Of a stretch of DNA of 64,000 nt, positions 1 through 64,000 are shown in pieces (within the stretch, counting starts at the first letter, position 1; each line of letters opens with the position of its first letter). Made by a program: the position numbers and the translations under genes. Under the pieces are notes generated by a model. That model had not been told where the DNA came from. It made no database searches and saw only the letters and a program-made list of their open reading frames with translations. This DNA is from Octopus vulgaris. Taxonomy: Eukaryota. The DNA is taken from contig OX597827.1 of the NCBI GenBank assembly GCA_951406725.2, positions 11,532,001 to 11,596,000 on the forward strand. The letters run 5' to 3'.

Positions 1-173
1 CATTGTTTTGAACTAATCATGCATTTTCTTGTAGCTATGAGATTTTGATGAGGTAGCTGTTAGTTTTTAAAACGATATTGTAGGGTTGGTGTAAGAGACC
101 AGATCTGGCCAGTTTGAACATAAAACAGGCAGAATACCCTTGGCCGGATATGGCCGGTTTAAATGCTAAAGGG
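1..173. mobile_element. piggyBac-like MITE, family 1 (left end cut by window)
   Basis: Ends aatgctaaaggg|ttaa; homologous to 31450-32050 and ~63606-63831. Confidence 0.7.
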
Positions 174-420
174 TTAAACAGTGCCAATGACATCAACATG
201 GAACACAGATAGTAAGCAATGATGATACTACATTAATCAATCATCAAACATCAATCATCAGTCACCAATGGACAGTGGTTGCTATATGTATGGAAGACCT
301 AATGGTGACCAATGATAGTTTATCACTGTTCATAAACAACGTTAAATGAATCACACCAAACCACAGCCCATCCGATTATTATGGATCTGGCTTTCATTCT
401 TCTTTATTTCTTATATTAAA

Positions 421-1103
421 CTAGCAGTATCACCCGGCGTTGCTCGGGTTTGTAAAGGAAATAACTATATAAGCATTTTTAGAGAGTTATAGCCAAAAAA
501 TAGCAAAAGAATGCATTAAAAATGGAAAAAAAATGATGGTAAATTTTTTTTAAAATCGTTGACTCATCGTAGACTACTTCCCTTTTATAATAGCGAAAAA
601 ATGCATTAAAATGGAAAAAAATTATGGTAAATTTTTTTTAAATCGTAGACTCATCGTAGACATTTTTAGAGAGTTACTTCCCTTATATAATAGCGAAAAA
701 AATGCATTAAAATGGAAAAAAATGATGGTAAATTTTTTTAAAAATCGTTGACTCATCGGAGACATTTTTAGAGAGTTACTTCCCTTATATAATAGCGAAA
801 AAATGCATTAAAATGGAAAAAAATTATGGTAAATTTTTTTTAAATCGTAGACTCATCGTAGACATTTTTAGAGAGTTACTTCCCTTTTATAATAGCGAAA
901 AAATGCATTAAAATGGAAAAAAATGATGGTAAATATTTTTTTAAATCGTAGACTCATCGTAGACGCGCACTAATACCCAGAAGGGCTCGATATGAATCAC
1001 GACTATAAGTGAGGTTGGAGGCGACTGCACCGCAAAATGTGGGAGTAGTTAGGAATCTAAATCGTAGGAGACAGACACACAACCTCACTTTTATATATAA
1101 AGA
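421..1103 (-). mobile_element. Non-autonomous Helitron with internal ~100-bp tandem repeat
   Basis: Minus strand A|TCTTTATATATAAAAG ... CCCGAGCAACGCCGGG hairpin ... CTAG|T: 5' TC, 3' hairpin plus CTAG, A/T insertion site, no TSD. Confidence 0.85.
474..963. repeat. ~100-bp minisatellite, about 5 copies, inside the Helitron
   Basis: Unit catttttagagagttacttcccttatataatagcg...atcgtagactcatcgtaga starts at ~474, ~573 (shortened), 661, 763, 863. Confidence 0.9.
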
Positions 1104-1544
1104 TTTACTCTTCTTTATTTTATTCTTCATGAGTGCTGTTAATACATTACATTTGGACGGCAGAATTAAGAGCCGGTACCATTAAAATGGACAGATTCCT
1201 GTTCTTTGGATTAGCGGAATAACAATGTTGAACACTGGCGATGATAATAAATCCTTCAGTTTTAACCATTAGGAGATTATTCTTTTCATTTTATTTCATT
1301 TCTTATTTTTGTTCTTTATTGAATTGCAGTTATTGGAGTGTGGCCATGCTGTAGCATTGCTTACAATAATTTTAGTCAATCATATCAAATACAGTATTTT
1401 AGTGTGCTGCTTTATTATTTTTTTTTTTATCCATTCCTATTTATTGAGTTGCTAAGTCATGTATTTTATAATAAAAGACCCTTGTTCCAGTCATTAGACT
1501 GTAGCCATGCTGGAGCACTGCCTTCAAGAATTTTGCCAGCCTCG

Positions 1545-1755
1545 CCTGGCACCTGTGCAGGTGGCACGTAAAAAGCACCCACTACACTCAAGGAGTTGTT
1601 GGCGTTAGGAAGGGCATCCAGCTGTAGAAACACTGCCAGAGCAGACTGGAGCCTGGTGCAGCCTTCTGGCTTCCCAGATCCCCGGTCGAACCGTCCAACC
1701 CATGCTAGCATGGAGAACGGACGTTAAACGATGATGATGGTGATGATGATGATGA
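1545..1755 (+). mobile_element. RTE-like LINE 3' end (family E)
   Basis: ttggcgttaggaagggcatccagctgtagaaa...aacggacgttaaacgatgatgat tail; same as the 3' end of 51970-52595. Confidence 0.7.
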
Positions 1756-2470
1756 ATTGACCCTAGTACTTGTTACAAAATTACACAGCTCTGACTGTTG
1801 TTTACCTTATTCTTATCAAAGAGAAGAATTTGCCAGACATGTAAGTCTGCAAAAGTAACAGCTTACATGTATGTTTAGCTGACAGACATAAGTGTGTTCT
1901 ATATTCTTTGACAAACACTTCTAAAGTGAGAACCAGTATGGGTTGTTGGACTGGTGGAATCATGTGAGTGTTAGAGAAATGCCTCGCAGTTCTTGCTCTG
2001 ACATTTTACATCCAGATTTCAAATTTTGCTGAGGTTAATTTTGCCTTTCGTCACTCTGTGGTCGATAAAATAAAGTACAAACCAAGAACTACTGCGTTTG
2101 ATGTAACAGAATAGCTCTCATGTCTCAGAATGACTAACTTGTATCTAATTTAGATATAAGCATTTCGTTCAGTTCAAACCTTCATAGAATGATGTATTAA
2201 TGCCACATAAATGTAATTGTTGTAATTTATATTATATGAAGCAAACTTATTTGTCAAATATTCCTTATTCATTAGTTGTCTTCCAATTATAATTTGTCTA
2301 TTAGTACATTTGATAAATGAAAACCAAAAGCCATTTCCTTTCTTTACACCTGCGATTTGTCATTTAATAAGACACATTTAAATAATGCAGATTAAAACGG
2401 TCAACTCTCTTAAGACTAAACTATAAAAACCAGATTAAAGTAAGATTTAATGTCCTATGAATTGACTTGT

Positions 2471-2508
<38 letters not shown>

Positions 2509-3094
2509 AACTATGGAAATATTTTTGTAATGCGCATGGCAAAATTTTGGAGGGAAGATTTACGAATTCAAATGTCTATGTAAGTTTAGCCTATGCTCGC
2601 TTACTTCAACTATTTTGATGTCGCATGGTCAGAAAGTTCGAGGTACGTAGCATTTGATAAATCTATGGTAAATCTATTTCAATGGAAAGCTGTGCTGAAA
2701 ATGGACGTGAAATATATATGCAATATATATGAAATATATATCAAAAGTATATATGAAATATGTTTATAATCCAGAAACATGATGTTCGCAGATAACCGCC
2801 AGACTTCGTTTTCGTTGTCTATTCCTTCTATTTTGCATATGTGAATTGCAGGGTTTGTCGTGTGTGGAGCCCCACTTGTGGAAAATAGCAATAAGCATTC
2901 TTGACTGCTATTTCTACTTTTTCGGTATACGGCCAAGCAGCCTGTTGCCTGTCCCTTTTTCTTACATACAGTATATATACTGAACTTTACAGAAGTTCCT
3001 ACCGTTAATCGGCTATATTTACATACCGAATTCTACCAGTAAATAATTGTGGTCTCTTTTAAAAACCATTATAGAAATTATTTACTCTTATTAT

Positions 3095-3139
<45 letters not shown>

Positions 3140-3174
3140 TACATATATCTATCTATCTATATATACATACACAT

Positions 3175-3396
3175 CACTGGTCACAATGTGCTTTTTGCAT
3201 TATTTTAGCCTTTGAATGATGGCACCCTGATTGCTAGGTGGGCAAGCTAACATTTCCCCCAGATCGAAAGAGGAACTGGAGCAACATGAAATGAAGTGTT
3301 TTGCTCAAGAACACAACACACCACCCAATCGGGGAATTGAACCCATGATCTGGTAGTCACGAGTCCAACAGCCAAACCACTAGGCCACACACCTTC
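3175..3396 (-). mobile_element. tRNA-derived SINE, family C head joined to tail type 2
   Basis: Minus-strand head tggcctagtggtt...ggttcaattccc...gtgttcttgagcaaaacactt, followed by the tail also seen in 34590-34690. Confidence 0.6.
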
Positions 3397-3440
3397 ACAA
3401 ATAAATATACTATATATATATAATAAATATATATATAAAT

Positions 3441-3865
3441 AGGCGCAGGAGTGGCTGTGTGGTAAGTAGCTTGCTAACCAACCACATGGTTGCGGGTTCA
3501 GTTCCACTGCGTGGCATCTTGGGCAAGTGTCTTCTGCTATAGCCCCGGGCCGACCAATGCCTTGTGAGTGGATTTGGTAGACGGAAACTGAAAGAAGCCT
3601 GTCGTATATATGTATATATATATATATATGTATGTGTGTGCGTGTTTGTGAGTCTGTGTTTGTCCCCCTAGGATTGCTTGACAACCGATGCTGGTGTGTT
3701 TATGTCGCCGTAACTTAGCGGTTCGGCAAAAGAGACCGATAGAATAAGTACTGGGCTTACAAAGAATAAGTCCCGGGGTCGATTTGCTCGACTAAAAGGC
3801 GGTGCTCCAGCATGGCCGCAGTCAAATGACTGAAACAAGTAAAAGAGTAAAAGAGTAAAAGAGTA
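3441..3865 (+). mobile_element. tRNA-derived SINE family A (~400 bp)
   Basis: A-box-like TGGCTGTGTGG, B-box-like GGTTCAGTCCC, CORE-like cttgggcaagtg, internal (TA/TG)n, (GAGTAAAA)n tail; about 20 copies in the window. Confidence 0.9.
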
Positions 3866-4212
3866 ATCATTTACTGTAACTGAACTGAAAATCTGACAGT
3901 AATATTTTGTTGCTCGCTTTTAAGTAGACAGAAACGAAAACCTAAATCTAATGTCAAAAAAAGTTTATGTAAAATCATCAATATGAATGATTGATAACAA
4001 AGAGATATCATAAACTCACCTAATTTTCCATAAGAATCTTCTGAGCACATCTACAACCAACTTCATAATTTTTCTGGTAGCTGTTGGTAACAGTAGCCAC
4101 ATGAATAATAAGTGAACCAGCATGACTATATCACCTTTTTTTACTTGTATCTGAGTTTTTTTTCAATATTTTATGCATAGTTGCATATACTCTATCACAG
4201 TTATTTTTCTAA

Positions 4213-4417
4213 TACTCTTTACTCATTTACTCTTTTACTTGTTTCAGTCGTTTGACTGCGGCCATGCTGGAGCACCGCCTTTAGTCGAGCAAATCAACCC
4301 CGGGACTTATTCTTTTGTAAGCCCAGTACTTATTCTATCGGTCTCTTTTGCCGAACCGCTAAGTGACGGGGACGTAAACACACCAGCATCGGTTGTCAAG
4401 CAATGCTACGGGGACAA

Positions 4418-4450
<33 letters not shown>

Positions 4451-4738
4451 CCGGAGTAAACACATAAATGTGAAACAAGGTGGAAAAAAGAGTACTCAAA
4501 TACCAGTGGTAGAGTAATATGCTTTATTTTTTTCTGCTGCTTAAAATAAAGTATATATATATATATACATATATACGACAGGCTTCTTTCAGTTTCCGTC
4601 TACCAAATCCACTCACAAGGCATTGGTTGGCCCGGGGCTATAGCAGAAGACACTTGCCCAAGATGCCATGCAGTGGGACTGAACCCGGAACCATGTGGTT
4701 GGTAAGCAAGCTACTTACTACACAGCCATTCCTGCACC
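4213..4738 (-). mobile_element. SINE family A with ~100-bp foreign insert (4451-4551) in its TA tract
   Basis: Reverse complement of the 3441-3865 consensus. Confidence 0.9.
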
Positions 4739-5089
4739 TAATACTATGTTTAAGAGGAATAACTTCACCAAATTCATAAATAGTTTTTTTTTTGTTTTCA
4801 GTGTATTATACTTCTTTGTAGGTGTTAATTCTGCTGTGGTCGTTTTCTTGAGGAAACATTTAGGCTTCACTGTGGTTCTGTGAGTTGATTTAACCAATCA
4901 GAAATTAAGGCCAATCAAAAGCTAGTAATTTGTGAGCTTTCTTTTCTTTCTTAATTTTCTTCTTTTTTTTTTTTGTTGGCTGACTGGTAAGAAGTTTGTT
5001 TCCCAAACACATGGTTCTGGGTTCAGCCCCACTGAGTGGCACATTGGGCAAGTGTTTTCTTCTATAGCTTTGGACCAACCAAAGCCTTG

Positions 5090-5275
5090 TGAGTGCTTAG
5101 CAGTATTTAATCAGTCTTTATGTTCTGAGTTCAAATTCTGCCGAGGTCGACTTTACCTTTCAGCTTTCAGGGTTGATAAATGATGTACCAGTTACTTACT
5201 TAAGTCAATCTAATTGACTGCCCTCCCCCTCCCCAAAAATTTCGGGCCTTGTGCCTCAGGTAGAAAAGATTATTA
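5090..5275 (+). mobile_element. SINE family B variant (alternative tail)
   Basis: gagttcaaattctgccgaggtcgacttt...gggttgataaa; tail aatttcgggccttgtgcctc. Confidence 0.65.
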
Positions 5276-5700
5276 GCAGCCATGAGTAAGCTATCTCCTT
5301 CCACTCTCTCTCTCTTTGACATTTAACTACTACTTAGACATCTTTTTCCAACAGTTGTTGCTGTCCATTATGTATCTGTAAATATTTTGATCTTACATGC
5401 ATAAACATAAGAACGTATGTTTTCTATAATACTTTTACAACACAGTGTTCAATGGACTTTGTAAAAACATGAAAATAACTATGTATATTCTCGCAAACTT
5501 TACTTGTTACATTACCTCATTTGATGTCATAAATTAAGATTTATTATATTCAATGTTGAACTCTGATGTTTTTCAAACCTTTACTCATAATCCACCTGCT
5601 GTGCTTCTACTTATGAAATAAATCTACCAAGAAAATCAGAAGAAGATTATTTCCAGTTGGTATCAAGAAAATTAAAGGAAAACTTATATGCATTTCTATG

Positions 5701-6115
5701 AGCAGGAGTGGCTGTGTGGTAAGTAGCTTGCTAACCAACCACATGGTTCCGGGTTCAGTCCCACTGCATGACATCTTGGGCAAGTGTCTTCTGCTATAGC
5801 CTCGGGCCGACCAATGCCTTGTGAGTGGATTTGGTAGATGGAAACTGAAAGAAGCCTGTCGTATATATGTATATATATATGTATGTGTGTGTATGTGTTT
5901 GTGAGTCTGTGTTTGTCCCCCTAGCTTTGCTTGACAACCGATGCTGGTGTGTTTACGTCCCCGTCACTTAGCGGTTTGGCAAAAGAGACCGATAGTATAA
6001 GTACTGGGCTTACAAAGAATAAGTCCTGGGGTCGATTTGCCCGACTAAAGGCGGTGCTCCAGCATGACCGCAGTCAAATGACTGAAACAAGTAAAAGAGT
6101 AAAGAGGAAAGAGAG
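5701..6115 (+). mobile_element. SINE family A
   Basis: Near-identical to 3441-3865. Confidence 0.9.
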
Positions 6116-6244
6116 AGCATTTTTCAAATTTCTTCCATGACTATAAAGACTATAATGAAACTAAAACACTGGTGCAGGTGTTGCTGTGTGGTAAGAACAT
6201 TCTTACCACACAGCCACAGCCTTTGCATTAATCAAAACAGTAAA

Positions 6245-6562
6245 GACATATGGCTTAGTGGTTAGGGTATCCAGCTCACGGTCATAAGATCATGAGTTCA
6301 ATACCTGGCAGTGCATCGTTTCCTTGAGCAAGACATTTTATTTCATGTTGCTCCAAACCACTCAGCTAACAAAAATGAGTAATACTTATATTTCAAAGGG
6401 CCAGCCTTGTCACGTTTGGCATGTCCACGCTGAATGTCCAAGAGAACTATTTTACAAGTATCTGTGTTTGTAGAGTGCTCAGTCACTTCCACGTTAATTC
6501 CAGAAATAGGCTGTTCCATTGATCAGATCAACTGGAACCCTCACCATTATGACTGATAGAGT
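6245..6562 (+). mobile_element. tRNA-derived SINE family C (diverged)
   Basis: tggcttagtggttaggg...gagttcaatacc...ccttgagcaagaca; matches the reverse complement of 23806-24125. Confidence 0.75.
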
Positions 6563-6695
6563 ACAAGTTTCAATTAAGACTAGAACTGGTACTAATATAG
6601 ACCTATAAGCAATAATTTCCCGCCTCCTCACAGCTCCATGCAAGTTTAATTATCAAATAATATTTATTGTAATTTGTCATTTTTGCAAAGTAGAT

Positions 6696-6995
6696 GTTCC
6701 TTCTCGAGCCACACCTGGCTCATAAGAGCCGATTTCCCAGTTTCCTTGGCGTATAGGTTCTCCACCTGGACGGGATGCCGGTCCGTCGCAGGTGAGCTGC
6801 AAGATGCAGGAGGAAAGAGTGAGAGAAAGTTGTGGTGAAAGAGTTAGCAGAAGTATTGCCATTACCTTCTGCCAGAGCCACGTGAAGCTTAGGTGTTTTG
6901 CTCATAAACACATACATCGCCCAGACTGAGATTCGAAACCACGATCCCTCGACTGTAAGTCCGTTGCTCTAACCACTAGGCCATGTGCCTCCACA
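6696..6995 (-). mobile_element. tRNA-derived SINE family D (tail type 1)
   Basis: Minus head gtggaggcacatggcctagtggttagagc...gtttcgaatctc; matches 21708-22015. Confidence 0.8.
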
Positions 6996-7099
6996 AAGTA
7001 GATGGCTAATGATGGATCCATTTCAATGACCGAGACTCTGTCATGGGTCCAAATACTTGCTAAACCCCTCTACAAGTTGGTCATATATTGTATGATTAA

Positions 7100-7324
7100 C
7101 CCTTTTGTTATCATATTCATTTTAAATTACATGGTTTTTGTTTTAATTAATTTTTAAAATAATGAAGAATTTAGTAAAAAAAACCCTTGTCCTCATTAAA
7201 CTGGTTTTTGGGAACACAAATTAACATGAAATTTTAATGAAAGGTGTTAATTTAGACTACTTTAAAACACAAAGGTTATATGGTGGAACCAGGGGAATTC
7301 TGAGGTTGGTTGGTATCAAAAGGG
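7100..7324. mobile_element. piggyBac-like MITE, family 2
   Basis: ttaa|cccttttg ... caaaaggg|ttaa: TIR plus TTAA TSD. Confidence 0.75.
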
Positions 7325-7717
7325 TTAAGTACAAATGAGAAACTAATGCTAAATGTTCCTTGCTTTGACTCACTGAGACTATTTGGATGGCAGCAACACC
7401 TGATAGCAAATCTTGCTTCATTTTCGTTTTTTTTTTTTTCTCTAACATTTTTGTGTCTGAAATAACTTCTGCACAAGAAATTAATGGAGTTAAAATTAAT
7501 GTTTGTCATTAGATTGTAGTGGACAGCTCTACACTAGATTGCTAAAATGTTTTTGATCACATACGATGTTATGTGTTAAGCCTTGACACCATTTAAAACT
7601 AATCGATAAATGTTATACTGTTCTGCACAAAAGACGAAGAAAAAAAGAATCCAAAATACTGGTTTGTCCAACACATTGTTATTTCCAGCAATCACAAGCA
7701 TTGAAATTTCACCAATT

Positions 7718-8135
7718 AGGCGCAGGAGTGGCTGTGTGGTAAGTAGCTTCCTAACCAACCACAGGGTTCAGGGTTCAGTCCCACTGCATGGCATCTTGGG
7801 CATGTGTCTTCTGCTATAGCCCCGGGCCGACCAAAGCCTTGTGAGTGGATTTGGTAGACGGAAACTGAAAGAAGCCTGTCGTATATATGTGTATATATAT
7901 GTATATGTATGTATGTGTATGTGTTTGTGTGTTTGTGTTTGTCCCCCTAGCATTGCTTGACAACCGATGCTGGTGTGTTTACGTCCCCGTCACTTGGCGG
8001 TTCGGCAAAAGAGACCGATAGAATAAGTACTGGGCTTACAAAGAATAAGTCCCGGGGTCGATTTGCTCGACTAAAGGCGGTGCTCCAGCATGGCCGCAGT
8101 CAAATGACTGAAACATGTAAAAGAGTAAAAGAGTA
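7718..8135 (+). mobile_element. SINE family A
   Basis: Near-identical to 3441-3865. Confidence 0.9.
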
Positions 8136-8499
8136 ATTAAAGAACCTGACCATTTTTCACACTTCCTTATGGTTCTCGCAGTCCTTTCTTCTTTAATAAA
8201 TAGACTGAATTTCTCACTTTCTTTTTTAGGGATTTCCATAGCTGAGGTAGGGCTTCATATTCTACTACAATACTATAAAAAACGTCAGTTCTCTCATATC
8301 CACTCATTCGCACTTTCTCTTTCACAGATGGCAAAGAAAATTCTTTATGTAGACATCAATTTCTCACCTTGCTCTTCCTTTCTCTCTTCCCCTCTCACTT
8401 TATCCCTCTGTCTCCCTATCTCTCTTTCTCTCCTTCTCCTTGAGTCAATACACATAAAGACAAATACAGAAATACCTTTAATTAATTATATATTTTTTT

Positions 8500-8968
8500 T
8501 ACTACCCACAAGGGGCTAAACATAGAGGGGACAAACAAGGACAGACAAACGGATTAAGTCGATTACATCAACCCCAGTGCGTAACTGGTACTTAATTTCA
8601 AGGCGAGTTGGCAGAATCGTTAGCACTCCGGGCAAAATGCTTAGCGGTATTTCATCTGCTGTTACATTCTGAGTTCAAATTCCACCGTGGTCGACTTTGC
8701 CTTTCATCCTTTCGGGGTTGATTAAATAAGTACCAGTTACGCACTGGGGTCGATGTAATCGGCTTAATCCGTTTGTCTGTCCTTGTTTGTCTCCTCTGTG
8801 TTTAGCCCCTTGTGGGTAGTAAAGAAATAGGTACTTAATTATTTATCGACCCCGAAAGGATGAAAGGCAAAGTCGACCTCGGCGGAATTTGAACTCAGAA
8901 CGTAACGACCGACGAAATACGGCTACGCATTTCGCCCGGCGTGCTAACGTTTCTACAGCTCGCCGCCT
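8500..8968. mobile_element. SINE family B: plus-strand copy (~8600-8830) inserted into a minus-strand copy
   Basis: ggcgagttggcagaatcgttagc...gcctttcatcctttcgggg...gccccttgtgggtagtaaagaaata, flanked by duplicated ggtacttaatt. Confidence 0.85.
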
Positions 8969-9316
8969 TCAATTAATTAATTATAACCTTCATTTAACAG
9001 TCATTCATGCTGGACTTTATTATTTGTGTTTGCTATCAGTCTGTTGCAGCTGATTAATATTATTAATATTATTAACCAGGATAAATATTAAGTTGATAAT
9101 TAGTAAATATCCTACAGCTTATTAGTTCATACCCTTCAGCATCAATTAATATACTGTGATATAAACATCTTCTCATTAAAAGACCATTAGAAGGAACTGA
9201 CGAATTTAAATACAAATAGGTATATAGAATCATATATGCAGTTAGATTTGCCGTGAAATTCATCTCTCGGGGGCCCTTTTGGCAGTTTGGGATATACATT
9301 GAACTGAACAATCTGA

Positions 9317-9351
<35 letters not shown>

Positions 9352-9861
9352 TCTCTCTTTCCTCTTTCTCTGAACACCACCAAGTTGCAGAGAGATAAAG
9401 TAGCAGAAGTCTACTTATTAAAATATAAACAAAACTGTTCCAGGCACAACTTATTTACATAATGATACAAGGATGACAGCTCAACAATAATTATCCAGAG
9501 AACTAATACGGTGTGTGTTATGAATACACAAATACACAGTGTCATGTCCATATGTATCTAAACTTGCTCTGAAATGACTTCTCCCTGGGGCCTTTTTTGA
9601 CAGCTTGCGGGTGAGGATTAAAGTAACTGGTGTTGTTGTTCTTATTTAATAATTTATTAGGATTTACTCACCATTCCTTCTCAAACTCCAAATGGTAATA
9701 GGGGAAGGTTACTTATTAAAATGTAAACTGGTATGTTCCTTTCACATCCAAAACTGTCAAAAAGCTTCCTATGGGCTTATTTCACAGCAAGAGTAAATAC
9801 GCATGGATATAAATTTGTATGTGTGTGTGTATGTGTATATGTGTGTATGCATATATATAAC

Positions 9862-9915
<54 letters not shown>
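9862..9915. repeat. (AAT)n microsatellite
   Basis: Pure AAT array. Confidence 0.95.
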
Positions 9916-9918
<3 letters not shown>

Positions 9919-10205
9919 AAGAGCATTGTCGATGTGAGAACTGTTGCTGCTCATGTATTTTAATTTAACTTAAAAAAAAAAAAAAAAAATGAACGAACTA
10001 TTGAGTTTGGTTTAATGGCCTACCAATGTATACTATGAGTTTCTTTGCCCTAGGAGTCGGGAAGACACTCGGCAAGAAATGGAAGCAAATTTGAAAGAAG
10101 AAAAAAAAAGTAATAATAATAATAATAATAACATTAGGGAATATGATTCCAAACATACAGGGGAAAAATTCAATTTAGTATTACTAATTTGATTTAATAT
10201 ATATA

Positions 10206-10244
<39 letters not shown>

Positions 10245-10249
10245 AAACC

Positions 10250-10490
10250 AGTACCAGTTGTCAAAGCAGTTGGTGGGGTACAACACAGCCACAAAGACAC
10301 ACACACACACAGATAATTACATATATGTAACAGGCAGCTTTCAGTTTCTGTCTATAAATTCACTCACAAGGCTTTAGTTGGTCTACGCTTATAGATGAAA
10401 ATGCTTGCCCAAGATGCCACACAGCAAGACTGAACCCAGAAACATATGGTCGGGAAGCAAACCTCTTACCATGCAGCCATGCCTGCACCT
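10250..10490 (-). mobile_element. SINE family A, diverged partial copy
   Basis: ttcactcacaaggcttt...ttgcccaagatgccac...cagccatgcctgcacc. Confidence 0.7.
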
Positions 10491-10582
10491 ATATTATATA
10501 TATATATATATATGCACATACACATATACATATATACATACATGCATACATACATATGTGTGTATATATATATATATATAAT

Positions 10583-10872
10583 AGATCTCTGAACGAGATA
10601 TAAACAGTAACCGCTCGACAACGTAAGGGGTATTAGCCATCGAAGACCGGTGCTTACCATGCATTGACGAGAGGCAATTACCTTGAAACTATAGTCCGTA
10701 TGTAGTACTCGGGTCATCGAGGGAGGATGACCTCCCTTTGCAAATAACACAAGGGCACTGAGATAGTGTCTAAAGTCCTTCTGATGACGTTGATCGCCTG
10801 GGGCTAAAAGCATCAGTAACACCCCCCCCCCCAGTGGCTAGCCACATTCAGATGGCTAATACCCCTTACGTT
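10583..10872 (+). mobile_element. Small TA-flanked element with 22-bp inverted repeat, probable Penelope-like fragment
   Basis: aacgtaaggggtattagccatc (10620-10641) and gatggctaataccccttacgtt (10851-10872) are exact reverse complements; contains a hammerhead-like motif. Confidence 0.55.
10658..10702 (+). ncRNA. Minimal type-I hammerhead ribozyme-like motif (degenerate core)
   Basis: catgca-TTGACGA-GAGG caatta CCTT-GAAA-CTATAG-TC-cgtatg; palindromic stem III ACTATAGT; GUC cleavage triplet; core position 3 is T instead of C. Confidence 0.55.
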
Positions 10873-11384
10873 ATATATATATATATATATATATAGCTAA
10901 GTTGAACTGTCTAAAGTCGTAAGACACCTGCAGTTTTTGTCCTGCTATTACTATTATTGTTTTTTGTATTTATATTCGTGTGGCATCGTCCGTTTTTCTG
11001 TCCTTGTTTTGTATACATTCGATCCTTTTTCCAAGAAATCTAATGCTCGTAGCTTAGTTTTTCCTTGGGGCTGGCCGGATCAAAGCGATCTCAAGAGTAA
11101 TCAGCCGAAATTGCGAGGATGATCCGGTTCTTGACTGAAGATTAGAGGCTTCGAATGACCTGTCCGTTTTTTGTGTCGTCTATTTGAGTGTTTTGCGTTC
11201 TTGTCCCATTTTGTATTTTTATATATATTTTTATATATATAAAAGATAAAAGATAAAAGATATATATGATTTATGTCTCTCTCTGTATGCATACATACAT
11301 ACATATATATACTTATATACACACAAACGTGCACACACACAAATATATACATACACACATAAATATACATATATATATATATAT

Positions 11385-11650
11385 TTTCTGAAACTGATTT
11401 GAAAATCGGAAATCCACCTGAAGATTGTCATTAGAAGACATGAAACAATTGTAGTGGCGGTTTTTTTACTTTTTTTAACTTTTTATTAAAATTTTATGTA
11501 TTGATTAAGTCTTTCCTAGTTTGTTTTGCAAAATAGTGGTTTTGTCTCTAATTAATATTATATAATATTTTACTATAAAATTGGATTCAATCCTAAATCT
11601 GATTTTTTTCCCTGTAAATTTAGATTTATTCCCTAATATTTATTATTATA
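11385..11650 (+). mobile_element. TA-flanked probable Penelope-like fragment carrying a hammerhead motif
   Basis: Hammerhead motif near the 5' end, T-rich tail; a related tail lies inverted at ~10130-10200. Confidence 0.55.
11414..11457 (+). ncRNA. Minimal type-I hammerhead ribozyme motif
   Basis: CCAC-CTGAAGA-tTGTC attagaa GACAt-GAAA-CAATTG-TA-GTGG: intact CUGANGA and GAAA core, stems I and II, palindromic stem III ACAATTGT, GUA cleavage triplet (after 11453). Confidence 0.7.
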
Positions 11651-11986
11651 TATATATATACACTCATGCATATATATATATACATATATACATACATATA
11701 TATATATATGCATATATATATGTATATATATATAAACAAACATATAGATATAGATTTATATATACATATATACATACATACATACATACATACATACATG
11801 ATGATGATGATGATATATATATATGTATATATAAAAATTGGGGATGCTAAACTCTCCTGTTCAAAAATGTAAGGATACAGATAGTGTGTTATGTAGCCAG
11901 CTGGAGACAATGTTTTCTGGGGCTAATTAACTGTAACATTCGTCCCAACAGGGACTGCCACATTATGTTGGAAAATAATCTTTACT

Positions 11987-12030
<44 letters not shown>

Positions 12031-12052
12031 GGCAAATAGGGATGAATGCATA

Positions 12053-12079
<27 letters not shown>

Positions 12080-12083
<4 letters not shown>

Positions 12084-12196
12084 GTATGCATGTATGTATG
12101 TATGTATGTATGTATGTATGTATGTATGTATGTATGTATGTATGTATGTATGTATGTATGTATGTATGTATGTATGTATGTATGTATGTATGTATG
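12080..12196. repeat. (TATG)n microsatellite
   Basis: Pure tetranucleotide array. Confidence 0.95.
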
Positions 12197-12967
12197 CGTG
12201 AATAATTGGTTATAACAATGTATATATATTCATTCATGACCTACGATCTATTGGTATTCTATTCTGCTTGTTACAATTCATAATATTGTTTTAGAGAATA
12301 AAGATTCTTAGGAATGTTGTTTTACGATAAGAATGAAAATTAATAATTACAGTTAAGAGAAATAGCCGAAAAATTTAACAAAAATAACAGGTATCATTAA
12401 GATGTGGACGAGGATGGAGAATGAAGAAGAGAAATGACCATTTCTGGCATTTTAAAACGTATATAATGGACTGAACGAACTATTAGTACTAAACTTATGT
12501 AGGAGAAGCAAGGTTAACTCAACGCCTGTAAAATCTGAAATTGGAATATAAGGGAGATAACTAAGTGTAGAATAATGTGCAAATAAGGACGCCTCTATGT
12601 GGACACTCGGTCTTCCAGAAATAGCAGTCAAACTTAACTACTTAATCAGTCTGATAAAACTATCTTATAAAAACGGATTCATTAGATAATGTTATCTGGA
12701 TTACGGAAGAAAAAAAAAAAAAACAGTGATGCTTTTGATTGCAACGGTATCTTGACATGCGTTTGCCTGTTTTATCAACATTGAACTGGGATTAAATAAC
12801 AACAACAACAAAAATGAAAAGAACAACAGCTGCAGCGACGACAACAACAACAACAACACTAAACACGACTCAGTTCTGAAGAGTATTTATTCATAATCTC
12901 AATGCTGGGGTGGGAGCATGAGTGCACACACACGCATATATGTATATATATATATAATGTATATATA

Positions 12968-13270
12968 GTTATGTTTCGGAATGGTCATTTTGCCAGTTTA
13001 GCCAATAAAAACACATGCACTATATATTTGGTGTTACTTTGCTTCAGTGTTATTTTTATTTTTTACATTAATCTTAATCTTATTTCGGCCAGAGTTCTTT
13101 CGTCACACTCCTGTGACCGCATCGGTGGTCCTTTGTTTTCTTCTCACTTATTTGTGTCTCTCCTTACTAACCGTCAGCCATTTTGTATTTATTGGCTATA
13201 CTGGCAAAATGACCATTCCGAAATATAACAATATCTGTTTCAACACACGACTTCACATAAAAAATCTTGC

Positions 13271-13276
<6 letters not shown>
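12968..13276 (-). mobile_element. Small TA-flanked element with ~42-bp inverted repeat, probable Penelope-like fragment
   Basis: gttatgtttcggaatggtcattttgccagtttagccaataaa (12968-13009) is inverted at 13188-13229; hammerhead-like motif on the minus strand. Confidence 0.55.
13089..13128 (-). ncRNA. Variant minimal hammerhead-like motif
   Basis: Minus strand CCA-CCGATGCG-GTCAC aggagt GTGAC-GAAA-GAAC-TC-TGG; core deviates from CUGANGA. Confidence 0.4.
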
Positions 13277-13346
<70 letters not shown>

Positions 13347-13454
13347 CATATACATATATATAACTATAATGTATGTATGTATGTATATATATATACATAT
13401 ATATACATATACATATATATGTATACATACACATACACACACACACATCCTTTT

Positions 13455-13623
13455 CATCATTTATAACCCATTTTTCATACTGCCATACATAAGACAGTTT
13501 GACTGGAACCGGTAAACCGGAAAGCTGCACTGCACTCCAGTCTGTTTTGGCTTGGGTTCTACAGCTGGAGACCCTTCCTAATACCAACCACTCCATTGAG
13601 TTTCATAGGTGCCTTTTACATGT

Positions 13624-13625
<2 letters not shown>
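13455..13625 (-). mobile_element. RTE-like 3' end (family E), diverged
   Basis: ctacagctggagacccttcctaataccaaccactcc is the reverse complement of the family E core. Confidence 0.55.
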
Positions 13626-13657
<32 letters not shown>

Positions 13658-13663
<6 letters not shown>

Positions 13664-13775
13664 GTCATCCCATAAATAATACAGTTTTTTTTAATTGCAT
13701 GGACTAAAAGTCAGAGGGTGGATGGGATAAACTACCTGCATCAACTTGCTATATAAGCAGGTACTAAGTTTACTT
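13658..13775. mobile_element. Tc1/mariner-like terminal fragment
   Basis: TA|ttgggtcatcccataaataat resembles a mariner TIR; only one end present. Confidence 0.4.
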
Positions 13776-13835
13776 CTACAATAAACAAAATATTTAACCA
13801 ATTTTTTTATACTGTTCTTAATAACATTTAATTAT

Positions 13836-14065
13836 GCGGCGAGCTGGCAGAAACGTTAGCACGCCGGGCGAAATGCTTAGCGGTATTTCGTCTGCGTTAC
13901 ATTGTGAGTTCAAATTCCGCTGAGGTCGACTTTGCCTTTCATCCTTTCGGGGTCGATAAATTAAGTACCAGTTATGCACTGGGGTCGATGTAATTGACTT
14001 AATACCTATGTCTGTCCTTGTTTGTCCCCTCTCTGTTTAGCCCCTTGTGGGTAATAAAGAAATAG
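13836..14065 (+). mobile_element. SINE family B
   Basis: Full copy gcggcgagctggcagaaacgttagc...gtaataaagaaata. Confidence 0.85.
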
Positions 14066-14169
14066 ATAATATAATAGGAATTTTTTTTAACATTGAATAG
14101 CTATGAGGATCCAATAAAATAGAATAAGAAACAAGGGGGTCCATAGGCAAAAAAAGGTCGAGAACAACT
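14066..14169. mobile_element. hAT-like MITE terminus
   Basis: ggggtccat...aaaaaggtcgagaacaactg resembles the reverse complement of a CAGTGGTTCTCAACC-type TIR. Confidence 0.45.
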
Positions 14170-14249
14170 GGTTTACACTTTTATTTGATTTTGTGAACTT
14201 GGTAATAATTTATTAACTTTAATATGACTCTTATATTTTATATGATGAA

Positions 14250-15680
14250 ACAATCTAAGAATGAGGGGTAAGATCTTTGAGCAATGTCAGGAATTTGGTT
14301 GAAGACATAAAAGAAATTACTTGCAGAGAGTATACAAGAAAAGTGAGAAAACTATTGCCGTCGAAGCTAAATGCTTAAAATGTTATTGAAGCAATAAATT
14401 CAAGAGGGGTACGACTAATCAGATATCAAGTTTGAATTGTAGGGTGGACAAAAAAATTATATACAGAAACTTGACAGAAAATGTAGAAAGTTGTTGACCA
14501 TGCATGGAACCCACCATCTGAAAGCTGATATTAACTGTTTGTACCTGAAGAGAGGCCAGGGTGGAAGAGGCTTAATTGTGCTGGGGAAGAGTATGTACCA
14601 ATAGAAAGAAAAAGCTGACTAGAATATTTACAGAACATCGCAATGAAACTACGAAAGATGGTGAATAAGGAACAGGCAATCAAGTGTGGAATAAGGGTAA
14701 AGAAGAAGAATGAAATTCAAAGAGAGCATGTTAGGCAGATAGAAGAGAAACCTTTTAAGTTTCTCTAGGCAGATAGAAGAGAAACCTTTTGGTTTGTCTA
14801 GTCAGATAGAAGAGAAACCTTTTAGCTTCTCTAGGCAGATAGAAGAGAAACCTTTTGGTTTCTCTTGGCAGATAGAAGAGAAACCTTTTAGTTTCTCTTG
14901 GCAGTTAGAAGAGAAACCTTTTGGTTTCTCTTGGCACATAGAAGAGAAACCTTTTGGTTTCTCTAGGCAGATAGAAGAGAAACCTTTTAGCTTCTCTTGA
15001 CAGATAGAAGAGAAACCTTTTGGTTTCTCTAGGCAGATAGAAGAGAAACCTTTTAGCTTCTCTTGGCAGATAGAAGAGAAACCTTTTGGTTTCTCTTGGC
15101 AGATAGAAGAGAAACCTTTTGGAGAGCCATTGAAGAAGTATATAGAACAAAATCTTGGGCTTGGTTAAAAAAAAGGGCAATTAAAAAAAGGAAACAGAGA
15201 GCCTAATAGTTGCAGCCCAGGATCAAGAGATAAAAACATACAACTGAGGGAAATTGTACATAAGAAGAATGTGTCAGAAAAATGTAGAATCTGTGGAACT
15301 TGGAATGAGACAGTGGCACACATTGTTACAGAATGTCCCAAGTTGGCACAGGAAGAATATAAGAAATGTAGGCATGACCAAGTAAGAAAGGTTTTACACC
15401 GGAAGATTTGCCAGAAATGAGGATTTGAAGATGGAGACATATGGTGTGACTATCAGGTTGAATGAGTGCTGGAATCAAAGAATCGCAGGATTCTATAGGA
15501 CTTTCATATTCAAACAGACAACAAAGTAGAAAATAATAGGCCAGGCATAACAATAGGCAAGGAAAAGTGTAGTTGCCTACTAATAGATCCATCTTGTCTG
15601 TTTGATTCCAGGATTGTAAAGAAAGAAGGTAAAAAAAAAAAAATACAATCCTTTAAAATTTGAAATTGCAAGAATTTGGA
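14250..15680 (+). mobile_element. Decayed R4/Dong-like non-LTR retrotransposon (RT C-terminal region, zinc knuckle, restriction-like endonuclease)
   Basis: Frameshifted peptides LDRKCRKLLTMHG...LYLKRGQGGRGL, WLKKGQLKKETESLIVAAQDQ, CRICGTWNETVAHIVTECPKLA, RHDQV, IQTDNKVENNRP, LLIDPSC. Confidence 0.8.
14733..15120. repeat. 33-bp minisatellite, 11 full units plus one partial
   Basis: Unit (a/t)ggcagatagaagagaaaccttttggtttctct, head-to-tail with no spacers. Confidence 0.95.
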
Positions 15681-16169
15681 AGATAGAAATATGAATCTGA
15701 TAATTAAACATATCAACCCTCCTATGATATATATTTGTTTTTTATTCTTATCATTGCAATTTTATTGACAATATTGTTATATTTTCTCTGATGTTATCAT
15801 TTTCAACTCCCACTCATACATAACTTGTTAAACGAAACACAACCGCAATCACACACAGACAGACACACATGCTTGTGCACATATATAAACACATATAACT
15901 GTTTACATCATTTCAATTATTTACGTCATACAATTTATCAAAACATATATATATATAAAGTAATACACACACAGATATATACATATAAGACAGGATTCTT
16001 TCATTTTCTCTCTACCATATCCACTCACAAGGATTTGGTCAGCCCAAGACTATAGTAGAAGACAATTGTCCAAGGTGTTATGAAGTGGAACTGAACCTGG
16101 AACCATGTAATAGGGAAGCAAGCTTCTAATGTCACTTTTCCAAACTTGCATAAGTCAGATGGAATTTGT

Positions 16170-16562
16170 TGGGCTAAACATAGAGGAGACAAACAAGGAC
16201 GGACAAAGGGATTAAGTCGATTATATTGATCCCAGTGCGTAATTGGTACTTAATTTATTGACCCTGAAAGGACGAAAGGCAAAGTTAACCTCGGCGGAAT
16301 TTGAACTCAGAACATGACAGCAGATGAAATACCAATTTCTTTACGACCCACAAGGGGCTAAACACAGAGAGGACAAACAAAGACAGACAAACGGATTAAG
16401 TCGATTATATCGACCCCAGTGCATAACCGGTACTTATTTAATCAACCCCGAAAGGATAAAAGGCAAAGTCGACCTCGGTGGAATTTGAACCCAGAACGTA
16501 GTGGCAGATGAAATATCGCTAAGCATTTCACCCGGGGGGGCTAACGTTTCTGCCAGCTCACC
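16170..16562 (-). mobile_element. Two tandem SINE family B copies
   Basis: gggctaaacatagagg...ggaatttgaactcagaac occurs twice. Confidence 0.8.
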
Positions 16563-16789
16563 TTGCATAGGTTAGATAGAATTCGTTGAGGCAGATTTTT
16601 CTACTGCTGGATGCCCTCCCTGTCACCAACACTCACCTGCTTCCAAGCAAGGTAATATTTTCTCATAAATTGAAAGACTGGAAATGAACAACCCCGCTTA
16701 TATGATGGTGTTGCTTGTTTACAATTATAATGGGATGTATACAGGGGTATAATCAAATATGTATATGAATACACATACATAATGGCTAA

Positions 16790-17092
16790 AAGTAAAGAGC
16801 CCCTTTGGTCATGAATGACCATGGGATTGCACCTAGAAAGTGACTCTTTGAGGCACAAGTCCAGGCAGTCACCCATACATACTAGCCCCTCCCCCCCATG
16901 CCAACAGGGGTATCGAAGGAAAAGGCAAAGGTCAATATACCTTGGCTACTCATTTCTACAGATGTGAGAACTGGAGCAACATGAAGTAAAGTGATAGTGT
17001 CTAGCTCAAGAATAACATGCAGTTCGGTCCAGGAATTGAGCTCACTACCTCATGACCAAGAGCCTGACGCTCTAACCACTAAGCCATGTGCC
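16790..17092 (-). mobile_element. SINE family C head with tail type 3
   Basis: Family C head plus catgggattgcacctagaaag tail, shared with 19765-20083. Confidence 0.6.
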
Positions 17093-17111
17093 TGTAATAC
17101 ATATGTACATT

Positions 17112-17524
17112 ACTCTCTTTTACTCTTTTACTTGTTTCAGTCATTTGACTGCGGCCATGCTGGAGCACCGCCTTTAGTCGAGCAAATCGACCCTGGGACT
17201 TATTCTTTGTAAGCCCAGTACTTATTCTATCGGTCTCTTTTGCCGAACCGCTAAGTGATGGGGACGTAAACACACCAGCATTGGTTGTCAAGTAATGCTA
17301 GGGGGACAAACACAGACACACAAACATATACACACACACTTATATATATATACATATATACGACAAGCTTCTTTCAGTTTCCGTCTACCAAATCCACTCA
17401 CAAGGCATTGGTCGGCCCAGGGCTATAGCAGAAGACACTTGCCCAAGATGCCACGCAGTGGGACTGAACCCAGAACCATGTGGTTGTTTAGCAAGCTACT
17501 TACCACACAGCCACTCCTGCGCCT
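17112..17524 (-). mobile_element. SINE family A
   Basis: Full reverse copy; a partial extra head lies at ~17655-17750. Confidence 0.9.
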
Positions 17525-18195
17525 ATATACATATATTTATATCTATCTATCTATTTGTATGCACGCACACACACACACACACATACACATGTACACACAT
17601 GCACATACACACATACACACACATAAAAACTTCTGTTTTCCCTTACCGAGTGTCTAGCAGAAGACACTTGCCCAAGATGTTAGGCAGCAGAACTGAACTC
17701 AAGACCACACGGTCACAGAGCAAAGTTCCTAACCACACAGCCATGCCTGTGCTTGCTTACTAAATATAACCAAAACATATTTTAATTAGTCAGAATTATA
17801 TCCATAATGAAGTGAAAAGTCATTACGCCTAAATGAATAATTCTGGTCAAAAAATGCAAGAGAATTAACTCTGCAATCTAAATTAACAGACAAAATAAAT
17901 TGAATATTTAGAGCCAGAAATTCTAATTGAATGCTTCATTGATTAACTCCCTGTGTTGTTCAATAGATTTGCTCAAGCAAAGCTAACCGGCACAAACTAC
18001 CAACAGAGCAAACACTCGTTTTAAATGTTTTTTGACATAAAAGTATTTTTTTATTCAGGAATTAACAAATTTCGGGCACTAAAACAGCAGTAGAGCAATT
18101 GTGATTAGAAAACATTTATTGAGAAGGAAATTTCCCAATAAATGGTTTCAATAATTATTATTATTATTTTTTTTTTTTTGCATTTCATATCTATT

Positions 18196-18226
<31 letters not shown>

Positions 18227-18326
18227 TTTCATAGTATTAACATTGACTATTTATTTAGTCTTCCCAAATATAGTTTGGCAATGTTTGCGAATTAATTCCA
18301 TATCCTTCCAAAAGTTTAATCTTCAA

Positions 18327-18417
<91 letters not shown>

Positions 18418-18439
18418 TTAGCGTCCGTTTTCCATGCTA

Positions 18440-18479
<40 letters not shown>

Positions 18480-19187
18480 ATATATATATATACATATATA
18501 TATGTATATATATATATATACACTCCTCTATTCCTTTATTTTTTCTTCGCAAGCATTCATATAATTTCTTTTGTCAGTGTCTCTGCAGCTCAGTTTTGTA
18601 TTGACATTTTACCATATATTGATGTTAAAGCAAATATGTGCCTCGTAAAAACAATATTTTTTCAGGATGTTCAATGAAAATATCAATTGACCAGATGGCA
18701 TGCAACTATTCGTGTAGTCACACAATGGAATTTGGCTAATATAATCAATTAAAATAATTTCCTTTAACATACAATGGATTATTGTATTTGTGATTGGTGC
18801 TAGGAGCTTCCTGTAGGAACACTAATGAAAATTTTTGACATTGAACATGTTTGTTATTAAGGTGGTATCTTAAATACCAACCTTCACAATATGTGAAGTG
18901 GTAGAAAAAATAAAGTAAAATGAAAGTCTTTACTTTAGAATAACTGCCTGATATTAATTCACCCAGCAACAGAAGTATAACCGTGATACTACCATTATCA
19001 GAACAATGGATTACTACTGTTTAGTTAATAGAAAATATTAATTCTGTAGAACTGTGATGTGTTAGATTTGATTCTAAGCCCTAAAAAAGCAGTTAAAAGA
19101 TTAAATGGTAGCAAAATTCCAGATGTAGTGTGGCAAGAAGTTTTAATTTATTCTCAGGGGTTAAAGACTAATTTCAGTCGTGAAAGT

Positions 19188-19765
19188 AGGTGCAGGAGTG
19201 GCTATGTGGTAAGTAGCTTGCTTACCAACCACATGGTTCCGCGTTCAGTCCCACTGCATGGCACCTTGGGCAAGTGTCTTCTACTATAGCCTCAGGCCGA
19301 CCAAAGCCTCGTGAGTGGATTTGGTAGCTGGAAACTGAAAGAAGCCCATAAAATATATGTATGGCATGGTTGTGTGGTAAGTAGCTTGCTTACTAACCAC
19401 ATGGTTCTGGATTCAGTCCCACTTGGGCGAGTGTCTTCTACTATAGCCTCAGGCCGACCAAAGCCTCCTGAGTTGATTTGGTACACGGAAACTGAAAGAA
19501 GCCCGTCGCATATATATATATATGTATATATATATGTGTGTTTGTGTGTCTGTGTTTCTCCCCACCCATCATTGCTTGGCAACTGAAACTGGTGTGTTTA
19601 CATCCCAGTAACTTAGTGGTTCAGCAAAAGAGACTGATAGAATAAGTACTAGGCTTACAAAATAGTATAAGTGCTGGGGACCATTTGCTCGACTAAAAGG
19701 TGGTGCTCCAGCATGGCCGCAGTCAAATGACTGAAACAAGTAAAAGAGAGTAAAAAGAGAGTAAT
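19188..19765 (+). mobile_element. SINE family A with duplicated 5' half
   Basis: Head at 19188-19345 is repeated at ~19360, then body and tail. Confidence 0.85.
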
Positions 19766-20083
19766 AACCATGGGATAGCATCTAGAAAGTTCCCTTCTGT
19801 GGCACAAATCTGGGCAATGTTGTTTAAGGAAGACCAGCAAGCACCCAAGAATATCAGTCTTACCTCTCTATACCATGGATGTTGTCCAAGAGAAAGGCAA
19901 AGGCCAATCCGACTTGGCACCAATGATGTCGTAAATCATTTCTACGGCTGAGTGGAATGGAGCAATGTAAAATAAAGTGTCTTGCTCAAGAACACAACAC
20001 ACAGCCACAGCCTGGTCAAAGAACTGAACTCCCTACCTCATGATTGTAAGCTCAATGCTCTAACCACAGAGCCATGCACCTTC
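19765..20083 (-). mobile_element. SINE family C head with tail type 3
   Basis: Homologous to 16790-17092. Confidence 0.6.
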
Positions 20084-21086
20084 AGTACTTACCATGGGTA
20101 GTAAGAGCAGGCATGGCTCTGTGTGTGTGTGAGAAGACATTCGCCCAAGGTGCCATGCAGTGGGACTGAACCTGGAACCATGTGGTTGGTATGGGATCGA
20201 TAAAATAAGTACAAGTCGAGTATTGAGGTAGATGTAATTGACTATCTCCTTACCCCTAATTTCTGGCCTTGTACCTAAAAAAAAAACTTCACCAAAACAT
20301 TTTGGGTGGTTAGAAACTTAATCTTTTTCCAAATTAAGAAACCACAGATGAAAATCATATAAGACATCATTGCTCAATATGAATTTGCATTTCAAAGATG
20401 GCTTGGTGTGAATTTTGAGGGATTTGACGGCTATTTGTACTTCGTCAAGTCATCAAATTAGGGTTCTTTTGTGAGATCATTTTCCATTGTCATTTAGATA
20501 AGTGTAGAGTAAGACCACAATGTAGATGCTTTCTATAAACTTAGGGTTGTAGCAATGAGCAGCTGCTATTGAAGCAATATAGAAATCCATGGAATTATAC
20601 ACATAATGATGGTACAAATTACATAACAGGTTTCCTAATTAATAAATCTCTTTTGAAATAAGTTAGCTATGTATCTGGTAGAGCAGATGCATTATTATAT
20701 TAGAAAGTTGATTAATTAGAAATTGTGAAATTGGAAGTGGCACTCCACGCCTCACACTTCTAGGTGTAAATAGGTGCTGTGATGGCACATTTTATGAGAG
20801 AGAAAAGAAAGAAAGAAAGAGGGAGAGATAAAGAGAGAGAGAGGGGGAAACAGTGAGACAGAGAGACAGAAAGAAAGAAAAGAATGATGTGTGTGTTTGT
20901 GTATGTCTGTGTGTATGTGTGGTGTAGTGTATGTGATATGTAGCAAGATGCATAGATAATTTGGATTTATATATATATACATACATGCATGTATATGTAC
21001 ATATACATTTGCATACACACACACTTATACATATATATCTATGTATTTATGTATTTATATGTATATATTTGTGTATGTGAGAATAA

Positions 21087-21119
<33 letters not shown>

Positions 21120-21189
21120 CATATATACATACAAACACATACATACAAACACATACATTCATATGCATATACATACACATATGTATGCA

Positions 21190-21575
21190 TAGTTGTGTGG
21201 TAAGAAGCTTGCTTTCCAACCACATGGTTCCGGGTTCAGTTTCACTGCATTCCACCATAGATAAGTGTCTTCTACTGTAGCCTCAGGCTGACCAAAGCCT
21301 TGTGAGTGAATTTGGTAGATGGGAACTGACAGAAACCTGTCGTTTATATATATATATATATATGTTTGTGTGTCTGTGTTTGTCCCCCCAACATCGCTTG
21401 ACAACTGATGCTGGTATGATTTCGTCCCTATAACTTAGCAGTTTGGCAAAAGAGACTAATAGAATAAGTACTGGGCTTACAAAAAATAAGTCCTGGGGTT
21501 GATTTGCTCAACTAAAGGCGGTGCTCCAGCATGGCCACAGTCAAATGACTGAAACAAGTAAAAGAGTAAAAGAGT
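21190..21575 (+). mobile_element. SINE family A
   Basis: Matches the consensus. Confidence 0.85.
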
Positions 21576-21707
21576 TTAATCTTTATCTAGAACAAGCCCC
21601 ACTTTCACAATTGAAAATTATTTATTTAAACATAAAAAATACCTCTGATAAAAGGACTATCAAGGGTATCCATAAGTCTCATTGGATAAGAGATCTGCAT
21701 CTGGGAA

Positions 21708-22015
21708 GTAGAGGCACATAGCCTAGTGGTTAGAGCAGTGGACTCACAATCAAGATATCGTGAGTTCGAATCTCAAACTGGGCAACGTGTGTTTATGAGC
21801 GTAACACCTAAGCTTGATGTGGCTCCAGCAGAAAGTAATGGTGAAACCTCTGTTGACTCTTTTGCCACAACTTTCTCTCACTCTTTCCTCCTGCATCTTG
21901 CAACTCACCTGTGACAGACCGGCATCCCGTCTAGGTGGGGAACCTATACGCCAAGGAAACTGGGAAACCGGCCCTTATGAGCCAGGCATGGCTTGAGAAG
22001 GAAGAAACAAACAAA
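21708..22015 (+). mobile_element. SINE family D (tail type 1)
   Basis: Reverse complement of 6696-6995. Confidence 0.8.
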
Positions 22016-22599
22016 CAGTACCTTCATGGGCATTACAGTTAAAATACAGCATTACAGCTAGAAGAGATGCTGAAGGGCATTTAGTCCAACACACAGACCA
22101 TTCTGCCAGTCTGCCAGTCTGCCACTGTGTAATGGTACTTTATTTACAAACCTCCAAAAGGATGAAAGGTAATTTTGACATTGGCTGGATTCGAACTCAG
22201 AGTGCACATATCTGAAATTAATGCCACACAGCAGTTAGATGCTCTAACAACTATGCCACTTCACCTCATTAACAGGAGTATTCCAAACATAAACTAACGA
22301 GACATTAATATAAGCTGCAATATAATTCTCCAAATAGTTAAACTAATTAGATTTCACTTCATTAATAAATGATGCACTTAATTATCAAACCTGTCATCGC
22401 TAACGACATTCAGTCCCTCATCTGATATTTGTGTCCAACAAATAACGTAGTCTGTTTAAAACTTCTATCTATAAACCACCACTTTACATTTCTCTAAACC
22501 TACTCACTGTTTCCTTTTCTTTTCGAACAATCTAAACTAAAACCTCAAGAGGACAAATCATAGTCAAGAAACATACACCCAGAACATTTTCTTCCCAAA

Positions 22600-22750
22600 A
22601 ACATTTTCTTCTGTTTGCTGCCCCCAAACCCCAACAAAAAGCACACAGTGCCTGCAGCAATAGCCCACAACAGGATAAAAAGTGCCGCCCCATTAAAAGT
22701 GCCACCCGAGGTCGACTGCCCCTACTGCCCACCCCTAGCAATGCTAGTGC
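22600..22750. mobile_element. Degenerate hAT-like terminus
   Basis: gtgccgcccc...gtgccacccgagg...cccacccctagcaatgctagtg resembles a CAGTGGCGT-type TIR with GC-rich subterminal motifs. Confidence 0.35.
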
Positions 22751-22909
22751 TCTCTGGCCTATATTCATTCAATCCTTCCTTAAATCCTTAAAAATTTTTT
22801 AGCCTCAAGGCCGCGGCCATGCTGGAGCACCACTGCTGGGGCACCACCTTGTCTACTTCAAGGTTTAATTATGATTTTTACATGCTTTATCAAGCCAATC
22901 TGAGGCTAT

Positions 22910-23125
22910 AATGGTTCCAAATTTTGGTACAAGGCCAGTAATTTGGAGATAAGGGGTAAGTTCATAACGTTGAACCCAGCACTCAGCTGGTTCATATTTT
23001 AATGATCCCGAAAGGATGAAAGGCAAAGTTGACCTCAGTGGAATTTTATCTCAGAACATTAAGACGGACAAAATGCCACTAAGCACTTTGACCGGCATGC
23101 TAATGATTCTGCCAGCTCACTGCTT
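22910..23125 (-). mobile_element. SINE family B variant
   Basis: cccgaaaggatgaaaggcaaagttgacctc...tgattctgccagctcac. Confidence 0.65.
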
Positions 23126-23197
23126 TCCCAGAGGCAATAAGAGAGAAAACACTTGTCTAAGGTGTGAAGCAATGAGATCAAACTCAGACAGTATGAT

Positions 23198-23600
23198 TGT
23201 GGCTGTGTGGTTAGTAGCTTGTTTACCAACCACATGGTTCCGGGTTCAGTCCCACTGCGTGGCACCTTGGGCAAGTGTCTTCTACTATAGCCCCGGGCCA
23301 ACCAAAGCCTTGTGAGTGGATTTGGTAGACGGAAACTGAAAGAAGCCCGTCGTATATATGTATATATATGTATGTGCGTGTGTGTTTGTGTGTCTGTGTT
23401 TGTCCCCCTAGCATTGCTTGACAACTGATGCTGGTGTGTTTATGTCCCCGTTACTTAGCGGTTCGGCAAAAGGGACCGATAGAATAAGTACTGGGCTTAC
23501 AAAAGAATAAGTCCCGGGGTTGAGTTGCTCGATTAAAGGCGGTGATCCAGCATGGCCGCAGTCAAATGACTGAAACAAGTAAAAGAGTAAAAGAGAGAGA
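23198..23600 (+). mobile_element. SINE family A
   Basis: Matches the consensus. Confidence 0.9.
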
Positions 23601-23805
23601 GGCCTTCTTATCCACCTGCTTACCATCATCATCATCTTCATCATCATTGTCGTTGTCGTCATCGCCATCATTGCCATCGTGGTCATCATCATCGTCATCA
23701 TCATCATTATCATTATCATCATCATTTAACGTCCATTTTCCATGCTGCCATGGGGTAATATTTCCAAAAACGAATTGAACACTTCCTGAGTTTCACAATG
23801 TCTAA

Positions 23806-24125
23806 GACTCCGCCGGTTACGACGATGAGGGTCCCAGCTGATACGATCAACGGAACAGCTTGCTCGTGAAATTAACGTGCAAATGGCTGAGCATTCCACA
23901 GACACGTGTACCCTTAACGTAGTTCTCGGGGATAATCAGCGTGACACAGAGAGTGACAAGGCTGACCCTTTGAAATACAAGTACAACTCATTTTTGCCAG
24001 CTGAACGGACTGGAGCAACGTGAAATAAAGTGTCTTGCTCAAGGACACAACGCGTCGCCGGGAGTCGAACTCACAACCTTACGATCATGAGCCGAATGCC
24101 CTAACCACTAAGCCACGTGCCCTCA
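23806..24125 (-). mobile_element. SINE family C (CpG-rich, apparently young copy)
   Basis: Minus head tggcttagtggttagggcattcgg...gagttcgactcccggc...gtgtccttgagcaagacac. Confidence 0.85.
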
Positions 24126-24807
24126 CCTTCACAATGTCTAAACCTATCAAGAAAGTTTTATCCAAGCTTTGTGACATTAAATTCGGTATTTCAGAAACTT
24201 TTGTTATCTTCCCAATTCCCTTTACATTGTCTTGTTTTCGCTTGTTGGATTATTATTGATTTATCTCAATGGCTTATTCAGGAGATAAAGAGACAGTTTC
24301 TGCAATCTCTTTGCAGGTTGGTGTTCAGCTTAAAGTAACCCTAGATCAAGCAAATCTATGATAAAACGTATTCCAGCTCAAAACATTTTACACTTTCTAT
24401 ATTAAATACTGTATTAACCAATGTGTCCCTTTGTATTTTTTATGAGGACAGGGAGAGATTTAAGGGAATTTGGTTATTATATTTGCTTGCCAAATGACTA
24501 CATGTTACCGTCTTCAAAAAGAAGGGACATATCAAATAAACTTGTTCTAGATATGAATGCATTTAGAGAAAGACGAAGTGGTTATGAATGCAACACATTT
24601 GATCATTGGGCAAAGTCAGGGTTGACTAGGGCTAAACAGCAACACTGCCAAAAACAACAACAACAACAACAGCAACAATAACAACCAAGAAAGTATGTGT
24701 GTCCGATATAAGAGAGTAGGATTTGTTGACAAGACAATAGAGGGTTAAAATACAGCATTATATACTTGTCCAATGCATAGTAGTTTTGAAAAGTTGAGTC
24801 ATGGAAA

Positions 24808-25490
24808 AAGTGGTGGTGGTGGTGATGGTGGTGATGGTGGTGGTGGTGGTAGTGTGGTGGTGGTGGGTGGTGGTGGTAGTGATGTGTGGTGGTGGTGGTG
24901 GTGTGTGGTGGTGGTGGTGGTGGTGGTGGTGATGTTGGTGGTGGTGATGGTGGTAGTGGTGGTGGTGATGGTGGTGGTGGTGGTGGTGGTGAAGGTGGTG
25001 TGTGGTGGGTGGCAGTGGTGGTGGTGGTGGTGGTGGTGATGGTGGCAGTGGTGGCGGTGGTGGTGGTAGTAGTGGTGGTGGTGATGGTGGTGGTAGTGGT
25101 GATGGTGGTGATGGTGGTGGTAGTGGTAGTGGTGATGGTGGTGGTGATGGTGATGGTGGTGGTGGTGGTGGTAGTGGTGGTGGTGGTGGTGGTGGTGGTG
25201 GTGGTGATGGTGGTGATGGTGATGGTGGTGGTGGTGGTGGTGGTGGTGATGGTGATGAAGGTGATGGTGATGGTGGTGGTGGTGATGGTGGTGGTGGTGG
25301 TAGTGATGATGGTGATGGTGGTGGTGGTGGTGGTGGTGGTGGTGGTGGTGGTGGTGGTGGTGGTGGTGGTGGTGGTGGTGGTGATGGTGGTGGTGGTGGT
25401 GGTGGTGGTGGTGGTGGTGGTGGTGGTGATGGTGGTGATGGTGGTGGTGGTGGTCATGATGATGATGATGATGAAGTTGATGATGATTTC
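24808..25490. repeat. (GGT/GAT)n trinucleotide array
   Basis: About 680 bp imperfect GGT repeat. Confidence 0.95.
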
Positions 25491-26052
25491 TAGTGTATTT
25501 TTACATTACATAATGGGAGCAAGATTGAGATACATTTCACACTACAAAAAGTCAAAATAACTGTTATTTTAAAAATTATTTCAAACCCCACCTCTATCTT
25601 CCTTTTCTTTTTCTCATTTACATATTATAGACAATCTAATTCCAAGAACATGTAGCTATATTTGACCATTGACAATTATTTAGAAACTACAAAATGTGAT
25701 ATGTAAACACTTGGGATTAATTTAGCCACGAACCACTTTAGTAACTGTAAAAGTGTACAAAATTTCAAAAAGTATAAAATACCACAATAAACTAAAAACA
25801 TAAAATATAAAATTCAGATAGGATACTTAGATTAACTTTATTCTTCAAGTATCCTACCAACAACTAAACTATTGTCACATTTTCTCTCATAGAAGTCAAA
25901 TTTACCAGACCAAAATTTTGTCATAAATGGTAGACTGGTTTATACATCATGATGATTTTGAAGAACCACAAATTCCTTGTGAAACACTGCAAGATTTAGA
26001 AAAGTGGTGACAATATTTGAATGCTTGTACCACATGTTTACACTACATACTA

Positions 26053-26469
26053 TACTCTTTTTCTTTTACTCTTTTACTTGTTTCAGTCATTTGACTGCGG
26101 CCATGCTGGAGCACCGCCTTTAGTCGAGCAAATCAACCCCGGGACTTATTCTTTGTAAGCCCAGTATTTATTCTATCGGTCTCTTTTGCCGAACCGCTAA
26201 GTTACGGGGACGTAAACACACCAGCATCGGTTGTCAAGCAATGCTAGGGGGACAAACACAGACACACAAACACACACATACATATATGTATATATATACA
26301 TATATATGACAGGCTTCTTTCAGTTTCTGTCTACCAAATCCACTCACAAGGTATTGGCCGGCCCGGGGCTATAGCAGAAGACACTTGCCCAAGATGCCAC
26401 ACAGTGGGACTGAACCCGGAACCATGTGGTTGGTAAGCAAGCTACTTACCACACAGCCACTCCTGCACC
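26053..26469 (-). mobile_element. SINE family A
   Basis: Full reverse copy. Confidence 0.9.
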
Positions 26470-26949
26470 TTATATATCAACTAGTATGATGGAAAATATG
26501 ATAATTGTCTGCAGGTTCAAGTGAGATCCACAAAAGAATATTGCTTAAGCATCTGATCGACATATTGACATAGAATTATTCACAAAACACACACTAGTTT
26601 CTGGTCTTTAGACATGATCTATCTCTGCTTTATTTGTATTTTTTGCTAGAGTGGCCGCTGCTTCTTGGATTTGGTTGGTCTCATGCCACCACCATGATAG
26701 CTCACCTGATGCTAGATTCACTCTGCTATCTTCCTCTCATCAACATCATTCATATTCTTTACCAGGACAGACAAAATCCATTTCATCCGTTCCTTACTCT
26801 TCAAAACTTCTAGGATTCCTCACACTCTATGTTTTCCCCTGCAGTCATTCTCATAGATCTTACTGGTCTGAGTGGCATGTGGAAGCTGTAAGTGTTGGCC
26901 CTTCCTTCACACCATATAGATTGATACATACATACATACATACATACAT

Positions 26950-27290
26950 GCATTATGGTTGCCCCCTCGTTATCGAGTATGGCCATTGCATGAAGCTTAA
27001 CTGTTACAGGTGCTGTGATCGAATGTGACTTTTTAGCCCAGCTAAAGATCTACAATGTCTTGTACAAAATTGGCAACTAAAACCTTTACTGGTAATAGCC
27101 GGCTGTAGTTGCAACTGGGCTTCATGTACCTTTGCATGTCGTTTAAGTCCTCCTGCGGAATTACACTCTCTTCCACATGCCTGACAGATATGATTAGTAT
27201 GGTGTGTTACACCACCACCACTGGCCAGGTTGTCACTCATCCGTCTCATTTTATGACTACGAAGATGACTCATGAGTCCAGCTTTACAAA
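26950..27290 (-). mobile_element. 5'-truncated LINE (probably RTE-type) 3' end encoding C2H2 zinc fingers
   Basis: Open frame KAGLMSHLRSH...CQACGRECNSAGGLKRHAKVH...CQFCTRHCRSLAGLKSHIRSQH*, short 3' UTR, (TATG)n on both sides. Confidence 0.6.
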
Positions 27291-27825
27291 CATACATACA
27301 TACATACATACATACATACATACATACATACATACATACATACATACATACATACATACATACATACATACATACATACATACATACATACATTCATTCA
27401 TTCACTCATTCATACATGCAAACATTTATTCATATATACACACATATTCACACATGTGGAAGATAGGCTTTAATTCACAATCCAAAGTTAAATTATTAAA
27501 CTTATGAATAATTTTTTATGAAAGCTACTTTGAATGGTAAGCAAATGATATATTTATTAAGATGTAGTTACTGTAAAAACCCATGTAATTTACACACTTA
27601 TTTCTGCAAAAACAAAAATAAGCTTTACGGGGTGCGTGAATTACATGAGTAGAATTGTTTCCAGAATGTTTTAGAAATTTTTTTGTTGAAAAATGATGTA
27701 CAGGAAGTTGACTCATTTAATGTCAGAATAGGTTTTTGCAGAAAAAATATAATAAAGTTGACTTTTATATATGGTGGATGGTATAATGCTTACTTTTCTG
27801 TATAAATTTACTAAAACCATTAAAT

Positions 27826-27998
27826 ACTCTTTTACTCTTTTACTCTTTTACTTGTTTCAGTCATTTGACTGCGACCATGCTGGAGTACCGCCTTTAGTCG
27901 AGCAAATCAACCCCGGGACTTATTCTTTGCAAGCCCAGTACTTATTCTATCGGTCTCTTTTGCCGAACCACTAAGTGACTGAAACAAGTAAAAGAGTA
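27826..27998. mobile_element. Fold-back SINE family A remnant
   Basis: Reverse tail fused at tgac to a forward tail end. Confidence 0.8.
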
Positions 27999-29635
27999 AG
28001 TTTTAACATCATCTCTTTTCAAATAGTCGCCTTGTGCAGAAATATTCTGATCTTAGTATTCCTGCTACTTCTGGAATCTGGCCTGGAAGTCATTTCCTGT
28101 AAGTGGGTAACAGAGCCTTTTCTGCAATTCACCCTGGATCTCGACAAGGGTCAACAGAATGGACATTCGGCCATAGAAACTGTGCCTCAATAAACTCTTT
28201 ATGACCAGTCCAAGCATGGAAAAGAGGGATGTTTAATGATGATTATAAGGAACATATATGCATATCCATTGCCACCTTACATTTCTATATTTGAATTCTG
28301 CCCATATTCCTCGGAATTAAATTCTAGCTAGCTTTATAAAAGTGTAATTGGTTAAAAGTATTGAATTGATCGTGGATATGACAGAGGAATATTTGTAAGT
28401 CAGAAAGGGAAATTATTGATGGGTTGTATGTTTGGATTACACCAGCTGTTATTGAAAGTTTTCCTTATTTGTTTAATGATTTCATTTTCATTTCGTAAGA
28501 CATAAGCGAATTCCAGTAAATACAAACAGTCTTCTGAGATAATGAGATGGGGGTGGGGAAGAGGGTCAACTTTGTAGGGTAAAGGTCAAATATGTTCATA
28601 TTTGTAAGTATATTGAAACAATGTTCCTTGACCCTGTTGAGATAATTCAGAGAAGGATAAATTGCTTGGTGTTTTACAGAGATTTATTTTTGTTTTACTC
28701 ATACTTTCCTTCTAATTCTTATTCGTTGAAAAATTTGTTTGCACTATAGTTGTAGTATCAGATTGGAAAATTTAAAGCTGATGCTAATAAGGAAAATAAA
28801 ATAAAATAAATTAAAAATAATAATAAAAATTCCTACAACAAATTCAAACAAAATGAGAAGCCAAATATTATGGTATAATTAAGTTATTCCTAAAGTCTTA
28901 TTTGCACAACAGAGAACATAGAAAGTTAAGAAGAGAGACAGGTTAAATATTTTCTTTAAACAAATCTAATTTTATATAAAATTACAGTCTAAGAAGGCAT
29001 AGATATTCAGCTTTGAAAATTTCATTTCTAAACTTCTTGGTGTCAATTCATACAATTATATAACTAACAATTTCAGATCTCTGATTAACATGTTCTTTAT
29101 TATCTAATTATTATTTCCATATAAAATATGTTAACTCATTTGATCCTGCTTGTTAGTTATTCTTCATTATAACCATTATCTGAAAAATTAGTACCTGGAA
29201 AGCTTACATTACTTTGATTGAAATTTGTTTGAAAGTTTTATATTTTTTCAGTTTCTTAATTTGTAACATCATAAATGAATAATAAAGTACTGTTTTCAGA
29301 AATGAAAATAGTTTGTAAAAATAAGTTTCTACAGTGGAAATATCTTTTAAGCAATAACTATCCTATGGAAGTTAATTACAAAAAAAAGTAGTAATGCAAA
29401 GATGCTTTGCTTTTTAAGCAATGGCGGATGAGGAATTTCATTGTGTCATAACATGGAGAAAGCGAGCAAATAGCTTCCTGGTGCAAACACAAGCTAGATT
29501 CCCTAAGCAGAGAAAAATAGATCTATTTAAGAAAATTGCTGGGCTCCATTGCAATAGGTAGAAACTCCAAGCAATGTTAAATATGGCCCAGACTGTGATT
29601 ACCAACATGAACGTCAAACTTCAGAAAGTAATTAA

Positions 29636-29848
29636 CCAGGAGTGGCTGTGTGGTAAGTAGCTTGCCTACCAACCACATGGTTCCGGGTTCAGTCCCACTG
29701 CGTGGCATCTTGGGCAAGTGTCTTCTGCTATAGCCTCGGGCCGACCAATGCCTTGTGAATGGATTTGGTAGACAGAAACTGAAAGAAGCCTGTCGTATAT
29801 ATGTATGTGTGTGTATATGTTTGTGTGTCTGGGTTTGTACCTCTAGCC
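29636..29848 (+). mobile_element. SINE family A, 5' half
   Basis: Head through the TA/TG tract only. Confidence 0.85.
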
Positions 29849-29909
29849 ACTCCTTAGGTAAATAAGTTATTTTTTATGAAACAACTAATACAGGAACTTT
29901 TTGATACCT

Positions 29910-30138
29910 ATTTCTTTACTACTCACAAGGGGTTAAACACAGAGATGACAAACAAGGACAGACAAACGGATTAAGTCGATTATATCGACCCCAGTGCGTA
30001 ACTGGTGCTTAATTTATCGACCCTGAAAGGGTGAAAGGCAAAGTCGACCTCGGCAAAATTTGAACTCAGAACGTAACGGCAGACGAAATACGGCTACGCA
30101 TTTCGCCCGGCATGCTAACATTTCTACCAACTCGCTGT
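29910..30138 (-). mobile_element. SINE family B
   Basis: Full reverse copy. Confidence 0.85.
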
Positions 30139-30454
30139 CTTTTGATACCAGTCATATAAAAAGCGATGATGGAAGAGACCTATCACCCACATCACTCTCA
30201 TCACTCTTGTCTGTCTTGGAAATCTTGCACAAGAGATGAGCACAACAACTTTCTCTAGATAAAACTAATAAGGGAGTTGCACTAATGAATGAGAAATAAA
30301 CCCATCCCACCCTGCTTGTGGTTGTAATACCATCTATCATAGATATCATTTGTAGTGTGTCGGCATTCTCTTCTCAACAGCAATATTAACTGAAATGCAT
30401 TCATCCGGAAATATTGGTTTCCCTTTACATCATGGCACAGGATCTTACCTAAAT

Positions 30455-30850
30455 TCTCTTTTACTCTTTTACTTGTTTCAGTCATTTGACTGCGACCATG
30501 CTGGAGCACCGCCTTTAGTCGAGCAAATCGACCCCAGGACTTATTCTTTGTAAGTCCAGTACTTATTCTATCAGTCACTTTTGCCGAACAGCTAAGTGAC
30601 AGGGACGTAAACACACCAGCATCGGTTGTCAAACAATGCTAGGGAGACAAACACAGACTCACAAACACACACACACATACATATACATATATACGACAGG
30701 CTTCTTTCAGTTTCTGTCTACCAAATCCACTCACAAGGCATTGGTCGGCCCGGGGCTATAGCAGAAGACACTTGCCCAAGATGCCACGCAACGGGACTGA
30801 ACCTGGAACCATGTGGTTGGTTAGCAAGCTACTTACCACACAGCCACCTG
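30455..30850 (-). mobile_element. SINE family A
   Basis: Full reverse copy. Confidence 0.9.
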
Positions 30851-31002
30851 TAAATTTATTTATTTATATATTTATTGTATAATGTGGTGTTGATGGAGAT
30901 AAGGGAATGGGAATTGATGAGCATGTGTGCTCTTTGTAGCATATACATGCTGACAGCCACAGCATTAGGAACAAACGTAGTAACAGCAAGAGCAGCAACA
31001 GC

Positions 31003-31298
31003 AGTGGAGGCGCAATGGCCCAATGGTTAGGGTAGCGGACTCGTGGTCGGAGGATTGCGGTTTCGATTCCCAGACCGGGTTTTGTGTGTGTTTATTGAGC
31101 GAAAACACCTAAAGCACCACGAGGCTCCGACAGGGGGTAGTGGCGACCCCTGTTGTACTCTTTCGCTCCAACTTTCTCTCACTCTTTCTTCCTGTTTCTT
31201 GTCCCCGACTTCCTACGCGACTGCTGAGCCTGGATGTGCATTCATCCATCCGTCGATGCTCTCGGTGTCGGGGGTTGACGTGCTTTCTCTTCTGCAGA
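31003..31298 (+). mobile_element. SINE family D with a third tail type
   Basis: gtggaggcgcaatggcccaatggttaggg...gtttcgattccc head, distinct 3' segment. Confidence 0.75.
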
Positions 31299-31449
31299 CA
31301 TACACACACACACACACACAAACCTACACATACACACATACACACACATGCTTAAATGAGAAAAGCACATGTAAACGTTTCTGTTTGGATGGTTCATAAA
31401 CATATGAAAATACCTTCTCTGACTTCTTTCCTGTCATCGTTACTATTGA

Positions 31450-32050
31450 CCCTTTAGCATTCAAATTACTCTGTCAAATGTTATTCTTATTTATTTATGC
31501 TGTTTTGAATTAATCATGCTGTAGCACTATGACCCGGCAACGCCTGGTCATAGTGCTAGTGCATGCATATACAGCTGCGTGTGTGTGCACATACACGCGA
31601 GTACTGTCCAAATCTCCAACCAATCACATACAGCTAGCTGGCATTCAATTGGCGTATCAAGTTTCAGGCATTTTGATTGGGTTTTGGATAGAAAATTCAC
31701 AAAAAATTCACTTCTATTGATTTTTTAATGGCTTTGCAGGGTGACTGGGGAAATGTAAAGATGTGCACGACCACCCTTGGACGGTTTTGAATGACCATAG
31801 AAAGTGCAAGCCCTCTTACTGAAAAATTCTGGATTTGTATAAAGAACATGCACGCACACACACACACACACAGACATTTTGCCATTTATATATAGAGAGA
31901 TTATCTTACAGCTTCAAGATTTCAAATAATGTGATCTTTATTTTTAGAATGGACATTGTAAGGCAGGTACGAGAGGCCAGATCTGGCTCATTTGAACTTA
32001 GAACAGGCAGAATATTCAGGCCGGATATGTTTGGTTTAAATGCTAAAGGG
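31450..32050. mobile_element. piggyBac-like MITE family 1, interrupted by a Helitron
   Basis: ttga|ccctttagcatt ... aatgctaaaggg|ttaa; the two halves align to 1-173. Confidence 0.75.
31521..31900 (-). mobile_element. Non-autonomous Helitron
   Basis: Minus strand A|TCTCTCTATATATAAATG start; 3' hairpin tagcactatgacc/ggtcatagtgcta; terminus CTAC rather than CTAG. Confidence 0.7.
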
Positions 32051-32066
32051 TTAATAATATTATTCT

Positions 32067-32082
32067 TAGTAGTAGCAGTAGC

Positions 32083-32144
<62 letters not shown>

Positions 32145-32249
32145 TGGTGGTGGTGGTGGTGGTGGTGGGGTGGTAGTAGTGGTGGTGGAGATGGTGGTGG
32201 TAGTGGTGGTAGTGGCGGTAGTAGAAGTAGCAGCAGCAGTTGCAGCAGC

Positions 32250-32308
<59 letters not shown>

Positions 32309-32331
32309 CGGCAGCAGCAGCAGCAGCAGTT

Positions 32332-32368
<37 letters not shown>

Positions 32369-32412
32369 TAGTAGCGGCAGCAGCAACAGCGGCAGCGGCA
32401 GCAGCAGCAGCA
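32067..32412. repeat. Compound (TAG)n/(TGG)n/(CAG)n array
   Basis: Trinucleotide blocks. Confidence 0.95.
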
Positions 32413-32975
32413 TCAAGGAAAGTTTACTTTAGTCAACAATAACCAATGTTCATGAAAATAATGAATTTAATGACGACAACGACGAAGATGAAGATGATGA
32501 CGACGACAACGACTAAGATGATAACAACGGTGATGCTGACATTAATGAAGGTCAAATAATAGCAAAAAGAATTCCACTAAACGATAACAATTGGCATGTT
32601 ATTGAAGCTGTTCAAAATAATCTTAAGTGCTGCCACCTTCTTTGCAATATTGTGTTTACAGAGTTTCATATTATTTTTCTCGTCCAGTTTTTTTTTTTTT
32701 TTTTTTTTTGGTTTACCGGTCATATTATCAAGATCTATTTATATCTTCGAGATGAGATGACTCTAAAGGGGGGGGAGGGGAGCTAGGGGGGGGGGAAATG
32801 TTTTGACAAATTTTCTTCGAGAACAACATGAAAACAACTCATAATATAGCATAGATTACCACACACACACAAGCATACATGCATATATACATATTTCTGT
32901 TTCTACATTTATCAAGGTATATGTATGTATATATGTGTATGTGTGTATGTGTATGTATGTATATATATATGTATA

Positions 32976-33077
32976 TCACGTGATCACGTGACCGACCAGT
33001 CCATCAGATGTAGTTACACATCGCTGGTCACAATGCGTTCGCATTGTTTTAGCCTTCGAATGACGCCACCCCACTGG

Positions 33078-33078
<1 letters not shown>
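32976..33078 (-). mobile_element. Isolated SINE/LINE tail type 2
   Basis: atcacgtgatcacgtgaccgacc...cacaatgcgttcgcattgttttagccttcgaatgacgccacccc, same as 34590-34690. Confidence 0.7.
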
Positions 33079-33440
<362 letters not shown>

Positions 33441-33914
33441 CTCATGTGCACCCATGGAAGCCATTAAATATGGCTGAATTAACCAAACAAATTTCTGGAT
33501 CAATATCAACCTGTTTTGTTGCATTTGGTATCCAGACAAATCTGTACATGCTGGGAGAAGCAGATCCTCAAAAATATTATTATAATTATTGTTGTTGCTG
33601 TTGTTGTAGTTGCTATCATCGTGTCTCTTGATAACAACATTTTATTTCAAAGCATTACCAAATAAGATTTTGTTTATAGTACTTGCAAAAAAAAAAAAAA
33701 TTACTATAATTAATTACCTAAGAAGCAGGCTGCCCTTGATATTTAGGGATAGAGAACAGAAATAAGAAAAAAAAAGGGGATTTTTGCTTCACAGATTTTT
33801 GAAACTTTATTTACACACATCAGATTTTCCCATCCAAAATTGCTACCATGCATATGGTTGCATTGTAGCTAAAGAAACATCACAAAAATATGAAGAACTC
33901 AAACAATAATATAT

Positions 33915-34070
33915 ATTTCTTTACTACCCACAAGGGGCTAAACATAGAGGGGACAAACAAGGACAGACAAATGGATTAAGTCGATTACATCGACCCCAGT
34001 GCGAAACTGGTACTTTATTTATCGACCCCGAAAGGATGAAAGGCAAAGTCGACCTCGGCGGAATTTGAAC
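33915..34070 (-). mobile_element. SINE family B, partial
   Basis: 3' two-thirds of the consensus. Confidence 0.8.
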
Positions 34071-34501
34071 AGTTGTTTGACCTTAACCAGTAGAGCATGT
34101 CCCTTAGTGGGACATGCCCATATGTGCATCTCTGATCACGAGCAGTTATCCTTCCCTTTGAAATTGCTGGTCTTGTTCCAAAACTTGAAACAAATATAAA
34201 AATTAAATCAGTATTCTGAACTTTAAAAAAAAAACAATGAATATCTCAAGATGTTGATGTTTTCAGTACTAAATATCACAAAAAAAAAGAAAAAAAGAAA
34301 AAAGAAAGAACTAGTGAATGCTCATGCATTTTGTTTAACTTGAGCAAGACTAGAGAAATGGTGAAGTAAACAAGATCATGGCATACTCATCTCAGCTAGT
34401 CAGCAACGGCTCAGGTTTTACTTCTTTAAATTATACCTTGTTTTAATTTGTGTGTGTTTGACTGTGCTTTCTTTATTTCCATGCAGATGCACATGTGTGT
34501 C

Positions 34502-34547
<46 letters not shown>

Positions 34548-34587
34548 CACACACGCAAGTATATATATATATTCTTTTTTCTTTTTT

Positions 34588-34876
34588 CCGACCAGGCTAT
34601 CAGATGTAGTTACACATCGCTGGTCACAATGCGTTCGCATTGTTTTAGCCTTCGAATGACGCCACCCCGCTGGCTAAGCGAGCAGGCCAACAGAGGAAAG
34701 AGTGTGAGAAAGAGTGGTGAAAGAGTACAGCAGGGATCACCACCCCCTGCCGGAGCCTCGTGGAGCTTTTTTAGGTGTTTTCGCTCAATAAACTCACACA
34801 ACACCCGGTCTGGGTATCGAAACTGCGATCCTGCGACCGCGAGTCCGCTGCCCTAACCACTAGGCCATTGCGCCTC

Positions 34877-34880
<4 letters not shown>
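34588..34880 (-). mobile_element. SINE family D (tail type 2)
   Basis: Head matches 31003; tail matches 32976-33078. Confidence 0.8.
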
Positions 34881-34927
<47 letters not shown>

Positions 34928-35227
34928 ATATATATGTATACACATACATACACACACCATATATGTATGTACATATATATATATGTACATATATATATAT
35001 ATACATGTGTACATGCTTGTGCACCTTTAAAACTCTTAGCACATCCTTTCATACATTGTATAATATCTCTAAAAATTTCTTTTGTAATATGTAAACATGT
35101 TTTTTCACAGTCTGCATTATTCCTTTTTTTTCTTTTCTTTCATGAAGCCTAGCGAAAGTCTCATATTTTCTTTTTTTTTTTGTTTTTTTGTCTTGTATTT
35201 CTTCAAGCTTTTGTCACTAATAAAGAT

Positions 35228-35288
35228 CATTATCATCATCATCATCATCATCATCACCATCATCATCGTCATCACCATCATCATCGTC

Positions 35289-35320
<32 letters not shown>

Positions 35321-35518
35321 CTATCACCATCATCATCGTCATCATCGTCATCACCATCATCATCATCATCATCATCATCGTCGTCGTCGTCATCATCATC
35401 ATCATCATCATCATCATCGTCACCATCATCATCATCATCATCATCATCATCACTATCATCATCATCGTCATCATCGTCATCACCATCATCATCATCATCA
35501 TCATCATCATCGTCGTCG

Positions 35519-35560
<42 letters not shown>

Positions 35561-35605
35561 ACATCATCATCACCATCATCATCATCATCACCACCATCAT
35601 CATCG

Positions 35606-35641
<36 letters not shown>

Positions 35642-35692
35642 CCACCATCATCATCATCACCATCATTATCGTCATCGTCATCAGCATTATCA
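35228..35692. repeat. (CAT)n array with internal higher-order duplication
   Basis: About 460 bp; variant pattern repeats from ~35320 and ~35452. Confidence 0.95.
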
Positions 35693-35934
35693 TTCAGTCG
35701 TCATATTGATTTGCTAGAAGATAACTCTCACCGTCAGTGAATGAACTTCTGACTACTACAAATGGAAGACAAGGATCAACAGTAGCTAAATGTTAATGAA
35801 GTCAAGATCAGACTAATGATCATGATCCTCATCATGATGACGATGATGATGATGACGACGACGACGACGACGACAATGATGATAATGGGGATGATTGTGG
35901 TGGTGGTGGTAATTATAAGCATGCTTTCATTATA

Positions 35935-36146
35935 CTATAGTGTGTAGCTCTTGGGTTTGCACAGGCTTTTGTTTGAAAGTCGTATTGTTTCTATTGTATC
36001 GAAAGTTCTTTACACAATATCCGTGCAGTGCCTCGTAGGGCCAAATTTGGTATGTCGTGCGCATATTTGCAAATCCTGAAGTTTTGGCTTATGCATGTGC
36101 CTACCTAGTTCTTGAATTATTCCCATGTCACCTATTGTAATAAAGA
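35935..36146 (-). mobile_element. Short degenerate Helitron-like element
   Basis: Minus strand A|TCTTTATTACAATAGG start; end gcctgtgcaaacccaagagctacacactatag resembles a decayed hairpin plus CTAG. Confidence 0.45.
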
Positions 36147-36764
36147 TTATTTCTGTTTCAGCCCCTTACAAGTGTGATGCTAAGATTGCCAAATCACACT
36201 TTACTTTTAATTTTTTTTGTTTTTTTTTTGTTTTTAACTTAAAAGTAGTTTGATGTGTTACAATGTAAACCAGCAAATCAGGTTCGATTGCCTATTAATA
36301 TTTGATGTATTCTTTATAATATCACTGTGTAAGAACATTATTATGAGTTTTAAATATTCAAATACATCAGTGAGTTGGGATTTAGGTTTGGTGTTAATTA
36401 TATTGACTTGTAAGCAAAATAAAAAAAACACAAAATGTGGTTGTCTATATTGTTGGTTGACATTATCCATGATTCACTGTGCAATTGCTGTAGAACAGAC
36501 ATCAATCATGTTGGACATTTATGGTGTGCAGTAAGCAATTCTTACACTTTGCTGCATTCAAAAACAGATATACCATTAGACAAAATTTTGTCTTCATACT
36601 TTAGAAACAGTCTTAGAATTTATTCTTAATGAAACCAAGTAATAATGATAATAATAATAATAATAAAGAAAGAAACGCTCGTATTTTATTTGGTCTTTAA
36701 CAGGAAATAACTATCGAAGCTAAAAGAAATTGTATTTGAGAAACAAAATGTATCTTTGCATGCA

Positions 36765-36801
36765 TATAATAACAACAACAACAACAACAACAACAATAAT
36801 C

Positions 36802-36832
<31 letters not shown>

Positions 36833-36945
36833 TAATAATAATAATGATAATGATAATAATGATAATAATAATAATGATAATAATAATGATGATAATAATA
36901 ATAATGATAATAATAATAATGATGATAATAATAATAATAATAATG

Positions 36946-36976
<31 letters not shown>

Positions 36977-36993
36977 TCATAATAATAATAATG

Positions 36994-37039
<46 letters not shown>

Positions 37040-37154
37040 TAATAATAATAATGTCGTATATTTTACCCCAGTGTCACTTTGATGGCATGCACTGCTCTCT
37101 CACTCAATAATAATAATAATGATAATAATAATAATGATAATAATAATAATAATG

Positions 37155-37206
<52 letters not shown>

Positions 37207-37241
37207 TAATAATAATGATAATAATAATAATGATAATAATG

Positions 37242-37272
<31 letters not shown>

Positions 37273-37360
37273 TAATAAGAATAATGATAATAATAATAAT
37301 GATAATAATAATAATGATAATAATAATGATAATGATAATAATAATAATAATGATAATGAC

Positions 37361-37413
<53 letters not shown>
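36765..37413. repeat. (AAT/GAT)n arrays starting ~45 bp after the protocadherin donor
   Basis: Two blocks (~36765-37052 and 37106-37413) separated by ~55 bp of unique sequence. Confidence 0.95.
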
Positions 37414-37414
<1 letters not shown>

Positions 37415-37450
37415 CATAGTTTTCACATAGAAATAATGGTTTGTTCTTGG

Positions 37451-37459
37451 ACTTACCTG
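37451..37459 (-). promoter_or_regulatory. 5' splice donor ending the protocadherin exon
   Basis: Perfect consensus CAG|GTAAGT; protein-like sequence stops here and an (ATT)n array follows. Confidence 0.85.
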
Positions 37460-39838
37460 TGTAGGTGTTGGCAGCTTTCTGGTTATAGTAGATGTTTTCC
37501 AATCATACTGTAATTCCTCTTCAGTGAAAAGCTGACTTCTTGACCTCATCAGCTGAATATTTCTATTTCTCATCTCATCTGAATTTCCTGTTATGACAGC
37601 AGAATTGTTCGTTTGAGAGATTAAGTGTCTCTTTTCTCTAAAAGACCGATTTGATGTATCTACTGCAGTCATGTGCAGAGCATTTCTCTTATGACATCTG
37701 ACAATGCATGCTGTTATAGAAACGACAACAACAACTGATACAATAACAGATGCCAAAGTTATTAGTATTACCAAATTAACATGTATTCTGTTATCCAAAA
37801 GTATGTGTTTGTCTTTCATCATTTTCAATGTTTTATTGCTAACTATCAATGTTAAAGATAAATTGGTGGTCGCAGTCAAAACAGGAGTGCCGCTATCTCT
37901 GACTGCACACTGTAGTTTATACAAGCCAGCATCATTCTGGTACACTGTACGAGAGAATGACAACACACCTGTGTATGAATCAATTGTAAACAATCGTTTT
38001 TCATTTCCTTTAACTATTTCATATTTGAAAAAAGCATTTCTTGGGCTATCTCTGTCAGCAACTTTCAATACTGAGATGTTATTTCTACTGTTTGGATGAT
38101 AGTAGACATCTAGACTAAATGGGTTAACACTTGGGAAAATGAAATGTGGAGCGTTGTCATTTTCGTCCATGACTTCAACAATAACATTTGCTTTATTACT
38201 TAGCGACGGTATTCCATTATCTCTCACCCACACTTGAAATTTGTATATATCCTGCCTTTCGCGATCTAGCGACTGTGTTGTGGAAATAAATCCATTATCA
38301 GTTATCTTAAAAGGAAGGGATGCATCATTTGAATTTTGCAGAGAAAAAGTCAGTCGTTTTCCAAGTCCGAGATCTTCATCAGTTGCATTGATGAATCCGA
38401 CAGGGAAATTAGGTTCCTCATTTTCATAAGTGAGGAACTTGAATGTATTTTTAGTAAACTGAGGCTGTACATCATTGACATCAGTCACTTGGATGGAGAA
38501 AGCTCTTTCAGTCTTTTGAGGAGGGAATCCTTTATCAGAGCACACAATTACAATTTGGTAATGATCTTCCTTTTCTCGATCAACTGGATTTTTGACTATG
38601 ATTTTGAATTCTTTAGAATTCATAGTTAAGAGCTGGAATTTATCATGTTGTAGATTACAACTAACTATGCCATTTTGTCCAATATCATCATCGGTGATCA
38701 TTACATATGCAATAAAACTGCCAACTTTAGTGTCCTCGGTTATTACAGCAGTGTTTTCGTCAAGAGCAGAGACAAAGTTGACATCAATTTTTGGTTGGTT
38801 ATTGCGGTCATTAATAACATTTACTAGAACGAGAGCAATGGAACTTAAGGGCGGACTTCCTTTGTCTGTTGCTTCAACAAAAAGCATGTAAGTGACTTTT
38901 TCATTAAAATCAAATTCATTGCTAAGAAATATCTCCCCAGTTATTTGATTTAAAATAAACTGATATTTTGCAACATCTGAAGTTTTGGAACTAAAACGGT
39001 AAACTATTTTGCCATTTTTACCTGAGTCCAAATCATTAGCGAATAGAGTTGTTACAGGAATAGATTTTTGGTGTCTGTTTCTTATGGAGATGTTATAAAC
39101 ATTCTGTGAAAAAATTGGGGAGTTGTCATTTTCATCCGCAACTGCTATATATACAGTCAAAACGCTTTGTTTGACAGGTGATCCTCCATCTCTTGCAATA
39201 ACTTCCAAAACATATCGGTCTTTTGCTTCTCGATCAAGTTTTTCTTCTAAAATAATTTCTAATTTACTGGTTCCATCAATTCTCTTGGAATATAATAAAG
39301 CAAATGGTTCGTCAGAACTCTTTTCAAGTTGATATGTAATCTGAGAATTAAGAACACCTACATCTTTGTCTATGGCATTTGGAACTGAAATTTTGGTTCC
39401 TCTGCCATCTCTTTCTGAAAACTGGATACTAACTTGTGTTAATGGGAATTCTGGTTGATGGTCATTAACATCATCAATGACAATTTTTATTTTTAAAATC
39501 TTCATAAAAGTCTTTGCTCGACGGACAGCAATTTTGATTGTTTTGAAACATTCTTTGGCATATGAACAAAGAGATTCTGCATCCAATACCTGAGCTGTGT
39601 AAAGTTTTCCGTTTTTAGAAACATTGAATAACTGTTTATCAGCGGCACCGCTCTGTTGTATTATGCTAAACCACACCTTATTGCGGTCTTTCATTTGTAC
39701 ATTGTCCAGCAATTTTGTATTTGTCGCAATATTTCCGATATATGTAGAAGGACTCCTGCCTTCCTCCACATGGTAAACAAGATCTACACAAAGAGTTTTG
39801 GTTAGGAATGAGAGTAACACACAAAGTGAAAGCAGCAT
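37457..39838 (-). CDS. Protocadherin, large first coding exon (signal peptide, 6 EC repeats, TM, proximal cytoplasmic domain; 794 codons; gene continues after splice)
   Basis: Starts MLLSLCVLLSFLTKTLC (signal peptide). Cadherin motifs LDAE/LDRE/VDRE, DxNDxxP (DVNDHQP, DENDNSP, DVNDVQP, DENDNAP), AxDxGxP; C-x5-C in EC1 (CSYAKEC); TM VILITLASVIVSVVVVVSITACIV. Ends ...KLPTPTQ at CAG|GTAAGT, phase 0. An in-frame TGA at 39874-39872 precedes the ATG. Confidence 0.95.
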
Positions 39839-39882
39839 ATTCTTTTCTGTTGCAGTTGTAATCACAAAATGTCAAAATGATT

Positions 39883-39945
39883 CTGAAAGTGTAAAGAAAA
39901 TAGATGAAAAAAATAATAATACAAAAAATTTAATTAGATCAGACT
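39883..39945 (-). promoter_or_regulatory. 3' splice acceptor (branch-like CTAAT, polypyrimidine tract, TTTCAG) 44 nt upstream of the protocadherin ATG
   Basis: Minus strand reads tgatctaattaaattttttgtattattatttttttcatctattttctttacactttcag|aatcatt; implies at least one upstream non-coding exon. Confidence 0.7.
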
Positions 39946-40132
39946 ATGCGTGTTTTTTAAGAGCATTATTTGAAAAATGTCATATATATCTTGCTCCTAC
40001 CCTCTTTTTCTATCTTTCTCTCCCTCTCTCCCTCTCTCACTCTCTCTCACACACACACATATACACACATACGTGTACATATACATACATACATATTTAT
40101 GTATGTATATGTGCAAATATATACACATATAT

Positions 40133-40181
<49 letters not shown>

Positions 40182-41877
40182 ATATACACACACATACTTA
40201 CACATATAAATGCGTATATATAGATATATGTATATATAAACACATACATATGTGTGTGTATTTGTATGTATATATATACATGTAGAGGTAGGTACGTACA
40301 TATATGTATATATATATGCATATGTTTTATTTATTAATATATTATGAATATATATTTGTATTATATAAAATAATGAAACAATAACATTTCGAAATTAAAT
40401 TTATTATTTTTTTCTGAAATATTTCTTTTTGTAAAGTATCTGAAAAGTAATAAATATAAGCATGCTTCAGCAAATTTGAAAATACTCTTAAAAATATGAT
40501 TTTCCAAGGGAAAAATTTCAAACTATAGATTTTCTTACTAACGTCTTTTATGTGACTCCATTGAACTCTAATTGAATTCTCATTGCATCAGATTACATTA
40601 ATGATAGCTATTGCTTTCTCTGTGTCATGTTAATGTGGACATTCTAACTAATACAACCCTGCATAGAAACATTAAATATCGAACTAGATCATAACAACTG
40701 GGTGAGGCACTTCAGATATGTATAGATGTATACATAGATATATATACATGTATGTGATTGCTCATTTAGATATAGTGGCACTTGCATTCTTTAAACTATA
40801 TGCTATTCTTTTTTATTTCATTTTTCAGTATTTTATTTGTTTTGTTAAATATGCTTTTCACTAAAGTAAGCAATTATATTTCCTTATCATTTTTTTAATA
40901 TTTTTATTTCTTTTTTTTTCCTTTTTTAATTTTTTTTTTTTTCCTGGCTTTGGAATTTTGATTAAAGCCGAAATTATACAAAACATTTACTATATGGATG
41001 CAGAAATTTTCAGAGATATCTTATCAGTTTAATCAAAGGGAAAAATGTTCAATTAAGATGAATATGCATGTATACATCGGTAAATCAGTAAATCTGTGTA
41101 CTTATATATATGAACCACTTTATCAGGAAATGTATATATTTATATACAGATCTATGATACGCGCATATATACATATGCATTCTTGTGCATGTGTGCTTCA
41201 ATTAATGCAGCATATACAATTACCAGTATTCATGTATATATATGAATAAATTAATGAAAGTGTGTAAATGGAAGGGGATATTTCTTTCATGCTTTTCTCA
41301 TACTTATATTTCCATCCGCAAACATGCCAAACACACATAAAAAGAAAAAAAAAAGAATTACCGTTAATAACTTTTACACAGAATCTATTCAATAATTTCT
41401 CTATAGCAAAAATGAAAAAAAAAAAAAAGGGAAAAAAAAATAAGGGAAAAGATTCCAATTAAATGCTAAAAATTTATTTTGAAATACATGAAGAGGGTCA
41501 AATCCTTCTGATGAATGTATCAATATGAAACTGCTAATAATAATGGGTAATAATGAGGAATACATCAATTGTAATTAAAATAGTGGCGACAATGATATTA
41601 ACAATGAGGAGATTGTTGTAGTTGATGATGGTAATGATGATGATGACAACGATGATTATGATTATGATGATGGTGATGATGATGTTGATGACGATGACGA
41701 TGACAGCAATGATAATGATATATGATGATGATGATGATGATGATAGTTGAAGAGGTAGTAGTAGTAGTGAGTATAGTGTTGGCTGTAGTGGTGGTGTTGG
41801 TGTGGAGGCAGTGATGATGACTATGATAACAATGATGATGTTGGTGATAGTGATGGTGTTGATATTCTTTTCTGCTC

Positions 41878-42020
41878 TATTATATCGACCCCCAGTATGC
41901 AACTGGTACTTAATTTACTGACCACGAAAGGTTCAAAGGCAAAGTTTGACCTCGGCTGAATTTGAACTCAGAATGTAAAGACAGATGAAATCCCGCTAAG
42001 CATTTCACCTGGCGTGCTAA
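41878..42020 (-). mobile_element. SINE family B, partial
   Basis: aaaggcaaagtttgacctcggctgaatttgaactcagaa. Confidence 0.7.
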
Positions 42021-42042
42021 TGGTGTTGTTGATATTGTAAGT

Positions 42043-42458
42043 AGTGGCTGTGTGGTAAGTAGCTTGCTAACCAACTACATGGTTCCGGGTTCAGTCCCAC
42101 TGCATGGCATCTTGGGCAAGTGCCTTCTGCTATAGCCCCGGGCCGACCAATGCCTTGTGAGTGGATTTGGTAGACGGAAACTGAAAGAAGCCTGTCATAT
42201 CTATGTATATATATATATGTGTATGTGTGTGTGTGTATGTTTGTGTGTCTGTGTTTGTCCCCCCTAGCATTGCTTGACAACCGATGCTGGTGTGTTTACG
42301 TCCCCGTCACTTAGCAGTTCGGCAAAAGAGACCGATAGAATAAGTACTAGGCTTACAAAGAATAAATCCTGGGGTCGATTCGCTCGACTAAAGGCGGTGC
42401 TCCAGCATGGCCGCAGTCAAGTGACTGAAACAAGTAAAAGAGTAAAAGAGTAAAGAGT
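42043..42458 (+). mobile_element. SINE family A
   Basis: Matches the consensus. Confidence 0.9.
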
Positions 42459-43735
42459 TGTTGGGTGGTGATAAAGGGAGTGATAGTGACAGTGGCAGTG
42501 GTGGTGATGGTGGTAGTTGTAGGGGTGGTGGTGGTGGTGGTGGTGGCAGTGTTGTTGTTGTTGGTGATGGTGGAGGTAGAGCTGGTAAATATTGTGACAG
42601 TGATGGTACTGATGATGATAATGATTATGATGGTGGTGCTGGTTGCTGTGGTGCTGGTGGTAGTGGTGTTGGTGGCAGTGGTGCTGGTGCTGGTGCTGGT
42701 GTGCTTGTGGTGGGTGTTGATCATGGCTGTGATGATGATAGTGAAATGACGATAATGTTGTTGTTGTTTGCAGTGGTGATGGTGATAATGATGATGATGA
42801 TGGGGAGGAGTAGGAGGAAGAACAAGAGGATGGTAACGATAGTGATGGTGACGCTTATAAGACTAAACCTAATGACATAACAAAGACAAACAGAGCATTC
42901 ATGGTTCTGGGTACAGCTACAGCTGGAAGTACATTGAGGAATGATGATGATGACGATGATGATGAAGGTGATGATGGCGATGGTAATGATGTTGATGATG
43001 ATGCTCATGGTGATACAGATGCTGATGATGCTGATGCTGATATTGATGGTAGTGGTAGTGGTGGTGGTGGTGATGACGATGATGATGATGAAGGTGATGA
43101 TGGTGATGGTAATGATGTTGATGATGCTCATGGTGACACAGATGCTGATGACGCTGATGCTGATACTGATGGTAGTGGTAGTGGTTGTGGTGGTGGTGGT
43201 GGCGGTGGTGGTGGTGATAACGATGATGATGATGGTGAAGAGGATGACAATAAGTATGAGGATGAGAAGGAAGTGGGAGCTGATTGTGATTGTGATGATG
43301 ACCGTGGGTGGTGGTGGTGGTGTAGTGGTGTTGGTGTAGTGGTGGTGGTGTAGTGGTGTTGGTGTAGTGGTGTTGGCGATGGTGGTGTTGGTGATGGTGG
43401 TTTTGGTGATAGTGGTGGCAGTGCTGGTGCTAATAATGATGATGATGATGGTGGTCATGGTGGTGGTGTTTGTAGTGGTGGTGGGTGTGGTGGTGAGTGT
43501 GGTGGTGGTGGTGGTGGTGGTGGTGGTGGTTGAGGCAATGATGATGATTATCATTATCATCACTATGATCAATATAACCATAACCATGATCATGATTATG
43601 GTAGAGGTGGTTGTGGTGGTGATGGTGCAGGTGATGATAGATGATAATGATGATGATAATGACGTTGGCGATGATGATGATGACGATGATGTCGAAAATA
43701 AAAGGGGTGTGATCACGATGACAATGATTAGGATC
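42458..43735. repeat. Degenerate (GGT/GAT)n low-complexity tract with ~125-bp tandem duplication
   Basis: gatgaaggtgatgatgg...gctcatggtga(t/c)acagatgctgatg occurs at ~42960 and ~43087. Confidence 0.9.
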
Positions 43736-44399
43736 ACGGTTGTTTTCTTTATTTTTTTTCTTTGTCATCTATTCTATTTTATTTTACTTTTTTAATCTTT
43801 TCCTTCCCTTCCCAATTCTTTCTTTCTTTCACACCACTTCTTCCCCCACGCCCCTTTTTCTCCGCCCCGCCCCCTCTGGCCCCTATCCATTGTAAAGTCA
43901 GTATATTCATTATTGTTTTATCTTAAGAAATCACTATGCAAAGATCGAGAGCTAGCAAGCGATTATTGAAGATGTATGATCGTTCGTTGCCAAACAAGAA
44001 GACCAAAGAGTTCAGACCATTATTTTTGAATGGCAGCTGAACAAATGCTCATAATAGTTATGTGATAACACCATGCAGTTGTTTTGAACTAATGTCACGA
44101 TATAAACATCTAAGCCAAAGACACTATTGAGATGGGCACAATGTATTGAGATGCTATGGCATGTAAAAGAATTATTGAATGAACGTTAATCAGTTGGCCA
44201 GAATGAATAGCAGCGCGGTGAAGTCAGAGATATATCACTATAGCTAGCATGTGCTAATATCTGCATCTGTTGGGTTTGTACCAATTAGCAGGGGATGTGC
44301 AACAAAAGAAAATTGCTTCTGAGAAATGAGAACAACAGATTGTTCAATAGAAAGAAAATGTTCATTAATGATATGGATCTAAATCATAAACAACAATGC

Positions 44400-44525
44400 A
44401 TAATAATGGTGATAATGATAACAACAACAACAACAACAACGACACTGACAATGACAATGACAATGAGGATAATAATGGTGGTGATAATGATAATAATAAT
44501 AATAATAATAATGATGATGATGATG

Positions 44526-44583
<58 letters not shown>

Positions 44584-44639
44584 TGATGATGATGATGATA
44601 ATAATAATAATAATAATAATGATGATGATAATAATGATG

Positions 44640-44686
<47 letters not shown>

Positions 44687-44738
44687 TATGATGATGATGA
44701 TGATAATAATAATAATAATGATGATAATAATAATAACG

Positions 44739-44800
<62 letters not shown>

Positions 44801-44816
44801 TATGATGATGATGATG

Positions 44817-44880
<64 letters not shown>

Positions 44881-44942
44881 TGATGATGATGATAATAATA
44901 ATAATAATAATGATGATAATAATAATAATGATAATAATAATA

Positions 44943-44978
<36 letters not shown>

Positions 44979-44994
44979 TATGATGATGATGATG

Positions 44995-45028
<34 letters not shown>

Positions 45029-45042
45029 TGATGATGATAATG

Positions 45043-45103
<61 letters not shown>

Positions 45104-45156
45104 TGATGATGATGATGATAATAATAATAATAATAATAATGATGATGATGATAATG

Positions 45157-45211
<55 letters not shown>

Positions 45212-45255
45212 TAATAATAATAATAATAATATTAATAATTATGATGATGATGATG

Positions 45256-45295
<40 letters not shown>

Positions 45296-45309
45296 TGATG
45301 ATGATAATG

Positions 45310-45352
<43 letters not shown>

Positions 45353-45376
45353 TGATGATGATGATAATGAATAATG

Positions 45377-45413
<37 letters not shown>

Positions 45414-45424
45414 TGATGATGATG

Positions 45425-45467
<43 letters not shown>

Positions 45468-45520
45468 TGATAATAATAATAATGAGGATAATGATGTTGA
45501 TGATAATAGCAATTATAATG
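44400..45520. repeat. ~1.1-kb (AAT)n(GAT)n compound array
   Basis: Alternating AAT and GAT blocks. Confidence 0.95.
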
Positions 45521-46032
45521 GCTGCCTTGTGTCGAGACGGAACATTATAATCTTCAGCTCATGTTGAAGAAAGACGAAAATTTTATATTCCGTATAATAA
45601 AGAGAGTTTCAGTTGAAATAGAACATAGAAGAGTCTTGGAGAAATTCTTCAAGGAAGTTAGTGATTGAGACATAAAGATGTGAAGAGTAAGGGGGTAGCA
45701 TGGGGGGGTGAAGTGTAGAGAGTAAAGGAGATGGACGGTAGTGAGAGTGAAGCAAAAAGAGAGATATGTATTTGTATGTATGTGTGTATGTATGTATGTA
45801 TGCATGTATGTATGAATGTATATACACATGTGCTCTCGCACACACACACACACATACACACACATTTATTAAAGAGAGAGAAATAGAGACCGAGAAAGAA
45901 CGAGAGAAAGAGAGAGAAATAGAGACCGAGAAAGAACGAGAGAAAGAGAGAGAGAGACACTTGTGTACGTTTATATGTAGAAATAAATTTGTTTATATAT
46001 AAAGCATGTATATTGGAAGTCATATACACACC

Positions 46033-46063
<31 letters not shown>

Positions 46064-46422
46064 TGTCGAGTTAAGTAGGTGTGTAAATATACATATATAA
46101 ATTTATTTATATATATATAGATATATACACACACACAAGTACACACATGCACATGTATATAATTATATAAAAATATAAACTTACATTCATATACACACTT
46201 ATCTTCACATGAGTGTATGCATGTGGTGTGTATGGTTTCTTATATATATATATATTTTTTTTATATAAACAAATTTATTTGTACATATGAATATATAGAA
46301 AATGCCTACAATGATTATTCTCTCTATCTTTCTTTATTATATATACACACACATATATATCTATATACATATATATGTGTGTGTATGTATATATGCATGT
46401 ATAGATATGTATGTATATATAT

Positions 46423-46521
<99 letters not shown>

Positions 46522-46750
46522 TGTATATACACACACGCACATGCACACACATATGTGTGCATATATATATGCATATATACATACACATGTATATGTGTTT
46601 GTGAGAGCATATATATATTTATATAATGATGATGATGTATATTCATGTATACCTGTATACACACATACATGCACAGCCAAACACATACATCTACACATGT
46701 ACACACACTCACACATATACTCAAACACATACACACACTTACACACATAT

Positions 46751-46799
<49 letters not shown>

Positions 46800-47724
46800 T
46801 ACAGATGCACAAACACACAGATTATTTTGAGTAATTGCAAATTATGTGAATTCAAGTCTGATAACAGATAACATGAATCCTCCTGAGGTAAGTTAGCTTT
46901 ACATAACTCGCCTTATTCTGGTCTTCTTTGCTAGCTTTAGAAATGCATTTCTTCTCATTAATTCTATTTATTCAGGGAAGATAGCAAAAGATATACTTGA
47001 TAAATGAGAATTGAATTCTAAATTTTCCAGACATTTGAAATTCTATGTCTTTGTGTCTTTTATATTTGTTTTGTTTTCATTTTGATTATATATATTTTTT
47101 CCACTTGTATTTATTTTGATTTTTATTTTATGATTTTATTCTTTTGTTTGTCTAATTTTTATATATTTTTTTTCATTCTTGGTTGTTTGTTTTAATAATA
47201 TGATTGATATCATTGTAAAAGTTTCGCATTATATTGCAAAATTTCTTTTTCTTGTATTTTTCTTTGTATGTGTGTTTTCTTATTTTTGTTTTTTTTTTGT
47301 TTTGTCTTTTTATTCTTTCTTTCACAAATAATTGAAAATACTGAGAATTTTATGAAGATTGAAAATTTATAAAAATCTACAATGATTAATCAACCCACTA
47401 ATGATTTAAATGGTGAAAAATAAAAGAAGGAAAAAATGAAAATAATAAAACACACACAAAAAATATAATCAAAATAATGAGGAATAAAGCGTGAAATGTA
47501 TGGAAATAATGGTAGAGAAGAAATTTCCTGTTGATAGGAATAGATCTACAAAGGTAATGCTGTCTCCAACATTGACATATTTCATTCTATTTTGAGATAA
47601 AAGAAATTCTTTCTTGATTTAATTGTTAACTGAATTCCTTGTAGTACAGAGATAAAAGAAGTAGATATGTTTATGTATATCTATATCTTTATATATATAT
47701 ATCCATATCTATATGTATGCACGT

Positions 47725-47759
<35 letters not shown>

Positions 47760-47810
47760 CTTTATAAATTATAGATTATATATGTGTGTGTGTATTATAA
47801 TACATATGTA

Positions 47811-47857
<47 letters not shown>

Positions 47858-48851
47858 CTGTGTGTATATGTATGTGCATATATAAATGTCTATGTATATA
47901 CATATGTATGTAGCATCATCATATCTTTTAACGTCTGTTTTCCATGCTGGAATGATATAGATACGATATAATTATACATATCTAAACACATGTAAGTATA
48001 TAAATACATACATACATGCATACATACATACATACATACATACATACATACATACATACATACATACATACATACATACATACATACATACATGCATACA
48101 TACATGCATATATGCATACATACATATATATATATCTATATCTATATATATCTATATATCTATCTATATATATATATCTATATACATATATATACACTTA
48201 TATAAATACATGTGCATTCATATATGAATACACACACACAATGCATATACAAATAGACAAATAGATTGATAGATACATTCACAGAGGCATACATATACAC
48301 AGAGACATATGCCCACACATTCCATCTGAAATATGTACGCATATATGAATATATGTACAAAATTACTGTAACCAGCATGTTTTATGATAAATTATAAATA
48401 AATCTACATGTGTTTGGTTAATTAACGAAGATTTATTTCAAACCACCTGTGTCTCTCTTCAGAATGACTCTTAGGAGCAACAGCACGGTTTTACTCTCAC
48501 TGATCCATATAATCACATCAGAATTTTTCCACTTCATTTGACCAACATAAAGAGAGGATGACTTACATCTACATATGAAAAAAATATGTTTTGGACGACG
48601 ACAGGCATTGATTTGCTCAGCTGCATATCATGAACCTACCTCAATGGTGCGGTGATTTGTATAAATGAAATAGGTGAAAGAAGCAAAGTGTTTGAGAATG
48701 AAGTCTAAATAATGTACAAGGATACATTTTACGAGTATACACTGTACTTCATCTTCTTTTGGGGGAAATAATTCTCCACGTTTAAATTTAGTCATCTCTG
48801 TGCAGAAATGTAGAATGAACTGAATAACATGTATGTATGTACGTGTATATA

Positions 48852-48891
<40 letters not shown>

Positions 48892-48929
48892 TATACACAC
48901 ACACGTATATATGTGTATATATGTACTCG

Positions 48930-49302
48930 TTACTCTCTACTCTTTTACTTGTTTCAGTTATTTGACTGTAGCCATGCTGGAGCACCACCTTTAGTCAAGC
49001 AAATTGACTCCAGGACTTATTCTTTGTAAGCCTAGTACTTATTCTATCAGTCTCTTTTGCCGAACCATTAAGTTACGGGGATGTAAACACACCAGCATCA
49101 GTTTTCAAGCGATGTTGGTGGGGACAAACATATACACACACATACATATATACTCTGGGCTTCTTTCAGTTTCCGTCTACCAAATCCACTAACGAGGCTT
49201 TTGTCAGCCCGAGGCTATAGTAGAAGACACTTGCCCAAGGTGCCACACAGTGGGACTGAACCTGGAACACTGTGGTTCATAAGCAAGCTACTTACCACAC
49301 AC
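48930..49302 (-). mobile_element. SINE family A (diverged)
   Basis: Reverse copy. Confidence 0.85.
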
Positions 49303-49314
49303 TACTCCAATGCC

Positions 49315-49365
<51 letters not shown>

Positions 49366-49622
49366 CATCATCATCATCATATAATATATATGTGTGTATG
49401 TGTGTATACTTACATATATATGAATATGTGTATATACATATATATATATAGTTATACACACACATATATATATATGCATTATGTATTATTTCCATAAACA
49501 TATATGCATATAAATATATGTATACTCATATTTATTTGTATGTATGTATGTACGTATGTATGTATGTATGTATGTATGCACGTATTCCTGTATGTATGTA
49601 TGTATGTATGTATGTATGTATG

Positions 49623-49654
<32 letters not shown>

Positions 49655-50050
49655 CATGTATGTATGTATGTATGTATGTATGTATGTATGTATGCACGTA
49701 TGTATGTATGCATGTTCAAATGTAATTCAGTAATTCACTTAGTACAGTGGAAGTTGAAGCTGAAATAACCAACTTCCTCCTTCTTGAATTTGCCAACTGA
49801 AAATTAATTACAAATTTGAAATCTTATAATTAAATTTATTCTCTTTACTGTCCTCCTGTATTATAAGCATGTCTTGATGTAGAGGGCGGCGAATGCAGCT
49901 TTAATGTGAAAATATTACATTTGTATACAGGAAAAGTATATATTTCCCTCATTATATATATATGGAATCTTTCTATATCTAATTGTCTTTGTTAATGTTT
50001 CTGCATATGTAGGTGTGTACGTATGCATGTACATGCAGGAGTATCTATGC

Positions 50051-50270
<220 letters not shown>

Positions 50271-50782
50271 TCTACATACACATACACATGTGCATTTGTG
50301 TATATATATATATAAATATATATGTATGTATGTGTGTATGTATTTCAACCTCTCACAAATACATAGACACTTTAGATACTTTAGATATACACATATGCAC
50401 ATAATTATATGTATGAGTGTAAATGAGTTTTTATGGTAACTTATGGAAATAGGTATATTTATGTTAAATCTCTCAAAGTTACGCATTTCATGATGATATG
50501 TATTTCTGGTATGTGTGTTAAAATTCCTATTACATATATTTAAAAGAATGTTTTTCTTCCTTCCATTAATTGCAATGTTATTCAAATGAGGTTTTATGCA
50601 TTTGGTTGAAACTTCCAATATTACCGTTTCTTTGCCTCCTAAATTATTGAATATATTAATGCATATGAATATGTGTGTATGCATATCTATGGTGTGTATG
50701 TGTGTGTGAGTGTGTGTGTTTCTGTGAATGTGCACATGTATATACGTGTATCATGTGAATATGTATGTATATATATGCATAT

Positions 50783-50954
50783 AGGCACAGGAGTGGCTGT
50801 GTGGTAAGTAGCTTGCTAACCAACCACATGGTTCCGGGTTCAGTCCCACTGCGTGGCATCTTGGGCAAGTGCCTTCTGCTATAGCCCCGGGCCGACCAAT
50901 GCCTTGTGAGTGGATTTGGTAGACAGAAACTGAAAGAAGCCTGTTGTATACATG

Positions 50955-50987
<33 letters not shown>

Positions 50988-51203
50988 ATGTGTTTGTGTG
51001 TCTGTGTTTGTCCCCCTAGCATTGCTTGACAACCGATGCTGGTGTGTTTACGTCCCCGTCACTTAGCGGTTTGGCAAAAGAGACCGATAGAATAAGTACT
51101 GGGCTTACAAAGAATTAGTCCCAGGGTCGATTCGCTCGACTAAAGGCGGTGCTCCAGCATGGCCGCAGTCAAATAACTGAAACAAATAAAAGAGTAAAAG
51201 AGT
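50783..51203 (+). mobile_element. SINE family A
   Basis: Matches the consensus. Confidence 0.9.
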
Positions 51204-51252
51204 ATATATAATGAATATACGTATATACACATATACACATATATACAAACAG

Positions 51253-51573
51253 GCACTCCGTCGGTTACAATGACAAGTGTTCCAGGTGATCCGATCAACA
51301 GAACAGCCTGCTATTGAAATTATCATCTAAGTGGCTGAGTATTCCACAGACACATGGATCCTAAATGTAGTTCTTAGGGAGATTCAGCGTGATATAGAGT
51401 CTGACAATGCTGGCCCTTTGAAATACAGGTACTGCTCATGTTTGCCAGCTGAGTGGACTGGAGCAATGTGAAATGAAATGCCTTGTTCAAGGACATAATG
51501 CACCACTGGAAATCGAACTCATGAGCTTATGATCATGGGCCAAGTACCCTAACCACTAAGCCATGTCCCTTCA
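51253..51573 (-). mobile_element. SINE family C
   Basis: Homologous to 23806-24125. Confidence 0.8.
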
Positions 51574-51969
51574 CAAATATATGCATATACAAACACACAC
51601 GCACACACACACTCACACACATATATATTATGGAGATGTACTTGCATAGAAAGTGACCTGATCTGTGAGCATGTGCTGAAACGAAAACAATTGCAGCATG
51701 GAAGGTATTTATAAGCCATTTAAAAACACACAAAAACTGTTAGATTCACTTCAACATTTAAATTTAATTTGTCAAATTTGTATGTATGTATGTATGTATG
51801 TATGTATGTATGTATGTATGTATGTATGTATGTATGCATCTATGCTTGTATATATGCATGTTTGTATGTATGTATGTATCTATAAATGTATGTATGTGTG
51901 TATATATATATATATATGTATGTATGTATATGTATATATTTATGTATGTATATATATACGTATATTTGT

Positions 51970-52595
51970 GAAGGTGTGAGGAGAGCTGTGTGAAGTGCGT
52001 TGAAGGAATCTGGAATCCAAGAAGACATGGGATGAGGTGGTGAAGTATGACCTTCAAACATTGGGCCTCACAGAGGCAATGATGAAAGGCCAAGACCTCT
52101 AGAGATATACTGTAAATGTGAAGACCCAGCAAATAAAGTGAGTTTACAGCCAAAACCTACACCAGTGTCGCATAACCAGCCAACTCAAAAGTACCTTAGA
52201 TCGTTGGGCGACATGCTGTGCTTGAGGAGACCTATTGAGTTGAGTACATCAAAATCAAATGGAAGTTGTAGTTGTGCCAGTGGCACGTCAAAAGCACCAC
52301 CTAAACATGGCCAATGCCAGTGCTGCCTTGACTGGCTTCCGTGCTGGTGGCACATTAAAAAACCCCAACCAATCGTGGTCATTGCCAGCCTTCTGTGGCC
52401 CCTGAGCTGGTGGCACGTAAAAAGCACATACTACACTCTCAGAGCGGTTGGTGTTAGGAAGGGCATCCAGCTGTAGAAATACTGCCAAACCAGACTGGAG
52501 CCTGGTGCAGCCTCCTGGCTTCCCAGACACCAGTCAAACCGTCCAACCCATGCCAGCATGGAAAACGGACGTTAAATGATGATGATGATGACAAT
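51970..52595 (+). mobile_element. RTE-like LINE 3' fragment (end of ORF plus 3' UTR, family E)
   Basis: Peptide KKTWDEVVKYDLQTLGLTEAM resembles an RTE ORF C-terminus; followed by the family E UTR and (GAT)n tail. Confidence 0.7.
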
Positions 52596-52623
52596 GATAT
52601 ATATATATATATATATATATATG

Positions 52624-52843
52624 TCTTTTTAGTCTTTTAGTCTTTTACTTGTTTCAGTCATTTGACTGCGGCCATGCTGGAGCACCGCCTTTAGTCGAGC
52701 AACTCGACCCCGGGACTTATTCTTTTTGTAAGCCCAGTACTTATTCTATCGGTCTCTTTTTGCCGAACCGCTAAGTAACGGGGACGTAAACACACCAGCA
52801 TCAGTTGTCAAGCAATGCTAGGGGGACAAACACAGACACAAAC

Positions 52844-52874
<31 letters not shown>

Positions 52875-53045
52875 CATATATACGACAGGCTTCTTTCAGT
52901 TTCCGTCTACCAAATCCACTCACAAGGCATTGGTCGGCCCGGGACTAACAGCAGAAGACACTTGCCCAAGATGCCACGCAGTGGGACTGAACCCGGAACC
53001 ATGTGGTTGGTTAGCAAGCTACTTACCACACAGCCACTCCTGCGC
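52624..53045 (-). mobile_element. SINE family A
   Basis: Full reverse copy. Confidence 0.9.
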
Positions 53046-53195
53046 TTGGAGTGGTTGGCGTTAGGAAGGGCATCCAGCTGTAGAAACACTGCCAGATCAG
53101 ACTGGGCCTGGCGCAGCCTTCTGGCTTCCCAGACCCCAGTTGAACCGTCCAACCCATGCTAGCATGGAAAACGGACGTTAAACGATGATGATGAT
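53046..53195 (+). mobile_element. Family E 3' end
   Basis: ggagtggttggcgttaggaagggcatccagc...cgttaaacgatgatgat. Confidence 0.75.
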
Positions 53196-54004
53196 ATATA
53201 TATATATATGATGAAGATAGTATACACTGAGATTGAACCTGGAGCCATGCACAGCTGAATAAATTTCTTGATCACATAGAAATTAGAGACTATGAAAATA
53301 AACATACACACACTCACACACATTTTTAAACACACATGCATGCACACACACACATACACACACACTCTATATGTATAGATATACACTCTTCCTGACCTTG
53401 CATACAATCTGTCTCATTCGAATCTCCCTCACTTCTCATCTTATTAACACTCATCCCTCACACTCTCAGCATCCACTTTATTGTCCACCGATCACCCTTT
53501 TACTGTGTTTCCTGTTATCTCTCCTTCTCCTCAGAGATATATATTAACACTGCCATTACCTTATCTTTAACACACTATATTATCAGTCCCATCTCATTGT
53601 CATTCTGCCATCAATAGCCTCCTCTTCCCACTTTTATGCCCCACTCACAATAGACACCCCTACATACCTCTGACATCCATCTCTGTCACTGCACATCTCT
53701 CTCTTTCGTTCTTTCTCTCTCTCACACTCTTCTCATTCCTTATTATTCCAACCAACACATCTCCATATTTGCTTATCTACCTACAGGTTTATTATGCAGC
53801 TGCTCTCCTCTCTTCCTATTCTGCTACTTACCACCTCCTCTTTCCTGAGTTACTCTTATTCTGTCCCATCTCCCCACCCCCGCCATACTTTTATTTACCA
53901 TTGACCACATCTCTACCCTTGTTCCATTCACACCATACACCTCTGCATCCATCTCTAACCATCTGTCACTCTCCTCATCCTATCTAAGAACTTATCCGTT
54001 TACT

Positions 54005-54228
54005 TATTACCCACAAGGGGCTAAACATAGAGGGAACAAACAAGGACAGACAAACGGATTAAGTCGATTACATCGACCCCAGTGCGTAACTGGTACTTAA
54101 TTTATCGACCCCGAAAGGATGAAAGGCAAAGTCGACCTCGGCGGAATTTGAACTCAGAACGTAGCGACAGACGAAATACGGCTACGCATTTCGCCCGGTG
54201 TGCTAACGGTTCTGCCAACTCACCACCT
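54005..54228 (-). mobile_element. SINE family B with target-site duplication
   Basis: Flanked by duplicated tatctaagaacttatcc. Confidence 0.85.
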
Positions 54229-54639
54229 TTTAAGAACTATCTAAGAACTTATCCACCAACACATCATGATTTGTTTTGGCCATATTCTCTCTCATACCTG
54301 CTTTCTTGTTCTTTCGGAGTATGATCTGGTACCTCATCACCAGTTACTCCCACCCTTGAATAATGTATCTCCTCTATAGCAAGACACTTCTGTCTGCCCT
54401 TATACCACACATTAGAATCTCAACACCTAGAATAAAGCCACCTCTCTCTCTGCTGTAACCCCACTTAGTTGACTGGGTTTTTTTCTTTGTCATGTGAGTT
54501 ACTGGACAACCTTACTTATGCTGGTATCTTGGAAAAGCACCCAGTACGCTTTGTGAAGTAAAGGGGATTAGGAATGGCATCCAGCCATAGAAATCATAGA
54601 AAGCAGACTTTGGGGCTCAATACAGTCCTTCAACCCAAG

Positions 54640-55170
54640 TCGGCAAGCTGGCAGGATCGTTAGCATGCCGGGCGAAATGTTTAGCAGTATTTCGTCTGTC
54701 TTTACATACTGACTTCAAATTCTGCCGAGGTCGACTTTGCCTTTCATCCTTTTCGGGGTCGATAAATTAAGTACCAGTTGCATACTGGGGTTGATCTAAT
54801 CGACTGCTGCCCCTCCTCCAAAATTTCAGGCCTTGCACCTAGAGTAGAAAAGAATACAGTCCTCCAACTCATTAGATCCTGTTAAAGCATCCAACCTATG
54901 TCAGCTGCTAGTATGGAAGATGGACATGTAATGATGATTATGTTCATTACCTCTGGCAGAACCGTTAGCACGCCGGGCGAAAAGTGTAGCCGTTTTCGTC
55001 TGCCATTACATTCTGAGTTCAAATTCCGCCGAGGTCGACTTTGCCTTTCATCCTTTCGGGGTCGATAAATTAAGGACCAATTACACACTGGGGTCGATAT
55101 AATCGACTTAATCCCTTTGTCTGTCCTTGTTTGTCCCCTCTATGTTTAGCCCCTTGTGGGTTATAAAGAA
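54640..55170 (+). mobile_element. Two SINE family B copies (54640-54855 variant tail; 54952-55170)
   Basis: The first is flanked by duplicated aatacagtcct inside an old family E copy. Confidence 0.8.
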
Positions 55171-55188
55171 ACGTATGTTCATTACCTC

Positions 55189-55228
<40 letters not shown>

Positions 55229-56454
55229 CATGTGTTTTATGCATTTGTGTATGTGCATATGTGCATGCATGTGCACATGTAGGTGTACGCCTATAGGTAT
55301 ATGTATATATCTATATATGGAATTCAGGTAGTGTCATGTTTGATGGCATAAGATAAAAGGTACATACAATTAGTGTTCAGGCTGGTTTGCAGTCTAAAAT
55401 CCAGCTTGAAACTCCAACTAAGCGTGTAAAGGTGTTTTAGCTGCCTAATGAAGATTGATTATAGGTAATGTTTCAATTGAGCTGGGACATGCAAAGTAGA
55501 ATAAAAATGTAACCAGGAAAACAATCAGTATCAAGTCAGATTTTGATATTTATAGATGTATCATATATATATATATGTGATCACATGACCGACCAGACCA
55601 TCAGATGTTGTTACACATCGCTACATACATATATATATGCATATATATAGCCTATCGAATGATGCCACCCCGCTGGCTATACATAGCAGGCCAATATATA
55701 CACATATATACATATATATATATATATATAATACATATACATAGATAGATATATACATACATATATACATACGTATATATATATATATGTATACATATAT
55801 ATACATATATACATATCCAGCGGGGTGTTGTCATTTATAAAACAATAGGCATTGTGACCAGCGATATGTAGCAACATCTGATAGCCTGGTCGGTCACGGT
55901 GATATGATGTATGTACATATGTATATATGTATGTATGTATGTATATATGTATATACATTGACACAACTTAAAATTAATAATGAATGTTATGGGAGTTTTG
56001 ACCATAAACAATCTATAAAACATCAGTAGTGGAATGTTCATAATGGTTGTGCTATGTGCTGGTTATTCTCCTGGAATGAAAACACTGGTAAAAACACTGT
56101 AAGAAGCACTGGTGATGGTGCCCCGTAAAAAAAAACCCAGTACACTCTGTAAAGTGGTTTGTATTTTAGGAAGAGCATCAAGCTGTAGAAACCAAGCCAA
56201 AAACAAACTAGGGAACCTGGTGTGACCTCTGTCCTTCCCAGCTCCTGTCAAGCCATCCAACCTATGCCAGTATGGAAAATAGATGTTAAATTGTGATGAT
56301 GATAATGACGAACAGTTATGATGTAAGTCCGTATTATTGATATTAGATAGTAGGTAAAGCAGGTCATTGCAGATAGAATCCGATGCCAGAGGAAAAGATG
56401 GAAGATGTGCAGGTATCTCCTTCTTTTCAAATAACTTTCAATTAAGTTCCTCTC

Positions 56455-56617
56455 CGCAGGAGTGGCTGTGTGGTAAGTAGCTTGCTAACCAACCACATGG
56501 TTCCGGGTTCAGTCCCACTGTGTGGCATCTTGGGCAAGTGTCTTCTGCTATAGCCCCGGGCCGACCAATGCCTTGTGAGTGGATTTGGTAGACAGAAACT
56601 GAAAGAAGCCTATCGTA

Positions 56618-56688
<71 letters not shown>

Positions 56689-56909
56689 GTGTATGTGTTT
56701 GTGTCTGTGTTTGTCCCCCTAGCATTGCTTGACAACTGATGCTGGTGTGTTTACATCCCCGTCACTTAGCAGTTCGGCAAAAGAGACCGATAGAATAAGT
56801 ACTGGGCTTACAAAGAATAAGTCCCGGGGTCGATTTGCTCGACTAAAGGCGGTGCTCCAGCATGGCCGCAGTCAAATGACTGAAACAAGTAAAAAGAGAA
56901 AAAAGAGTA
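56455..56909 (+). mobile_element. SINE family A
   Basis: Matches the consensus. Confidence 0.9.
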
Positions 56910-56959
56910 TATCTTTATACAATCAGAAGCAAAGAACCCATATGTAGACATCTTGGACA

Positions 56960-57290
56960 CTTTTATTGCCATATTTCTGTTGATTTGTTTTGGCCATATT
57001 CTCTCTCATACTTGCTTTTTTGTTCTTTCAGAGTATGCTCTCGCACCTGATCACCAGCACCAACTGATCATAGTCGTTGCCAGCTTCCTCTGGCCCCTGT
57101 GTTGGTGGCACTTTAAAAGCACCCACTACACTCTCGGAGTAGTTGGCGTTAGGAAGGGCATCCAGCTGTAGAAACACTGCCAAATCAGACTGGAGCCTGG
57201 TGCAGCCTCCTGGCTTCCCAGACCCCAGTTGAACTGTCCAAACCATGCTAGCATGGAAAACGGACGTTAAACAATGATGATGATGATGAT
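56960..57290 (+). mobile_element. Family E 3' end
   Basis: Core and (GAT)n tail; upstream part matches ~54270-54345. Confidence 0.7.
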
Positions 57291-57415
57291 ATATATATAT
57301 ATATATAAATTTCTTCTTGTTTCAAACTATTTTGAAATCAATGACAATTTCATTATTAAGCTAATATTTGGAACATAGATTAACATGAAATTGTGATTTA
57401 TATTTTTAATTTAGA

Positions 57416-58510
57416 TATGAGGTGGTATTAAAATGTTACAGGATTAGTTCTGTAGTGTGCCAACAGATGGCAGCATACGATTGCATGCACAGTGAGAACT
57501 AGCAGTGACCTTCATGAGGCAGTGTGTTGAGTGACATTGCTGTGTTTCCTTTGCAAGTTGTGAAATTTGTGTTTTTGTGATCATGTGTATGCTGTAGACT
57601 GCGATTTCTGTCATGGACAGGAAGTTTCAACAAAGAGCCAATGTGAAATTTTAGGTTAAACTTTGGAAGACTACTACAGGGACATTGAACATGTTTTGGC
57701 AAGCTTAACCCTTTCGTTACTGAATTTATTTTGAGATGCTCTGTGTTACTTTCAATTACTTTAAATATAACAAAGAATTTAGTAAAATAACTTAATTACC
57801 ATTAAGCTAGTGTTAGGAACATAAATTGTGACTAAGGTTTGGTGGGAGATTTTAATTCAAAACTTATGAAAACAAGACATTTGTATTCAGAGCCAGAACC
57901 GGTTTCAGCCGGGTTAGTCATGAAAGGGTTAAGGCGATAAGGCAATGGGCCAAGTGGCATGGATGCTTCAAAAGTGGAAGAACATCCCTAGAAGATGATG
58001 AGCAATCTGGAAGACCTGCCACAAGTGAAATGTGGTGAAAATTCATCAGGTTGTGCATGAGGATCGTCAGAGGAAAATCAATAACATTTTTGATGTTGTT
58101 GGTCTGTTGTTTGGGTCCATGCAGGCAAAGAATTGCATTCTTCACGAAAACAATGCATCCTGTCACCAAGCACTTCTCATTCATGAGTTTCTCACCAAAA
58201 GACAACATGATATCACTTCCACACCTGCTCAGTTTTCCAGCTGCAGACTTCCATCTCTTCTCCAAGATAAAAATGTAGCTCAGAGGTGACTGTTTTGACA
58301 CCATTATAGAGATCAAGAGTGAATCGCAGAAGGTCCTCAACCTGATTATCGAAAAACGAAGGTCAGGTTTCAAAAGCTACAGGAACGTTGGGACCAATGT
58401 ATAGCTGTGCAAGGGGACTATTTCAAAAGAGATAATTTCATAACTTGGTAAATAAGTTAATTTTTTTATTAAACATAACTATTCTACGAACTTTTTGATA
58501 TGATCTCGTC
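57416..58510 (+). mobile_element. Internally deleted mariner transposon relic
   Basis: Decayed peptides QRANVKF*VKL, FKSGRTSLEDDEQSGRPATS, LHENNASCH, PAADFHLFSKIK, ERWDQCIAVQGDYF; imperfect TIRs tatgaggtggtattaaaatgtt / gaactttttgatatgatctcgt. Confidence 0.85.
57709..57928. mobile_element. piggyBac-like MITE family 3, inside the mariner relic
   Basis: ttaa|ccctttc ... gaaaggg|ttaa; inverted homologue at 62498-62718. Confidence 0.85.
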
Positions 58511-59426
58511 TCTTTGAGGTGGTCATGGGAAGAGTGGTATCTAAAAGGGTTTACAATAAATTCCAATACTGTTTTTCAATCTTTGATTCAAAGGCCCAAA
58601 TTATGATTCAAAGGTCCAAATTGCCAGTAAAATCTAATATCTACCTAGTGTTATGTATACTTTGAAATTCTTTCTCTCTTCTACAGTCGTAGACAGCCCA
58701 GCAAAGAGCAAAGCTTTGAGCAGACTGTCAGCTTTTTAGTATAATAAATATATTTATCTATTTCTCCCAACGTATTGAGTTCAATATCAGATAATGTTTG
58801 TACCAAGTAAAACGAAATATATTTTCATATACTTTACAACTCTGACATTGTGATATATATCCACACACACACATGCTCATACATACATGCATGCATACAC
58901 ACACACACACACATATATATATATACATATACATATATACATTTATATATGTGTGTATATACGTATATATATATGTATACACACACATACATATGCTCCT
59001 ACATACATGCATACATATATATATATAAATACATATATACATTTATATATATGTGTGTGTATATATGTGTATACATATATGCACACACACACACACATAT
59101 ACACATACACACACAGATATGAAGCCAGTAGTCTTCCCTAATACCTATACAGACATAAGATAAATATATTAATTTGCCTCTATAGCAATGTAAACAATTC
59201 AGATAAGGAAGCCAAGTTTTCTTCTGTTTCAAATTAGAGATTGTTGTTTTAGGATTTTAACTTTTTAGTTTTCATCATTCAGGAAATCAATAGATAACAC
59301 ATTCTCTTTGTATCTTCTATGGTATTATATATACGTGTGCGTATGTGTGTGTGTGTGTGTGTGTGTGTGTACACGTGCGTGTGCTCTTGTGTGTATCTGT
59401 GTACATAGATTCTCACATGCAAGCAA

Positions 59427-59462
<36 letters not shown>

Positions 59463-60003
59463 ATATACATATATATATATATATATGTATTTATATATAC
59501 TTCCATATATATATATATATATATTTGTGTGTGTATATACTTTCATATATATATATATATATAAATGTTTATGTATGTTTTTTGTATTATATTTATATTG
59601 GACAACACACAAACATATGCATGAATGTATGTACACAAAACACATATGCACATATATACATTCACACATTCACACAAACACACTAACAGATATATATATA
59701 TACATATAAGCACAAACATACGCATCTATGTATGGATAGATGTTTATTATATTTTACTAGAGACTGAAACTTTTACAATTTGTTACTCCAAGTTTCTCAT
59801 TTCTGTTATTAGAAATATCTCTTACATATTAACGTTTGAATATCTAGACAATTTTTGAAGGGACAAGCTTGAAAAAAAAGGATCATACTGGTTTACAAAA
59901 AGCCATTGGATACAAAATAATTGAAGAGATAGTGAAAAAGGCATTGCCTGTTAGAAACAATTAGAAAACGAGAAAAATAAATTAGGAAGTTCAAAGAAAA
60001 AGT

Positions 60004-60411
60004 GAGTGGCTGTGTGGTAAGTAGCTTGCTAGCCAACCACATGGTTCCGGGTTCAGTCCCACTGCGTGGCACCTTGGGCAAGTGTCTTCTGCTATAGCCC
60101 CGGGCTGACCAATGCCTTGTGAGTGGATTTGGTAGACGGAAACTGAAAGAAGCCTGTCGTATATATGTATATATATATATGTGTGTGTGTGTTTGTGTGT
60201 CTGTGTCTGTCCCTCTGGCATTGCTTGACAACTGATGCTGGTGTGTTTACATCCCCGTCACTTAGCGGTTCAGCAAAAGAGACTGATAGAATAAGTACTG
60301 GGCTTACAAAGAATAAGTCCCGGGGTCGATTTGCTCGACTAAAGGTGGTGCTCCAGCATGGCCGCAGTCAAATGACTGAAACAAGTAAAAGAGTAAAAGA
60401 GTAAAAGAGTA
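60004..60411 (+). mobile_element. SINE family A
   Basis: Matches the consensus. Confidence 0.9.
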
Positions 60412-60489
60412 ATCTAGAAAATGCTGATGGGTGAGAAAACTAGGCAAAGAAATAACTTGATGATCCTCCTCCTCATCAGTAGTCAACTG

Positions 60490-60818
60490 ACACTCTGTCA
60501 ATTACAACTACAGGGGTTCCAGTCGATTCAATCAATGGAATTGCCTGCTCATGACATGAAAGTGAAAGTGGCTGAGTACTCCACAGACATACTCTTTTAC
60601 TCTTTACTCTTTTACTTGTTTCAGTCATTTTGACTGTGGCCATGCTGGAGCACTGCCTTTAGTCGAGCAAATCGACCCCGGGACTTATTCTTTGTAAGCC
60701 CAGTACTTATTCTATTGGTCTCTTTAGCTGAACCGCTAAGTGACGGGGACGTAAACACACCGGCATCGGTTGTCAAGCAATGCTAGGGCGACAAACACAG
60801 ACACACAAACATATACAT

Positions 60819-60865
<47 letters not shown>

Positions 60866-61230
60866 TACGATAGGCTTCTTTCAGTTTCCATCTACCAAAT
60901 CCACTCACAGGGCTTTGGTCGGCCTGAGGCTATAGCAGAAGACACTTGCCCAAGATGCCACGCAGTGGGACTGAACCTGGAACCATGTGGTTGGTTAGCA
61001 AGCTACTTACCACACAGCCACTCGTACCTTTAATGTAGTTCTCAAGGAGATTCAGTGAGACACAGGCCGGCCCTTTGAAATACAGGTGCAACTCACTTTT
61101 GCTAGCCGAGTGGACTGGAGGAATGTGAAATAAAGTGTCTTGCTCAAGGACACAACACGTTGCCAGAAATCAAACTCATGACTTTATAATCATGAGCCAA
61201 ATACCTCAAACCACTGAGCCATGTGCCTTC
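60490..61230 (-). mobile_element. SINE family C interrupted by SINE family A (60590-61023, minus)
   Basis: Family C halves ...ccacagacat and gtacctttaatgtag... flank a family A copy. Confidence 0.8.
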
Positions 61231-61496
61231 ACCCTCATCATCATAAACATCACCTAGCATCCACTTTTCACATGCAATTTCACATGCAATTTGTTGAGGA
61301 AGATTTTCTTTATCCAGGGGCTTTGCATGTCGTCATCCCTCACCTGTTCCCAGGTAATATAATAATTCCCTTTGACATGCTTTTCATGGAAGAAGGGAAA
61401 TAAACAGCATTGTTTGTATTACACTGATGGCCATATACGACCACCACCACATAATGTCACAACAGAGCAGCACACACAAACATGCACACATTTGTG

Positions 61497-61545
<49 letters not shown>

Positions 61546-61559
61546 GTATATACATATAA

Positions 61560-61727
61560 GCACAGGAGTGGGTGTGTGGTGAGAAAGCTAGCTTCTTAAC
61601 CACATGGTTCCAGGTTCAGTCCCACTGCATGGCACCTTGGGCAAGTGTCTTCTACTATAGCCCTGGGCCAACCAAAGCCTTGTGAGTGGATTTGGTAAGC
61701 AGAAACTGAAAGAAGTCTATTATGTGG

Positions 61728-61775
<48 letters not shown>

Positions 61776-62280
61776 AGCATGGCCACAGCTCATTAGCTGA
61801 AACTAGAAAAATCAAAATCAAAAATCAAAAATCAAAATCAAATCATATATGTATATATATGTATATATATATGTGTGTGTGTGTGTATTTATGCATGCGT
61901 ATCTGTGTTTGTCCCCATCGCCATCACTTGACAACCAATGCTTGTGTGTTTATGTCATCATAGCTTAGTGGTTTGGCATAAGAAACCGATTGAATAAGTA
62001 CTAGGCTTACAAAGATTAAGCCTTGCGGCTGATTTCTTCAACTAAAACCCTTTAAGGCGGTGCTCCAGCATGGCCACAGTCAAACGACTGAAACACGTAA
62101 ATGAATAAAAGAAAAAATATATAATGGGCTTCTTCAAGTTTCCACCCACCAAATCTGCTCACAAATCTTTGGTTGGCCCAGGGCTCTAGTAGAAGACACT
62201 TGCTCATGATGCCACCCAGTCAGATTGAACCTGAGACCACATGGTTAGAAAACATGCTTCTTAACCACATTACCATGCAT
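61560..62280. mobile_element. Rearranged SINE family A pieces (plus 61560-62112; minus partial 62125-62280)
   Basis: Head, tail fragment, body plus tail, then an inverted head. Confidence 0.7.
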
Positions 62281-62497
62281 AACATAAATCTATGTTTCTC
62301 ATAAATGGAGGCAAGAATGGGGTGAATATGATGTGGGGAAAGACACATTTTCAAAGCAAATTAAAGAGATCAACCATTAGAAGTGAAATAGTTATGAAAT
62401 AAATATTTAGAGGTATATTAATAGGATATCGAAAATTCAAATCTTTCATTTGAAAATCATTTCTCTTCAAAGCTGAAATGCAAGACTTCTCACTTAA

Positions 62498-62718
62498 CCC
62501 TTTCATTACCAACCTGGCCGAAACTGCCTCTGGCTCTGTAGTACAAATGTCTTGCTTTCTTAAGTTTTGAATTAAAATTTTCCACCAAACTTTAGTCACA
62601 ATTTACGTTACTAACACTAGCTTAATGGTAACTAAGTTATTTTTCTAAATTCTTTGTTATATTTAAAGTAATTGAAAGGAACACAGAGCATCTCAAAATA
62701 AATACAGTAACGAAAGGG
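62498..62718. mobile_element. piggyBac-like MITE family 3
   Basis: ttaa|ccctttc ... gaaaggg|ttaa. Confidence 0.85.
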
Positions 62719-63605
62719 TTAAACATATTTTACAATGCAAGTTTGAGCAGAAAAAAATAAAAAAACATGCTGATATGGTTGACTACTTTTGAGAGTCAGA
62801 CTTGATTCTTTCAAAAGCCACACAGACAAAATTGTTAAAATTTATTTTTCCTATAACTTGAGTGAATAGATATGCTAGGAAAAAGACATCTTGAATTTGT
62901 TCTTAGTTAATCCGATATATGACTTAAACACATTTCTGTTGTCTAATATAACCATTGCTAATCACTAATACTTTCATAATGTAGTTACTATTGAAGGGAC
63001 AATTATTTGGCAAAATAATTATAGATAAAGATAGAAGCACTTTTATTGATGCTAATTTTTATTTTTTTTATTTTCTTGCCTCTCTTTTTTTTCTTTCATT
63101 ATTTTTTTTTTTGAAATGATTAATTCAGTAAACAAATTTTTTACAGAAAGAATAGCTAATTTTAATCAAGATTTTGCTAAGGTTCTTATATCTATGATTC
63201 ATTAGAAAATGAAAAAAAAAAATTAAATTTTGGAACTCTTTGGTGGTTATTTATTCTTACATTTAAACTGAAGATTAGATTATTCCCCCAAAACATCAGA
63301 AATGCTGGTGACCAAAGGAAAGTATTGAACTGCATTTTGTTACAACCCTTTCTGTTTTGTCTTGAAACTCCACTGAAGACAGTTTTTATCTTTCGACATA
63401 CTGGGATAATAAAAAAAACCCAGTAAAATACTAAAGCTAGTTTAGTATTCTTATGAAGTATTCTAGATCTGAATGGCATTATAACTGAAGTTCAAGAACA
63501 GACCAAGTCAATTATGTCAATTACTTGAGAGGCAGGTAAGTTGTATCTTGTAGCTGTAAAGGTATTTAACTCTGAACGTACTCCTGGATGGTAGGTCTAA
63601 TCTGT

Positions 63606-63831
63606 AACCCAATTTAGCACAACCATCTGACCCTTTGATGCCTTTATGTTCATGTATCCATAAAAAATTAATCACGTATTATCTTGTAGCTTCAAGATTT
63701 TGAAGATGTAATCATTTAATTTTAGAATGACATTGTAGGGTAGGTTGGAGAGACTGGATCTGGCCAGTTTGAACTTAAAAACAGGTAGACCATCTGGGCC
63801 GGATATGGTCAGTTTAAATGTTAAAGGTTTA
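63606..63831. mobile_element. piggyBac-like MITE family 1, diverged
   Basis: gatctggccagtttgaac...ggccggatatgg...tttaaatgttaaagg aligns to 1-173. Confidence 0.6.
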
Positions 63832-64000
63832 AAAAGCACTGCCATGTTAAGAACAAAAATGATGAACATGTTGGCTGTCATCCAAGAAACACAGTGTCTG
63901 AGAAAAAGAAACAGAATTGGAATGGTTAACACGGATTTTTTTCATACTTATTTTATCAAACCCAAAAGAATGAAAGGCAAAGGTGACCTTGATGGAATTT

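What the first reader, a model, noticed from the sequence alone, without database searches (positions are those of the whole stretch)
10583..13276. Three unrelated mini-elements with hammerhead-ribozyme-like motifs within 2.7 kb
Seen: three short TA-flanked elements with no obvious mutual sequence similarity each carry stem I, a CUGANGA-like core, stem II, GAAA, a tiny stem III and NUH (10658-10702 +, 11414-11457 +, 13089-13128 -). Two have a palindromic stem III (ACTATAGT, ACAATTGT). Known: minimal type-I hammerheads with palindromic stem III occur in Penelope-like retroelements and cleave as dimers. Inference: several small ribozyme-bearing non-autonomous families that insert into (TA)n tracts; I do not know whether they are already catalogued for octopus.
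Basis: partly seen in the sequence, partly recalled or inferred. Interest (0 to 1): 0.72.

Follow-up and report, generated by a model that had tools for sequence, protein, structure and literature searches.

The report
Ribozyme-bearing Penelope ends, cut-site chimeras
These three short inserts are end-pieces of three different Penelope-type jumping-gene families, each carrying a small RNA motif predicted to cut itself, and relatives of one are fused to another family exactly at both predicted cut points, which likely records cutting inside living cells.

Summary
The three motifs are real, and each belongs to a multicopy family that inserts into (TA)n. They are not all non-autonomous.

- Element 2 is the intron-less end (pLTR) of a Hydra-type Penelope-like element (PLE); a 1.03-kb GT-AG intron is removed exactly at 11404/11405.
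- Element 3 is the end of an RT + GIY-YIG PLE, Nematis-like by eye.
- Element 1 is one worn copy of a 357-bp non-coding tandem unit, retrozyme-type; no parent ORF was found.

Sister families keep the hammerhead fold by compensatory changes. Family 1 has U3·G8 in 99 of 100 listed copies. At 3 separate loci its 5' half ends exactly at the predicted cut and joins another PLE family's predicted 3' cut product; no such join occurs elsewhere in about 60 nt tested. This is fossil, not direct, evidence of cleavage in vivo. The window copies of elements 1 and 3 carry damaging changes. The 2.7-kb clustering is most likely chance in a TA-rich patch.

Hammerheads in PLEs are known, including one octopus Hydra family. 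The scan noted these kinds before on other DNA of this genome (spliced Hydra ends, a ~356-bp unit, U6 joined at cuts).

The parts
10579..10872 (+). Element 1: two-armed insertion of a 357-bp non-coding tandem-unit family (retrozyme-type), between TA tracts
   Evidence: 97% identical to unit of L016; family copies on many contigs, tandem up to 3.5 units
10579..10641 (-). Element 1 inverted 5' arm: the ~45-nt tail plus 22 nt of the unit end; gives a 22-bp inverted repeat with 10851-10872
10658..10702 (+). Hammerhead 1 (U3·G8 core, palindromic stem III, predicted cut after 10696); this copy has G>A at 10663, which breaks the closing pair of stem I
11389..11647 (+). Element 2: spliced solo pLTR of a Hydra-type PLE
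   Evidence: 97% and 95% identical to the two pLTRs of full-length L208
11389..11404 (+). Remnant of exon 1, joined at 11404/11405 to exon 2; the ~1030-nt GT-AG intron of long copies is absent
11414..11457 (+). Hammerhead 2 (canonical core, U·U at base of stem II, palindromic stem III, predicted cut after 11453); matches family majority
12968..13278 (-). Element 3: 3' pLTR piece (13190-12968) plus inverted arm (13184-13278) of an RT + GIY-YIG PLE, Nematis-like
13087..13131 (-). Hammerhead 3 (family core with C at position 9; this copy also U4C at 13124; predicted cut after 13092)
10490..10580 (.). TA-type microsatellite target left of element 1 (others at 10873-10896, 11636-11833, 12936-12967, 13276-13429)

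Best explanation
The three inserts are independent copies from three Penelope-type families (a spliced end of a Hydra-type element, an end of a second ORF-bearing element, and a non-coding tandem unit), likely written into TA repeats by Penelope reverse transcriptase from uncut RNA. Mechanism: (1) transcription likely starts inside the terminal repeat (inferred from clustered 5' ends); (2) in family 2 the intron is removed from about half of the copies (shown in DNA; splicing of the RNA is inferred); (3) the GIY-YIG nuclease likely nicks both strands of a TA tract, and reverse transcription likely starts at either of two fixed internal sites 45-80 nt apart, giving a sense arm and often an inverted arm (two fixed 3' ends shown; enzymology taken from PMC11167929); (4) the hammerheads likely cut only a minority of RNAs, and cut ends are occasionally joined to other cut RNAs, by ligation or an end-to-end RT jump, before copying (joins shown, cleavage inferred); (5) family 1 has no ORF and would borrow a PLE enzyme, possibly copying an RNA circle (inferred).
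For: Element 3: 20 of 20 loci holding the endonuclease C-terminus have element 3 at 94-98% identity 310-690 nt after the stop; open frames of 695-825 codons with RT and GIY-YIG-type motifs. Element 2: L208 has 97.5%-identical direct repeats around a Hydra-type ORF; two more copies have ORF pieces of 557 and 471 codons. Intron 1027-1051 nt in 12 of 15 loci, all 15 with a GT donor; 52 spliced and 48 unspliced among the first 100 of 179 exact junction matches. Two fixed TA-followed 3' ends in 34 of 35, 49 of 51 and 47 of 47 arm ends (families 1, 2, 3). Fold: 6 pairs with two-sided changes between family 1 and a sister, 1 in family 2; position 3-8 reads C-G, U·G or U-A and stem III stays palindromic across sisters. 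Cut-site joins: 5 matches at 3 loci, all at the predicted cut; controls 0 at -4, 0 true at +3, 0 in a downstream 30-nt window.
Against: No cleavage assay. No family-1 3' half preceded by foreign bases was found (0). 5' starts do not cluster at the cut in any family sample. Family 3 shows no foreign join at its cut (7 matches, all point changes or small indels), and its C9 core may be weak. The partner family's own hammerhead is atypical (short stem I, C in the GAAA box), so its cut site is a prediction too. Covariation rests on a few sister subfamilies: 29 of 500 and 389 of 500 shuffles reach the number of doubly changed pairs. BLAST samples were the 40 best of 1,200-2,700 candidates and favour copies like the query. 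No parent ORF for family 1. Clade calls are by motif, not by tree.
Confidence: 0.85

Rival explanations
1. All three are self-propagating non-autonomous families. The short spliced or truncated forms of families 2 and 3 would be re-transcribed from an internal promoter and spread on their own.
For: Short forms are numerous. PLE promoters are internal (PMC2377424, passages). One spliced copy, L231, extends 22 nt upstream of the usual start.
Against: Short forms match the ORF-linked ends at 94-98%. Inversion junctions differ from copy to copy, as expected for independent events. No tandem spliced units were seen in the 30 family-2 loci inspected.
Confidence: 0.12
2. The hammerheads are inert relics carried along in the terminal repeat, and the cut-site joins come from one old chimera or an RT pause.
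For: Family-wide U3·G8 and C9 cores. In the Anolis PLE, hammerhead mutants did not affect insertion in vitro and no reads ended at the cut (PMC11167929).
Against: The three chimeras have different flanks, and the partner part of the C15 locus is a different subfamily variant from C1 and C5. The junction has no microhomology. Sister families preserve the pairing.
Confidence: 0.12
3. Elements 1 and 3 are MITEs (DNA transposons with terminal inverted repeats) that happen to contain hammerhead-like words.
For: 22-bp and ~45-bp inverted repeats in the window; TA flanks.
Against: The inverted arm varies in length between copies and includes a one-sided tail; tandem units occur; element 3 is joined to an RT ORF.
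Confidence: 0.01
4. The cluster of three is a selected regulatory unit, for example for the neighbouring protocadherin.
For: Each family occurs once in the 64 kb, all within 2.7 kb. A protocadherin exon lies 24 kb away.
Against: Two of the three motifs are damaged in these copies. The patch has 15 of the window's 80 (TA)6+ tracts in 4 kb. 9 of 161 sampled 3-kb loci carry a second of these families, so triplets are expected somewhere in 2.8 Gb.
Confidence: 0.03

Closest known systems
Minimal type I hammerheads in pLTRs of animal PLEs (Cervera and de la Pena 2014, PMC4209133; parts 1-2 of 4 read)
   Same: Short stem I, small palindromic stem III, extra base after position 9, mostly solitary copies from truncated PLEs, U3-A8 variant in a sister subfamily.
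   Different: Family-wide U3·G8 and C9 cores are not described in the parts read; that paper had no in vivo evidence of cleavage.
Hydra clade of PLEs, incl. Hydra-1_Obim (Craig et al. 2021, PMC8557442; section 11, passages, supplement hits and part 54)
   Same: DKT, CxCX5C linker, CxxC and CxH, C-terminal GIY-YIG, hammerhead, (TA)n target.
   Different: Different sequence from Hydra-1_Obim (compared by eye); KWK in place of RWK; unit ~5.7 kb with a 1-kb intron; about half of junction copies are intron-less, whereas PLEs are described as retaining introns.
Nematis clade of PLEs (Fig. S2 alignment of PMC8557442)
   Same: CX4CxxC linker closely spaced to the GIY-YIG box; C, C, H, H residues present.
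   Different: DKS in place of DKG; no tree was built, so the clade is not settled.
Animal non-LTR retrozymes (PMC7229834, passages; bioRxiv 10.64898/2026.07.22.740005, parts 1-2 of 5)
   Same: Non-coding ~350-bp tandem unit with one type I hammerhead per unit; proposed PLE dependence.
   Different: Family 1 shows PLE insertion marks (inverted arm, two fixed ends); circular RNA is not shown; no cephalopod example was found in my searches.
U6/LINE-1 chimeras made by RtcB ligation (Moldovan et al. 2019, PMC6789731; abstract and outline)
   Same: A 2',3'-cyclic-phosphate end joined to a 5'-OH end and then retrotransposed would explain the joins.
   Different: Here both ends would come from ribozyme cuts in two different retroelement families; a template jump is not excluded.

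Membership tests
Type I hammerhead ribozyme | Core CUGANGA / GAAA / NUH | tested here: met
   Element 2 canonical in 43 of 43 copies. Family 1 differs only by U3 (40 of 42 identical cores). Family 3 has C9 in 53 of 56, the majority core in 51.
Type I hammerhead ribozyme | Three helices supported by covariation | tested here: met
   88.9% and 93.6% of cells paired, above all slid controls; rests on few sister subfamilies; not counted for family 3.
Type I hammerhead ribozyme | Rfam hammerhead model match | tested here: not met
Type I hammerhead ribozyme | Self-cleavage at the predicted base | not testable with these tools
   Indirect only: cut-site joins at 3 loci for family 1; one insertion at the cut for family 2; none for family 3.
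EN+ Penelope-like elements | RT plus GIY-YIG ORF linked to the terminal repeat (elements 2 and 3) | tested here: met
   Pfam RVT_1 weak for family 3 (E=0.0025), BLASTP to a Neptune-type ORF E=1e-9; no relevant Pfam hit for the Hydra-type pieces.
EN+ Penelope-like elements | Linked ORF for element 1 | tested here: not met
   PLE ORF hits near family-1 loci belong to separate insertions; longest open frame in a tandem array 82 codons.
EN+ Penelope-like elements | Tandem/inverted pLTR arrangement and one-sided tail | tested here: met
   Both orientations in 18 of 26, 23 of 30 and 27 of 30 loci; two fixed 3' ends. Queries for families 1 and 3 included the inversion.
EN+ Penelope-like elements | Target-site duplication | not testable with these tools
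   Hidden by (TA)n flanks.
Hydra clade (element 2 family) | DKT, CxCX5C linker, CxxC and CxH in the endonuclease | tested here: met
   Read directly in L208, L253, L254 against section 11 of PMC8557442.
Hydra clade (element 2 family) | RWK motif; length generally under 3 kb | tested here: inconclusive
   KWK variant; unit ~5.7 kb because of a long 3' region and intron.
Hydra clade (element 2 family) | Placement in RT phylogeny | not tested
   No reference sequences held as data.
Nematis clade (element 3 family) | CX2-5CxxC linker with short spacer, CCHH | tested here: inconclusive
   Fits by eye; no tree.
Non-LTR retrozyme (element 1 family) | Non-coding 170-400-nt tandem units, one type I hammerhead each | tested here: met
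   357-bp units, up to 3.5 in tandem.
Non-LTR retrozyme (element 1 family) | Abundant circular RNA | not testable with these tools
   Only assembled contigs were available.

The most novel reading that the evidence does not exclude
Hammerhead cut sites act as exchange points between different retroelement families in vivo: the 5' cut product of a non-coding U3·G8 ribozyme repeat is ligated to the 3' cut product of an unrelated Neptune-type PLE, and the hybrid RNA is copied into DNA on both strands. This would show that weak, variant-core PLE hammerheads cut in the germ line and would give a route for new ribozyme-bearing elements to arise.
Probability: 0.6. Interest if true: 0.68.

Novelty: new member of a known kind. 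Interest (0 to 1): 0.45.

Why it matters
The three inserts are ordinary products of PLE activity. Their families bear on two open questions. First, whether the weak PLE hammerheads cut in vivo: PMC4209133 had no in vivo evidence, and PMC11167929 found no reads ending at the cut. The junctions at two predicted cut sites are a countable genomic record, here for a U3·G8 core. Second, why PLEs seem to keep introns: about half of the family-2 junction copies are precisely intron-less, and the two arms of one insertion usually agree in splice state, which favours a sense RNA template over the antisense idea in PMC3846280.

Tried and rejected
- Rfam: no hammerhead model matched.
- Expression: no RNA holder listed. 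Contigs of runs only guessed to be RNA cover the family-1 unit and show a 356-nt go-back joint in 3 of 4 runs, and one contig in 1 of 4 runs skips the family-2 intron. Tandem and spliced forms also exist as DNA, so this says nothing on circles, splicing or cleavage.
- Parent ORF for family 1: Neptune-type ORFs upstream of L005 and L029 end in their own 3' end and a TA tract. Same-strand pairs 1.4-3.6 kb apart are segmental duplications. A tail search (437 matches, 30 loci read) gave sister non-coding units only.
- L254 first looked like a spliced arm on an unspliced element; it is unspliced on both arms.
- A cap-derived G at family-2 5' ends is explained by the inverted arm and is not claimed.
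- The inverted-repeat finder was swamped by microsatellites.
- The 33-nt insert at a family-2 cut has no Rfam match; it comes from another TA-flanked repeat.
- Literature: 'hammerhead ribozyme + octopus', 'retrozyme + octopus', a PLE-intron search and two chimera/ligation searches listed no paper describing these families or joins between two ribozyme products. The O. vulgaris repeat paper PMC13282606 has 0 mentions of ribozyme or hammerhead in its main text. Repbase, Dfam, subscription papers and bioRxiv supplements were not seen and may name these families.
- I found no measured rate for a U3·G8 or C9 core.

Full report
Setting. The window is G000:C14:11532001-11596000 of a 2.8-Gb genome.

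Observation. All three motifs are present. A strict descriptor finds elements 1 and 2 in the window against 0.28 hits per shuffled window, and none with a palindromic stem III in 40 shuffles. Element 3 fails that descriptor because this copy has two core deviations. Rfam gives no hammerhead match.

Families. Each element retrieved 40 scored places of about 1,200-2,700 first-look candidates, with full-length matches mostly 90-98% identical, on many contigs. Exact patterns give firmer lower bounds: 226 matches for the family-1 hammerhead and 179 for the family-2 junction. After removing overlapping loci, the core was identical in 40 of 42, 43 of 43 and 51 of 56 copies. The window copy of element 1 has lost the closing pair of stem I (39 of 42 copies have the intact 5' strand). 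The window copy of element 3 has a private U4C (1 of 56). Element 2 matches its family.

Fold. Aligning family 1 with a 68%-similar sister (18 distinct rows), 6 of 16 pairs change on both sides and 88.9% of cells pair, against 12-51% for slid controls. For family 2 with its sister, 1 of 14 pairs changes on both sides, in the palindromic stem III. These counts reflect few events between subfamilies. Further sisters show C-G, U·G and U-A at positions 3 and 8, and four different palindromes in stem III. Family 1 has U3 in 99 of the first 100 listed matches. U3-A8 is a known natural covariant (PMC4209133; PMC3088659 passages).

Element 3. A longer copy ran into an endonuclease C-terminus. All 20 loci fetched with that piece carry element 3 at 94-98% identity 310-690 nt after the stop. 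Three extended loci have open frames of 695-825 codons with the RT aspartate pair, a CX4CxxC linker and a GIY-YIG-type box. The short linker spacing resembles Nematis in Fig. S2 of PMC8557442; no tree was made. In the sample most like the window copy, 23 of 29 sense arms start 27-34 nt after a TATA-like word, which suggests a transcription start.

Element 2. L072 continued past the 3' end into an ORF. The extended locus L208 is pLTR-ORF-pLTR with 97.5% direct repeats. Its ORF is broken by an internal inversion and a frameshift, but shows DKT, CxCX5C, CxxC and CxH, the Hydra marks in section 11 of PMC8557442. In long copies, exon 1 is followed by a GT donor (15 of 15) and an intron of 1027-1051 nt ending in AG (12 of 15 measurable); the window copy joins the exons exactly. 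Of the first 100 listed junction matches, 52 are spliced and 48 unspliced (counted by eye). Among 17 distinct two-armed insertions with both arms classifiable, 10 were spliced on both arms, 6 unspliced on both and 1 mixed (Fisher p=0.0006); repeats of a locus and two loci with an unclassified arm were dropped, and the loci were chosen by spliced or unspliced queries. PLEs are described as retaining introns (PMC8557442; PMC2377424), and an antisense template was proposed (PMC3846280). These copies need a sense RNA. Earlier scan notes reported this for Hydra ends elsewhere; I had found the intron before reading them, and the arm test was prompted by them.

Element 1. The family is a 357-bp unit, tandem up to 3.5 times, with inverted arms. 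The longest open frame in an array is 82 codons. No parent ORF was found. It fits the animal non-LTR retrozymes (PMC7229834; bioRxiv 10.64898/2026.07.22.740005), with circular RNA untested.

Shared mechanism. In all three families the arms end at two fixed sites followed by TA repeats. This matches the two internal RT start sites and two-strand extension shown for the Anolis PLE, where uncut RNA is the main template (PMC11167929 parts 1-2 of 4). The genome has intact RT + GIY-YIG ORFs whose 3' ends carry similar minimal hammerheads.

Evidence for cutting. One family-1 copy stopped exactly at the predicted cut and continued into the 3' end of a Neptune-type family. A genome-wide pattern found 5 such matches at 3 loci: one in a segmental duplication and one with both arms chimeric. 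The partner family usually has its own predicted cut at that same base (98 of the first 100 listed of 1,678 matches). A search allowing the join anywhere in a 30-nt span gave the same 5, plus one unrelated chance hit. A downstream span gave 0. Breaks 4 nt upstream gave 0; 3 nt downstream gave 1 match, which is a sister subfamily. The partner part at C15 is a different variant from C1 and C5, so there are at least two independent events. One family-2 copy has a 33-nt piece of another repeat inserted at its cut, with 1-2 nt of ambiguity. Against: no family-1 3' half with foreign upstream bases, no foreign joins for family 3, and no 5' starts clustered at the cuts. Ligation as for U6/LINE-1 (PMC6789731 abstract) and an RT jump both need cut ends; I cannot tell them apart. 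The scan has noted U6 joined at cuts in this genome; its listings showed no join between two ribozyme products.

Cluster. Each family occurs once in the window. The 10-14 kb patch has 15 of the 80 (TA)6+ tracts, and 9 of 161 sampled loci carry a second of these families. Chance in a TA-rich patch is the simplest reading.

Verdict. Real motifs, known kind, three new family members; an octopus Hydra PLE with a hammerhead is already listed. The extra value lies in the cut-site chimeras and the intron-less copies. Hammerhead numbering and the expected harm of U4C or a broken 1.1-2.1 pair are recalled, apart from the passages.

Noticed in passing
window 37100-39871 (-): Large single exon of a protocadherin (5 Pfam cadherin stretches plus Cadherin_2), 24 kb from the elements.
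   Followed up: partly
L114 (G000:C11:50846155-50849418) ~2330-2615; L179 ~888-1300: Two insertions join a Neptune-type ORF fragment directly to the end of another family (sisters of families 2 and 1). Both junctions fall at nearly the same ORF position, a possible template-switch hot spot and a hint of cross-mobilisation.
   Followed up: partly
L005 and L029: 2 of 30 family-1 loci sit in the TA tail directly behind the same Neptune-type family, in the same orientation; a candidate mobilising partner or only nested targeting.
   Followed up: partly
L299-L328 (partner family of the chimeras): A minority form has ~190 extra nt beginning a few bases after the predicted cut, and several copies have small deletions just upstream of the cut; not explained by simple splicing.
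   Followed up: no
L111, L112, L121, L124 3' ends: Neptune-type PLEs of this genome carry minimal hammerheads with C-G, U-A and A-U at core positions 3 and 8.
   Followed up: no
L208, L253, L254: The Hydra-type ORF contains long asparagine-rich stretches, like those reported for rotifer Penelope ORFs (PMC3846280, passages).
   Followed up: no
L255 (G000:C8:118519400-118527200) 4255-7465: One insertion has a spliced inverted arm and an unspliced sense arm, so two RNA templates can serve one event.
   Followed up: partly
window 10320-10490 and 13838-13990: Common SINE-like repeats (identification recalled, not tested) flank the region.
   Followed up: no
window 499-964, 14732-15122, 16171-16515: Tandem arrays with periods of about 101, 33 and 184 bp.
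   Followed up: no
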